Source of the DNA: a virus
Taxonomy: Duplodnaviria > Caudoviricetes
Virus record (IMG/VR): IMGVR_UViG_3300001528_000580
Location: 192,001-256,000 of that record
Reading direction: 5' to 3' (one strand)
Length of the DNA stretch: 64,000 nucleotides
Of this stretch, positions 1-64,000 are shown piece by piece. The notes beneath the pieces were generated by a model that had not been told where the DNA came from, did no database searches, and worked only from the letters and a program-made list of their open reading frames with translations. Both the position numbers and the translations under genes were made by a program. Every line of letters begins with the position of its first letter. The first letter of the stretch is position 1.

Positions 1-74
1 TATTAAATATCATGCTATATTACATATATATGTATTTTGGCGTTTAAATGTTATTGGGAAAGGAGTGATTTAAA

Positions 75-389
75 ATGGAAAAATTTATTTTAAGTGAAGA
101 AGAAATGAATCGTGCAACTAGTATCAATGGAAGATACTATACCATTATCACTCGTCCTGCAGATTGTGGAAAGACAAAAATATCAGCAGTATGGGTGAAA
201 AATGGTCAATTAGTTGCAGATTGGGCGACTAAAACTGTTAACTATATGTATGAGGTTAATTCTACTATCATGAATTTAAACTCTGAAATATTTAATAAAA
301 AAGATACTATAAAGTTTTATGATAGAACTTATGATAGAACAAAAGAAAGCAATAGAAGAAAATTTTCTAATTTTAAGAAAAGAAAATAA
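75..389 (+). CDS. hypothetical protein
   Basis: ORF with AAGGAG RBS. Confidence 0.7.
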   Translation: MEKFILSEEEMNRATSINGRYYTIITRPADCGKTKISAVWVKNGQLVADWATKTVNYMYEVNSTIMNLNSEIFNKKDTIKFYDRTYDRTKESNRRKFSNFKKRK

Positions 390-395
390 ATATCT

Positions 396-446
396 AAGTA
401 GTAATTGAATAACGCCACAATTACTACTTTTTTTATTGGCGTTATT
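396..446 (+). terminator. intrinsic terminator-like hairpin whose loop is complementary to a downstream segment
   Basis: 12-bp stem AAGTAGTAATTG/CAATTACTACTT plus T-tract; loop AATAACGCCA complements TGGCGTTATT at 437-446. Confidence 0.7.
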
Positions 447-470
447 TTAATATATAAAGGTATATAAATT

Positions 471-1124
471 ATGTTGGTTAATTATTGTGAGTCATTGCTA
501 TTAGAATGTAGAAAATATGTACCAGATGAATTAAAGAAAAATATTGATAGTTTATTATCACTAAGAGAAGATATGGATGAAGTTAAAGAAAAATTTAATC
601 CATGTTTTGATGTTTTTACTAAAGATGAATTTAAAAACAAATTTGAAGAAATAATATTTAACAGTAATAAATTTAAAGATTCTTATTTTCATAATAATTT
701 TAAAGAAGAACATAATAGAGAACCAGAATTAAAAGATGTTAAATTGGAAGAATTTGATGGGTATGAAATATTTGAATTTGTAAAGAATAAACCAAATATA
801 GATTTTGACTTAGAAAATTTTGAAACCAATGATTTTTATATTTATGGTGAATCTATATGTAATAAAATATTAGGAATACAAACATTAGAAAATGAATTGA
901 CATTTCTTGGTTTTTATGCAGGTGGAGATTGGGAAGTTCCAATTATTGGAATATTATATATTTATAAAAATGAAATTTATTGTTATATTCCAGAAGATGG
1001 AAATATATATGATAAAGAAAATATGTGCGCATATAATGAATCTAAAAATGATATAATTGAAGTTCAAGATGAAGATATAATTATAAGTGATATTTTAAGA
1101 AAATTTTGCAAAAATGTGGTATAA
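471..1124 (+). CDS. hypothetical protein
   Basis: 217-aa ORF; C-terminal half looks conserved (YAGGDWEVP, YIPEDGN). Confidence 0.75.
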   Translation: MLVNYCESLLLECRKYVPDELKKNIDSLLSLREDMDEVKEKFNPCFDVFTKDEFKNKFEEIIFNSNKFKDSYFHNNFKEEHNREPELKDVKLEEFDGYEIFEFVKNKPNIDFDLENFETNDFYIYGESICNKILGIQTLENELTFLGFYAGGDWEVPIIGILYIYKNEIYCYIPEDGNIYDKENMCAYNESKNDIIEVQDEDIIISDILRKFCKNVV

Positions 1125-1214
1125 TTTTCACACCATAATATTCATAAATATGTATTTTTACACTCAAATATATTTTATTTTATATTTACCTTTCTGAAAA
1201 GGGAATATAATAAA

Positions 1215-2063
1215 ATGAGAATAAATGAAATAAAGTTATTTAATGGAAAGCATCTTGTTACTTCTAAGGATGGAAAAATAGATGCAATTGACGGTTCAAA
1301 TTTAACTGGATTACAATTTACACAATTAGAAGATGCACCAAATTCATTAATACCAAATAGAATTGTCAAAGTAAATGAACTTGGTAATAAATTAGAATTA
1401 GTAGAATTTGATGTCAATAACAATAAAGTTATAGAATTTGGTATTAGTAATGTTGAAAATGAAATAAATTGGACTGGAAATCATTGTCAAATTACTCATG
1501 GATTAAATGGATTTGTATTATTTCAAATATTTAATCATGATGGAGTAGGGATACCAGTTGTACCATTATATATAGATGAAAATAATATTGCATTTTATTT
1601 AAACGATTCTGATTTACCTACAGATGAAAATAAACATACCATTTTCTTTTATAAAGGTGGCATGGAAACAAAATTTGCATCAAATCATGCAATTATAGAT
1701 AATATGCCTGTTGAATTTACTTTTATTGATGAACAATATGGAAGAGTATGTTATTTAGATTCTACTACACCAAAAATAAGTTTTATTGACAATGTTTTAA
1801 ATTTAAAAGAAGTGCAATTAAATATCGTAAGTGCTAATACTGATATTACAGGAAATATTGTTCTTATACCAATTGTAAATAATACAGAATTAGATCCAAT
1901 TATTGTTCCTGTTTCTGATGTATTAACTATTCAAAAAATAAGTTTAGATGTTACTGGTAATTTGTCATTTAGACGTGATTATGAAAATGTAAATGATACA
2001 TTAAAAGATGAAACACCTGTTACTGCAATAATAACCAATATAAGGTTTATTGTAGAGGTGTAA
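1215..2063 (+). CDS. putative virion / tail-fibre-associated protein
   Basis: Beta-rich 282-aa ORF; FTQLEDAPNS segment resembles fibre-type repeats; first gene of an operon with LamG-type genes. Confidence 0.4.
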   Translation: MRINEIKLFNGKHLVTSKDGKIDAIDGSNLTGLQFTQLEDAPNSLIPNRIVKVNELGNKLELVEFDVNNNKVIEFGISNVENEINWTGNHCQITHGLNGFVLFQIFNHDGVGIPVVPLYIDENNIAFYLNDSDLPTDENKHTIFFYKGGMETKFASNHAIIDNMPVEFTFIDEQYGRVCYLDSTTPKISFIDNVLNLKEVQLNIVSANTDITGNIVLIPIVNNTELDPIIVPVSDVLTIQKISLDVTGNLSFRRDYENVNDTLKDETPVTAIITNIRFIVEV

Positions 2064-2064
2064 T

Positions 2065-3243
2065 ATGCATGATAAAATATTTGACATCGCTAGAAATAAT
2101 GATTGTATTATGGCTATAACACCTGACAATGCAGGTACATTTATTAGTCCTATTAGAAACGATCTTATAAAATTAAATCAACAAAGAAATTTTTATAAAC
2201 AGTTTCAAATATGGTTTGATTTTGTTGAAGCAGCAAAGCAAATAACTATTGGTGCTGATTTTGAAATGAAATTTTCTTTTACAAAAATCGGTACAGCATA
2301 TAATGCTTATCCTTATATTTTTTATCCATATCAAGGAACATATAGTGCTGGTGTATATTTTAATACAACAACAAGTCAACCATTAAGATTGCAATGTTTT
2401 CTTTTTACTACCGCTGCAATAAATATGACAATAGTATTGAATCAAAGATATGATTTTGTTATAAGAAGAATAAATAATCAAATTTCATTATTTTTAAATG
2501 ATCGATTGGTAACAACAAGGTCATCAAATGCTGCATGGCTTACAACTGTATATCCTTTAAGTTCTGATTCTATAAATATTCATGAATTAACATTAAAGGT
2601 TAAAGATAAAACAATATTTAGTTATCCTAATGAATCTGAAAGATTAGGTCTTGTTAGTAAAACATCTGTTATAACAACTGGAAATACATTTGATTCTTGT
2701 TCAATTTATACTTATCCGTCTAAAATAGTATTACCATTTGATTTTAGAAATAGAGCAGTAATAGATTACTCTTTTGCAATGAGATTCAGATTCAATAATA
2801 TTGATTCTTACTCAACAGCATTACCAATATTATCACAAGGATTTACTGCTGCAACAGGACAAAAGGTAATGAGTTTACATGGAATAAGATCATCTAACTA
2901 TTTAAGGTTATATTTTAGTGTTGGAACAAATAATATAGGATTAAATTCTCCACCTTTATATCAAGGTCAATGGCATGATGTTGCAATATCTTTTACTCCG
3001 GGAGTTGGAACAACCAGAAAAGCATTAATATATACAAATGGAGTTTTTACAGAACAAACTTTACTTACTGGAATGATATATCCTAATTTAAATCCAACTG
3101 TTGATACTTTAATAAATACTAATGCTCAATTGTTTGCAGATCCTACTTCATTAGGTAATAGGTATTTTAAATGGCAATTGAACAAATTTTTTGTTTTTAA
3201 TAAATCATTAACAAAAGAAGATATGATTAATATTTTTAATTAA
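2065..3243 (+). CDS. LamG/concanavalin A-like domain protein, putative receptor-binding protein
   Basis: GQWHDVAISF...LIYTNG and terminal FFVFNKSLTKEDM are LamG-like; paralog of 3681..5423. Confidence 0.6.
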   Translation: MHDKIFDIARNNDCIMAITPDNAGTFISPIRNDLIKLNQQRNFYKQFQIWFDFVEAAKQITIGADFEMKFSFTKIGTAYNAYPYIFYPYQGTYSAGVYFNTTTSQPLRLQCFLFTTAAINMTIVLNQRYDFVIRRINNQISLFLNDRLVTTRSSNAAWLTTVYPLSSDSINIHELTLKVKDKTIFSYPNESERLGLVSKTSVITTGNTFDSCSIYTYPSKIVLPFDFRNRAVIDYSFAMRFRFNNIDSYSTALPILSQGFTAATGQKVMSLHGIRSSNYLRLYFSVGTNNIGLNSPPLYQGQWHDVAISFTPGVGTTRKALIYTNGVFTEQTLLTGMIYPNLNPTVDTLINTNAQLFADPTSLGNRYFKWQLNKFFVFNKSLTKEDMINIFN

Positions 3244-3260
3244 AATAAAAGGATAAAAAG

Positions 3261-3668
3261 ATGAAATATATAAGAAAAATAAATGGAATAATTGAAGAAT
3301 ATGCTCTCATAAAAAATATGGGTAAGCAATGGTATAAAAATAATGGTTATTTAGAATATTATGGTAATAATCCTATTGAGTATATTGATATTATAGATGG
3401 CAATATAGTTGAATTAGATATTCCAGAAGCAGTTAAAGAAAATAAATATACAAAAAATCAAATAAGAACATCTTGTCGTGAATTGAATATTGAAAATAAA
3501 TTAAATGAAATATTGAATTTATCAACTGATTTTAAAATATTTTGGGATGAGTGTCTTGAAGTTGATTTAAACTATCCAATGACACAACAAGCTCTAAAAA
3601 TGGCAAAATTTACAGATGAAGATATTAAAAATATTATTGATTATATAGAATTACATAGCGTTATTTAA
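3261..3668 (+). CDS. putative tail fibre assembly / chaperone-like protein
   Basis: Small gene between two fibre-like paralogs. Confidence 0.35.
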   Translation: MKYIRKINGIIEEYALIKNMGKQWYKNNGYLEYYGNNPIEYIDIIDGNIVELDIPEAVKENKYTKNQIRTSCRELNIENKLNEILNLSTDFKIFWDECLEVDLNYPMTQQALKMAKFTDEDIKNIIDYIELHSVI

Positions 3669-3680
3669 AATGGTGATATT

Positions 3681-5423
3681 ATGCATGATATAGTATTTGA
3701 TGCAGCTAAAAGAAATGATTGTATATTAGCACTAACACCTGATAATGGTGGAAGTTGGATTAGTAGTTTTAAACCTAGAACTTATAGAAATTATTATATT
3801 AATCCTAGTAGTTCAGTTGGAACAGGAGAACCATTTTCTGATTTAAAAACTATTTTATTAACAACAAATTTTTCTTATCAAGATGATTTCAAATTTGAAT
3901 TTACAATAAATTTAATAGATAATGATTATCCATTAACACAATATTTTTCATTTTATCAATCAGATGGTAGAATACAATCATTTTGGGGAAGAAGAGAATC
4001 TGATGGATATATGAGATTTAATTTTTCAACTTCTGTATTAACAAATTCAGATATATTTTTTGATTATATTCCATTTGTTTCTGGATTACATAAAGTAGTT
4101 ATTGAACTTATTGGAGATACATTTAGTGTTACTGTTGATGGAGAAAATAAACAAATAATTGGAACTAGAAAAGATGGTAGTTCTGATCCAAATAGAGTAA
4201 TTAATTTTAATGCTCCTGCTAATATATTATCAGCTAAATTAACAAATTTAACTTCAAATTCTGTTTTATGGACAGCAGGAAAAGATGTTTTATATAATTC
4301 TATTGTTTATCCTTATGAAAAACCAAAAAGAAATTTTAGTGAAACAGGTAAAGATAAATCGTGGTATGATATTGTTAGTTCTGGTTATAACAATATTGGA
4401 GTTGATGATTGCGAATTTTATATTGAATATGAAAATTATAAGGATTATCCTGGACAGATATTTTATAGTAATTCTCAAAATGGAAGTATAAATATTTATT
4501 TCATTGAAAATAATCAAAATTCTTATACATCTTTTCAAGCATTTAATGATAATAGTATATATTTATATCCAAATGATTCTTCCGAAATAATAACAACAGG
4601 TAAACATAAAATATTATTTAGAAGAGAAAATGGAACGGCAACAGCTTATATTGATGGAATACTAAAATCTACGGTAATATCTTCATCAGGAAATAAATTG
4701 TTATATGGAACAAGTGTTCCTATATCAAATCTTAATGGAACAATTTATAAAGCATATCTAAAAAATTTAAGAACTGGAAAAACTGTTTGGTTATATCCAA
4801 CGGAAATAGAAAGATTGAATTTAGCAGATAAGATTAATTATCGTTGTGATCGAGGTGTATTTGAACAAGCATCTTCACCTTCATCAACTATTAATACTAG
4901 AATTGATACTCAATTGGATTTAAGAGGATCAGTTTCAGATTATACTGTTATTGTTGATTTTGATGCAGCAATATTTAATGGGATAGAACAAAAACAAGAA
5001 TTAGCTGGACAAGGTCCGTGTATTACTGCGGCACAACGTCCAGAAATTTGTTCATTAGCTTATTATTCTAGATCTGTTTCAAATTCTTATGCATTACAAT
5101 GTGCTCAAGAAATTAATGGAGTAAGAGTAAATTGTTGGAAAGAAACTGGATTGCTTACTGGTAGACATAGTGCAGCAGGTAGAATAACTGTTAATAATAA
5201 TAACACAACTACTATTTCTATATTTTTAGATGGAAATAAAATAATAGAACAAAATTATCAAGGTGTTCCTAGAGGAACAGCATATACAACACATACTTGT
5301 TATTCTATATCAGATAATAGAAATGGATTGTGGGTTGCAAAGTATAATAAAATATATTCTGTTTTGTTATTTAATTCAAGTTTAAGTGATTATGATATTA
5401 AACAAATAAGTTTTAAAGGTTAA
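3681..5423 (+). CDS. multi-LamG/concanavalin-like domain protein, putative receptor-binding protein
   Basis: Repeated GxHK...(Y/F)(V/I/L)DG strands; terminal LLFNSSLSDYDI; shares N-terminus and YPxExERLxL motif with 2065..3243. Confidence 0.6.
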   Translation: MHDIVFDAAKRNDCILALTPDNGGSWISSFKPRTYRNYYINPSSSVGTGEPFSDLKTILLTTNFSYQDDFKFEFTINLIDNDYPLTQYFSFYQSDGRIQSFWGRRESDGYMRFNFSTSVLTNSDIFFDYIPFVSGLHKVVIELIGDTFSVTVDGENKQIIGTRKDGSSDPNRVINFNAPANILSAKLTNLTSNSVLWTAGKDVLYNSIVYPYEKPKRNFSETGKDKSWYDIVSSGYNNIGVDDCEFYIEYENYKDYPGQIFYSNSQNGSINIYFIENNQNSYTSFQAFNDNSIYLYPNDSSEIITTGKHKILFRRENGTATAYIDGILKSTVISSSGNKLLYGTSVPISNLNGTIYKAYLKNLRTGKTVWLYPTEIERLNLADKINYRCDRGVFEQASSPSSTINTRIDTQLDLRGSVSDYTVIVDFDAAIFNGIEQKQELAGQGPCITAAQRPEICSLAYYSRSVSNSYALQCAQEINGVRVNCWKETGLLTGRHSAAGRITVNNNNTTTISIFLDGNKIIEQNYQGVPRGTAYTTHTCYSISDNRNGLWVAKYNKIYSVLLFNSSLSDYDIKQISFKG

Positions 5424-5526
5424 TACAAAAATTATATTTATAAAATTAATTATATTTATAATTTTGATAAATTATTGAAATATTTGTCAGAATTATAATA
5501 ATTTTTGAATTTTTTCTTTTTTTCAT

Positions 5527-5554
5527 TTGACTTTTTATTTTTATGAGCTATATT
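5527..5554 (+). promoter_or_regulatory. sigma70-like promoter, 16-bp spacer class
   Basis: TTGACT-N16-TATATT. Confidence 0.7.
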
Positions 5555-5583
5555 ACTTTATAGAAACAGAAAAAAGGTTTATA

Positions 5584-5850
5584 ATGTTAGAAAAACGCAT
5601 ATATGTGGCATGGGCTTATACAGAAAATGCCAATGAAAAAATAAAGATAAATAGAGAAATTTATAATTCACTAAAAGATCTAGCTATTGTTAAACCTGTT
5701 GGTTTTGGATATGCAAATTCTGTTTATAGTGTAATAGAAAAAACTGTTAGAAAATTATCAGATGATGAAAAAGCATTAATTGCTGATGGTGGAAATCTTT
5801 GTTTTGGATACAGAAAATCAGGTGATTTATTTGTTATTTATACTGATTAA
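5584..5850 (+). CDS. hypothetical protein, paralog of 17528..17851
   Basis: LSDDEKALIADGGNLCFGY vs LTNEEKALIAGFGNLSCGY; ATG 5584 preferred because TTG 5527 is the -35 box. Confidence 0.75.
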   Translation: MLEKRIYVAWAYTENANEKIKINREIYNSLKDLAIVKPVGFGYANSVYSVIEKTVRKLSDDEKALIADGGNLCFGYRKSGDLFVIYTD

Positions 5851-5868
5851 AAAAGAAATGGAGAAAAT

Positions 5869-6090
5869 ATGACTTATCTTTTGTTTATCGTTATTTTAGG
5901 CACTCTTTTGAGTGTAGCTATTTATGACAAAAAAGGTTTTAATCTTTTAAGGATATTGGTATGCTCCATTCTTGTTTTTATTGTTTTGAATTGTTGGCTT
6001 ATTATTCCGGCTATTTTTCTTGTAATACTTATTATCGTAGGTATTGTTTTGTTTAAGAAATCAATGAATGATGATGTAGGAGAGGAGTAG
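5869..6090 (+). CDS. small membrane protein
   Basis: Mostly hydrophobic, GGAG RBS. Confidence 0.7.
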   Translation: MTYLLFIVILGTLLSVAIYDKKGFNLLRILVCSILVFIVLNCWLIIPAIFLVILIIVGIVLFKKSMNDDVGEE

Positions 6091-6099
6091 TTCCGAGTT

Positions 6100-6160
6100 G
6101 AGGTACACAGTTAGATTTAAATATACCTCCTAAAAAGTCTAACTGTGTACCTCTTTTTTT
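6100..6160. terminator. terminator between convergent genes
   Basis: GAGGTACACAGTTAGA/TCTAACTGTGTACCTC 16-bp stem followed by T-tract. Confidence 0.8.
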
Positions 6161-8604
6161 TATTCTTCTTCTAATTCAATTTCAGCTTCAATTCCTTCTT
6201 CTATTTTTGTATATTCATAATTAAAAGATTGTTTATTTGATTTAGTAACTTTTAACATATTACGTTTTATAGCCTCACCACCCCATGATTCAGGAATATC
6301 TTTGTAATTTTCGATTTTAATACAATTAAAGAAGCAATCAGTGGTTGAAGTAAAATTATTACTACTATTCCAAAGTTTGTTTTCAGGTGCGTTAGAATTG
6401 ATTCTAGAGCAGTTATAACACATTTCTGCAATATTAACTTCCCAATTAAATGATTCAGGAAGAATGTCATTTAAATTAATATTTAAATATATACAATTTC
6501 CAAATAATCCAGAAATATTTCTTGCATCAGATGAAATTTTGAAATCTATTACTTTAGTTAATGCAGAACCAGAAAAAGCATAACTTATATTATCTTCATT
6601 TTCAAATATAAATCCTGTTGGCATTGCAGAAATAGATGATTCTGCAAACATTCCATAACAGTTCCTTGCATTTACACCAGTTTTAAAATTATATGGTATA
6701 GAACTGAGTTTTTTAGTTTTATAAAACATAAGAGAATTATCTAAACATGAATCAGGAATAGATAAATTTTGTATTATCATAATACCAGATTCTTGAAACA
6801 TTTGTTTTAATGTTTGCACTTTTTTCCCAATAAAAAAATTTTTGTTTAAATAATTTAAAAATTCACATACTGCAAACATTTGTGAACAGTCGCTTACATT
6901 ATCACCTATTTTAAAATTAACAGGTAATTCTCTTAATCTTGTATAAGTGAACATATTTTGACAATTAGTTACATTATCATGAATCGTAAAATTAATTGGT
7001 AATTTTGTTAATCCTGAATCAAAAAACATAAATCTTAAAATAGACGCTTTTTCTCCTAAAATACAAGTTTCTGGAAGATATTTTAAAGCATATGTGTATT
7101 GAAACGATCCTGTCAAATCTGTTGTATTTTTTCCAAATGTAAAGTTTTTTGGCAATCTTGATAAAGAATTGCAACCACTAAGCATTAAATAGATAGAAGT
7201 TACTGAATCAGGTATTTTAAAACTATTAGGTAATTCTTTTAAATATTTACAATCATAAAAAGTACCAAATAATTGTGTTATTCCTTCTTTAAAACAAAAA
7301 CCATTTGGTAATCTTTCTATATTTGAATAAGAAAATGTATAAACAGCTTGTTTAACTGATTTACCCATATTAAATCCAGCAGGAAATTCTTTTAATGATT
7401 TTAATTTATCAAAAGCATATGATACATTTTCAACTTTATCTGGAATTGTAAATCCTTTTGGGAAAAACAAAAGACCTGCCATATTACTAAAAGCACTTTG
7501 TATTGTAGTGACATTTTTGCCAATTCTAAATGAACTTGGAAAATATTTTACTTTTATACATCCTTCAAATATATTGTTCATATTAGTAACGTTATCTGAT
7601 ATTAAAAATGATGGATGAATAAACTCCATATTATAACAATTTTTAAACATGTTATAGCATGTTATAGTTGAAGTTTTTAATTGAACAGCTCTTACTACAC
7701 TTTGACAATTTAAGAAATCTACACCATCAAAATCACCATAAAAAGTTATTTCCATTTTTTTATTTTTAGGTAATCCATAATAATATGTTCTATTTCCAGT
7801 AACATCTAATTCTAATTTCTTTTCATCACCAAAATAAACAATTGTATTTTTAGGATTTCTTAATGTAAAATTAAAATTTGTATCTTTTGTAGAATCAACA
7901 ATTATTTTTGTGCAATCGAAATTAGTTGGTCTTTTATCAGAAATGTTAAGAACATTTTCTCTTTTTGTTATAATAATAATTTTATTTGGTTCATCTTTTT
8001 TATTATAAACTTCAAAATTATCTGTTAATACATATATATTATCTTTTATTTTATAACAAATATCATCTTTTCTTGTTATTCTTGTTATATCATTATTGAA
8101 ATTTTGCCATATATTTAATATGTCATTATTAAAACTTACATCACTTAATTCTTGTGAATATCCTCCTTGCATAACAATGAATGGTAAACTAACAATTGGA
8201 ATGTTATCTTTTTTAGTAATTAAAATTACTTCATTTGGATTATTTAAATTATTATAAACTTCAAAATTATCTGTTAAATCATATTCATCGTTTTTTCTAA
8301 TATAACAAACTTGATCTGGTGTTGTTATTAACTGTAATTTATTGTTTATCGTTGGTGGATATAAAAATATTGGTGGTTGTTTAATAACATTACCTGAATT
8401 ATCATATTCAATATTAACATCATGTGCATCAGAATTTTGAATGTTATATTTGTTTGTTAATTCAGTTATTATTTTTAAATTATCAGGTACTTCAGGAGAA
8501 AGATATCTTGTGAAGTCAGTAAATGTTTTACTTGTTATTCTACTTAATCCCTTTTCTTTTCTTATTCTTTGTTTTTCTAAAAAATCACTATAATCACTTC
8601 TCAT
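6160..8604 (-). CDS. BspA/DUF285-like repeat protein
   Basis: Many ~24-25-aa repeats (MF..C..L..LP..F.I...V); duplicated N-terminal unit LTDNFEVYN; AAGGAG RBS; only convincing minus-strand gene. Confidence 0.75.
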   Translation of the reverse strand: MRSDYSDFLEKQRIRKEKGLSRITSKTFTDFTRYLSPEVPDNLKIITELTNKYNIQNSDAHDVNIEYDNSGNVIKQPPIFLYPPTINNKLQLITTPDQVCYIRKNDEYDLTDNFEVYNNLNNPNEVILITKKDNIPIVSLPFIVMQGGYSQELSDVSFNNDILNIWQNFNNDITRITRKDDICYKIKDNIYVLTDNFEVYNKKDEPNKIIIITKRENVLNISDKRPTNFDCTKIIVDSTKDTNFNFTLRNPKNTIVYFGDEKKLELDVTGNRTYYYGLPKNKKMEITFYGDFDGVDFLNCQSVVRAVQLKTSTITCYNMFKNCYNMEFIHPSFLISDNVTNMNNIFEGCIKVKYFPSSFRIGKNVTTIQSAFSNMAGLLFFPKGFTIPDKVENVSYAFDKLKSLKEFPAGFNMGKSVKQAVYTFSYSNIERLPNGFCFKEGITQLFGTFYDCKYLKELPNSFKIPDSVTSIYLMLSGCNSLSRLPKNFTFGKNTTDLTGSFQYTYALKYLPETCILGEKASILRFMFFDSGLTKLPINFTIHDNVTNCQNMFTYTRLRELPVNFKIGDNVSDCSQMFAVCEFLNYLNKNFFIGKKVQTLKQMFQESGIMIIQNLSIPDSCLDNSLMFYKTKKLSSIPYNFKTGVNARNCYGMFAESSISAMPTGFIFENEDNISYAFSGSALTKVIDFKISSDARNISGLFGNCIYLNINLNDILPESFNWEVNIAEMCYNCSRINSNAPENKLWNSSNNFTSTTDCFFNCIKIENYKDIPESWGGEAIKRNMLKVTKSNKQSFNYEYTKIEEGIEAEIELEEE

Positions 8605-8697
8605 AGATATATCTCCTTTTCTAAATAGAAAAATATTTATTTAATTTATAACATTTTTATTTTAAACTTATTTTTAATAACTTATCTATATTTTTTT

Positions 8698-8760
8698 AAT
8701 ATTTTTTTATATTTTTCTCATTATTGACTTGACAAATATAAAAAGTAATGTATATTAAGT
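8698..8760 (+). promoter_or_regulatory. tRNA-operon promoter cassette (near-identical copy at 62671-62733, related copy at about 11888-11950)
   Basis: T-rich upstream tract plus TTGACA-N16-TATATT. Confidence 0.75.
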
Positions 8761-8805
8761 GTTGTAACAAGGAAAAATAAAAAATCCTGTGTTGTTTTAA
8801 TATAT

Positions 8806-8882
8806 AGCGGAGTGATAGCAGAGGTTAGCTTGTCTGGCTCATAACCAGAAGGTCATTGGTTCAAATCCAATCTCCGCTACCA
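8806..8882 (+). tRNA. tRNA-Met(CAT), initiator-like acceptor stem
   Basis: AGCGGAG/CTCCGCT acceptor, loop CTCATAA, T-loop TTCAAAT, encoded CCA. Confidence 0.85.
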
Positions 8883-9074
8883 ATAAAAATATATAACCAA
8901 ATTTGGTTATATTAAAAATATGAAAGCCAGAAAGTATAAAAAAACGGTTCTGGTAACGGAATTAGCATCTCCGTTCCGTTCATTTAGAATGATGCGAAAA
9001 CATTAGGGAGTAGCACAACATAAATGACAATCTATTTGCACTATGATGCACGTAGAAGATGCCATTTTTAAAAT

Positions 9075-9156
9075 GCCAGTCGGGCCGGATGGTAAGGCAG
9101 CAGATTTGTAATCTGCCGAGAAATCATAGTGGGTTCGATTCCCACGGCTGGCTCCA
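9075..9156 (+). tRNA. tRNA with anticodon TGT (Thr) and a long variable region
   Basis: GCCAGTC/GGCTGGC acceptor, GCAGA-TTTGTAA-TCTGC arm, 12-nt variable region, TTCGATT, TCCA end. Confidence 0.8.
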
Positions 9157-9232
9157 TTTTTGTTTAGCTTTTAATATTTTTTATATTTTTCTTATACCAG
9201 TAATATTAATTATTATTGGTAGGAGTTCAAAT

Positions 9233-9871
9233 ATGAGAGATAGCAAGAGTTATAGCAAGGCAGGAAAATTAGGATATATAGCTTCATTAGAAAAAAGAAA
9301 AATACAATATCAAAAAAGGATTGATGAGTATAATAAAAATCCTAATAAATGTCATTTTTGTAGTAAAAAATTTGATTAAGAACATAGACATTTAAAGTTT
9401 TGCAATCATTCTTGTTCTGCTTCTTTTAATAACAAAAGTGATAAAAGAATAAAAAGAGAAATATTTTTTTGTTTATTTTGTAATAAAAAGTTAAATGGTA
9501 AACAAAAAAAATTTTGTTCTAATAGATGTCAACAGGATTATGAATGGAAATTAAGAAAAGAAAAAATAGAAAAAATTGGTGAATTTCCTCATTTTTCAAC
9601 TATGAATGAAACTAATTTAAGAATAGTAAAAAAATATTTATTAGAAAAATATGGAAATAAATGTCAAATATGTGGTAATACAGAATGGTTAGAAAATCCA
9701 ATACCATTAGTTTGTGATCATATAGATGGAAATCCAGAAAATCATAGTATAGAAAATTTCAGATTGGTTTGTGGTAATTGTGATATGTTATTGCCAACAT
9801 ATAAATCTCAAAACAAAGGTTTAGGTAGATTTTGGAGAAGAAAAAGATATAGAGAAAATAAAAGCTATTAA
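9233..9871 (+). pseudogene. HNH endonuclease with Zn-finger N-terminus, interrupted by one in-frame TAA (9377-9379)
   Basis: AGGAG RBS and ATG 9233; frame stays open after the stop (EHRHLKFCNHSC...FCSNRC) into CQIC...CDHIDGNPENH...CGNC. Confidence 0.8.
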
Positions 9872-9888
9872 TAAACAAAGGTGTTTAT

Positions 9889-19279: not shown

Positions 19280-19526
19280 GAAATTTTTTGTAGCAATTTC
19301 AATTATACTTATACTATTAGGCATGTTTTGCCCTTTATTAACACATATAATTAGTGGAAAAGAGAGAGCAAAAACAACTACAAATATAAACATTGAAAAC
19401 ACAAGTAGAAATATAAAGAAAGATAATATAATTGATAATGAAATTGCTGAAAAGTTAAATTTATTAGAAGGTAAAGATTGCAAATATATTGTAGTTATAA
19501 TTGTTGACAAAGATAAAAAGGATTAA
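19272..19526 (+). CDS. small membrane-anchored protein
   Basis: N-terminal hydrophobic helix. Confidence 0.6.
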   Translation: MIKKFFVAISIILILLGMFCPLLTHIISGKERAKTTTNINIENTSRNIKKDNIIDNEIAEKLNLLEGKDCKYIVVIIVDKDKKD

Positions 19527-19528
19527 TA

Positions 19529-19915
19529 ATGGATATAACTGACCATGATATAAATTTATTAGTTCCAAATTATGAATTATGTTTAAAATTAAATGAAACT
19601 GGTCTTTTTGTAAACAGTAAATTATCTGTAAAAAAAGAAGATAATGATATTTATTATTTTGATAGAGAAAATCAAGATAATATTTGCGCTCCAATGTTAT
19701 GCGAAATATTAGAAATATTATTTGAAATTTCAGGAAGAAATAATATACATTTAGATATGATGATGTTTGGAACAAAATGCAATACAATAAAATTAGATAC
19801 ATTCAATCCATATTTTTTTCAGGATAAAAACATTCATACTTATTTTAATGGGAAAGGTACATTTTTTGAATCTATTTGTAATGTTTTGTTAACAACTTTT
19901 GAGGAATTAAAATGA
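19529..19915 (+). CDS. hypothetical phage protein
   Basis: ELCLKLNETG...APMLCEILE pattern; AAGGA RBS. Confidence 0.65.
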   Translation: MDITDHDINLLVPNYELCLKLNETGLFVNSKLSVKKEDNDIYYFDRENQDNICAPMLCEILEILFEISGRNNIHLDMMMFGTKCNTIKLDTFNPYFFQDKNIHTYFNGKGTFFESICNVLLTTFEELK

Positions 19916-20589
19916 AAAAGTTAAAGTTAATATTTATTATTCAACTGTATTTTTTATTTGTTTTTTGTTTTGGTAATGATGTTGTAGAATATTATCAAAA
20001 TGAGGCAACTAAATATGGATTTAAATTAGTTGAAAAAGTGGAAGAGCCTAAACAATTAAATATAAGAAAGTTGAGCAAAAAAGAATTAATAGAGCATTGG
20101 AATAAATTATTTGAATTATTAAAAAAATATGATATAGATTTCAAAAGATTTAAAATAAATAGTGTTTCAATGGTTAAATCAATAAAACATAATGGTGATA
20201 AACATTTTGGATATAAAATAAAAAATGATATTTATTTAACTGAAGAATGGTTAGATTTTGTGTTTTTTCATGAAATATATCATATAGTGGATGATGGTTA
20301 TAATAATGATGAATGGGAAAAACTTAATAACAAGAGATTTAAATATTCAGATAGACCATCAAAAAAATTTGTTCAAGATTTTGTTAGAGAATATTCACAA
20401 ACAGATATAAAAGAAGATAAAGCAGATGTATTTGCTATTCTTATTACAAATGGTAAAAAGTTTTTAGAACGTCATAAAAATAATATGATTATGAATAAAA
20501 AAATAAAATTTATCATTAATGAAACAATAGAAAATAATTTAGTTTCAAAAGAATTTTGGGAAAAACATCTTGAAATAAAAATTGATTAA
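19912..20589 (+). CDS. putative exported zinc metallopeptidase (HExxH)
   Basis: Signal-like N-terminus; FFHEIYH and FVREYSQTDIKEDKAD. Confidence 0.7.
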   Translation: MKKLKLIFIIQLYFLFVFCFGNDVVEYYQNEATKYGFKLVEKVEEPKQLNIRKLSKKELIEHWNKLFELLKKYDIDFKRFKINSVSMVKSIKHNGDKHFGYKIKNDIYLTEEWLDFVFFHEIYHIVDDGYNNDEWEKLNNKRFKYSDRPSKKFVQDFVREYSQTDIKEDKADVFAILITNGKKFLERHKNNMIMNKKIKFIINETIENNLVSKEFWEKHLEIKID

Positions 20590-20692
20590 TAATATTTTTA
20601 AAAGATTTTATATAAATTTTTTATATTTTTTCATTTTTCGAGTTGCATTTTTAAATTTTTAAGCTATATTATATTTATTGAAAGAAAAGCAT

Positions 20693-20769
20693 GGTCTGGT
20701 AGCTCAACTGGATAGAGCAACTGCCTTCTAAGCAGTAGGTCGTGGGTTCGAGTCCCGCCCAGACTACCA
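20693..20769 (+). tRNA. tRNA-Arg(TCT)
   Basis: Canonical cloverleaf, loop CTTCTAA, ACCA end. Confidence 0.95.
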
Positions 20770-20804
20770 ATTTTTTAAATATAAATCTAAGGAGATATGT
20801 AAAA

Positions 20805-21251
20805 ATGAAGTGGAATATTGCAAGAGCATTGAAAGAAAAAACTCGTATTGTTTCAAAGATTAATATTATTGATTCATTGATCAAAGAAGAAAATTCAATT
20901 GAAGAAGGAAATAGTCGTTCATGTGATATTATTGAAAAAGTATCACAGAGAATGGAATTGATGGAATATTTGATTAAATTGAAAACTGCAATTTCAGTAG
21001 CAAATGCAGGTATTGCTGATAAGTTAAATCGTATGGCAGAATTGAAGGGTTTATTGATCTTTTATAAATCATTGAATTGTCGTGAGGGACAATTTGTAAA
21101 TAGATACGATTCAAATTCCGATAAAACTGTTATTACCGCTGTTATTCATAAGCAAGATGCAGCAAAAAAAGTTGAAGAAATCCAAATTGAAATTGATAAG
21201 TTGCAGGATGAAATTGATGATTTTAATGCAATAACTTTGATTGAAGTTTAA
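20805..21251 (+). CDS. DIP1984/DUF6847-like coiled-coil protein
   Basis: IARALKEK...LKTAISVAN...KLQDEIDDFNAITLIEV; AAGGAG RBS before ATG 20805. Confidence 0.7.
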   Translation: MKWNIARALKEKTRIVSKINIIDSLIKEENSIEEGNSRSCDIIEKVSQRMELMEYLIKLKTAISVANAGIADKLNRMAELKGLLIFYKSLNCREGQFVNRYDSNSDKTVITAVIHKQDAAKKVEEIQIEIDKLQDEIDDFNAITLIEV

Positions 21252-21261
21252 AAAAATATTT

Positions 21262-21477
21262 GAATCTCTAATTTTAGTATTGATATTGTTTGATGTAGTT
21301 TCTTAATGAACTCCATTATGGGGTTTGATTAGGTTCACAGCCAAATCTTCTAAAGCATAGATAGTGATTGTGTATTATAAAATTTAAAATTTGGTTGATT
21401 AAAATTTAAAAATTAAGTTTTAAAACTTAAAAATTTGTTGAAACTATTCTACAGTTGATAGAAAAAATTAGAGATTC
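21262..21477 (+). ncRNA. putative structured RNA with 7-nt periodic repeats
   Basis: Perfect 14-bp closing stem GAATCTCTAATTTT/AAAATTAGAGATTC, inner TAGTTTC/GAAACTA, small hairpins, seven TAAAATT-like heptamers at 21378-21434. Confidence 0.6.
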
Positions 21478-21595
21478 TTTTTATTAATTTTTTGAATATT
21501 TTTCATATGGTAGCTGATAAATTCATTTTGGTTATGCCGTTCTAAATAACCAAATAATATGAATATCAGTGTTAACAAAAAAACAAAGGAGCCAT

Positions 21596-22906
21596 ATGAA
21601 TTACGTAATTGATACAAGTACTATTTTGTATAACTGGAATTCTTTAAGATCTTTCCCAAATGAAAATATTATAATACCTTATCAGGTTTTAAATGATTTG
21701 GATAGATTTAAAACAGATTTCGGTGAAGTTGGAGATAATGCAAGAGCGGCATGTAATTTTATTTGTAAATATGTTAATTCAAGTGAAAAGTTTACATTTA
21801 AAAAAATCTTCAAACTTGATAACGGAAGTAGATTGTTTTTATGGGAACCAGTAGAAGGAGTTGATTCAGACGGAAAAATTCTTAATACAGTAAAAAGTGT
21901 ACAAGAAAGATATCCAAAAGAAGAAATAATCCTAGTAACCAAGAAAACAAGTTTTAGATTATTGGCTCATGGTCAAAAAATTCAGTCAATTGATTTTAAC
22001 GATGTAGGAGAATTTGAGGATAAATCAGGTTGGCAATATGTTGAATTTAGTGCTGATGATTTTTCAAGAGTAAATACAACTATTGGATCTTTATATTATG
22101 ATGAAAAATTTAAAGATTTTGTAAAAAATAGTTATATTGTTCCTACCTGTGAAGGTAAGCCATACGAAGGAGTTGTTTATCGAGTTTTAGGAGATGGTCA
22201 TTTAAAAGTAATTGATAGAAAACCACATTCTTGTGGTATTGTTCCTAAAAATCTTGAGCAAATGATGTCATTTGACTTATTGATGAATGATTCTGTTCCG
22301 TTGTGTGCTCTTGTTGCAAAAGCTGGAACTGGAAAAACATTAATGGCTATTGCCAGCGCATTGCAAAAAGTTCTTGTAGAGAAAGAATATAGAAAATTAG
22401 TTATTACAAGACCAGTAGTACCAATTGGTAGAGATATTGGATTTTTACCAGGTGATATGGAAGATAAAATGGAACAATGGCTATTACCATTTTGGAATAA
22501 CATTGAATATATTAGTTCAATAAATAATGACGCAGGAAAAAGAAAATTTTCTAAGGAAAAATTAAATATGCTTCTTGACAAAGAAGCAAGAAAAGAATTA
22601 ATACAGATATTACCAATTACTTATATGAGAGGTAGTAGTATATCAAATGCTTATATTATTATAGATGAAGCTCAAAATACTACACCAAATGAAATGAAAA
22701 CTATTATTACTCGTATTGGAGAAGGAAGTAAATTAGTTTTAACAGGTGATATTGAACAAATAGACGATAGATTTCTTAGTAAAGAATGCAATGGATTAAC
22801 TATGGCAGTTCAGAAATTTTATGGTAAAGATTTATTTGGATTTGTTAAGTTAGAAAAATCTGAAAGATCTCCATTATCTGAATTAGCGAATAGTATTTTG
22901 TTTTAA
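21596..22906 (+). CDS. phoH: PIN-domain / PhoH-family ATPase (PhoH2/YlaK-like)
   Basis: YVIDTS PIN start; AKAGTGKT, GFLPGD, YMRGSS, IIDEAQN, TGDIEQID, ERSPLS. Confidence 0.93.
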   Translation: MNYVIDTSTILYNWNSLRSFPNENIIIPYQVLNDLDRFKTDFGEVGDNARAACNFICKYVNSSEKFTFKKIFKLDNGSRLFLWEPVEGVDSDGKILNTVKSVQERYPKEEIILVTKKTSFRLLAHGQKIQSIDFNDVGEFEDKSGWQYVEFSADDFSRVNTTIGSLYYDEKFKDFVKNSYIVPTCEGKPYEGVVYRVLGDGHLKVIDRKPHSCGIVPKNLEQMMSFDLLMNDSVPLCALVAKAGTGKTLMAIASALQKVLVEKEYRKLVITRPVVPIGRDIGFLPGDMEDKMEQWLLPFWNNIEYISSINNDAGKRKFSKEKLNMLLDKEARKELIQILPITYMRGSSISNAYIIIDEAQNTTPNEMKTIITRIGEGSKLVLTGDIEQIDDRFLSKECNGLTMAVQKFYGKDLFGFVKLEKSERSPLSELANSILF

Positions 22907-22944
22907 TATAACAAAAAAGTTTTTGGGAAGAAAGGTACTTCTCA

Positions 22945-23411
22945 AAAAACGCTTGAAAAAAATATTTCTTGTGTTATATTACAATTGTAATAAGAAAATG
23001 TAATAACATGGTGCTATTATATTTTTAAGCTATAATATTTTATTAAAAGAAAAAACATGGTCTCTATTTTAAAAAAGGATAAATAAAAATGACAGAAAAA
23101 CAAGCAGATCAGAAGTTTCAAGAACTACAATCGTGGTTTAATACAGTTGGTTGTCCGGAAACCTATCTCAGTGATGGTGAATATGAAAGTTCTTCTGTTG
23201 CAACTATTTTTGGAAATGGATTTCCAAGCGAATGTTTAGTAACACCACCACAAAATATCAAAAAGATCATCAAAGAATTGAAAAGGTTCTATGATGAAAT
23301 GGAATAACAAGGTGCTTCCAAAAAATATTATAAAAAACGCTTGAAAAAAATATTTCTTGTGTTATATTATAGTTGTAACAAGAAAAGTAGTGACATGGTG
23401 TTATTACATTT
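22945..23411 (+). repeat. duplicated ~80-bp promoter plus leader-hairpin block (about 22945-23023 and 23333-23411)
   Basis: AAAAAACGCTTGAAAAAAATATTTCTTGTGTTATATTA identical in both copies, each followed by a hairpin with a TGG loop. Confidence 0.8.
23089..23307 (+). CDS. hypothetical protein
   Basis: AAGGA RBS; lies between the duplicated promoters. Confidence 0.7.
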   Translation: MTEKQADQKFQELQSWFNTVGCPETYLSDGEYESSSVATIFGNGFPSECLVTPPQNIKKIIKELKRFYDEME

Positions 23412-23437
23412 GATAATTTATAAACTAAGGAGTAAAA

Positions 23438-24649
23438 ATGAATTTTGAAACTGCATTGAAAATTTATAAAGAACCTGATAATAAGGGATATAAGGTTGTT
23501 CAATTTGCAAAAGATGTTCAAAATGGTACATTTACATTTACAAGTGCAATTGAAATGAAAAAACTATTTTCCCAAATGTTGAATACAAATTATTCAAAGT
23601 ATGTTTATGTGAGTAAAAGCGTTGGTTTGTATGAAAATACAATTTTCAAGCTCGGTTTAAGTTTTTTTAATAGTGTTGAAAAAATCGACAAATTTTTTGA
23701 AGATAATAAAAAACAAGATAAAAAATGTTCATGTTGTAATTCTAACAATAATGTTGCAAATTTTTGTTTCCGTTCAGGTATGCGCCGTATAGTTGAAACA
23801 GAAAATTTTGACAAAGAATTTATTGAAATTTGTCGTAAAGCAAAATTTGCTGTTAACGCTAATGATCATGGAGTTGCTTATATTTGTCGTAAATGTTTTA
23901 CTAAAATATTGACAAAAGCATATATCAATTTTAATAACATTAGTGTTGACGCTATTAAGGGAGAAATGAGCGATTTACTTATAAAAAGTAAAGCTATTGT
24001 AGAAAATTCAAATAAAAATGGCAATGGTTGCCTTGATGTAAATAAAGAATATAAAAAGGAGTCAAAAGGTATGAACGAAAAGTTTGCAAAAATTAACAAT
24101 GTTACAACTGCCACTGATGGACAGCTTGCAATCGTAAAGGACGGAGTAGCTTATATTCTAACAGAGGATAATCAGTTGGTTGCAGTAGCGGCTAGCGTTA
24201 CTCCTGATAGGGCTTATGCAAGTATTCGTGTAGTTGCAAATGATGTAAAGGAAAGAGATATTGTTCTTGATCCTTGTAATGGTAATCCAGTTTTTGTTGA
24301 AAAAACAGAAGGAACACGTATTACTTTTAGGGATGTAATCAATGCTACTTCTGTAGTAAGAGATTTTGTTCCTGATGAGATCACTGGTGAAGCAACTGTC
24401 ACCAAGTTGATTTCTGTTATTAAGCTCGTTCGTAGCAATAGAAATGTTCTTCCCATTATCAATAGATATGGTAAGGATACAGTATTTGAAGTAATGGTAA
24501 ATCAGTATCTCAGTTATGGAGATGTTGATGCAACCAGAATTGAAGCAGAAATCAATCCGACTATGATTCAGTTGGATATGACAAGGTCGATGAAGAACAT
24601 GACCGATAAGGTTGGTGAACTTGTCGATAAGTTAGGAGATAAAGAATAA
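23438..24649 (+). CDS. hypothetical protein with Cys pairs
   Basis: 403 aa, CSCC and CRKC; AAGGAG RBS. Confidence 0.75.
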   Translation: MNFETALKIYKEPDNKGYKVVQFAKDVQNGTFTFTSAIEMKKLFSQMLNTNYSKYVYVSKSVGLYENTIFKLGLSFFNSVEKIDKFFEDNKKQDKKCSCCNSNNNVANFCFRSGMRRIVETENFDKEFIEICRKAKFAVNANDHGVAYICRKCFTKILTKAYINFNNISVDAIKGEMSDLLIKSKAIVENSNKNGNGCLDVNKEYKKESKGMNEKFAKINNVTTATDGQLAIVKDGVAYILTEDNQLVAVAASVTPDRAYASIRVVANDVKERDIVLDPCNGNPVFVEKTEGTRITFRDVINATSVVRDFVPDEITGEATVTKLISVIKLVRSNRNVLPIINRYGKDTVFEVMVNQYLSYGDVDATRIEAEINPTMIQLDMTRSMKNMTDKVGELVDKLGDKE

Positions 24650-24661
24650 CAAGGAGAATAC

Positions 24662-24955
24662 ATGGAAAAAGAAGTTTTTGTAGATGGTGTAGGGCAGATA
24701 CACTTTACAGGTGGAATGATTCGCCTTGACTTCATAACCATTCAGCCAAATGGTGAAAATGGTGAAGATGTTAAGCCAGAAGTTAAAGAGCGTGTTATTA
24801 TGACACCTCAAGGTTTCTTGAGTGTATATGGTACTATGAATCAGTTGATTGAAAAATTGGTTGAAAATGGAGTTTTAGGAAGAAAGGATGAAGCAATTGT
24901 AGAATCCGTTCCAGAAACAAAACCAACGACTAAGCGTAAGTCAACAAAGAAGTGA
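24662..24955 (+). CDS. conserved bacterial-type hypothetical protein
   Basis: FVDGVGQIHFTGGMIRLDF...RVIMTPQGFL...QLIEKL; strong RBS and downstream terminator. Confidence 0.75.
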   Translation: MEKEVFVDGVGQIHFTGGMIRLDFITIQPNGENGEDVKPEVKERVIMTPQGFLSVYGTMNQLIEKLVENGVLGRKDEAIVESVPETKPTTKRKSTKK

Positions 24956-25024
24956 TAAACTTCAATACCATGATGATTGTATAAATATGATCATCATGGT
25001 ATTTTTTTTAAAAAGGATTAATCT

Positions 25025-25453
25025 ATGTCAGAAAAAAACCTATATGATAATATTCTAATTGAAGATTGTGGTGTATTTGTCAATGGTGATTTTTATCCAT
25101 TTATTTCATTCTCAAAGATTAGTAAAGTATCAGAAATATATAATGATGAAACACAATATTGGGGTTATACTTATAAAAGATCTGGATATGAATTTTATAT
25201 AAAACTAAATAATAAAAGCTGTATTGAATTATCGTTGGAATTAACATGTAATCAATACATTAATTATACAAAAAAGTTTTTATTTATTGAACAAGATGCG
25301 AGAAAATTGAATCCAGAGTATGATAAATTTTTTGATAATGTAAAGAAAAAAGTTGAAAATAACAGAAAAGCAGCAATATTGTTGCATGATGAATTGACAG
25401 AAAGATATATTCAATGGGACAAGAGCCATCGAATAGAAATTGGTACAAAATGA
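25025..25453 (+). CDS. hypothetical protein
   Basis: ORF with AAGGA RBS. Confidence 0.65.
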   Translation: MSEKNLYDNILIEDCGVFVNGDFYPFISFSKISKVSEIYNDETQYWGYTYKRSGYEFYIKLNNKSCIELSLELTCNQYINYTKKFLFIEQDARKLNPEYDKFFDNVKKKVENNRKAAILLHDELTERYIQWDKSHRIEIGTK

Positions 25454-26334
25454 TAAATAAAGAGTTAATCATGCAGATAAGTGAAACTATAATTCAAAAT
25501 TCACTGAATATAAGTGGAAAATTACCTCCTAATATTGGTGGGGGGTGGAGTAGTTCTAATTATAAAGTTAATGAATTTATCAAAAGAGCAAGGAATATTG
25601 GTATTATATTTGAAAAACAAAATGGTGGACATTACAAAGCAGTAGCTAGAGATTATCCTGTTAACGATACATTAACCATTAGTTTGCATAGACCTACAAC
25701 AGATGGCGCTAAAGATATGATAAGATATATGACCAAATATAATATTATACGACTAGGATATTATATTTCAGAATTATCTTTTGATATTGGTAAAAAATTT
25801 AGTGAACATGAAAATAAATTGTTTGAGCTAAATGACAATCTGGATTTTGATTTTTTATTAAGAATTGATAAAAAAATAAATAGAAAAAAAGTATTAGACT
25901 ATACAAAAACTTGCTTTTTGTTATGTGAAAAGTTTGATTTTCAATATCTAGTAGATAATACAATTGAAAATCATAAAAAGAATATTAAATTATCCTTTGC
26001 TTATGAAAAGCAATATGATAAGTATAAATTAATAAAATTTCATAATACTAATGATGTAAAAATAATATTTGGAGATATATATTATTTTGTAAATGATTAT
26101 AATATTAAAGATTGGACTTTTGTATTGAAATATAATAAACCATATGGTATAATTGGCTTGAAACATGGTATATTGTTAAATATAAAAGGAGAAAATTTTG
26201 TTAAATTAGATGAAGAACTATTAAATATTATAGTAAATATTGCTAAAGAAATAAACCTAGTTGATAATTTAACTATTGGTGATTTTGATAGTTTTTCTGA
26301 ACAACTTATTTCTATTTTATTTGAAGAAAATTGA
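25450..26334 (+). CDS. hypothetical protein with possible HicA-like segment
   Basis: GIIFEKQNGGHYKAV...TISLH; ATGA coupling at 25450. Confidence 0.5.
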   Translation: MINKELIMQISETIIQNSLNISGKLPPNIGGGWSSSNYKVNEFIKRARNIGIIFEKQNGGHYKAVARDYPVNDTLTISLHRPTTDGAKDMIRYMTKYNIIRLGYYISELSFDIGKKFSEHENKLFELNDNLDFDFLLRIDKKINRKKVLDYTKTCFLLCEKFDFQYLVDNTIENHKKNIKLSFAYEKQYDKYKLIKFHNTNDVKIIFGDIYYFVNDYNIKDWTFVLKYNKPYGIIGLKHGILLNIKGENFVKLDEELLNIIVNIAKEINLVDNLTIGDFDSFSEQLISILFEEN

Positions 26335-26422
26335 ATTTTTTATAAAAAATCACTTGATTTTTTTTATATTTAGTGTATATTAACTTTGTAGCAATAAAAA
26401 AGCTATGTGTTATTTGAAAATT

Positions 26423-26848
26423 GGGGTTGTATAGGATTCGACTGATACGTTGGATTTACTTGTGCATGTAGTAGTTGATCAGTTGGCTACTTTAAAAGCT
26501 GATCAAAAAATAATTGTCGAAGATAATTATGCTCTTGCCGCTTAATTAAAGTGGCACACGAAACTGATGATGCTAATAGTCAGGAGTATGTGAAATTATT
26601 AGCTTTGTTCGGTAACTGAAAGTCTGTTCCTAAGTTGATGAATACCGACAAGATGAACGTAGGAACCTCTGATGCTAAGAATTCTGAAATTTCATAGACT
26701 TAGCAGAAAAAAGATATGAATATTCTTGTCATAGAAGAAAAACAATGATATTCTTGTCAAGAGAATTAAAACATTTGGCTAAACATGTGAATGAACAATA
26801 ATGAAAATTTATCAACACGGGAGGTTCAATTCCTCCCCAGCTCCACCA
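26423..26848 (+). ncRNA. ssrA: tmRNA
   Basis: GGGGTTG...GGATTCGAC 5' end, G3-U acceptor pair, PK1, tag frame GTC...GCT TAA (26516-26545) = VEDNYALAA, T-arm and CTCCACCA 3' end. Confidence 0.95.
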
Positions 26849-26862
26849 TTATAAATATTTCA

Positions 26863-26900
26863 AGCCATAATTTGTAGCACAAATTATGGCTTTTTATTTG
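26863..26900 (+). terminator. intrinsic terminator after tmRNA
   Basis: AGCCATAATTT/AAATTATGGCT plus T-tract. Confidence 0.8.
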
Positions 26901-27008
26901 ATTTTTTATAGTTCTATGCTATATTATTATATAAGAACAAATTATGAATAACAACAATTAAAAGAAAATAATTATATCAGATCAAAAAGAATTATATAGG
27001 AGTATCAT

Positions 27009-27314
27009 ATGAATATAATCTATCAAAAAGATATGTTGGAAAAAGCTATTACAGCTACATTTAATAAAATTAACAATAAATATCTAAGATTTTTAAATGA
27101 TGTATATAATTATATTGAAGAATGTGCATCAGAAGGTTATACAGCCGTTACTTTTTATGAAGAGATAACAGGTGGTGGACGTATTATTAGATTTAATAAC
27201 GATATTATTTATATAATTAAACTTAATTATTATTGGGATTGGCTTCATCTGTTAAGATATACTGGATTTAAAATAGATCTTCGTAATGATTCTATTAATG
27301 TTTCATGGCAATGA
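27009..27314 (+). CDS. hypothetical protein
   Basis: AGGAG RBS. Confidence 0.65.
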   Translation: MNIIYQKDMLEKAITATFNKINNKYLRFLNDVYNYIEECASEGYTAVTFYEEITGGGRIIRFNNDIIYIIKLNYYWDWLHLLRYTGFKIDLRNDSINVSWQ

Positions 27315-27380
27315 ATGTATATAAATAAAATGCAGAATATATAAATATCTTATGACTAACTATTATAAGGAATAATAAAT

Positions 27381-27737
27381 ATGCCATTTTCAAATGAAAA
27401 AGCATTAGAACTTATTTCTACAATTAATTCTTTAATGGAAAGTAAACATGTTAAGATATTAAAATTTTTAGCTAATGATATAAAAAAGGAAGTTAGTGAT
27501 GATTTAAATATTACAATTTACGATCAACTAAATGAATATATTTCATTTTTAAGAATTAAAAAGGATTGTTTAACTTTTGATATTTTTGTAGGAATGGTTA
27601 CAGAAAATTCTATTTTAATTTGCATGTTTTATGCTTCTAAAAGTAAACTTGTTTGGTCAAATGTTTATAATAATTATGGAGAAGCATGTAGAAACAAATA
27701 TGAGTATCTTCCTATTATTAGAAGATTATTTTTATAA
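27381..27737 (+). CDS. hypothetical protein
   Basis: AAGGA RBS. Confidence 0.65.
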   Translation: MPFSNEKALELISTINSLMESKHVKILKFLANDIKKEVSDDLNITIYDQLNEYISFLRIKKDCLTFDIFVGMVTENSILICMFYASKSKLVWSNVYNNYGEACRNKYEYLPIIRRLFL

Positions 27738-27789
27738 GTTATTGAACTATAATTTTATAAAAAACTCTTTATAAAAAGAGGTTTTTATT

Positions 27790-28164
27790 ATGGCTGTTAT
27801 AGTATTTTGGATTGTAATTATAGGATTACCATTGCTAGTTATTTTAAATTTGATATATATATCAAGTAAAATAAAGCGATTAACTAATCTTACAAAGAAG
27901 CATCAATTTGATATTTGCTATTTATGTAATGCTACAAGCAAAATAGCAATAAAGCAAAAGCTATTATTTTGTATGATGTTATTGTTTAATAAAGATACTC
28001 ATGAATATGGAATAAAGAATATGAATAAATTTTTCGATATTCCAGATGAAATTTTAGATAATAAAGAATATTTAATAGATTTTTTTGAAAAACTATCTCA
28101 AGAAGATTCATTTGGTATTTCAATAAGGAATGGTAAATATCATTTTGAATTTAGAAATAGGTAA
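27790..28164 (+). CDS. hypothetical membrane-anchored protein
   Basis: N-terminal TM helix; layout like 15587..15982. Confidence 0.6.
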   Translation: MAVIVFWIVIIGLPLLVILNLIYISSKIKRLTNLTKKHQFDICYLCNATSKIAIKQKLLFCMMLLFNKDTHEYGIKNMNKFFDIPDEILDNKEYLIDFFEKLSQEDSFGISIRNGKYHFEFRNR

Positions 28165-28217
28165 CAAAATTTATTAAATAAAAAAGTAAATTACATAAAT
28201 TTTAAAGGAAAAATAAT

Positions 28218-29201
28218 ATGTATAATTGCGAATTGTGTGGTTGTGATACAGAAGATGATTTAAAAATAAATAAAGTGTATCAATTAACATTTAACGGAAA
28301 ATCATATCAGCAAGATTTTAAATCAGTTCCTATTTGTCGAGAATGTATTAAAAAGATATCATGTTATACTTGTGGTTGTAAATATTTTCTATTTCTTGAC
28401 GAAGATAATAAACCATATTGTAGAACTCATAGATTAAATTCTTCAGCAACTTGTCCTGCTTGTGGAGAAAAGAAAAAATTTCGTCATGTTTATTTAGGAA
28501 GTTGTTATCCTAAAATTCAAAGTTATTGGTTTAAACCTGTTCCAAAATTTAAAGGAAATGATGATTTATATTTTGGAATTGAATTAGAGGTAGGTGGTGC
28601 AAAGAGCAAATTTAATATTCTAAATTTTATGAAAGATGTTAAAAAAGTAACTGATTTAATATATTTTAAACGTGATGGTAGTATTAATAATTATGGTGTT
28701 GAAGCAGTAAGTCATCCAGCCACATACGAATTTCACAACAATAGTGATATATGGAATAATGTTTTTGTTAGTTTAAATAAAAATGAAATTCCAGAAGATT
28801 CAAGTTGCGGATTGCATGTTCATGTTAGTAAAAGAAATTTATCAAATAAACAAATCGCATGTATTGATGCATTTGTTAATACACAAGATGAATTTATTCG
28901 TGAAATAGCTGGTAGAGAATTAAATAGATATTGTAAAAAAATAATTAAAGAAACAAATGAATGGGGAGTTTCACATAGTAGTTTTTTAAATTCAGGAAGA
29001 TATAATAGCGTTAATTTAACAAATCCAAATACAATAGAATATAGAATGTTTGCAAGTACAAATGATTATAATGTATTTATGAATAGATTGAAATTTGCAA
29101 GAAATTTAACTTTGTTTTGTAAAGATAAGGAATTATCAGAAGTATTAGAAAAAGATCATATTTTAAGAAAGTTTCAAGAATTTTCTTCTCAAGTATGTTA
29201 A
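28218..29201 (+). CDS. amidoligase (COOH-NH2 ligase, Amidoligase_2-like) with N-terminal CxxC array
   Basis: FGIELEV, KRDGSI, EAVSHP, CGLHVHVS, RYNSVN, TIEYRMF. Confidence 0.85.
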   Translation: MYNCELCGCDTEDDLKINKVYQLTFNGKSYQQDFKSVPICRECIKKISCYTCGCKYFLFLDEDNKPYCRTHRLNSSATCPACGEKKKFRHVYLGSCYPKIQSYWFKPVPKFKGNDDLYFGIELEVGGAKSKFNILNFMKDVKKVTDLIYFKRDGSINNYGVEAVSHPATYEFHNNSDIWNNVFVSLNKNEIPEDSSCGLHVHVSKRNLSNKQIACIDAFVNTQDEFIREIAGRELNRYCKKIIKETNEWGVSHSSFLNSGRYNSVNLTNPNTIEYRMFASTNDYNVFMNRLKFARNLTLFCKDKELSEVLEKDHILRKFQEFSSQVC

Positions 29202-29281
29202 TATAATTTTATTTTAAAATAGAAGTAGATTTTTATTTACTTCTATTTTTTTATTTTTTTATATTTTAAAAAGGAGTTAAA

Positions 29282-29695
29282 ATGAAAATATTTTTAGGTG
29301 GAACAGTTGGTAGTATTGATTGGCGCAAACCATTAATGAAATTATTTGATAAATATGGTATTGATTATTTTGATCCAGTATTACCAGAAGGAGAAGATTG
29401 GACAGAAGAATCAAGAATTAATGAAGAAACACAGAAGAAAACTTGTAATATTCATCTATATGTAATTACTCCTGAAATGAAAGGTATATATAGCATAGCC
29501 GAAATTGTTCAATCTTCAAATGATAGATATAATGATACTATTGTTTGTTTTTTAGATAACTATCATGGATTAAATTTTTCAGAACACCAACACAATAATT
29601 TTGTTGCTATATCAACTCTTCTAATAAATAATCCTAACACTTATATATTTTTTAATCTAAAGGATACAATAAATAAAATTTTTGAAAATTTCTAA
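29282..29695 (+). CDS. nucleoside 2-deoxyribosyltransferase-like protein
   Basis: KIFLGGT, DWR, YFDPV, YVITPEMKGIYSIAE. Confidence 0.75.
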   Translation: MKIFLGGTVGSIDWRKPLMKLFDKYGIDYFDPVLPEGEDWTEESRINEETQKKTCNIHLYVITPEMKGIYSIAEIVQSSNDRYNDTIVCFLDNYHGLNFSEHQHNNFVAISTLLINNPNTYIFFNLKDTINKIFENF

Positions 29696-29868
29696 AAAAA
29701 TATTATTTGTTGCTTGACTTTTCAAGAATACGTGTTATAATATAGTAAATTCAAATTCTGAATATTCTTATAAGGAAAAAGTTTTAAAAATTTTTTATAT
29801 AATCATATTTAAAATATTATTGTTAAGATAATATTTAAATTGAACTAAACAAAATAAGGAGTAAACTT

Positions 29869-30132
29869 ATGGCTGATAAATTTCGTTGCGAATATTGTAG
29901 ACAAACATGGGATGAGAGTGAACTAGATGGTTCAATGATCTGTCCAGAGTGTTTGGAACCTTTTGAAGAAGATCCATATGATGAATATGATGAATTTGAT
30001 GACGAGTTCAGTGATGAATATGATGATGAAGAAATTGATGATGATTTTGATGATGTTGAATATGATGATGATTACGAAGGTGATGAAGAAGAAATGAAAG
30101 AATTTGAAGATAGGGATGACGACAATTATTAA
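29869..30132 (+). CDS. Zn-ribbon protein with a very acidic tail
   Basis: CEYC...CPEC then D/E-rich tail; TAAGGAG RBS. Confidence 0.75.
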   Translation: MADKFRCEYCRQTWDESELDGSMICPECLEPFEEDPYDEYDEFDDEFSDEYDDEEIDDDFDDVEYDDDYEGDEEEMKEFEDRDDDNY

Positions 30133-30164
30133 ATAAAATTATATAATAGCAAAGGTGCATTATA

Positions 30165-31121
30165 ATGAATATGAAGCAATTTGATGAGTTGATGAAGGAA
30201 TGTACTGGAAAGAATGTATTTGTAGGATTTTCTGGTGGTGCTGATAGCACTATGGTATTGCTTATTGCAAATCATTTTAAGAAAATTTATAATTTTAATA
30301 TTAAAGCAGTTCATTTTGAACATGGATTGCGAGGCAATGAAGCATTAGGTGATGCAAAGCATTGTGTTGATTTTTGCAACGATATGAACATTGACATTGA
30401 AGTTGTTCATCTTAATTTGAAAAATTCTTCACAAATTGAAGGAATTGCTAGACAAGCTCGTCTAAATTGGTGGAATGATAATTGTGATGAAAACTCTGTT
30501 GTAATGCTTGGTCATCATCTTGATGATCAAATTGAAAACTTTTTGATTAGAATGTCAAGAGGTTCAAATATTACAGGTTTAATCGGTATTCGTTCTATTT
30601 CTAAAATGAATAAGTTTACTATTATTAGACCATTGCTGGAAACAAGTAAAAAAGATATTGAAAAATATCTCACAGATGAAAGTTTTGATTGGGTAATTGA
30701 TAATACAAATAATGATTGTATCTGCCAACGTAACTATATTAGGAATAAGATTTTACCAAAATGGTATAAACAACATGGATTTATCTATGGTGGAATTAAG
30801 CAAAGTTTGAATACTATCAGTGAAGATGCTGATTTTATTGAAACAGAAGTTAAAAATAAATTTGATGAAATCAAAAATATGGATGGAATTTCTATTAACT
30901 TCTGGAAATCGCTTCATAGCGCCATTAGGGTTCGATTGTTGAGAATGTGGGTAAATACTGTCGTTCCTGAATATGTCCCCTCTAAAGCGTTTGTAGGGCA
31001 GTTTAACAACATGTGTGAATCGTTTAACAACACCGACCACAAACATTTGAAAATTAAAGGGAAATACGAGATTTTATTTAAGGCATACAAAACATATATT
31101 TTAAATTGTGAAGGAAATTGA
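30165..31121 (+). CDS. tilS: tRNA(Ile)-lysidine synthetase
   Basis: PP-loop SGGADS, HFEHGLR, ARQAR, GHHLDDQIENFL, RPLL, DNTN, RNYIR. Confidence 0.92.
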   Translation: MNMKQFDELMKECTGKNVFVGFSGGADSTMVLLIANHFKKIYNFNIKAVHFEHGLRGNEALGDAKHCVDFCNDMNIDIEVVHLNLKNSSQIEGIARQARLNWWNDNCDENSVVMLGHHLDDQIENFLIRMSRGSNITGLIGIRSISKMNKFTIIRPLLETSKKDIEKYLTDESFDWVIDNTNNDCICQRNYIRNKILPKWYKQHGFIYGGIKQSLNTISEDADFIETEVKNKFDEIKNMDGISINFWKSLHSAIRVRLLRMWVNTVVPEYVPSKAFVGQFNNMCESFNNTDHKHLKIKGKYEILFKAYKTYILNCEGN

Positions 31122-31122
31122 T

Positions 31123-31341
31123 ATGAGTAGAACATTTAGAAAAGTACCAATCTTTGTTGACCCGCTTTTTGGAAAAAATAATGAGAAAAGAAAAAGAAAA
31201 GTGAAAAATGTTGAAAAGAAAAATCAAAGGCTGGTAGTATTTGATGGAAAAAGTAATGATGAAGTATGGTATTCTAAAGATGATGATACAAGAGAAAAAC
31301 TTTTGGAAAAAGCAGAAAAAATAGATGAAAATAGCAATTAA
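31123..31341 (+). CDS. small basic hypothetical protein
   Basis: MSRTFRK start with AAGGA RBS. Confidence 0.6.
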   Translation: MSRTFRKVPIFVDPLFGKNNEKRKRKVKNVEKKNQRLVVFDGKSNDEVWYSKDDDTREKLLEKAEKIDENSN

Positions 31342-32032
31342 TAAAATATTATTAAGTAATTCTAACAGAAAATTAGATTCAGATATTATTGTATATGATG
31401 ATATATATAATAATGTTTCAAATGAATCTAGTTTTCTGTTTTGTTCTATTAAAGAAGCAAGATATTGGAATAAAAGAGAGAATTTCGATAAAGGATATGT
31501 TATTGCTCCATATTTTGACTTAGGGGTTACATGTTTTCTTCCAGCTATTCAAAATGAATATGTTAATTTCAATGGTGAATTTAAATTAGTTTGTCAACTC
31601 AATTCTGATGATATTGGAAAATTTTGCAGAAGTAATAGTGGTGATAAATTATGGTCAGGTCAAGTACTTGATGAAGGATTGATCTCTATAATTAAAGATA
31701 AATTACAACCAGATGATTTATTATATTTGAGTGATTATAAAAATTTTGATGGTTGTGAATTTCGTTGTTGGGTAATTGATGAAAAAGTGATTGAAATTAC
31801 AACTTATGATAGAATAAATACAAAATCATTAATTTTAGATAAATATGATGAAGTATTAAAATATGTAGAAAATATTAACAAATATTGGACACCAGATTCA
31901 TTATTTACTGTTGATATATGTTTTTTTAATGGAAATCCTAAAATAGTAGAATATAATTGCTTTGCTACCAGTGGATTTTATAATGCTGATGTTAATAAAA
32001 TATGTAATATTGTCAAAGAATATTATAAATAA
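31325..32032 (+). CDS. ATP-grasp (R2K/DUF4343-like) protein
   Basis: FCRSNSGDKLWSGQV, EFRCWV, FTVDIC, KIVEYNCFATSGFY. Confidence 0.75.
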   Translation: MKIAINKILLSNSNRKLDSDIIVYDDIYNNVSNESSFLFCSIKEARYWNKRENFDKGYVIAPYFDLGVTCFLPAIQNEYVNFNGEFKLVCQLNSDDIGKFCRSNSGDKLWSGQVLDEGLISIIKDKLQPDDLLYLSDYKNFDGCEFRCWVIDEKVIEITTYDRINTKSLILDKYDEVLKYVENINKYWTPDSLFTVDICFFNGNPKIVEYNCFATSGFYNADVNKICNIVKEYYK

Positions 32033-32044
32033 AAAGGAATTAAG

Positions 32045-32548
32045 ATGAAATATAAATTAAGTCTTACATTTGATTCAATTGATAAACCAGATGAAGATAA
32101 AATCAAAAATGCTGTACTTCAAGCTGTTAATAATATTGGAATCAAATCAGATGATTGTAATATAATGGTTGATTATCAGAAAGAACTGAATGATATGTCT
32201 AGAGATAAACAACGTGCTTTAGGATTACTTCATTTAAGAATGCAAAATTATATTGTTTCAATTGCTGATAGTGCAAACTTTGAAGAAATATCAGATAAAA
32301 TTACATTTACTGAATTTGAAATGCAAAAAATATGGGGATTTGAATTAAATAGAAATTATCACACTCATTGGTTAAGACCAAGATGTTGTTCTTGTTCTAA
32401 AACTGAAAATAAATTATTGTTTGGCAAGGGATATATCATTGATTCTAATTGTAAAATTCATAAGCATCAAATAGAATATGATTTTAAAGATATGATTGAA
32501 AAAGTAAAAAATAAAGATATATTATCTGAATTAATTAAGGAGTTTTAA
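32045..32548 (+). CDS. hypothetical phage protein
   Basis: EFEMQKIWGF...YHTHW...CSC...CKIH. Confidence 0.7.
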   Translation: MKYKLSLTFDSIDKPDEDKIKNAVLQAVNNIGIKSDDCNIMVDYQKELNDMSRDKQRALGLLHLRMQNYIVSIADSANFEEISDKITFTEFEMQKIWGFELNRNYHTHWLRPRCCSCSKTENKLLFGKGYIIDSNCKIHKHQIEYDFKDMIEKVKNKDILSELIKEF

Positions 32549-32553
32549 TAATT

Positions 32554-32910
32554 ATGGGTTGTTATGATTCATTTAAATTAGACCATGATATTAATTTTAT
32601 TGATCCAATTACAAACAAAACTGTAATTATCAAAAGTGGATATTATCAAACAAAGGATTTTGATTCTTGTTTTGATTGTTATAGAATTACAGATAAATTT
32701 GAAGTGGAAGAAAAATTATTTGATTATGTTGATATTCCAGAAGAAAAAAGAAAGTTTAAATGGCAAAAAACAGAAGCTATATTTAAAGGTTGGAAAAAAG
32801 CAAAAAGTTTTATTGGAAGTGTGGATATATATAATGAAGAAAAAAGTTATGTACTTTTTGTTGAAAAAGGAAAAATTTTCAGAGTTATTGAACGTAGGAT
32901 GAAAAAATAA
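32554..32910 (+). CDS. hypothetical phage protein
   Basis: MGCYD...YQTKDFDS motif; TAAGGAG RBS. Confidence 0.7.
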   Translation: MGCYDSFKLDHDINFIDPITNKTVIIKSGYYQTKDFDSCFDCYRITDKFEVEEKLFDYVDIPEEKRKFKWQKTEAIFKGWKKAKSFIGSVDIYNEEKSYVLFVEKGKIFRVIERRMKK

Positions 32911-33206
32911 TGGATTATGAATTTCACATAAATAAATTAAATTTAGGTGAAGATACGTCTTTTAGATGTATTGGAAATTCTATGACTCCTTTAATATATA
33001 CTAATAGTATTTGTACTTTCAAAAAACAAAGTGAGTATGAAATTGGAGATATTGTATTTTGTAAAGTTAAAGGTAGATATATTCAAGCTCATTTGATAAA
33101 AGGTAAATCGAATGGTAAATATTTAATTGGAAATAATCATGGATTAATCAATGGTTGGACTTCTCAAGTATATGGTAAAGTAATAAAAATAGAAAAACCA
33201 AATTAA
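32910..33206 (+). CDS. S24/S26 peptidase-like domain protein
   Basis: GNSMTPLI, GDIVFCKV, HLIK. Confidence 0.65.
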   Translation: MDYEFHINKLNLGEDTSFRCIGNSMTPLIYTNSICTFKKQSEYEIGDIVFCKVKGRYIQAHLIKGKSNGKYLIGNNHGLINGWTSQVYGKVIKIEKPN

Positions 33207-33218
33207 GGAATAAACAAA

Positions 33219-33995
33219 ATGACAAAACAAGAAAAATTTTTTACTTTTCTTCCTGATCGGTATTATGAACTTTTTAACAAATGGGCTGATTTTATTGGAA
33301 ATAGTGTCAATGATATAGATGGATTTAGTATTATCAAAAATAAAAAATCAGATATTAATGTTTATAAAGAAAGATATCCTGGACATGAAATTGCAAAGGA
33401 TGTTTTTTTGAGCTTTATGATTGCAATAATTGAAAATAAAGATAATTCACATGAAAAATTTGTAGAATTTTCAAACGATAAAAAAGAAATTGGAAAAATT
33501 ATTGAAAAATCTTTAAAAGAATATATAAATGCTGAAAATAGTATTAGAGAAAGCAAAAAAATTAAAATATCTGGTGATATTGTTATTACAGACCATTGTT
33601 ATATTAGCAATAATATTTGTAATATAGGCAAAGGTATTATTACTAATATGAAAAGATTTGATAATCCATGTATAGCTTCATCAACTCTTTATGGTGATTG
33701 GTCATGTGGAGTTTTAAATACAGATACCCAAGAACATATTGGAAATTTTTGTGCTGATGCAGGTCTTGTAATTGTATGCACTCTTAATGATGCAATTAAA
33801 TTCAATAAAGATTTTGAAAAATGGGCAGAAGAACATAATTGGTGTGTTACCATTATTAAGGGATTTGATGGTGAAATTGAAATTGCATATGAACCAGAAG
33901 AATATGAATATAAAGGTGAAAAATGTGTTGAAAAATCTTGCGTAATATATGGAAAGGGTAATATTAATTTCAAGGGGTTTCAAATAGGATTTTAA
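33219..33995 (+). CDS. hypothetical phage protein
   Basis: GDIVITDHCY, TLYGDWSC, GNFCADAGLV. Confidence 0.75.
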   Translation: MTKQEKFFTFLPDRYYELFNKWADFIGNSVNDIDGFSIIKNKKSDINVYKERYPGHEIAKDVFLSFMIAIIENKDNSHEKFVEFSNDKKEIGKIIEKSLKEYINAENSIRESKKIKISGDIVITDHCYISNNICNIGKGIITNMKRFDNPCIASSTLYGDWSCGVLNTDTQEHIGNFCADAGLVIVCTLNDAIKFNKDFEKWAEEHNWCVTIIKGFDGEIEIAYEPEEYEYKGEKCVEKSCVIYGKGNINFKGFQIGF

Positions 33996-34086
33996 TTTTT
34001 TTTAAAAGGGGGATAAAATGAGTAGTTTAAAAATCAAAGATGGTAAAGAATATTATAAATCATAATGTTTTAAGGAATGCTTATTC

Positions 34087-34623
34087 ATGAAAATAATAAA
34101 AAGTATAGTTAATGGTGAAATAAAATATCTTCCTGATAGTGAAAAAACGGCTGTATTAGAAGGCATTTTATATAATTGCACAGAAGTAAAATATATACAA
34201 TATAAATTTTCTATATCAAATGGTAAATTTAATATAGAATATATTAATGTTGAAGATGGAATTATGGGGTGTTATACTGAATGTTCAAAATTTATTCCAC
34301 CATTCCCACGTCATGTAGATATTGTTTCTGTAAAAGATAATAATATTGCTTTTTTGAAATATTATGATAATAAATTTATCTTAAATTTATCAATGATAGA
34401 AAATGGTAGTTTTTTAATAGATGGTTCAGGGATTTATGTTGTTCCTGATAGAATTAGATCTTGTGAAAATAAATATGTTTTAGATAAATCAAAAAAACTT
34501 ATTGAAAAAATGATAAAAAACAAATCTAATAAATTAATCAGAAAAAGAATTTCTAATTTGAAATCTTTAAAAGTAAAAAACAATTGGATTAAATCTTTAT
34601 TATTTTATGATAAAAAAAGTTGA
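34087..34623 (+). CDS. hypothetical protein
   Basis: 178-aa ORF. Confidence 0.65.
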   Translation: MKIIKSIVNGEIKYLPDSEKTAVLEGILYNCTEVKYIQYKFSISNGKFNIEYINVEDGIMGCYTECSKFIPPFPRHVDIVSVKDNNIAFLKYYDNKFILNLSMIENGSFLIDGSGIYVVPDRIRSCENKYVLDKSKKLIEKMIKNKSNKLIRKRISNLKSLKVKNNWIKSLLFYDKKS

Positions 34624-34641
34624 TTTTTTCAAAAAAATAAC

Positions 34642-34669
34642 TTGCACATTTTAAAAATAGTGCTATATT
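34642..34669 (+). promoter_or_regulatory. promoter upstream of the GNAT-cas12a unit
   Basis: TTGCAC-N16-TATATT with extended -10 TG. Confidence 0.65.
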
Positions 34670-34699
34670 ATTCTTGTAAATATATAAAGGTATATATAA

Positions 34700-35212
34700 A
34701 TGAATATTTTAAAAGCAAAAGAGAAGCTAAATAGCATTAAAGTTCAGAATATTACTCCTATTATTTTAAAAGAACTTGATCCAACTAGTCGAACAGAAAT
34801 TAAATATGTGATAGATACTGTTGATTTAATTGATGATGACCTAGAAGATTATACCAAATGTACACCAAAAAATGTTAAAAAAGATTTAATTTTAGGAAGA
34901 CAATTCTTCCTATTTTTAAGAGGGAAAAATGTAATTGGTTCAATTGGTATGAAAGTTTACGAAAATGGAGTTGTTGATTTATATAACTTTGGTGTCTTTC
35001 CAAAATATCAGGGGAATGGATATGGTAGAAAGAGTCTATCAACTATCATTAGATATATTTTAGAAAAATATCCAAATACGTCTGAAATTCATATCTGCGT
35101 ATATAAGACAAGTCGTATAGCACTTCATTTGTATAAAACAATGGGATTCAAAATTGAAGAAATATGGGATAAAATGTATTTTATGGTTAAAAAGATTAAG
35201 GAATCAGAATAA
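34700..35212 (+). CDS. GNAT-family acetyltransferase
   Basis: Motif A GVFPKYQGNGYG; motif B ALHLYKTMGF. Confidence 0.88.
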   Translation: MNILKAKEKLNSIKVQNITPIILKELDPTSRTEIKYVIDTVDLIDDDLEDYTKCTPKNVKKDLILGRQFFLFLRGKNVIGSIGMKVYENGVVDLYNFGVFPKYQGNGYGRKSLSTIIRYILEKYPNTSEIHICVYKTSRIALHLYKTMGFKIEEIWDKMYFMVKKIKESE

Positions 35213-35291
35213 AACAATTATTTAATAGAATTATATACTTTAAATTAATGTAGAATAGTAAAAATTTATAATAATATAAAGGGAATATTAA

Positions 35292-38200
35292 ATGAATAAT
35301 GTATTTGAACAATTTACAAACCAGTACTCTACATCAAAAACAATTTGTTTTAAATTGATACCAAGTGAAATTACAATGAAAAACATTGAAAAAAATGGAT
35401 TCATTAATAGAGATTTTGAAAGATATAACAACTACAAGGTAGTCAAGAAACTTTTTGATGATTATCATAGATTTTTTATTGAATCTTCATTAAAAGATAT
35501 AAGTTTGGATGTAAGTGAATTGTATAGACTTTCTGTAGAGTTTCGCAATAATAAGGAAATTAAAAAAGAACTTGATGCAGAAATAAAAAAAGTTAAAGTT
35601 AATATTGAAAATGTGTTTAAAAATAATGAAATCTTTGAAGAACTTTTCAATAATTCATTTATAGAAATTGTAGATGATTATACAAATAACCAATTTACAG
35701 ATATTCTATATTCTTTTAATGGAATGACAGGTTATTTTGGAAAATATAATGAAAATAGAAGAAATGTATATAATAAAAGTATACCAAGCAGAATTGTTGA
35801 AGAAAATTTTCAGATATTTGTAAATAATATATTAAAATTTGAAAAAGTTATTTCAAAGTATCCTGAATTAAAAGATAAAATAATTTCAGTTATTACAGAT
35901 AATAACTGTGTAGCTAATATATTTAATTATGAACAATATTGTAATTTTATTATTCAAAATGGAATAGATAATTATAATAATAGTATTGGAATAATCAATC
36001 AATTTGTCAATGAATCTTATCAAAAGAATGAAATAGATAGTAAGTTGAAATTTGCTAAACTTAACAAACAGATTCTTAGTGATACAATTAGTTCTTTTGT
36101 AATAGAAAATTTTGATAATATTGATGACACAGTACGTTCTATTAAATCGTTTATTAGTGATATTAAAAAAGATAATTTTTTTGATTTAATTAATCAATTG
36201 TCAAATAATTTTGATTACTTTGACAGTGATAAAGTGTACATTTATAAAAATAATATAAATAAAATTTCAAATATATTATTTGGTGATTATAATTATATTA
36301 AAACTTTATTGGTTGATTATGCTGATGAGCATTTTAACACTAAAAGTCAAAAGAATAATTTTATTGATTCTGATTATTTTACTGTTTCTATTCTTGATGA
36401 GATAATAAAAGTAAAAAATATCAAAGATATTTTAAATTTTGATTTTAATGTTATTGATAAAAATATTGAACAGTTTTTGAGTATAAATGATTATACTAAG
36501 GATAAATCTATTCAGATAATCAAAAATATGTTTGATAGTATTCAATATTGTAAAAAAATATTTGATTTGTTACAATGTCAAGAAGAACAATTGGATAAGG
36601 ATGTAATTTTTTATAATGAATATAAAAATATATATGATATATTTAAATCATTTTCAAAATTGTATAACCAAGTAAGAAACTTTTTTACAAAAAAGAATAG
36701 AAACAAAAACAAGGTAGTACTTAAATTTGATAATCCAATTTTTGGCAAGGGGTTAGCTTTTAGTAAAGAAAAAGATTATAAAACATTTTTCTTTAAACAT
36801 GGAAATAATTTCTATATTGGAATAATGAATAAGGATAATATGCCAAAATTTGTTGAATCGAATGATGGAGATGTAGTACAAAAATATATATTTCAATCAT
36901 TTAGCAATCCAACTAAACAAGTACCTAGATGTTGTTTTACTCAAGGTATCAAAAAACATTTTGAAAGCGGAACTGATGATATTATTGTAAATAAAGAAGT
37001 ATTTACAAATAGTTTACGCTTTACAAAAAAGATATTTGATATTTATGAAAGTAAAAGTTTTAAAAATAATATTGAAGATAAAAACGATTATATTGATTTT
37101 ATCAAACATTTCTTTAATTCATATAAAAATATTAAGAATTATTATGATTTGAGTAAGTTTAAGTCATCTGAGGAATATCCAACATTAGAAAGTTTCTATG
37201 AAGATGCAGAAAAATATTTTTATTTAATTGATAGTATAAATGTATCATATGAAGATATTAAACAAATGGAATTGAATAATCAGTTATTTACATTTCAAAT
37301 ATATTCTAAAGATTTTTCTAAATATAGAAAAGAAAATAGTAATAAAAACATACATACTTTATTGTTTGAGGCAATATTTTCAGAAGAAAATAAGAAACAA
37401 ATGTTTCCATTTCGTTTAAATGGTAATTTTGAAATATTTTTCAGAAAGAAAAGTATTGATAATCCCACTATACATAAAAAGGGGGAGAAACTTTTAAATA
37501 AAACAGATTTAAATGGTAATAGAATACCAAACAATATTTATATGGAACTTTTTCAGTTTATTAATGGTAGACTTGAAAAAGATATCAGTAATGAAGCATT
37601 GGCATATATGGATAAAATTAAAATAAATGAAGCTCATTTTGATATTGTAAAGGATAATAGATATACAACAGATCAGTTTGAAATACATTTGCCAATGATA
37701 TTAAATGCATTGAGTGGAAATAAAGTTAAAATAAAAGATTTTAACGAAGAAATTAATGCATATGTAAAGAAAAATAATTGTAATATTATTGGTATAGATA
37801 GAGGTGAAAGAAACTTACTTACCTATACTGTAATTGATGGTTCTACTGGTAAGGAAATAGAACATGGAACATTAGATGAAGTCAATGGAGTGAATTATAA
37901 TAATTTATTAACATTACGTTCAATTGAAAGAAATAAAGCAAGGAAAAATTGGAATGAAATTGAACAAATTAAAGAATTAAAATCAGGATATTTGTCATGG
38001 TGTATTCATAAAATCTGTAATTTAATCGTTAAATATAATGCAGTAATTTGTCTTGAAAGACTTAATTCAAAAATGAAAAAAAGCAGAGCAAAAATAGAGA
38101 AACAAATTTATAATGCTTTTGAAAAAAGTTTAATCAACAAGTTAAGTTATATGATTAATGACAAAAAAGAATCTATATTTAATGGTAAACAGTTAGTTTG

Positions 38201-38852
38201 TATCACCGATCAAATGAATGATTGTATTCAAAATGGTATTATATATTTTGTTGATCCTTCATATACATCAAAAGTAGATCCAGAAACAGGATTTGCAAAT
38301 GTATTTAGAATCAGTGAAATAACTAATAATAAGAAAAAGATTGAATTTTTCAGTAATTTTAATAGTATTATTTTTGATGGTAATGATTTTGTATTTTCTT
38401 TTGATTATAAAAAGTTTAATACATGGAAAAAATATAAAGATGGTAAATTTACAGTAAGTTCTATTGGTGATAGGATAAAAAGATTCAAAAATACAAACGG
38501 TTATTTTGATTATAAAACAATATATCCAACTATTGAATTGAAAAATATTTTTTCTGGAATAGATTATAATATAAATGAAAATTTAAAATCAATAATATTA
38601 TCTGATGAACAACTTTGTTCTAAAGTATTTGATATATTCAAATATATTGTAACATTAAGAAATACTAATTCAGAGTGTGATTATATTATATCGCCAGTTA
38701 AAAATAATAATGGAGAGTATTTTGATACAAGAAAAATAAAGAATTCAAATGCTGATACTATTGCGTCATTTAATATTGCAACAAAAGGATTCTTATATAT
38801 AAATTACTCGAAATTAAAAGTTGAAGATTATTTTAATCATTTAAAAAAGTAA
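35292..38852 (+). CDS. cas12a: type V-A CRISPR effector Cas12a, 1186 aa
   Basis: FTNQYSTSKT..F.LIP start, ENRRNVY, KLNKQILSD, YNQVRNF, FQIYSKDFS, RuvC-I IGIDRGERNL (D836), RuvC-II LE (E922), YTSKVDPETGF, RuvC-III NAD (D1155). Confidence 0.97.
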   Translation: MNNVFEQFTNQYSTSKTICFKLIPSEITMKNIEKNGFINRDFERYNNYKVVKKLFDDYHRFFIESSLKDISLDVSELYRLSVEFRNNKEIKKELDAEIKKVKVNIENVFKNNEIFEELFNNSFIEIVDDYTNNQFTDILYSFNGMTGYFGKYNENRRNVYNKSIPSRIVEENFQIFVNNILKFEKVISKYPELKDKIISVITDNNCVANIFNYEQYCNFIIQNGIDNYNNSIGIINQFVNESYQKNEIDSKLKFAKLNKQILSDTISSFVIENFDNIDDTVRSIKSFISDIKKDNFFDLINQLSNNFDYFDSDKVYIYKNNINKISNILFGDYNYIKTLLVDYADEHFNTKSQKNNFIDSDYFTVSILDEIIKVKNIKDILNFDFNVIDKNIEQFLSINDYTKDKSIQIIKNMFDSIQYCKKIFDLLQCQEEQLDKDVIFYNEYKNIYDIFKSFSKLYNQVRNFFTKKNRNKNKVVLKFDNPIFGKGLAFSKEKDYKTFFFKHGNNFYIGIMNKDNMPKFVESNDGDVVQKYIFQSFSNPTKQVPRCCFTQGIKKHFESGTDDIIVNKEVFTNSLRFTKKIFDIYESKSFKNNIEDKNDYIDFIKHFFNSYKNIKNYYDLSKFKSSEEYPTLESFYEDAEKYFYLIDSINVSYEDIKQMELNNQLFTFQIYSKDFSKYRKENSNKNIHTLLFEAIFSEENKKQMFPFRLNGNFEIFFRKKSIDNPTIHKKGEKLLNKTDLNGNRIPNNIYMELFQFINGRLEKDISNEALAYMDKIKINEAHFDIVKDNRYTTDQFEIHLPMILNALSGNKVKIKDFNEEINAYVKKNNCNIIGIDRGERNLLTYTVIDGSTGKEIEHGTLDEVNGVNYNNLLTLRSIERNKARKNWNEIEQIKELKSGYLSWCIHKICNLIVKYNAVICLERLNSKMKKSRAKIEKQIYNAFEKSLINKLSYMINDKKESIFNGKQLVCITDQMNDCIQNGIIYFVDPSYTSKVDPETGFANVFRISEITNNKKKIEFFSNFNSIIFDGNDFVFSFDYKKFNTWKKYKDGKFTVSSIGDRIKRFKNTNGYFDYKTIYPTIELKNIFSGIDYNINENLKSIILSDEQLCSKVFDIFKYIVTLRNTNSECDYIISPVKNNNGEYFDTRKIKNSNADTIASFNIATKGFLYINYSKLKVEDYFNHLKK

Positions 38853-38991
38853 TTTGTTAAATGATTGTGTTGTTTGAAAATTTATTGCAAACCTAAGTGT
38901 TATTAAAAATGAATTGAGCTTAATTTGCAAAAATAAAGAAAAATATTTCTGAAAAAAATATTGTAAATAAGCTCAATTTATTAAATATACT
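38853..38991 (+). promoter_or_regulatory. CRISPR leader with boxA-like element and long inverted repeat
   Basis: TGTTGTTTGAAAA at 38868-38880; AATTGAGCTTA...TAAGCTCAATT arms at 38912-38978. Confidence 0.65.
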
Positions 38992-39844
38992 GTTTAAACA
39001 TATATACTAATTTCTAATTTGTTAGATTAGAATACACTAATGCAGCATAAAATAAGTTTAAACATATATACTAATTTCTAATTTGTTAGATTATTCTAGC
39101 TCCTGTTCCTATACATTGTTTAAACATATATACTAATTTCTAATTTGTTAGATATTGATGGTTCTGTTTCCGGCATTATTGTTTAAACATATATACTAAT
39201 TTCTAATTTGTTAGATCAGTTCTTATTCTATTTTCGTTTTTAGTTTAAACATATATACTAATTTCTAATTTGTTAGATAAGCAGCTTTTGAAGAACCACG
39301 TCATGTTTAAACATATATACTAATTTCTAATTTGTTAGATGAGCTCTCTGGATGTCCATCCTGACCAAGTTTAAACATATATACTAATTTCTAATTTGTT
39401 AGATTGTTCCGTTTCTGCGGTCTGTGTCATGTTTAAACATATATACTAATTTCTAATTTGTTAGATCACGACGTTACAGGCTCTATTTATTCTTGTTTAA
39501 ACATATATACTAATTTCTAATTTGTTAGATCTACATGAATATAAGTGTTCATTCTTGTTTAAACATATATACTAATTTCTAATTTGTTAGATATCCATCA
39601 TTCCCAATATGGACGAAATGTTTAAACATGTACATTAATTTCTAATTTGTTAGTTTCAATCTCATATAGGGCAAACGGCTTGTTTAAACATATATATTAA
39701 TTTCTAATTTATTAGATACTCATAGTATTTTAGTTCTAATGGGCTTGTTTAAACATATATTATAATTTCTAATTTGTTAGATAGTACTTTGCTTTTGAGG
39801 TTGAGCGGGTTTAAACATATATGATAATTTCTAATTTTTTTTAA
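38992..39844 (+). CRISPR. type V-A array: 14 repeats (36 nt, GTTTAAACATATATACTAATTTCTAATTTGTTAGAT) and 13 spacers of 26-29 nt
   Basis: Repeats start at 38992, 39056, 39118, 39181, 39243, 39305, 39369, 39431, 39495, 39557 (identical) and 39620, 39682, 39747, 39809 (degenerate, trailer end). Confidence 0.98.
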
Positions 39845-39927
39845 AATAAAATAGGAAATATTGCTTGACAAATTATTATTTTATGTTATAGTATGTTCTA
39901 ACAAAGAAAAAATAAGGATTTTTACTT

Positions 39928-40704
39928 ATGTGTATTGCCATTTATAAACCAAAGAATGCAGAACTTCCATCAAAGGAAACATTGAAAATTTGTTTTTCAA
40001 ATAATCCACATGGTGCAGGATTTGCCACAGATATTTTAGGATCATATCATGGAATTACTGTATTCAAAGGATATTTTTCTTTTGAAGATTTTTATGAAAA
40101 GTTTATCAACAATGTAACAAAAGAACATGTATGTTTAATTCATTTCCGGTATGCTACTCATGGGCTGAAAAACGAAAAAAATTGTCATCCTTTCTTATAT
40201 TACAAATATGATGAAAAAGACAAATATCATGAACATACTCCTTCTTTTTCAGCACTTGTTCATAATGGCGTTATTAATAATGGTTTAAAAAACCAAAAAC
40301 ATTCAGATACTTTTTGGCTTACAAAACAGATTGAAAATGGAAGTAAGATTGATAATGAAGTATTTAAAGAAACAAACAATAAAGTAGCAATTATCAATTC
40401 TGATAAAAGTGTTGAACTTTATGGAAATTGGATTGAAGATGGTGGCATCTTGTATTCAAATGGAACATATCGTTTTGATTGTGCAGTAGAATCAGATAAA
40501 CAAAATAAGAAGTTGACGTTTTGTGATTGTTGTGGAAAACTTGGAGAAGATTTTTTTGAAACAGATGTTGGTTATCATTTCTGTTCATATTGTCTGGCAA
40601 ATGAAATAACCATCAAACCTTGTCATCATTGTGGTATGTCAACAACCAATGAATGCTGTAACACTTGTAACAACATGGGATTTGCAACAAATTATTTTAT
40701 TTAA
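39928..40704 (+). CDS. class II glutamine amidotransferase-like protein (paralog 1) with C-terminal CxxC array
   Basis: N-terminal MC nucleophile, NNPHGAGF, HFRYATHG, CHPF, HNG, SDT. Confidence 0.85.
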   Translation: MCIAIYKPKNAELPSKETLKICFSNNPHGAGFATDILGSYHGITVFKGYFSFEDFYEKFINNVTKEHVCLIHFRYATHGLKNEKNCHPFLYYKYDEKDKYHEHTPSFSALVHNGVINNGLKNQKHSDTFWLTKQIENGSKIDNEVFKETNNKVAIINSDKSVELYGNWIEDGGILYSNGTYRFDCAVESDKQNKKLTFCDCCGKLGEDFFETDVGYHFCSYCLANEITIKPCHHCGMSTTNECCNTCNNMGFATNYFI

Positions 40705-40706
40705 TT

Positions 40707-41150
40707 ATGGAACAAAATATCAATAACATTTGTGATAATTTGAAGAAACAATGGAGAGATAATCTTCGTTTCTTCTCTAACACAGTACAATCTTTACAAA
40801 AAGATATTGATGAAAAAGATAAAGAGATACAAAATAAAAATTTTGTAATACAAGAACAAAAAAGAATAATTGATAGTTTAATTTCTCAAAAAGATGGATA
40901 TGTTATCAAACATCGAAATGGTGTTTGGTGTTTTCATCCTGTATCTGAATTTAAAATTAGAAGAAATAAGTTAAATTTAGAAATTTCAGAAGTTATCAAA
41001 GAATGTAATCTAAATATTTCAGAAGAAACTTTTGAAAATTGCGAAAATGGATTAATCTTATTCAAAGATATATATGTTAAAGTAAAATTTGATAGTCAAA
41101 TAGCTATAATATTGCATAATTTTTATAAAAATATGGAAAAAATAGAATAA
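40707..41150 (+). CDS. coiled-coil protein with XRE-like HTH
   Basis: FKIRRNKLNLEISEV...ISEETFENCENG. Confidence 0.5.
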   Translation: MEQNINNICDNLKKQWRDNLRFFSNTVQSLQKDIDEKDKEIQNKNFVIQEQKRIIDSLISQKDGYVIKHRNGVWCFHPVSEFKIRRNKLNLEISEVIKECNLNISEETFENCENGLILFKDIYVKVKFDSQIAIILHNFYKNMEKIE

Positions 41151-41231
41151 TTTCCTTGACTTTTAAATATTGTGGTGTATAGTATCATTATAATAGAAAA
41201 CAATAATATTAAAAGGAAAAGGAAAAACATT

Positions 41232-41879
41232 ATGTGCATTGCTATTATTAAAAAGTCTGGAATTGAGCTTCCTAGTGAAGAAACCCTGTATTACTGCTTC
41301 TTTAACAATCCTCATGGGGCTGGATTTACCGTAAATCGGAATGGCTTTAACTATATCAAAAAGGGATTCATGACTTTTGAAGATTTCATGGATGCTCTTG
41401 AGAAAGAAAATATTAAAGAAGATGAATCTGCTCTTATTCATTTTCGTGTGGCAAGCGTTGGAAGTATTAATAAAGGAAATTGCCATCCTTTTCCTGCCAC
41501 TCAAAATTTTTCTCAAATGAGAAATGTCAGAATGAAAACAGATAAAGATGTTGTTGTTCATAACGGAACATTTTTCAACTTTATGGGAGAACATAATGCT
41601 GGATATTCTGATACAATGCAGTTTGTTAATATGATTGCTCCACTTCTTACAGCTAAAGAAGATATGACAAAGAAACAGGTTAAAGCATTTAATGAACTTG
41701 TAGAAAATGTCGTAGATAATAATTGCTCTCGTGTTGCAATTATGAATAAATATGGAAAAATCAATTATTTTGGTGATTGGATTAATGACAAGGAAACAGG
41801 AATCTTGTACAGTAATAAAAGCTATGAAAAAATTACTTCAAGATTTTCTATTGAACAGCTTGAATTTAACTTCCAATAA
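41232..41879 (+). CDS. class II glutamine amidotransferase-like protein (paralog 2), no Cys-rich tail
   Basis: ATG 41232 gives MCIAII; NNPHGAGF, HFRVASVG, HPF, HNG, SDT. Confidence 0.85.
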   Translation: MCIAIIKKSGIELPSEETLYYCFFNNPHGAGFTVNRNGFNYIKKGFMTFEDFMDALEKENIKEDESALIHFRVASVGSINKGNCHPFPATQNFSQMRNVRMKTDKDVVVHNGTFFNFMGEHNAGYSDTMQFVNMIAPLLTAKEDMTKKQVKAFNELVENVVDNNCSRVAIMNKYGKINYFGDWINDKETGILYSNKSYEKITSRFSIEQLEFNFQ

Positions 41880-41936
41880 CTTGCATTTGTGAAAAAGTGT
41901 GCTATATTATACAAATGTAACAGTTAAGGAACTATT

Positions 41937-42899
41937 ATGTGTGTTGCCATTGTAAAACCAGTAAATATTAAAATTCCATCTAAGGAAATATTGTATAATT
42001 GTTTTAAAAACAATCCTCATGGAGCTGGTTATTCATATTCAAATGGTGATTTTGTTATTATTAATAAGGGATTTGAAACGTTTGATAGTTTCTATAAATC
42101 TCTATTAGAATCAGAAGCGAATGAAGATAAATTAGTATTTATTCATTTTAGAATTGCCAATAGAGGATTGAAAGATAGAGGAAATACACATCCATTCCCA
42201 ATTAGCAACAATTTAACTAAACTTAGAATCATTCACAGCAACCATTGCAAATATGCTCTCATTCATAATGGTTTGTTTAACTTTAATGATAAAGAATATT
42301 TGAAGTATGAACCATTGAATGTTATTTCAGATACTATGTTATTTAGCATGAAATTACATGAACGGTTAGAAAAATTATCAGAAAATATTGAAAATATTAG
42401 TTCTGATTATAGCTTGCCAAGTGTAGTAGCATATAATCTGTTAACAAATACAACAGAATATACTCCATATATAAACAATATGATTAAAGATACGTGTAGG
42501 TTTGCAATTATGGGAGTTGAAAATAAGTTTCAACTTTTTGGAAAGTGGATTGAGGAAGATGGAATTTATTATTCCAATAATAGTTTTAAACAAACAAAAT
42601 CAAAAACACGTTATGTATATATGCCTTGTAATTATTGCCAAACATTCATTGAAAAAGATGAAATGATTAAAACAAAAGTAGGTTTTTGTTGTAAACAATG
42701 TTATCATAAAATATATATACCTAAATATGGTGATGAAACTATTGCAGACAAATTCATTTTTAAGAAAATTTGTAAAGTATGTAATACTATAATAGATAGT
42801 AACAAAATGATTTGTAATGAATGTAAAAATGTATTAGAATGTTATTTAAATAAAAAAAACAAAAAGGAAATAAAAAACAATGTGTATCGCAGTAATTAA
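41937..42899 (+). CDS. class II glutamine amidotransferase-like protein (paralog 3) with CxxC array
   Basis: MCVAIVKP, NNPHGAGY, HFRIANRG, THPFP, HNG, SDT. Confidence 0.85.
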   Translation: MCVAIVKPVNIKIPSKEILYNCFKNNPHGAGYSYSNGDFVIINKGFETFDSFYKSLLESEANEDKLVFIHFRIANRGLKDRGNTHPFPISNNLTKLRIIHSNHCKYALIHNGLFNFNDKEYLKYEPLNVISDTMLFSMKLHERLEKLSENIENISSDYSLPSVVAYNLLTNTTEYTPYINNMIKDTCRFAIMGVENKFQLFGKWIEEDGIYYSNNSFKQTKSKTRYVYMPCNYCQTFIEKDEMIKTKVGFCCKQCYHKIYIPKYGDETIADKFIFKKICKVCNTIIDSNKMICNECKNVLECYLNKKNKKEIKNNVYRSN

Positions 42900-43944
42900 A
42901 CCAAAAAATGTTGAAATGCCTTCACAAAAAACTTTGAAGAATTGCTTTGATAGTAATCCGCATGGTGCAGGTTTTATGTATTCAGATGGTAGCCGATTGG
43001 TTATTCAAAAAGGATATATGAATTTTGCTGATTTTTATAAAGCACTTAATGATGCAGATCTTAAAAAAGAACAGCTTGTTTTTCTTCATTTTCGTATTGC
43101 AACTCACGGTCTTAGGGATGGTGGAAATACTCATCCATTTCCTGTAACTACTGATGTTAACGAAATGCGTTCAGTCAAAAATAAGTTTGATGGATATGGA
43201 TTAATTCATAATGGTATTATGCATTTTGATCCTAAAACATTTAAAGCCTATGACCCAACAGGTGTTATTTCTGATACGATGTTGTTTTCAATGATACTTT
43301 CAGAATGCATTGACAATATGAATAAAGCACCAGATAAAATGGCAGCATTATTTGAAGATTTTGATGAACCTGCAAATGTTGTTGCTTATAGTATGATAAC
43401 TGGTGACAATACATATGATTCTCATATTGAAAATTATTTGGGTTGGAATAAAATTGCCGTCATGGATGCAGATGAAAATTTTGTATATTATGGTGATTGG
43501 ATTCACAATAAAGGAATGTTGTATTCAAATACTGATTATGAAGATTATGTTCCTTATAATTATGGATATTCTCATGGTGGTTATTATTCATGTGGTGGAT
43601 ATTCTGACGCAGAAACTACTTGCCTTTCTACATATAAAGACTGTTGTTCTTGTGGTACATATGATAGAAAAGCAAATATGATTTCTACGATTTATGGATA
43701 TTGTTGTGAAAAATGCAAGAAAGATTTTGGATTAATTGAGTGTAAGGAATGTAAAGACTTTGCAACACCAGATGATATTATTGATGGAATTTGCAGGGAA
43801 TGCAAGGCAAATGATTATAGATGTGAAGAATGTAATGAAAAGGCTTCTTATCTTCGTTCAAAAGAAGGAAAACTCTATTGTCAAAGTTGTTATGAAAAAC
43901 TCTTTTCAGTTAATGACACAAGCCTTGCACTTGTGAATAAATAA
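42880..43944 (+). CDS. class II glutamine amidotransferase-like protein (paralog 4) with CxxC array
   Basis: MCIAVIKP, SNPHGAGF, HFRIATHG, THPFP, HNG, SDT. Confidence 0.85.
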   Translation: MCIAVIKPKNVEMPSQKTLKNCFDSNPHGAGFMYSDGSRLVIQKGYMNFADFYKALNDADLKKEQLVFLHFRIATHGLRDGGNTHPFPVTTDVNEMRSVKNKFDGYGLIHNGIMHFDPKTFKAYDPTGVISDTMLFSMILSECIDNMNKAPDKMAALFEDFDEPANVVAYSMITGDNTYDSHIENYLGWNKIAVMDADENFVYYGDWIHNKGMLYSNTDYEDYVPYNYGYSHGGYYSCGGYSDAETTCLSTYKDCCSCGTYDRKANMISTIYGYCCEKCKKDFGLIECKECKDFATPDDIIDGICRECKANDYRCEECNEKASYLRSKEGKLYCQSCYEKLFSVNDTSLALVNK

Positions 43945-43962
43945 CAAGAGGAGTATTTATTA

Positions 43963-45111
43963 ATGTGCATAGCTGTAATCAAGCCTAAAGGCGTTCAAAT
44001 GCCTGACAGGGAAACATTGTCAAATTGTTTTACAAGCAATCCACATGGCGCAGGATTTGCTTATAATCGAAATGGCATTACTTATATTGTAAAAGGATTG
44101 ATGTCATTTGTTGATTTTTATGAAGAATTAAAAAAGCATAATCTTTCTAACGAAGAAAATGTTTTTCTTCATTTTCGTATTGCAACTCATGGATTAAGGG
44201 ATGGGGGAAATACTCATCCTTTTCCTATTGTAAAAAATTTCTCGGATATGAGAAAAACAAGGCAGGAGTATAGAGGATTTTGTTTAATTCATAATGGTGT
44301 TTTTAATTATGGTTCTGAAACAATGAAATCATATGATGCTAATGATATTATTTCAGATACTATGTTATTTGCAAAAATGGTTGCAGATGAATTAGAAACG
44401 ATTCCCAATGAATATAACACTGAATTTTCTGATACAAGCAAAGAGAGAGCTTTAGCTTTTGAATTGAAAAATATTCAAAATAGAAATAATAAAATTCTTA
44501 ATGCAAGTATTGAAAAAGGAATTTCATATAGTAAAATTGCTATAATGGATGAAAATGGTGATTATATAAAATTTGGTGATTGGATTGAAGATAATGGAGT
44601 ATTTTATTCCAATCATGGATATAGTGGCTATGGTAGATATGGTCGTTCATATTCTTATAATTCTTCTTATAACACAAGGGGGGCTAGGTGCAATTCATTA
44701 ATATCATCATATAGTTCTTGGAATGATGATGGTTATGGTTTGTTGCCTAGCGAGAGGTTTCAATCAAGATATTCTAAAAAGAAGAAAAGAAAACGTAAAG
44801 AATTTTGTGAATACTGTCAAAAATATAAAAGACATTATAGTATATTTGATAATGGAGAAGTAATTTGTTCTGACTGTGAAGAACAATATCTTAAATCAAC
44901 TTGTCAAGGTTGTGGGAAAATATTTGATGATGATGACATGGCTACCAAAAACTTTTGTTATGATTGTTTTTATGGTAGTGAAGAATCAGAAGATCCAAAT
45001 GAAAATTGTATTTGTATTTCATGTGGTCAAAACTATTTAAAAAAGGATGAATCAAAAGAAAAAGAAATTTGTCAAAAATGTTACAATCAATATCATGATA
45101 TGAGAGTATAA
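43963..45111 (+). CDS. class II glutamine amidotransferase-like protein (paralog 5) with CxxC array
   Basis: MCIAVIKP, SNPHGAGF, HFRIATHG, THPFP, HNG, SDT. Confidence 0.85.
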   Translation: MCIAVIKPKGVQMPDRETLSNCFTSNPHGAGFAYNRNGITYIVKGLMSFVDFYEELKKHNLSNEENVFLHFRIATHGLRDGGNTHPFPIVKNFSDMRKTRQEYRGFCLIHNGVFNYGSETMKSYDANDIISDTMLFAKMVADELETIPNEYNTEFSDTSKERALAFELKNIQNRNNKILNASIEKGISYSKIAIMDENGDYIKFGDWIEDNGVFYSNHGYSGYGRYGRSYSYNSSYNTRGARCNSLISSYSSWNDDGYGLLPSERFQSRYSKKKKRKRKEFCEYCQKYKRHYSIFDNGEVICSDCEEQYLKSTCQGCGKIFDDDDMATKNFCYDCFYGSEESEDPNENCICISCGQNYLKKDESKEKEICQKCYNQYHDMRV

Positions 45112-45221
45112 TAAAAGATGCCAGATTGGATGAAATTAGTAAAGATTATTTCAATCTGGTATTTTTAATTGTTTTACTTAAAAATTTTTATAATTTTCTT
45201 TTTTTAAAAATGGAGTTTTTA

Positions 45222-46061
45222 ATGTCACATACAAATAATAATACACTAGCTGATGATAATATAATATTATCTGATGATTCAAAAATAGCAGGTGAACAAG
45301 AAGAAAAAACAGAAAAATTATTACCAATATTATTTCAAGATACTATTTTTGAAAGAGATGTTTATATATCAGGTGGATATGTTAGAGATGAAGTAATGGG
45401 AATTTTATCTAATGATTTAGATTTAGTTATAGAAAAAGAAAATGGTTCAGCATTATTAAGTAAATATTTTAAAAATATATTTAATAATGCTGTTGAAATA
45501 GAGCAATTAAATATTAATTATCCTACCTATAACATAAAGTTTTTAGAAGATATTTCATTTGGAAATCATTTTTTTGATGTTGAAGGTGCTGATATTGATA
45601 TATCCGATACTGTAAAAGTTAGATATCCAGAAGATAGTGGTTTACCAAAGTTATATGAATATGGCAGTCTTATGGATGATTGCTTACAAAGAGATTTTAC
45701 AATCAATACATTATATAAAGATGTTATGACAGGTAAGATAATTGATTTGACTGGATTTGGTATAAAAGACATTAAAAAAAGAATACTTAGAACAATTCCA
45801 AAAAGAAATCCAAATAAATTGTTTTATAATCAGCCTAAAAGTTTGTTAAGGTTATGTAGATTTTATGTCAAATATGATATGACTATACCAAATTATGTTA
45901 TCAATAGTGCTAGTAATAATGCTTATAGAATAAAAACATTAAGTATTGAATCCATTCAAAAAGAATTGAAAAAAATGGAAAAACTTGACAAAGATAAGTT
46001 AATATATATAATGAAAAAAATAGATATTTATTATCTTGTTAAAAAATTGTTGGAAAATTAA
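45222..46061 (+). CDS. class II tRNA nucleotidyltransferase / poly(A) polymerase family protein with degenerate templating motif
   Basis: SGGYVRD...DLDLV, DCLQRDFTINTL, IDLTGFGIKDI, NQPKSLLRLCRF; ATG 45222 has GGAG RBS. Confidence 0.85.
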   Translation: MSHTNNNTLADDNIILSDDSKIAGEQEEKTEKLLPILFQDTIFERDVYISGGYVRDEVMGILSNDLDLVIEKENGSALLSKYFKNIFNNAVEIEQLNINYPTYNIKFLEDISFGNHFFDVEGADIDISDTVKVRYPEDSGLPKLYEYGSLMDDCLQRDFTINTLYKDVMTGKIIDLTGFGIKDIKKRILRTIPKRNPNKLFYNQPKSLLRLCRFYVKYDMTIPNYVINSASNNAYRIKTLSIESIQKELKKMEKLDKDKLIYIMKKIDIYYLVKKLLEN

Positions 46062-46140
46062 TTTGCTTTTTTAGAAAATGGTGTTATATTAATTCTATAT
46101 TTAAGAACGATTTGAATAAACATTAAAAGGAGTTTTAAAT

Positions 46141-46632
46141 ATGGGATTATTTAGTTCAATTGTTAACAAGGTCAAAGGAGTAAGAGATGAAAATATTCCT
46201 ATTGACAATAGCATAACTAATACTGAAAAAGAAGTTATTCAAAACGATAATTTTATTGTATTTAATGCAATGGATATTAAGAATCACATTGCTACAATTA
46301 TTTATAAAATAAAAGAAATCAAGATCAATGGAAAATCAGTATTAGTTTTATCAGAAAGATTTGATAGAGAAGTAGATGGATGTTTTATAGAAGATGTTTT
46401 AAATAGAATTGATAAGGATAAATGTATTTTTAATTTAGAACATTTAAATAAAAGAACTTATATCGAAGATGATTGTAGTTGTCCGTTAAATAGTTTTCCT
46501 ATTGGAATTTTAACAGTATTGTTAAATCCTACTAAGGATGAAATTAAAGATAATTTGTCAGAATTAAAGAAAGAATTATTTGAACATTTTACAGAAACAT
46601 CTAATAATTTTATTGAAATGTTAAAAAATTAA
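46141..46632 (+). CDS. hypothetical protein
   Basis: Promoter and AAGGAG RBS. Confidence 0.7.
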   Translation: MGLFSSIVNKVKGVRDENIPIDNSITNTEKEVIQNDNFIVFNAMDIKNHIATIIYKIKEIKINGKSVLVLSERFDREVDGCFIEDVLNRIDKDKCIFNLEHLNKRTYIEDDCSCPLNSFPIGILTVLLNPTKDEIKDNLSELKKELFEHFTETSNNFIEMLKN

Positions 46633-46674
46633 TGCTATTTTTTATATTTCTTTAATGTTAAAAAGGAATTTAAA

Positions 46675-47061
46675 ATGGCTTATTTAACAAAAGAATTAAA
46701 AAAGATAGCTATGTCTTTATATAGTGTTGTAGAAGGAGAAACTGGTAACTATATAAAGAAATATAGTATTGAAACAAGTGAATTTGGAACTAATATAGAA
46801 TTATATATATTCAAAGATAGTTCTGGAATTAGCATTGGTGGAATACATGTTTGTGCAGAAGAAATTATAAGAGAGTTTATTAAGGACATAAGCAAAAACG
46901 ATTATATATTCAAAAATAAAATAATTGTACCAGATCCTCTTGATTTAATGGTATATGGTGGTAAAAATAAAGCATATATTGGATTTACCAAATTAATTCA
47001 TTGTAGTGATTTAAATGCTGCATCTAATATTTTTGAAAAATTAGGATATAGAAAATTATAA
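46675..47061 (+). CDS. hypothetical protein
   Basis: AAGGA RBS. Confidence 0.65.
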   Translation: MAYLTKELKKIAMSLYSVVEGETGNYIKKYSIETSEFGTNIELYIFKDSSGISIGGIHVCAEEIIREFIKDISKNDYIFKNKIIVPDPLDLMVYGGKNKAYIGFTKLIHCSDLNAASNIFEKLGYRKL

Positions 47062-47118
47062 AACTTTAATAAACTATTCTTTGTTTAAATTTAAGGAAAG
47101 ATAACAGAGGAAGTATAA

Positions 47119-47736
47119 ATGAACGACACTGAATATTTTGATGGTTTTGAACCAAATTTACCATCAACAGAAAATATTTTGCCTTCTTACCATGATTTGT
47201 TAGGAACTTATCATGGTAGTCTTTATATTGATAAATTATTGAGAAAAAAGAATAGAAATATTTTGTTATGTATATGTTCTTGTGGTAGAGAAGAACTATT
47301 ATATCGTTGGCAACTAAAAGATAAGTTATCTTGTTCAGTATGCGGTATATATACAGATGAATATATACAAAAAAATTCTCAAATAACTGTTGATTATTTT
47401 GAAGCTATTAAAAAAATGGCTCAATGTAACAATATAAAATTTGAAATTAGCTATGATTATGTTTGCCAAATATTTAAAGATCAAGAATTTAAATGTGCAT
47501 TAACAGGTTGGAGAATTATTCCATTTCTACATATTAATGATTTTAATGGTACTGCAATATTAGATATGATTGACAATAAACAAGGATTTATTGAAACTAA
47601 TGTTCATTGGATACATAAAGATATTTATAATATGAAAAGAAATATATCTGTTCATGAGTTGATAAATAATTGTGAAAAAATAGTTGAATTTAATAATAAT
47701 AAAAAGATGGATAAAACAGAGGAAATAGAATTTTGA
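47119..47736 (+). CDS. homing-endonuclease-like (HNH-related) protein, possibly degenerate
   Basis: CICSCG, KCALTG, LDMIDNKQGFIETNVHWIHKDIYNMK. Confidence 0.6.
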   Translation: MNDTEYFDGFEPNLPSTENILPSYHDLLGTYHGSLYIDKLLRKKNRNILLCICSCGREELLYRWQLKDKLSCSVCGIYTDEYIQKNSQITVDYFEAIKKMAQCNNIKFEISYDYVCQIFKDQEFKCALTGWRIIPFLHINDFNGTAILDMIDNKQGFIETNVHWIHKDIYNMKRNISVHELINNCEKIVEFNNNKKMDKTEEIEF

Positions 47737-48257
47737 TAGAAACTTGGATAACAGCAGATACACATTTCAATCATAAAAATATTATAAAATATTGTAATAG
47801 ACCGTTTGAAACAGTTGAAGAAATGAATGAAATTATGATTGAAAACTGGAATAAATGTGTTAGAAAAGATGATATTGTTTTTCATTTAGGTGATTTAGGA
47901 TTTGGTAAACAAGAAAATTTGAAACCAATTATAGATAGATTGAATGGTAAAAAATATCTTATTCAAGGTAATCATGATAGATTAACAAAAACGCAATATA
48001 AAGAACTTGGGTTTGAATGGATAAAATATAAAAGTTACATGTTTTTATCTGATGTAAAAATTTTATTTACACATCGTCCACCAATATGGAGTCAAAATAT
48101 AGATAGTAATTTATTATATATTTATGGTCATGTTCATGGAAAAGTAAGTAATAAAATAAATCAGATAGATATTGGAACTGATACCAATAATTTCACTCCA
48201 TATAATTTAAATGATCTTATTATTTCGTATAAAAATAATGGTTTTTCTATTATTTAG
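47733..48257 (+). CDS. calcineurin-like metallophosphoesterase
   Basis: ADTHFNH, HLGD, GNHD, THRP, GHVH. Confidence 0.9.
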   Translation: MIETWITADTHFNHKNIIKYCNRPFETVEEMNEIMIENWNKCVRKDDIVFHLGDLGFGKQENLKPIIDRLNGKKYLIQGNHDRLTKTQYKELGFEWIKYKSYMFLSDVKILFTHRPPIWSQNIDSNLLYIYGHVHGKVSNKINQIDIGTDTNNFTPYNLNDLIISYKNNGFSII

Positions 48258-48321
48258 TCTTGAAAATTTTATTTTTAATGCTATATTATTTTATAACGAA
48301 ACCAAAAAGGAGTTTTCTATT

Positions 48322-48546
48322 ATGAAGAATGCCAAAAACCATCTTTCTTTTGAAAGCAATCAAAAAACATGTTCTAAAAAAATGTTTAGTGGTGATGGTG
48401 TGCCGTGTCCTTATATGAGTAGCGTCAAGTTTGATGCTAGTGGTAGGATGTATTGGGAATGTACTTTGTTTAATAGAGAACTTAAAGATGATAATAAGTG
48501 GCTTGTTAGGTGTAAAGATTGTATAGAAGAGTTTTCTAATAATTAA
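48322..48546 (+). CDS. small Cys-containing hypothetical protein
   Basis: ATG 48322 with AAGGAG RBS. Confidence 0.65.
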   Translation: MKNAKNHLSFESNQKTCSKKMFSGDGVPCPYMSSVKFDASGRMYWECTLFNRELKDDNKWLVRCKDCIEEFSNN

Positions 48547-48564
48547 TATAAGGGATATTTTATT

Positions 48565-49590
48565 ATGGCGCAATGTAATATTTGTAGAGCTGATAGAGAC
48601 GGTAGTCGGCTCTATGTTGCTTATCGAAATGGCGAAAAAGTAAAGATTTGCAATAATTGTAAAAGAAGTATGGTGCATTGTTGTAATGATTGCAATAAAT
48701 CAATTGTTGTAGAGAATAATAGTCATAATTTTCCGTATGGATTTACATGTAACAAGTGTCTTGTTAATTCTTCTTTTGATACAGATGGAATTTTAGATTA
48801 TAGTTTTAAACCCATTCCAATATTTAGAGGTGGTGTCGGTTCAAGCAATGTTTTGACTATGGGAATGGAATTAGAGATGGCAGATGGTAATTCTTTGGAA
48901 GAAGTTGATGATTTTGCTATAAAGATATTAAAATATGAAAAATTAGGTTATAGTTTTTTCTATGGTAAATATGATGGTAGTCTTGATGAACCATCAGTAG
49001 AAGTTGTATGTCATCCTGCTACTTTAGAATTTCATAAGACTACTGAATATTGGAAAAGAATGCTTAACGAAGCAAAAAATGCAGGTTTGAAATCTAATGA
49101 TACAGATTGTTGTGGAATTCATATTCATGTGAACAGAAATTACTTTAACAATGAACAAGTGAATAAATTAGATGCACTGGTTAACCGCATTAGCAGAACC
49201 TTTAGAAGATTTGCACGTAGAAATTGTCGTGATTATGCCAGATATTCTCCTGATAAATCACTTTCACATCTTGGAACTAATTCATTTGGGAGATATAGCT
49301 GTTTGAATATTAATCAAAATACTATTGAATTTAGAATATTCAAAGGTAATATGAAATATGAAAGCATTATGGCTTTATTTGAACTTGTTCAAGGTTCTTG
49401 TGATTTTGTAAAACAAGATAGTATAAATATGGACTTGTTTTTTGGTGATAGATATATTTTAAAGAAAACATTCAAAGAATATCTTGAAAGTAGAAACTTT
49501 ACTTATCTTCCTGATTATACAGAAATGTGTAGAGTTTGGAGAGATTTGGAACCTACACCAGAAGCACAGCCAGAAGTCGTTGAAAATTAA
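48565..49590 (+). CDS. second amidoligase (COOH-NH2 ligase-like) with N-terminal CxxC array
   Basis: YSFKP, MGMELEM, KYDGSL, EVVCHP, CGIHIHV, RYSCLN, TIEFRIFKG. Confidence 0.85.
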   Translation: MAQCNICRADRDGSRLYVAYRNGEKVKICNNCKRSMVHCCNDCNKSIVVENNSHNFPYGFTCNKCLVNSSFDTDGILDYSFKPIPIFRGGVGSSNVLTMGMELEMADGNSLEEVDDFAIKILKYEKLGYSFFYGKYDGSLDEPSVEVVCHPATLEFHKTTEYWKRMLNEAKNAGLKSNDTDCCGIHIHVNRNYFNNEQVNKLDALVNRISRTFRRFARRNCRDYARYSPDKSLSHLGTNSFGRYSCLNINQNTIEFRIFKGNMKYESIMALFELVQGSCDFVKQDSINMDLFFGDRYILKKTFKEYLESRNFTYLPDYTEMCRVWRDLEPTPEAQPEVVEN

Positions 49591-49844
49591 ATTTGATATG
49601 ACTTGACTTTTTTGTAATATGCGTTATATTATAGTAGGGCATTAAATAATGAAAGAGGAAAGTCATGTCAACTGTTAAAAAGAAAAAAAATATTATAGAT
49701 GTGTTAAAAAAGTTTTTTAGAAAAAATAACAATAAAATTAACAGTTGTAAAAAAAAGAAGAATGATAATTTTCATAAACTAAAATCAGGTGAATTTGAAT
49801 ATTATGAAGGAAACTATGATGATTTTTATTAATAATGGTGTGGT

Positions 49845-50177
49845 ATGTTTTTAGTTAGAGATAATATTAGAAAAATGAAAAAAAATGATAAAATTAAATT
49901 TCCAAAAGGATTTTTAGTTTTTGAAATGAATAAAGAAAATAGAACATTTTCTGTGAATTGTATTCAATATAATTCAGATGAGCCAGTGACAACTAAAACT
50001 TTCAATAAGGTTATTGAAAAACTAAAACCTAATGATGCAACAATTATTGAATTTTATGAAGAAGATGAAAATGGGGTTGAATTTTCTGATTTAATTGATA
50101 GAGTAAAAAGAGAATTAATGTCTGTCATTGATGATAAAATTATAAAAATCAATCAGAATTGTAATAGTACTACTTGA
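49845..50177 (+). CDS. hypothetical protein
   Basis: 110-aa ORF. Confidence 0.6.
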   Translation: MFLVRDNIRKMKKNDKIKFPKGFLVFEMNKENRTFSVNCIQYNSDEPVTTKTFNKVIEKLKPNDATIIEFYEEDENGVEFSDLIDRVKRELMSVIDDKIIKINQNCNSTT

Positions 50178-50233
50178 CTTTTTGTGTAAGTATGCTATAT
50201 TATGTATAATAACAATATATAAAAGGTTGTATA

Positions 50234-50752
50234 ATGAGAATAAATATTCATAATTTTTATAGGATATGTTCAGTGTTTTTTACATTATATCCTAAAATTC
50301 AAAAAGTAACATTGAGCAAAAGTGTTGAAGATGGATATATAATTCAATTCTGGAAACATAATAATGTTGTTTTTAATGAACGACAAAAAAGGTTTCAAAA
50401 TGCAGGGTTTGGAACTTTTGTTGGGATGGCAGCGTCACTTAAACTTTCAGATATTGATTTATCTCCTGATGATTCTATAATTGAAGATATTTCAAACGGA
50501 TTGGTTTTTAGGGAAAGAAGCGATTGTAAATTGGAGAACAAAGTTGAATATAGTGGAACACAAATAAATATGAGATGGATTTGTGATGCTATCATGACAT
50601 TATTTCCAATTGTAAAGAAAATTAAATTCATGCAATGGAATTCAATTAGGTTATATACTGATGATGAATCATATGTAAACATGGTATTTAGAGGATGCGG
50701 ATTTCAAACAAGGATTTATGATGATTTTCCGAGATTAAGAAGAACAAGTTAA
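50234..50752 (+). CDS. hypothetical protein, probable paralog of 55645..56250
   Basis: FFTLYPKI...FWKHNN vs FFIALPQI...LWKDNN. Confidence 0.65.
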   Translation: MRINIHNFYRICSVFFTLYPKIQKVTLSKSVEDGYIIQFWKHNNVVFNERQKRFQNAGFGTFVGMAASLKLSDIDLSPDDSIIEDISNGLVFRERSDCKLENKVEYSGTQINMRWICDAIMTLFPIVKKIKFMQWNSIRLYTDDESYVNMVFRGCGFQTRIYDDFPRLRRTS

Positions 50753-50826
50753 TAAAAAATAATTTAGATGTAAATGACAATGGTTGTCATTTTTCATAGA
50801 AAAATAAAAAACTAAGGAGAAAAAAG

Positions 50827-51003
50827 ATGAAATATAGTTTTTATGATGTTAAAGCAAAGGCAAAGGTTGAAGCAGAAGTCACTGAAAAGGTAACTTATGG
50901 AACTGAAAAGTCACCACGTTATGCTTTTAAAGGAAAAACTGCCGATGGAAGAAATCTTACTACTTTTGTAAGTAAGACGGTCTTTGACTCTTGCAATATT
51001 TAA
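50827..51003 (+). CDS. 58-aa basic protein resembling the CC1-type chromatin protein (absent from the ORF track)
   Basis: MKYSFYDVKAKAKVEAEVTEKVTYGTEKSPRYAFKGKTADGRNLTTFVSKTVFDSCNI; TAAGGAG RBS; own terminator at about 51015-51050. Confidence 0.7.
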   Translation: MKYSFYDVKAKAKVEAEVTEKVTYGTEKSPRYAFKGKTADGRNLTTFVSKTVFDSCNI

Positions 51004-51078
51004 TATGAGCTTTGACAGTAGATGTTAATTAAGACATCTACTGTCTTTTACATTTTTTAAAATATTAATGAGGTTAAA

Positions 51079-51417
51079 ATGTTTAATAGTCTTGAAGATA
51101 TGATTAAAAATAAAAATCAAGTTATGCATTCTGATGTACCTGAAAATATAAAAAAGCAAATATTGCAAAATTTAGATTGGGGTATTCTTTCATTTAAAAT
51201 GAATAAAAATGAAAAAACTCGAAAAGAATTTCGTGATATGGTAAGCAGAAAGATACGTGTTGTTAATCCTAACTTCATATACTATGTTAATGAAGATGAA
51301 GTAAAACAAGCTGTTGCAAAATTTGTTGCTGATTATAGTGGAACAGGTATTAAGGCAGTATTTGTTATTGAAAGTGGCGAAGATGATATAAATGATGTAG
51401 TTTTGTTTTATGAATAA
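51079..51417 (+). CDS. hypothetical protein
   Basis: GAGGT RBS. Confidence 0.65.
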   Translation: MFNSLEDMIKNKNQVMHSDVPENIKKQILQNLDWGILSFKMNKNEKTRKEFRDMVSRKIRVVNPNFIYYVNEDEVKQAVAKFVADYSGTGIKAVFVIESGEDDINDVVLFYE

Positions 51418-51462
51418 GATATTTTTTATATTTTCTCTTTTATAAAACAAGGAGAATATATA

Positions 51463-51771
51463 ATGGAATTAAAGAAGGAATTAGACAAATTAACTAATCA
51501 ACGTACTTATCTTGGTCAAATAAAAGATCAAATAGCTAAACAAGAGGCAGAAGATTATTATGTTGAGGTGTTTGAACAAAAAATATTGGATGCTGCAAAA
51601 GCAAGCACAGAGCCAACATCAGCAATATTTACTGCATCCGAAGAGGATATAAAATATTTTGAATATTTAAGAAAAATTGCTGGAAGAAGTAAAGTTTTTA
51701 TTTATCAAACAAATGATAAACAGTCAATAGTAGTTAGATGGGGTGAAATGGAGTCAAAACAATATGAGTAA
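51463..51771 (+). CDS. hypothetical protein
   Basis: AAGGAG RBS. Confidence 0.7.
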   Translation: MELKKELDKLTNQRTYLGQIKDQIAKQEAEDYYVEVFEQKILDAAKASTEPTSAIFTASEEDIKYFEYLRKIAGRSKVFIYQTNDKQSIVVRWGEMESKQYE

Positions 51772-52162
51772 GTTAGAAACAAGAATTGCAACAGAATTAT
51801 ATACTTATATGAAGCAAGCAGATATTGATATTGCAGATGAAGTTGATAAAGCTGATAATATAAGAGAAGTAAAAGATAAGTTTCCTGAAATTATGGATGC
51901 TATTTTAAATAAGAAAAATGGTGAAGCCGTTAACAAAATAAGAAAATGGGCAGGAACAAAGGCATTAGAAGACCTTGATAGAGTAAATCAAGCTGGATAT
52001 AATATGTTATTGTCAGCAGTTTCAAACAATTTGCCTGATGTAGTTGAAATTCTCTTAGAAAAGGGCGCAAGCAAGGATGTTATGGTAAGAGGAAAATCAC
52101 CATATGATATTGCCAATTCAAAGCATTTTAATAAAATATTAGAAATACTTGATAGATATTAA
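51764..52162 (+). CDS. small ankyrin-repeat protein
   Basis: GYNMLLSAV...VVEILLEKGA, GKSPYDIA. Confidence 0.8.
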   Translation: MSKLETRIATELYTYMKQADIDIADEVDKADNIREVKDKFPEIMDAILNKKNGEAVNKIRKWAGTKALEDLDRVNQAGYNMLLSAVSNNLPDVVEILLEKGASKDVMVRGKSPYDIANSKHFNKILEILDRY

Positions 52163-52239
52163 TTGATGTTTATTAATGATGGTAGTTTTATATTACCATC
52201 ATTTTTTTTATATCTTTTTTAAATAAAAAAGGTATAGTT

Positions 52240-52563
52240 ATGGAAAAATCCGTTATATTTTATATAGGGTTAAATAATATTGAATTTAACTTGTTAGAAG
52301 AATTTCCTGATTTAAATATAAAAGATCAAAATTCTGAAATTATTGAAAAGGTTACTAAAAAACTTACAAATGTTTTAGAAAAAGATGTAAATGAATATTT
52401 ACAAGAATTTAATAGAACAGATAAATTTGTTGTAATTAACTATTTTAGTAATGTTTTTCCTCTTGAAATAAATATATCAACTACAATTGAACTAAATCCA
52501 ATGATCCTAAAGGATACACAAGATTTCTTTATGGATAAAGGATATAAGATTTATTTTAAATAA
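52240..52563 (+). CDS. hypothetical protein
   Basis: AAGGT RBS. Confidence 0.6.
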   Translation: MEKSVIFYIGLNNIEFNLLEEFPDLNIKDQNSEIIEKVTKKLTNVLEKDVNEYLQEFNRTDKFVVINYFSNVFPLEINISTTIELNPMILKDTQDFFMDKGYKIYFK

Positions 52564-52617
52564 ATTTTATAAATATTATAATTAAAATAATTTCGATAAA
52601 TATACAAGGAGAAAAAT

Positions 52618-55194
52618 ATGCTATCTAGAGAAATATTTAGAGTCGCAAGAGAGATAGTTGCTGCTAAATGGAGTAATTCATTAAAAACATTCTATGAAGA
52701 TCAAATAATTAAAAATGAATTTAACTTGAATGTTTATGAAGATCTTAATGAATCACAAGTAGTTGAATTACAACAAAAACTTCAACCTTTTATGAATCAG
52801 GTTGAAGAAAGAGTTCAGGAAATTGCAAAAAACTTTACTAATAAAAAAGATGATGTTCCTGTTTACAAATGGATTGTTTCTGTTCTTCGTGATAATAACA
52901 TTGACATTTTAAGTGATGAATCATATTTTGAAATTGAAACAAGTTGCAAAAACTTTAAAGAATATAAAAAATTCTTAGATAATAATAAACAAGATTTCCA
53001 TAAGTATAAAACATTCTCTGCATTGAATGATGTTGTATTACCATACATTAAATTACAAAAAGCTAATGAAAAATCTATTGAAGGATTTGAAAAAGTTGGT
53101 AAAGCAGGTGAATATGTTATTTTAAAATTAACAGATTATGCTAAATCAGTTAAACTTTTTGATAAGCCAGGTATTACATGGTGCGTAAAATCTAAATCAT
53201 TTTGGGATAATTATGGAGCACCTTATTATTTAGTTATGGTTAAATACCAACCTTATTATTTAATTAACTTTAATAGTAGCCAATTTTCTGATCCAAGTCA
53301 AGGTAAAAAAGAACCAATTGATGAAACATTGGGGAAACTTATTTATGATTTAATTAAAAAAGAAAATGGTGGAAGATGTATATTTACAAGTGGATATGGT
53401 CAAAGTAGAAATTGGGATGTTATGTATCCTTATTATCCAATAAGTGAAATATTTAAAACAAATGATGTTAATATTATTAAAGATTGTGTTAAACAATCAT
53501 TCGTATCAAATGATAATAAACGTTATAATGAATTAGTCGCAGAGTTAAAAGAAAGAGGAATGAAATTTGATGGTGATGATTTAGTTGATGTAATAACTGA
53601 TGAAAAACAATTTGTTAAAGCAACAGATAGTGAAATTTCAAATGGCATTACATTAAATAAAAAGAATGTTATTAAATTGTTGTTTAATTCTTTCAAAAGA
53701 GGTAATAGCGGAAAATCATTATTTAAAAAGATGTTATCTTATGTTCCTAGCGAAACTAATCCAGAACTTTATGTTGAAAGTAAGGATAATCCAACAGCTA
53801 ATATTGATGCAAAAGATGAAAGAGGTAATGGGTTATTACATTATTGCTCAACTAAATCACAAATAGTATTATTGATAAATTATGGAATCAATATAACAGA
53901 AGAAGATTTCAATTTGATTTTTAAGAATGCAATTAAAGATTCAAATCTTGATACTATTAAATTTTTAACATCAGAAGGCAAAGTTAAAATATCTGAACAA
54001 GTTATTATTGAAGCTATGCAATCAAGACATCGTGCTATAATTAAAATGTTCTTAGACGCAGGACTTGATTTTAATACTGTAATGTATTCTAATGTAACAC
54101 CATTGATTTATGCTATTTATAATAGAATGAATTCTGTTTTAGAAGATTTTATTAGTAGTAGAAAAATAAATTTAGAACAAGAAGTAAATGGATATAATGC
54201 TTTAGAAGCATGTTTAGACCAAAATAATGATGAAGCATTAGATGCATTAATTAATGCTGGTGCATTTTTAAATAAAGTATTTGAATCAGGAAAATTAGCA
54301 GGTAAAACACTTGTAAAAATATGTGTCGAAAAAGATAATAGAACATTATTAGAATCTTGTGTAAGAAAAGGTGCAGATGTCAATTCTACATATCCTTTAC
54401 ATTTTTGTATAGAAAATCATAAATATGATTTTGCAAAAATTTTAATAAATGATAAAGATACTAATTTTATGTTACAAGATGAAAATGGTAATACTGCCAT
54501 GATGCTTGCTATCATAGAAAAGAATAGAGATTTAGTATTACTTATTTTCTCTAAAACACAAAAAGGTTTAGGTTTATCAAATAGAGATGGATTTACACCA
54601 TTGATGTTAATGATTGAATACGATTTTTCTGCTGATGATATTATTAAGATGTTTAAAAATCCTAATAAGAATATTGGTGGAGAAAAAATTGATTTCAAAT
54701 CAGCACTTGATATTGCATATGATAAAGTTCAAACTCCAAATATCAAGAAAATTATTGATTTCTTAAATGTTGCAAATAATAAGAGACCTAAAAATAAACA
54801 ATTTGATTCAACAAATCAGATGTATAATTTTGTAATATCTGGTAATTTAGTTGGATTAAAAGGTTTATTAGAAGGAGATTTAAAACATACTATTGATTTC
54901 TTAGTTAATAAGAATGGTGCTAATGTATTACATGTAGCTGTTCAGGCTAAATATGTTGATATATTAGAATATTTAGTAGATTATATTGGAAGACTTGATC
55001 GTAATATTCTTAAAAAGTTGAAAGAACAAAAATTCAGAGGAATGACACCAGAAGAAATGGTAGACAAAGCTCTTTCAAGATTAAGATCAAGTGATAGTAA
55101 TGGACGTAAAGATTATCAGGAAATGAAAGAAATTTTAGGTTCAAGAACTATTATGAGTAGAATTATGAATGTATTAAGTAAATACATAAAGTAA
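52618..55194 (+). CDS. large ankyrin-repeat protein with a non-repeat N-terminal domain
   Basis: DERGNGLLHY, TPLIYAI, DENGNTAMMLA, NRDGFTPLML, GANVLHVAV; N-domain TWCV motif. Confidence 0.85.
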   Translation: MLSREIFRVAREIVAAKWSNSLKTFYEDQIIKNEFNLNVYEDLNESQVVELQQKLQPFMNQVEERVQEIAKNFTNKKDDVPVYKWIVSVLRDNNIDILSDESYFEIETSCKNFKEYKKFLDNNKQDFHKYKTFSALNDVVLPYIKLQKANEKSIEGFEKVGKAGEYVILKLTDYAKSVKLFDKPGITWCVKSKSFWDNYGAPYYLVMVKYQPYYLINFNSSQFSDPSQGKKEPIDETLGKLIYDLIKKENGGRCIFTSGYGQSRNWDVMYPYYPISEIFKTNDVNIIKDCVKQSFVSNDNKRYNELVAELKERGMKFDGDDLVDVITDEKQFVKATDSEISNGITLNKKNVIKLLFNSFKRGNSGKSLFKKMLSYVPSETNPELYVESKDNPTANIDAKDERGNGLLHYCSTKSQIVLLINYGINITEEDFNLIFKNAIKDSNLDTIKFLTSEGKVKISEQVIIEAMQSRHRAIIKMFLDAGLDFNTVMYSNVTPLIYAIYNRMNSVLEDFISSRKINLEQEVNGYNALEACLDQNNDEALDALINAGAFLNKVFESGKLAGKTLVKICVEKDNRTLLESCVRKGADVNSTYPLHFCIENHKYDFAKILINDKDTNFMLQDENGNTAMMLAIIEKNRDLVLLIFSKTQKGLGLSNRDGFTPLMLMIEYDFSADDIIKMFKNPNKNIGGEKIDFKSALDIAYDKVQTPNIKKIIDFLNVANNKRPKNKQFDSTNQMYNFVISGNLVGLKGLLEGDLKHTIDFLVNKNGANVLHVAVQAKYVDILEYLVDYIGRLDRNILKKLKEQKFRGMTPEEMVDKALSRLRSSDSNGRKDYQEMKEILGSRTIMSRIMNVLSKYIK

Positions 55195-55315
55195 TTTTAA
55201 TAATATCTTTTTTAAACAGGAACTTTTTATAAAAAGTTCCTGTTTTTTTATTTGACTTTTTATATAATTGGTGTATATTAAATTATTAAATAATAAGTTC
55301 TAAGGAGAACATACT

Positions 55316-55642
55316 ATGCTTAGTAAAGAAGAATTTAAACAAAGATTTTCTGACATTAAAGAAATAGACAAAAATATTGATAAATTAATTGAAGTTGGAT
55401 TTAACATAAACAGTAATATAATTAGTCTATTGTCAAATTCAAATAATAAGTTAATTTCATCTCTTGAAAGAGAAATGAATGATAAATATGAAACAATAAA
55501 TTGGTTTATTTATGAAAATGAATATGGTAAAAGAAATTTTACTATCGAGCATACAAAAGGTAAAAAAGCTGGAACAGTATTTAAATTTAAAGATGAAGAT
55601 GATCTTTATGATTATTTAGTAAATTATAACAATTTGGTTTAA
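55316..55642 (+). CDS. hypothetical phage protein
   Basis: INWFIYENEYG...DDLYDYL; TAAGGAG RBS. Confidence 0.7.
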   Translation: MLSKEEFKQRFSDIKEIDKNIDKLIEVGFNINSNIISLLSNSNNKLISSLEREMNDKYETINWFIYENEYGKRNFTIEHTKGKKAGTVFKFKDEDDLYDYLVNYNNLV

Positions 55643-55644
55643 AA

Positions 55645-56250
55645 ATGGATTTAACAAAAGAACAGTTTTCTATCATAGCAAAAGCATTTTTTATTGCTTT
55701 ACCACAGATTAATGCCATTACTATTTCAAATTCTTTTTTCGGAAAAAAGAGTAGTCATTTTTTTACGTTATGGAAAGATAATAATTTTACAAGAGAATTA
55801 AATCCAGAGACAAATGAACGATGGCAATATATAAGTACGATTAAAGAAAATAATATAATTAATCATATCAAATTTAGTAATTTTGACTTTTATTTAAAAA
55901 CTAAAGGAGTGTATGTTTTTAGAAGAGATGAATTTCAGATTCCTGCTCAACCATATAAAATCTTAAACCAGTCGATGTTTTTACTTAAATTTGGATTGTT
56001 TTTTGCAGCATTTCCAAACATACTAGAAATTTATTATAGAACAGGAAGTAAATTAATCTTAAAAGGAAGTGAAGTTAATATAGAATTAGAATTTGAAAGT
56101 GGTTTTGTTATAAGAGGCGGTAATCAGAGTTTTCACTTATATAAAAGTGAATGGTTAACAATGGGTTCTTTAATTACTGCATATAAAAAACATAAAGAAG
56201 TTGATGGAACTGTTCAATTGCCACTTTTCGATTTTGATTTTTCTTTTTAA
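55645..56250 (+). CDS. hypothetical protein
   Basis: Paralog of 50234..50752. Confidence 0.65.
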   Translation: MDLTKEQFSIIAKAFFIALPQINAITISNSFFGKKSSHFFTLWKDNNFTRELNPETNERWQYISTIKENNIINHIKFSNFDFYLKTKGVYVFRRDEFQIPAQPYKILNQSMFLLKFGLFFAAFPNILEIYYRTGSKLILKGSEVNIELEFESGFVIRGGNQSFHLYKSEWLTMGSLITAYKKHKEVDGTVQLPLFDFDFSF

Positions 56251-56317
56251 AAATAGCTTGATATTTTCACTTATTATGCTATATTATGTTAATATATTGG
56301 AAAATTAAGGAAAAAAC

Positions 56318-58114
56318 ATGAATAGAATTAATCAATTAGAAGAAATCATAAAAAGTAATGATCAGTTATATTGGAGTGGTAATCCTAAAATCACTGATGA
56401 AGAATATGATTTATATGTTGAAGAATTAAGACAATTAGATCCAGAAAATGAACTTGTTAATAGAGTGAATGAACAAGCCGTTTCTTCTATTGGAAAAGTA
56501 AGTCATGTTGTTCCAATGTTATCATTAGATAAAATATATGATAAAGAAGATTTGTTCAATTGGGTAGATAAGAAATCAAGAAATGAAGATGAATGTTATC
56601 TTATTCAACCAAAATATGATGGTATTTCTGCACACCTTGAAAATAATGTGTTAAGTACTAGAGGAAATGGATTTATTGGTGAAAATATTTCAAATAAATT
56701 ACCAATTATCAACATTGAAACGAATGCTGAAAATATCGATAATCTTCTCGGTGAAATATTAATTAGAAAAGATGATTTCAAAAATATATTTTCTAATATA
56801 GTTTCTCCAAGTACTAAGAAATGTTATAAAAATCCTAGAAATGCAACTGCTGGAATTATGGGTACAGATGATATAACATTTTTTAAAAACCAAAATGCTA
56901 AATTAACATTGGTTGATTATAATTTAGTTTCATTTAGAGTTAAAAAATCTGATTTTAGAAGTGAATGGGAAAATATTGTAGAGCATATTATAAATCTTCC
57001 ATATCCTATGGATGGAATTGTTATAAAATTAGAAGATAAAGAATATGGAGAATCTCTTGGAACAACAGCTCATCATCCAAGAAATGCAGTAGCATTTAAA
57101 TTCAGTAATCCACAGAGAGAAACAACAATTATTGATATAGAATGGTCATTTGGTAAAAATTGTTTAACACCAGTAGCCATTTTAAAACCAATTGATATTA
57201 ATGGTATCACTATTCAAAGAGCAAGTTTAAGTAACTATGACAATATCGTTAATATGGATATAATGATTGGTGATGATGTTATTGTTGAAAGAGCAGGAGA
57301 TGTTATTCCCCATATTATTTCTGTAATTAAAAATAAAGATGCATCAAAAAGAATTAATCCATTTATTGATAAGTGTCCTTGTTGTGGTGGTGAATTAAAA
57401 GTAGTATCACCAGAAATTATTTGTACAAATGATTTATGTTTAGAAAAGATAGTAAGAAAATTATTGTTTTCAATTAGAACTATTGGAATTGAAAAAGTAG
57501 GAATTCCAACTATAAAGAAGATTATTGAAAAATGTAATGTAAAAAATCTTATTGACTTTATGAATCTTAGTTATTGTGATTTAATTAATGCAGGATTTGG
57601 AGAAAAAACATCATCTAATATTATTGAAGAAATAACTAAACATAAAGTAATTGAAGCATATCAATTCTTAACTGCATTGAATATACCAGATTTTGGGACA
57701 GAAGTAGCTAAACTTATTTTAAATGAATATCAGTTTTTAACAATATTAGAAAATAACGATCCTAATTTATTGGTTTCAGTAAAAGGAATTGGAGAAATAA
57801 CTGCTAATAAAATTGTTGATTATATTTCAAACAACAGAGAATATATTGATAATTTAAGAAAATGTTTCGCAATTATTACTGCAAAACAAAAAGATAAAAG
57901 TTCAAAGACTGTTTGTTTTACTGGTGCAATGGATCATCCAAGAAAATATTATGAAGATATTGCAAAAACAAAAAATATTACTCCTGTTTCAAGTGTTACT
58001 AGTAATTTAACTTATTTAGTTGTTGCTGATATAAATAGTAACAGCAGTAAAACTAATAAAGCAAAAAAATATGGTGTGAATATTATATCAGTAGAAGATT
58101 TTTTAAATTTGTAG
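56318..58114 (+). CDS. ligA: NAD-dependent DNA ligase
   Basis: DEEYD, PMLSLDK, PKYDG, STRGNG, NPRN, DGIVIK, RAGDVIP, Zn finger, HhH, C-terminal BRCT. Confidence 0.96.
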   Translation: MNRINQLEEIIKSNDQLYWSGNPKITDEEYDLYVEELRQLDPENELVNRVNEQAVSSIGKVSHVVPMLSLDKIYDKEDLFNWVDKKSRNEDECYLIQPKYDGISAHLENNVLSTRGNGFIGENISNKLPIINIETNAENIDNLLGEILIRKDDFKNIFSNIVSPSTKKCYKNPRNATAGIMGTDDITFFKNQNAKLTLVDYNLVSFRVKKSDFRSEWENIVEHIINLPYPMDGIVIKLEDKEYGESLGTTAHHPRNAVAFKFSNPQRETTIIDIEWSFGKNCLTPVAILKPIDINGITIQRASLSNYDNIVNMDIMIGDDVIVERAGDVIPHIISVIKNKDASKRINPFIDKCPCCGGELKVVSPEIICTNDLCLEKIVRKLLFSIRTIGIEKVGIPTIKKIIEKCNVKNLIDFMNLSYCDLINAGFGEKTSSNIIEEITKHKVIEAYQFLTALNIPDFGTEVAKLILNEYQFLTILENNDPNLLVSVKGIGEITANKIVDYISNNREYIDNLRKCFAIITAKQKDKSSKTVCFTGAMDHPRKYYEDIAKTKNITPVSSVTSNLTYLVVADINSNSSKTNKAKKYGVNIISVEDFLNL

Positions 58115-58124
58115 GATAGAATGA

Positions 58125-58307
58125 ATGAAAATATTAACAATATCTCTAATTTTTCTTGCAATATGGATTATTTTCTTTGTTTTTCTTATTTGTAAACATT
58201 TAACTAAAAAGATAAAAACATTAGAAAAAGAAAATGCACAGTTAAGAGAAGAAAATAATATGTTGAAGGATAGTAATAACAATAATATAGCAAACAAAGG
58301 AGTTTGA
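58125..58307 (+). CDS. small membrane-anchored coiled-coil protein
   Basis: N-terminal TM helix. Confidence 0.6.
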   Translation: MKILTISLIFLAIWIIFFVFLICKHLTKKIKTLEKENAQLREENNMLKDSNNNNIANKGV

Positions 58308-58308
58308 A

Positions 58309-59217
58309 ATGCTTAAATACATCAGATGGAGAGAAAATTACATTAAGTTTCACAATGGAATTAACTATTCAGATAATTATGATATAGTTGATGCCGCTGG
58401 TACTATTTTTGGTGGATATACAGGAGCATTCGCAAAAGGACATGGTAGAAGAATTGATCTGCCAAAAGATGAAGTAGAGATTTCGATGAGTGGTTGTGTA
58501 AAGTTTAATGATAAAACATTTAATTTTACACGTGTTTATACAAACGCAAGGATAGACACTGATGATATGGATAAACGTCAGGATATTACAAAATATGCAT
58601 CTAAACTTGAAAAAGCATTTAATGGAACAAAAGAAGAAGATAAAGATGTAAAACTTCCAGTATTTCTCTATTATAATGATGAATCAAAATATGATTTTAC
58701 ACAGGTCAAAATGGAAGAGAATGAAGTTCTCACAGATAGAACATTAGGATATGCAAATTGCTTAATTGTTCTTAATAAATTTGAAGTTTCACAAAAATTT
58801 ATTGTCTTAGCTTCTTTTATTGCATGGCAAATGGATATTGCAGAAAAAGATAATAAAATGTCAAGACAATTTAAGCAAGCAATAAAAAATATTAATAAAG
58901 GTATTGCAAAAATTGGTTATAGTAACATAAGGTTTAATTTACAGCTTAATGATATAACCGTGGAAAAATCTGGAAATGAAATTGCATTAAAAGATATTAA
59001 AGATGCAGATGAACAAATGTTCATTGCAATTCTTCTTGATGTTAATATGAGATCATTAATTCTTAATGTATCTATTATGGATAATGTATTTGAATCAGAA
59101 GGTTGTGTTGTAATTTCTTATAATTTTGATAAAACACTCATTAATCCACTTGTGAATAATATTCATGAATGTTTTCCAAAATTACAATTGATTGTTTACA
59201 ATAAAGAAGATAAATAA
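58309..59217 (+). CDS. degenerate AAA_21 / PtuA-AriA-like ABC ATPase homolog lacking catalytic motifs
   Basis: LPVFLYY, RTLGYANCL, LDVNMRSLILN, SEGCVVI, FPKLQLIV scaffold; no Walker A, Walker B or H-loop. Confidence 0.55.
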   Translation: MLKYIRWRENYIKFHNGINYSDNYDIVDAAGTIFGGYTGAFAKGHGRRIDLPKDEVEISMSGCVKFNDKTFNFTRVYTNARIDTDDMDKRQDITKYASKLEKAFNGTKEEDKDVKLPVFLYYNDESKYDFTQVKMEENEVLTDRTLGYANCLIVLNKFEVSQKFIVLASFIAWQMDIAEKDNKMSRQFKQAIKNINKGIAKIGYSNIRFNLQLNDITVEKSGNEIALKDIKDADEQMFIAILLDVNMRSLILNVSIMDNVFESEGCVVISYNFDKTLINPLVNNIHECFPKLQLIVYNKEDK

Positions 59218-59303
59218 TTAAAAAGTGGAAAATTAATAAAAGATTTTCCACAAAGTTTAAAAATCAAACAATATCCTGAAATATGGATTAAAAAGGAGAA
59301 AAA

Positions 59304-59942
59304 ATGAAAAAAGATTATACACATATATGTATAGTATTGGATGCATCAGGTTCTATGGGTAGTGTAGAATCAGAAACTAAAGCAAGTTTTAACAATTTTA
59401 TGGAAGAACAAAAAAAATTAACAGGTAAAGTTACTGTTGATGTTTATCAGTTTTCCACAACTGTCAAAAAAATTGTTGATTTTAAAGATATTTCTGATGT
59501 TTCAGATTTAATGGCAGAATATAGATGTTCTGGTTGGACAGCATTAAATGATGCCATTGGTATGTCTATTGATGAAGTTGGAACAAAACTTGCGTCTATG
59601 GATGAAGATGAACGTCCAGAAAAAGTATTATTTATGATTTTAACAGATGGTGAAGAAAATTACAGTAAAGAATTTACTGATACAAATGAAATAAAAAGCA
59701 AAATTGATCATCAAACAAATAAATATAAATGGGATTTTCTTTATCTTGGAGCTAATCAAGATGCATTTACAAATGGCACTAGTTATGGATTCTCTTCAAA
59801 TCGTTGTTTAAATTTTTCTAACAACGCAGGTGGAATGAGTGCTGTTACAAATGCTTTGAATTCTTATACTACACAATATAGATCTGTATCTGTTGATAAA
59901 GCTCAAACACTTGGATTTAATAGAAAAAGTGCAGATGATTAA
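59304..59942 (+). CDS. von Willebrand factor A domain protein
   Basis: MIDAS DASGS, TALNDAIG, ILTDGEEN, WDFLYLGANQDA. Confidence 0.9.
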   Translation: MKKDYTHICIVLDASGSMGSVESETKASFNNFMEEQKKLTGKVTVDVYQFSTTVKKIVDFKDISDVSDLMAEYRCSGWTALNDAIGMSIDEVGTKLASMDEDERPEKVLFMILTDGEENYSKEFTDTNEIKSKIDHQTNKYKWDFLYLGANQDAFTNGTSYGFSSNRCLNFSNNAGGMSAVTNALNSYTTQYRSVSVDKAQTLGFNRKSADD

Positions 59943-60083
59943 TTAGAAATTAATTGTAAATATTCGCTTTAAAATGTTTTTTAATAAAAAAAGCGAATTT
60001 TTACATAAAAAGAACTTGTATTTTTGTTTTTTTATGGTATATTATATTTTAGAAACCAACCAATATAACAAAAGGAGTTAAAA

Positions 60084-60791
60084 ATGGGTTTGTTGAAATC
60101 AATCAAAAATTTCTGTTCCAAGTTTGGTCGTGTGGCTTCATGTTCCATTGATGAAAAGGCTGAGCGAATCGAAAAAACAAGGATTGTCGAATTGGCAACA
60201 AAAGATGTTCAGGCATTGGAAGGAAGAGTAAAGACTGGTATTGAGAAATGTGCAGAGACAAAGGTTGCCATTACACAGTTGGAAAAAGAAAAAGAAAAGG
60301 CAACCAAAAGGTTTGCTAAAGTAGCTGGTGATTATGATGCACAGATTCAGAAAATCAAAGATTTAATCGCAAGTGGTGCAAGCGAAGAAGATGTAAAATT
60401 GGCAAAAATTGAGGCGAACTCTCTTTTGAAGATTAAAAAGTCAATTGAGTCACAGATTGAAACTCTTGATGAAACCATTCAGAGTCTTAATCATAAACAG
60501 AGAGCACTTTTAAATGGCTTGAAAGTTATGAATTCAAATATTTCTGTTATGAAATGTGAATTACAGAAGCAGAAGGCACGTAAGCACTACATTCAGTTGC
60601 ACAATGATATTGTTCAGTCAATTAGTGGAGCTATTGGTGGTGACGATGTTCCTTACCTTGCAAAATTGGAAGAAGATAACACTTTCCAGGAAAATGTTAT
60701 TGAATTGAATGAAGAAGTATTGGGGACTCCGACACTTTTGTCAGACAATACAGAAATTGATGCAGAGGTTGAAGCTGATTTGGCTAAGTAA
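60084..60791 (+). CDS. PspA/IM30-like coiled-coil protein
   Basis: 235-aa all-helical protein, MGLLKSIKNF amphipathic start, DAEVEADLAK end. Confidence 0.55.
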   Translation: MGLLKSIKNFCSKFGRVASCSIDEKAERIEKTRIVELATKDVQALEGRVKTGIEKCAETKVAITQLEKEKEKATKRFAKVAGDYDAQIQKIKDLIASGASEEDVKLAKIEANSLLKIKKSIESQIETLDETIQSLNHKQRALLNGLKVMNSNISVMKCELQKQKARKHYIQLHNDIVQSISGAIGGDDVPYLAKLEEDNTFQENVIELNEEVLGTPTLLSDNTEIDAEVEADLAK

Positions 60792-60806
60792 ACCTTTGAC
60801 ATAACC

Positions 60807-60850
60807 AAATCCAGTGATAACAACACCTCCTAGTTGTCACTGGATTTTTT
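60807..60850 (+). terminator. intrinsic terminator with an anti-SD-like loop
   Basis: AAATCCAGTGATAAC/GTTGTCACTGGATTT stem, loop AACACCTCCTA. Confidence 0.75.
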
Positions 60851-60875
60851 ATATTAATTGTAGGATTTTATTTCA

Positions 60876-61535
60876 ATGAATAGAAAAAAATTAGCTGAAA
60901 GTATGATACAACCACTAAATATAAATAAAGATTTTTCAAAAAATATTGTTAAAAATCGAATATCATTCTTTACTCCTAAAAAATTTGTTATGGGTGAATA
61001 TGAAGAACAATCAAACAATACAATAAAAGAAGATATTAGAACTGAAAATAGCGAAGAATATAATGAAATTATAAAGCTAAGAAAAAAAGTTAATTCATTA
61101 TTAGAAGTAATTAATATTGATAAAGAAAAAATTATTGTCAACAATAATGACATAAAATTAAATGATATTGTCAAAATATTTGATATTGAATGTAAACCAA
61201 TATTTATTCCTAATAAAATAGAAGATTTAATAGATGATATAAATAAATGTTACAATAAATATTATTTTAAACCTAAAGGTTTAGATTTTATTATTTATAA
61301 TTGTAATGGAATTGATATTGTTGTTCACTCGTTTAATAATAAAACCAACGAAATAAAAGATAATTGTATTTCATTTGAATATCCAAACTCAATTATTCCA
61401 ATATATAGTAAAACAATTTTTTATTACAATCAAAATAATAAAATGTTTTTTGTTTTTAATCCTATCTCAAAAGAAATGTTGTTTGAAATCTGCAAAAATG
61501 AAGTAATAAAAGAAATAAGTGAATATACAAAATAG
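60876..61535 (+). CDS. hypothetical protein
   Basis: 219-aa ORF, TAGGA RBS. Confidence 0.65.
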   Translation: MNRKKLAESMIQPLNINKDFSKNIVKNRISFFTPKKFVMGEYEEQSNNTIKEDIRTENSEEYNEIIKLRKKVNSLLEVINIDKEKIIVNNNDIKLNDIVKIFDIECKPIFIPNKIEDLIDDINKCYNKYYFKPKGLDFIIYNCNGIDIVVHSFNNKTNEIKDNCISFEYPNSIIPIYSKTIFYYNQNNKMFFVFNPISKEMLFEICKNEVIKEISEYTK

Positions 61536-61738
61536 TATTTTTAACTTTTTTTTATATTTTTCTATTCATTGGCTTGACTTTTAGTTTTAATGGTGTATAT
61601 TATAGTATTGAAACAAAGAAAAGCTAGTTGCTTGAAAAAAAGTTTTAAAAAAATTCAAAATTTGATTTGACATTTTAAAAATATGTGTTATATTAAGTTT
61701 TGTAATAAGAAAAGCTGATTGAAAATTGAATAAAACAT

Positions 61739-61813
61739 TCCAACGTAGCACAATGGTAGTGCGCCAAGCTGTTAACTTGGGGGTTGTAGGTTCGAGTCCT
61801 ACCGTTGGAGCCA
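61739..61813 (+). tRNA. tRNA-Asn(GTT)
   Basis: Canonical cloverleaf, CTGTTAA loop, GCCA end. Confidence 0.95.
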
Positions 61814-61956
61814 CATTTCTGTTATTCTGTTAATTATATGGGAACAAGAATGGTTGATTGGTTCGGGATTGGCTATGATTGTTAAGGGTAATTACGCAGA
61901 GGCACTTTATAGGGCGGGATTTGGTGCGCAGTTTAACAAAAAATAAAAGATTACGT

Positions 61957-62031
61957 TGCGGAGTAGAGCAGGGGTAGCTCACAAGAGTCATAATCTTGTT
62001 GTCGCAGGTTCGAGTCCTGCCTCCGCTACCA
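61957..62031 (+). tRNA. tRNA-Met(CAT), initiator-like 1x72 mismatch
   Basis: TGCGGAG/CTCCGCT, GAGC/GCTC D-stem, loop GTCATAA. Confidence 0.85.
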
Positions 62032-62137
62032 TTTTGAATATAGTCGATAGGGTGGCTGATGGGGAGAAACATTTGAATATAGAAACTATATTCAGATGGC
62101 ACGGTTGAGATGTCGTGTTAAAATATTATCTCATTAT

Positions 62138-62231
62138 GGAGGAGTGGCTGAGCTGGTCTAAAGCGCCTCTCTGCTAAAGAGGTAGTCGCCTAATAAGCGG
62201 CTCACGAGTTCAAATCTCGTCTCCTCCGCCA
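62138..62231 (+). tRNA. tRNA-Ser(GCT)
   Basis: GGAGGAG/CTCCTCC, CTGCTAA loop, long variable arm, GCCA end. Confidence 0.93.
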
Positions 62232-62239
62232 GATTTATT

Positions 62240-62315
62240 GCGAATGTAGCTCAATTGGCAGAGCACCATCCTTCCAAGTTGGTTGTTGTCGGTTCAATTC
62301 CGATCATTCGCTCCA
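62240..62315 (+). tRNA. tRNA-Gly(TCC)
   Basis: GCGAATG/CATTCGC, CTTCCAA loop, TCCA end. Confidence 0.93.
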
Positions 62316-62460
62316 AATAATAAATGTCAATGCAATAAGCAAGAAAGCAATTTGTTTGGACGTATACGAAAAAACATATTGTGAAAGGTAGACTTTCAAC
62401 CGAAGTCGCTTTGAATCGTATTGTGAGCAAAGAACAGGAGTTGGTGACTCCACCTTATAT

Positions 62461-62553
62461 GGGTCAGTAACGGCACTGGACTGTAAATCCAGCCTCATAA
62501 CAAATAGTCGTATTGGTTTGAGTAAGTTGGTTCAAATCCAACCTGACCCACCA
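62461..62553 (+). tRNA. D-armless tRNA-Tyr(GTA) with a 33-nt variable arm
   Basis: GGGTCAG/CTGACCC, 8-nt TAACGGCA connector, CTGGA-CTGTAAA-TCCAG, GTTGG-TTCAAAT-CCAAC, ACCA end. Confidence 0.8.
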
Positions 62554-62568
62554 TTTTAAAGATTAGTT

Positions 62569-62645
62569 CCGGCGATAGCTCAATCGGTTAGAGCAGATGA
62601 CTCATAATCATCGGGTTGTAGGTTCAAGTCCTACTCGTCGGACCA
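62569..62645 (+). tRNA. tRNA with CAT anticodon, probable tRNA-Ile2 (TilS substrate)
   Basis: GGTTAGAGCA D-arm and GACTCATAATC anticodon arm as in Ile2 tRNAs. Confidence 0.8.
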
Positions 62646-62746
62646 TTTTAGAAAGATTTTTTAAAAAGTTAATATTTTTTTATATTTTTCTCATTATTGA
62701 CTTGACAAATATAAAAAGTAGTGTATATTAAGTTATATAATAAAAT

Positions 62747-62823
62747 GGCTCGTTAGCACAATTGGTTAGTGCATCAGATTGTCGATCTGAAGGTCATGGG
62801 TTCGAGTCCCATACGAGTCGCCA
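62747..62823 (+). tRNA. tRNA-Asp(GTC)
   Basis: Canonical cloverleaf, TTGTCGA loop, GCCA end. Confidence 0.93.
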
Positions 62824-62837
62824 GTTTTTTGAGATAA

Positions 62838-62915
62838 CGGGGTGTAGCGCAGTCTGGCTAGCGCACCTGCTTTGGGAGCAGGTTGTCGGAGGTTCAAATC
62901 CTCTCACCCCGACCA
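62838..62915 (+). tRNA. tRNA-Pro(TGG)
   Basis: CGGGGTG/CACCCCG, TTTGGGA loop, ACCA end. Confidence 0.95.
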
Positions 62916-62940
62916 TTTAGATAGAAGAAAGAAGATTGCA

Positions 62941-63063
62941 ATGGATAAGAATATTTTTGGGTATGAGAAACCAGTTTTAGAAGAAAGCAAACTTTTAAAA
63001 TTTGCTTGTGGTAGTTCTGGTGATCAAGGAAGTTGTGATATTGCTGGATTTGATGTTGACTAA
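62941..63063 (+). CDS. 40-aa peptide with a YxxPxL motif inside the tRNA cluster
   Basis: MDKNIFGYEKPVLEESKLLKFACGSSGDQGSCDIAGFDVD; weak RBS. Confidence 0.45.
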   Translation: MDKNIFGYEKPVLEESKLLKFACGSSGDQGSCDIAGFDVD

Positions 63064-63072
63064 ATTTTTATT

Positions 63073-63149
63073 GGGGTATTAGCTCAATTGGCTAGAGCAC
63101 CTGCTTTGCAAGCAGGATGTTATGGGTTCGAGTCCCATATATTCCACCA
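63073..63149 (+). tRNA. tRNA-Ala(TGC)
   Basis: G3-U70 pair, TTTGCAA loop, ACCA end. Confidence 0.95.
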
Positions 63150-63343
63150 AGATGTTCTTTGAAATATCTATACCGTAGTATGTTACTAAAATCAAAAGAT
63201 TGTTGGTGTAATAAATTGATTAAGAAATGAATACACGTGTTTTATATTTTTTAAATATAAAGTAATTTCTTCAGGTAATATACATAGGTATACACCAGCC
63301 ATGTTGCTATAATAAAAATAGATTGTTATGGCAACATTTTTAT

Positions 63344-63434
63344 GGAGGAATAAACCATAATTGGTATTGGCGCTGTCCTGAAAACAGTTTACGTTTAAAA
63401 GCGTATGTGGGTTCGAGTCCCTCTTCCTCCGCCA
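63344..63434 (+). tRNA. tRNA-Ser(TGA), atypical D-arm and C33
   Basis: GGAGGAA/TTCCTCC, GCTGT-CCTGAAA-ACAGT, long variable arm, GCCA end. Confidence 0.85.
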
Positions 63435-63736
63435 AACCTTAGATCGAACAAAAATGTTCGATCTTTTTTTATACCGCCATTTTAATATTTTATAACTAAA
63501 TAAGATTTATAAATATTTTTATATTTTTGTCTTGACAAAAAGAAAAAATGTGTTATATTGTATTATATAATAAAAATAAACACATGAAGTGTTTGTTATA
63601 AAAAAAGGAAAAAGTTGTATTATGATGTAGAATACATATAAAAAGCCTCCGTAATAATATTTTTGTTTTAACAATCATTCTGAAAGTTAATACTGCAAAA
63701 ATAAAAATAATTATTACAAATAAAGGAGACTTAAAA

Positions 63737-64000
63737 ATGAAAAATATTGCAGAACTTAAAAAAAATATTAAAGATTCCTCTTTAAAAGTTAGAAATCTTA
63801 AAAATCAAAGAAAAACTGTAAACTTCAAAGGAGATAGAACAGTAGAACCATATCAAGCAGTTCTTTTGTTAAATCAAGAAAGGTTTAGTTTAAGATTAAT
63901 GCATATTGCATATGGATTATTACGTGGAAGAAGTTATGAACAAATAGAAAAAAATGTTCGTGATGAAAACAAGTTAACAGAAGTAGATTTTTTTACTATT
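63737..64000 (+). CDS. hypothetical phage protein, runs off the window end
   Basis: AAGGAG RBS; RLMHIAYGLLRGRSYEQIE. Confidence 0.7.
   Translation, partial: MKNIAELKKNIKDSSLKVRNLKNQRKTVNFKGDRTVEPYQAVLLLNQERFSLRLMHIAYGLLRGRSYEQIEKNVRDENKLTEVDFFTI

Follow-up and report, generated by a model that had tools for sequence, protein, structure and literature searches.

A minimal type V-A CRISPR locus lacking adaptation genes in a 441-kb Victivallis phage

The phage ICP1 uses CRISPR-Cas against PLE satellites. As in the locus described here, that system is phage-borne and directed against islands in the host chromosome that carry integrases; our locus differs in being of type V-A, in having no acquisition genes, and in that its islands are integrase islands rather than known satellites of this phage. 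The minimal CRISPR-Cas systems of huge phages (PMC7162821) share with it an intact effector and array, the absence of Cas1, Cas2, and Cas4, and a presumed use of the host acquisition machinery. Compared with those systems, the present effector is a compact Cas12a whose clade is confined to phages, the targets are integrated elements of the host chromosome, and the array stem differs from the host type. Huge phages also encode proteins that cluster with AcrVA5 (PMC7162821). AcrVA5, from a Moraxella bovoculi element (6IUF), and AcrVA5Bsp, from a rumen Bacteroidota phage (PMC10799925), inhibit Cas12a by acetylating a PAM-contacting lysine (PMC7556299, PMC10799925). With the GNAT protein encoded beside cas12a in our phage they have in common the GNAT fold, motif A, and an origin in mobile elements, and their target site is the Cas12a residue that aligns with Arg546 of the phage effector. 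The differences are those of size and setting: AcrVA5 has 92 residues (PMC13131331), whereas the phage protein is a basic, classical GNAT of 170 residues with top matches of the RimI/SpeG type, and its gene adjoins the phage's own cas12a instead of lying in an acr/aca locus.

The window analyzed, a stretch of 64,000 nucleotides, covers positions 192001-256000 of a 440,868-bp record, and window coordinates are used below unless marked as genome. The source record is a single contig with direct terminal repeats, 25% GC, and 33 tRNA genes, and the phage genome is complete and circular, at about 441 kb. No cas1, cas2, or cas4 was found in this complete 441-kb genome. The locus is a type V-A CRISPR locus in minimal form, devoid of adaptation genes, and the phage is one of Victivallis, the host name resting on the naming of the gene cluster that adjoins the target of spacer 7. 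A sister phage (P0002) has a Cas12a 67% identical to this one and the same flanking genes. The features of the locus are as follows.

34642-34669, + strand: promoter-like motif, sigma70-type with an extended -10, at a position in common with the sister phage.
34700-35212, + strand: GNAT acetyltransferase gene, 170 aa, classical fold over residues 19-169, pI 9.2.
34700-34744, + strand: first 15 GNAT codons, common to the unrelated 96-aa gene of the sister phage; a low-confidence appendage in the model.
35213-35291, + strand: AT-rich gap of 79 nt that contains the cas12a ribosome-binding site.
35292-38852, + strand: cas12a, 1186 aa, RuvC triad D836/E922/D1155 intact.
36747-36749, + strand: Lys486 codon, aligned with AsCas12a S542 (the RR-variant position); Asn in the sister.
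36927-36929, + strand: Arg546 codon (AGA), at AsCas12a K607 in the alignment; the sister has Lys (AAA).
38853-38991, + strand: array leader, with a boxA-like motif at 38868-38880.
38992-39844, + strand: CRISPR array, 14 repeats of 36 nt and 13 spacers of 26-29 nt.

ORF calls and the repeat count bear out the gene order given in a preliminary description (promoter, GNAT, 79-nt gap, cas12a, array), and no terminator-like site was detected in the gap at 35213-35291, as it had also stated; judging from this layout, GNAT and cas12a are probably cotranscribed. The promoter motif noted at 34642 is present, one of 43 extended -10 motifs of its kind in the genome; generic promoter matches were not above chance in this AT-rich DNA (78 versus 79.5 by chance). 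The Cas12a gave a full-length match to TIGR04330 (cas_Cpf1) with 710 bits against a cut-off of 300, and the Pfam domains REC1, REC2, RuvC, and Nuc were all found; with its RuvC D-E-D triad in place, it is predicted to be catalytically intact. Between strains, its pN/pS was 0.03-0.21, mostly 0.03-0.15; cas12a is under purifying selection.

Targets of the array were searched for in host-group genomes, the search being extended to the host order and family via a related genome. Three spacers of the window gave the following matches.

39341-39368, + strand: spacer 6, 27/28 to a helicase-like gene in integrase islands of three genomes, PAM TTTC.
39405-39430, + strand: spacer 7, 26/26 across the point where the gene of a large serine recombinase starts (start codon), PAM TTTC.
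39593-39619, + strand: spacer 10, 27/27 in genome G021, at a low-GC contig end, PAM TTTG.

Overall, ten distinct spacers (four from this species and six from the sister) matched with 0 to 1 mismatch, while shuffled spacers gave 0 matches at up to 3 mismatches. The spacer 7 target lies on a human-gut contig, and the cluster of the adjoining gene is named Victivallis vadensis. The targets carry PF00589, PF07508/PF00239, a helicase-like gene, an amidoligase, and a GATase, and the islands, with a tyrosine integrase or recombinase present, have 38-48% GC in DNA of about 60% GC. PAMs were TTTC three times and TTTG once in this species, which bears Arg, and TTTC four times, TTTG once, and TTTT once in the Lys-bearing sister. 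TTTV, with a background of 1.5% in the target DNA, therefore occurred at 4/4 and 5/6 protospacers, respectively, and a PAM shift was not seen; TYCV occurred at 0/4 and 0/6, spacer acquisition being set by the host. The array held no self-targeting spacers. Matches of the arrays to GenBank phages and plasmids were at chance level only, and a 20-mer match to Rectinema was set aside as chance, with mismatching flanks. The spacer sets of the window and of the L017 strain are entirely different, showing active spacer turnover between strains; since the phage is without cas1, cas2, and cas4 and yet its strains differ in spacers, acquisition must use host proteins. Conversely, 146 host-array spacers gave no convincing match to the phage (best, 4 mismatches). 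Cas12a was found in 8 of 144 genomes of the host family, half of those read being without the lysine, and a V-A array was found in 1 of 19 genomes of the target genus, whose Cas12a has Lys585. The phage Cas12a is about 30% identical to host-group Cas12a.

Residue 546 is Arg and sits on AsCas12a K607 in HMMER alignments, in which it also aligns with the substituted Arg of 5xh7, a chain engineered to carry K607R; the lysine of the Lb/Mb-type MLPKVF falls in the same column, as read via ReChb and homologs. Hence, the earlier placement of Arg546 at the position that AcrVA5 targets was upheld. Dong et al. reportedly found in 2019 that a K635R mutant escapes AcrVA5. Arg546 is fixed in this species (4/4 cluster proteins and 3/3 strain loci checked). 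The lysine had been called conserved, which fits the majority of the 120 best homologs (K in 88) but not the column as a whole, where R occurs in 14, H in 7, N in 4, and other residues in the rest. On a FastTree tree built with the PI loop left out of the alignment, 13 Arg tips need 12 changes, suggesting that Arg arose about 12 times. Within the four-member phage clade, this phage and P0005 have Arg, and the sister P0002 and P0003 have Lys; Lys stands at the equivalent position in 4 of 10 Cas12a proteins from the host's class. The site is therefore variable and Arg recurrent.

The GNAT is a real full-size member of its superfamily, RimI/SpeG-like by sequence and model, and not AcrVA5-like in size or locus. 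It matched PF00583 above the cut-off (E 2.7e-11), with the acetyl-CoA motif A present and Ser replacing the usual Asn in motif B; in NCBIfam, RimI ranked first, below the cut-off. The model (pLDDT 88) showed a complete classical fold over residues 19-169, including the N-terminal helices, with the first 15 residues at pLDDT 53-61. The top fold matches were PaiA-like Ta0374, HP0935, SpeG, RimI, and Ard1 (Z 15-17), the best reaching a Z of up to 17.4 and an rmsd of 2.6 over 149 residues. The preliminary remark that the protein is far longer than AcrVA5 was correct (170 aa versus 92 aa; PMC13131331), and residues 19-169 align to full-size GNATs. No match to an Acr family was found, and AcrVA5 and 6IUF were absent among the matches listed in the sequence and fold searches, a result with which kinship is still possible. 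No aca-type HTH gene was present in 33900-35400, which contains no additional ORF of the size of a regulator; this counts for little, since AcrVA5Bsp likewise lacks an aca gene (PMC10799925). When the GNAT was co-folded with the PI region of G296 Cas12a, which bears Lys, the score was 0.00, and this carries no weight either way. The pI is 8.8-9.2 and that of relatives 9.3-9.7, all basic. Between strains, pN/pS was 0.3-0.4, similar to that of hypothetical neighbor genes, and motif A is altered in two strain variants. A second GNAT, which is acidic, is encoded at genome 54825-55238.

All strains of this species that were seen have the GNAT next to cas12a, an adjacency limited to the species. Homologous loci had been expected to hold the GNAT, and this expectation failed: the gene was lacking in all three related Cas12a clusters with readable loci (P0002, P0003, and P0005). 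In the sister, the slot upstream of cas12a holds an unrelated 96-aa non-GNAT gene in 9/9 loci read; the P0003 and Arg-bearing P0005 clusters likewise have unrelated, non-GNAT genes there. The 96-aa gene and the GNAT have in common the promoter position, the ribosome-binding site, and the first 15 codons (32/45 nt identical). With a common promoter and start preceding unrelated genes, the site behind the cas12a promoter reads as a swap slot. Two further ideas about this slot were rejected: the 96-aa gene as a mini-GNAT (no motif A, no NCBIfam match, and a weak, unnamed PHROG match only) and the shared N terminus as a capsid-targeting tag (no such motif family in the genome).

IMG/VR scans with the Cas12a clade, the sister, P0134, and the GNAT gave no close locus. 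Among 1.84 billion representatives, the closest GNAT homolog was P0144, at 49%. The genes of its contig map to genome 99-112 kb of this phage with 41-88% identity, and the contig comes from the same run as one sister cas12a locus. The P0144 open frame aligns with GNAT residues 19-167 (42%), and in 3/3 contigs its ATG, within an A-run, is out of frame by one base. The sister thus appears to combine Lys with a disrupted or shortened GNAT homolog distant from cas12a, an assignment (L018) made by synteny and the shared run and not via one contig, the P0144 contig and the sister cas12a contig not being physically joined. The distant site of the homolog shows that the gene is mobile. A single close contrast results, of an intact GNAT with Arg in this phage and a frameshifted GNAT with Lys in the sister. 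The proposed co-occurrence of the GNAT with the K-to-R change is seen in this one pair; at its cas12a locus, P0005 has Arg without an adjoining GNAT.

The 36-nt array repeat ends in a 19-nt handle whose 5-bp stem folds. The stem is closed by an A-U pair where the canonical one has C-G, a compensatory change that is also present in the sister array; the canonical C-G was found in the arrays of the host group and in the P0005 clade. Five solitary canonical 19-nt Cas12a handles with the host-type stem lie at genome 73163, 73323, 86801, 88658, and 88707, 140-158 kb away from the cas12a locus, and no convincing target for the guides behind them turned up among the loci searched. These handles resemble the Racr/Cracr type V-A RNA anti-CRISPRs (PMC10651486; 10.1101/2024.10.29.618823), from which they differ in sitting in a phage with its own Cas12a and a variant handle. 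If the phage Cas12a prefers the variant stem, such RNA could inhibit host Cas12a with self-exemption. On this analysis, the solitary host-type repeats would be a better lead for anti-Cas12a activity than the GNAT, and they make it more likely a priori that host Cas12a is opposed by the phage, without implicating the GNAT. The variant array stem and the host-type solitary repeats allow a direct test of the orthogonality of phage and host Cas12a.

We consider it probable that the Cas12a cuts integrated elements during infection and that the GNAT is a passenger acetylating a host protein or a small amine. Jointly with this explanation, and with the same confidence, Arg546 would be a substitution that recurs and is tolerated at a PAM-contact position prone to vary, explicable without a partner gene. 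From what is known of the family, the intact Cas12a would process its own array, and the spacers would be added by host Cas4-Cas1-Cas2. In chromosomes of the host group, the guides match integrase/recombinase islands of low GC, next to TTTV PAMs, which points to integrated mobile elements competing with or parasitizing the phage as what the Cas12a most likely cuts, along with host DNA. The GNAT most likely acts, in RimI/SpeG-like fashion, on the N terminus or a lysine of a host protein or on a small amine. Recombination within the first 15 codons presumably brought it into the slot; the sharing of the slot is observed, and the direction is the presumed part. Two observations speak against a passenger: the contrast between intact GNAT with Arg and frameshifted GNAT with Lys favors the anti-CRISPR prediction, and the GNAT stands beside cas12a in all strains of the species seen. 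A huge gut phage would thus aim CRISPR at the integrated elements of its host, and the locus contributes a natural Cas12a that is compact (1186 aa) and has a defined host group, a TTTV PAM, and real targets.

It is unlikely, in our judgment, that the GNAT inhibits the Cas12a of the host or of rivals in the manner of AcrVA5, by acetylating its PAM lysine, while Arg546 makes the phage's own Cas12a immune. Such a pair of an anti-CRISPR and an immune effector was the proposal of the preliminary description, of which the residue and the gene order stood and the ecological premise gained some support from a Lys-bearing Cas12a in the host group, while adjacency, Arg recurrence, and GNAT type went against it. 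The two genes adjoin and are probably cotranscribed, AcrVA5 and AcrVA5Bsp act by this very acetylation, the phage infects a group with a Lys-bearing Cas12a, the five solitary handles suggest that it acts on host Cas12a, and the sister has Lys with a frameshifted homolog (three contigs). However, that contrast is one pair, the adjacency is not conserved, P0005 has Arg without an adjoining GNAT, and Arg recurs across homologs (12 changes). The classical GNAT with its N-terminal helices differs from the 92-aa AcrVA5, and, being net basic, would be unpromising for docking on the basic PAM pocket; no aca-type HTH gene was found nearby, and Cas12a is scarce in the host family (8 of 144 genomes), with the lysine missing in half of those read. 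Should the GNAT prove inhibitory, this would be the first case of an anti-CRISPR encoded together with an effector that resists it, and a selective off-switch pair. Similarly improbable is a double disarming of host V-A systems by an acetylating GNAT and canonical-handle decoy RNAs, with the phage's own Cas12a exempt via Arg546 and the variant stem; if true, it would provide an orthogonal, self-protected CRISPR effector and a new family of acetylating anti-CRISPRs.

Decidedly unlikely is that Arg546 was selected to escape a foreign AcrVA5-type enzyme, of a targeted element or a rival phage, or else the phage's own GNAT acting promiscuously, the latter being no dedicated Cas12a inhibitor. The residue-546 site is hypervariable (K, R, H, N, and T), as in an arms race, AcrVA5 is a wide-spectrum acetyltransferase (10.1101/2021.11.16.468554), and the LSKT motif recognized by AcrVA2 is also changed, reading TSKT in this Cas12a, unlike in the sister (PMC13131331). 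Nevertheless, the first position of LSKT is Leu in just 49 of 122 sequences, Arg546 is one among 15 consensus departures, the sister Cas12a having 17, and a non-exhaustive look at the target islands turned up no acetyltransferase.

Very unlikely is that Lys486 and Arg546, at the sites of the engineered AsCas12a RR variant (S542R/K607R; 5xh7; PMC7144938), make up an RR-type variant of natural origin, with selection for a PAM that is wider or shifted (TYCV), given the TTTV protospacers of the Arg clade (4/4) and the Lys sister (5/6) and the absence of TYCV. TTTV spacers do not exclude an RR variant, since RR variants retain TTTV activity (PMC7144938), and protospacer PAMs reflect use, not capacity, because acquisition is set by host proteins. 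The phage Cas12a shares with the RR variant a basic residue at 542 and Arg at 607; it is natural, with Lys where the engineered protein has Arg, and its protospacer PAMs are TTTV only. The pair of Lys486 and Arg546 is rare, occurring in 2 of 120 homologs.

Two kinds of crRNA stem were distinguished in the phage genomes, one in the arrays and the other in solitary handles (the 19-nt repeat ends that form the stem).

Window 39009-39027 and L008:13725-14691: variant crRNA stem shared by both phage species, in which A-U has replaced C-G by compensatory change
G000 73163, 73323, 86801, 88658 and 88707 (phage genome, outside the window): five solitary canonical Cas12a handles

The predicted folding of the variant stem is much weaker (-1.5 versus -4.7 kcal/mol), and the variant might confer orthogonality to host Cas12a in both species. 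Unlike the stem in the phage array, that of the five solitary handles is host-type; these handles are candidate RNA anti-CRISPRs or regulatory guides.

Variation was also observed in Cas12a itself. The N-terminus reads TSKT in the window (35331-35342) and LSKT, the motif recognised by AcrVA2, in the sister species; the differing position varies among Cas12a homologs. Several host-class proteins (L096, L099, L101 and L105) have a divergent PAM-interacting loop, in which Thr or Asn replaces the PAM lysine.

Regarding the GNAT adjacent to cas12a, its sister homolog (L018:7840-8318) has, in three contigs, a start codon out of frame inside an A-run, and could be a pseudogene, a product of slippage or a 105-aa short form. 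This GNAT had no match in two other virus records with more distant Cas12a, L025 and L026 (IMG/VR, a 251-kb complete phage). A further acetyltransferase is encoded elsewhere in the phage genome.

G000 54825-55238 (L023): second GNAT, 137 aa, acidic, pI 4.9

Of the two GNATs, this acidic one rather than that beside cas12a is, judged by charge, the stronger candidate to act on a basic protein.

Both phage species target a family of low-GC integrase islands, possibly satellites, carrying a helicase-like gene together with amidoligase and GATase genes, the latter two also encoded by the phage itself.

L106:472-9069, L108:277-4943, L111:7090-14260 and L115:12596-19745: low-GC integrase islands in Victivallis-group genomes
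Window 28218-32032, upstream of the cas12a locus: genes for an amidoligase, a nucleoside deoxyribosyltransferase-like protein, a TilS-like PP-loop protein and an R2K ATP-grasp protein
Window 39928-45111: five GATase-like paralogs in tandem, immediately 3' of the array
Window 38868-38880 and 12059-12071: boxA-like motif, array leader

The sister keeps the five-gene GATase-like run, and the boxA-like motif also occurs in the leaders of related loci. In one sister strain, a single repeat lies 3' of cas12a (L015:3956-4243), reflecting either a collapsed array or an assembly effect.
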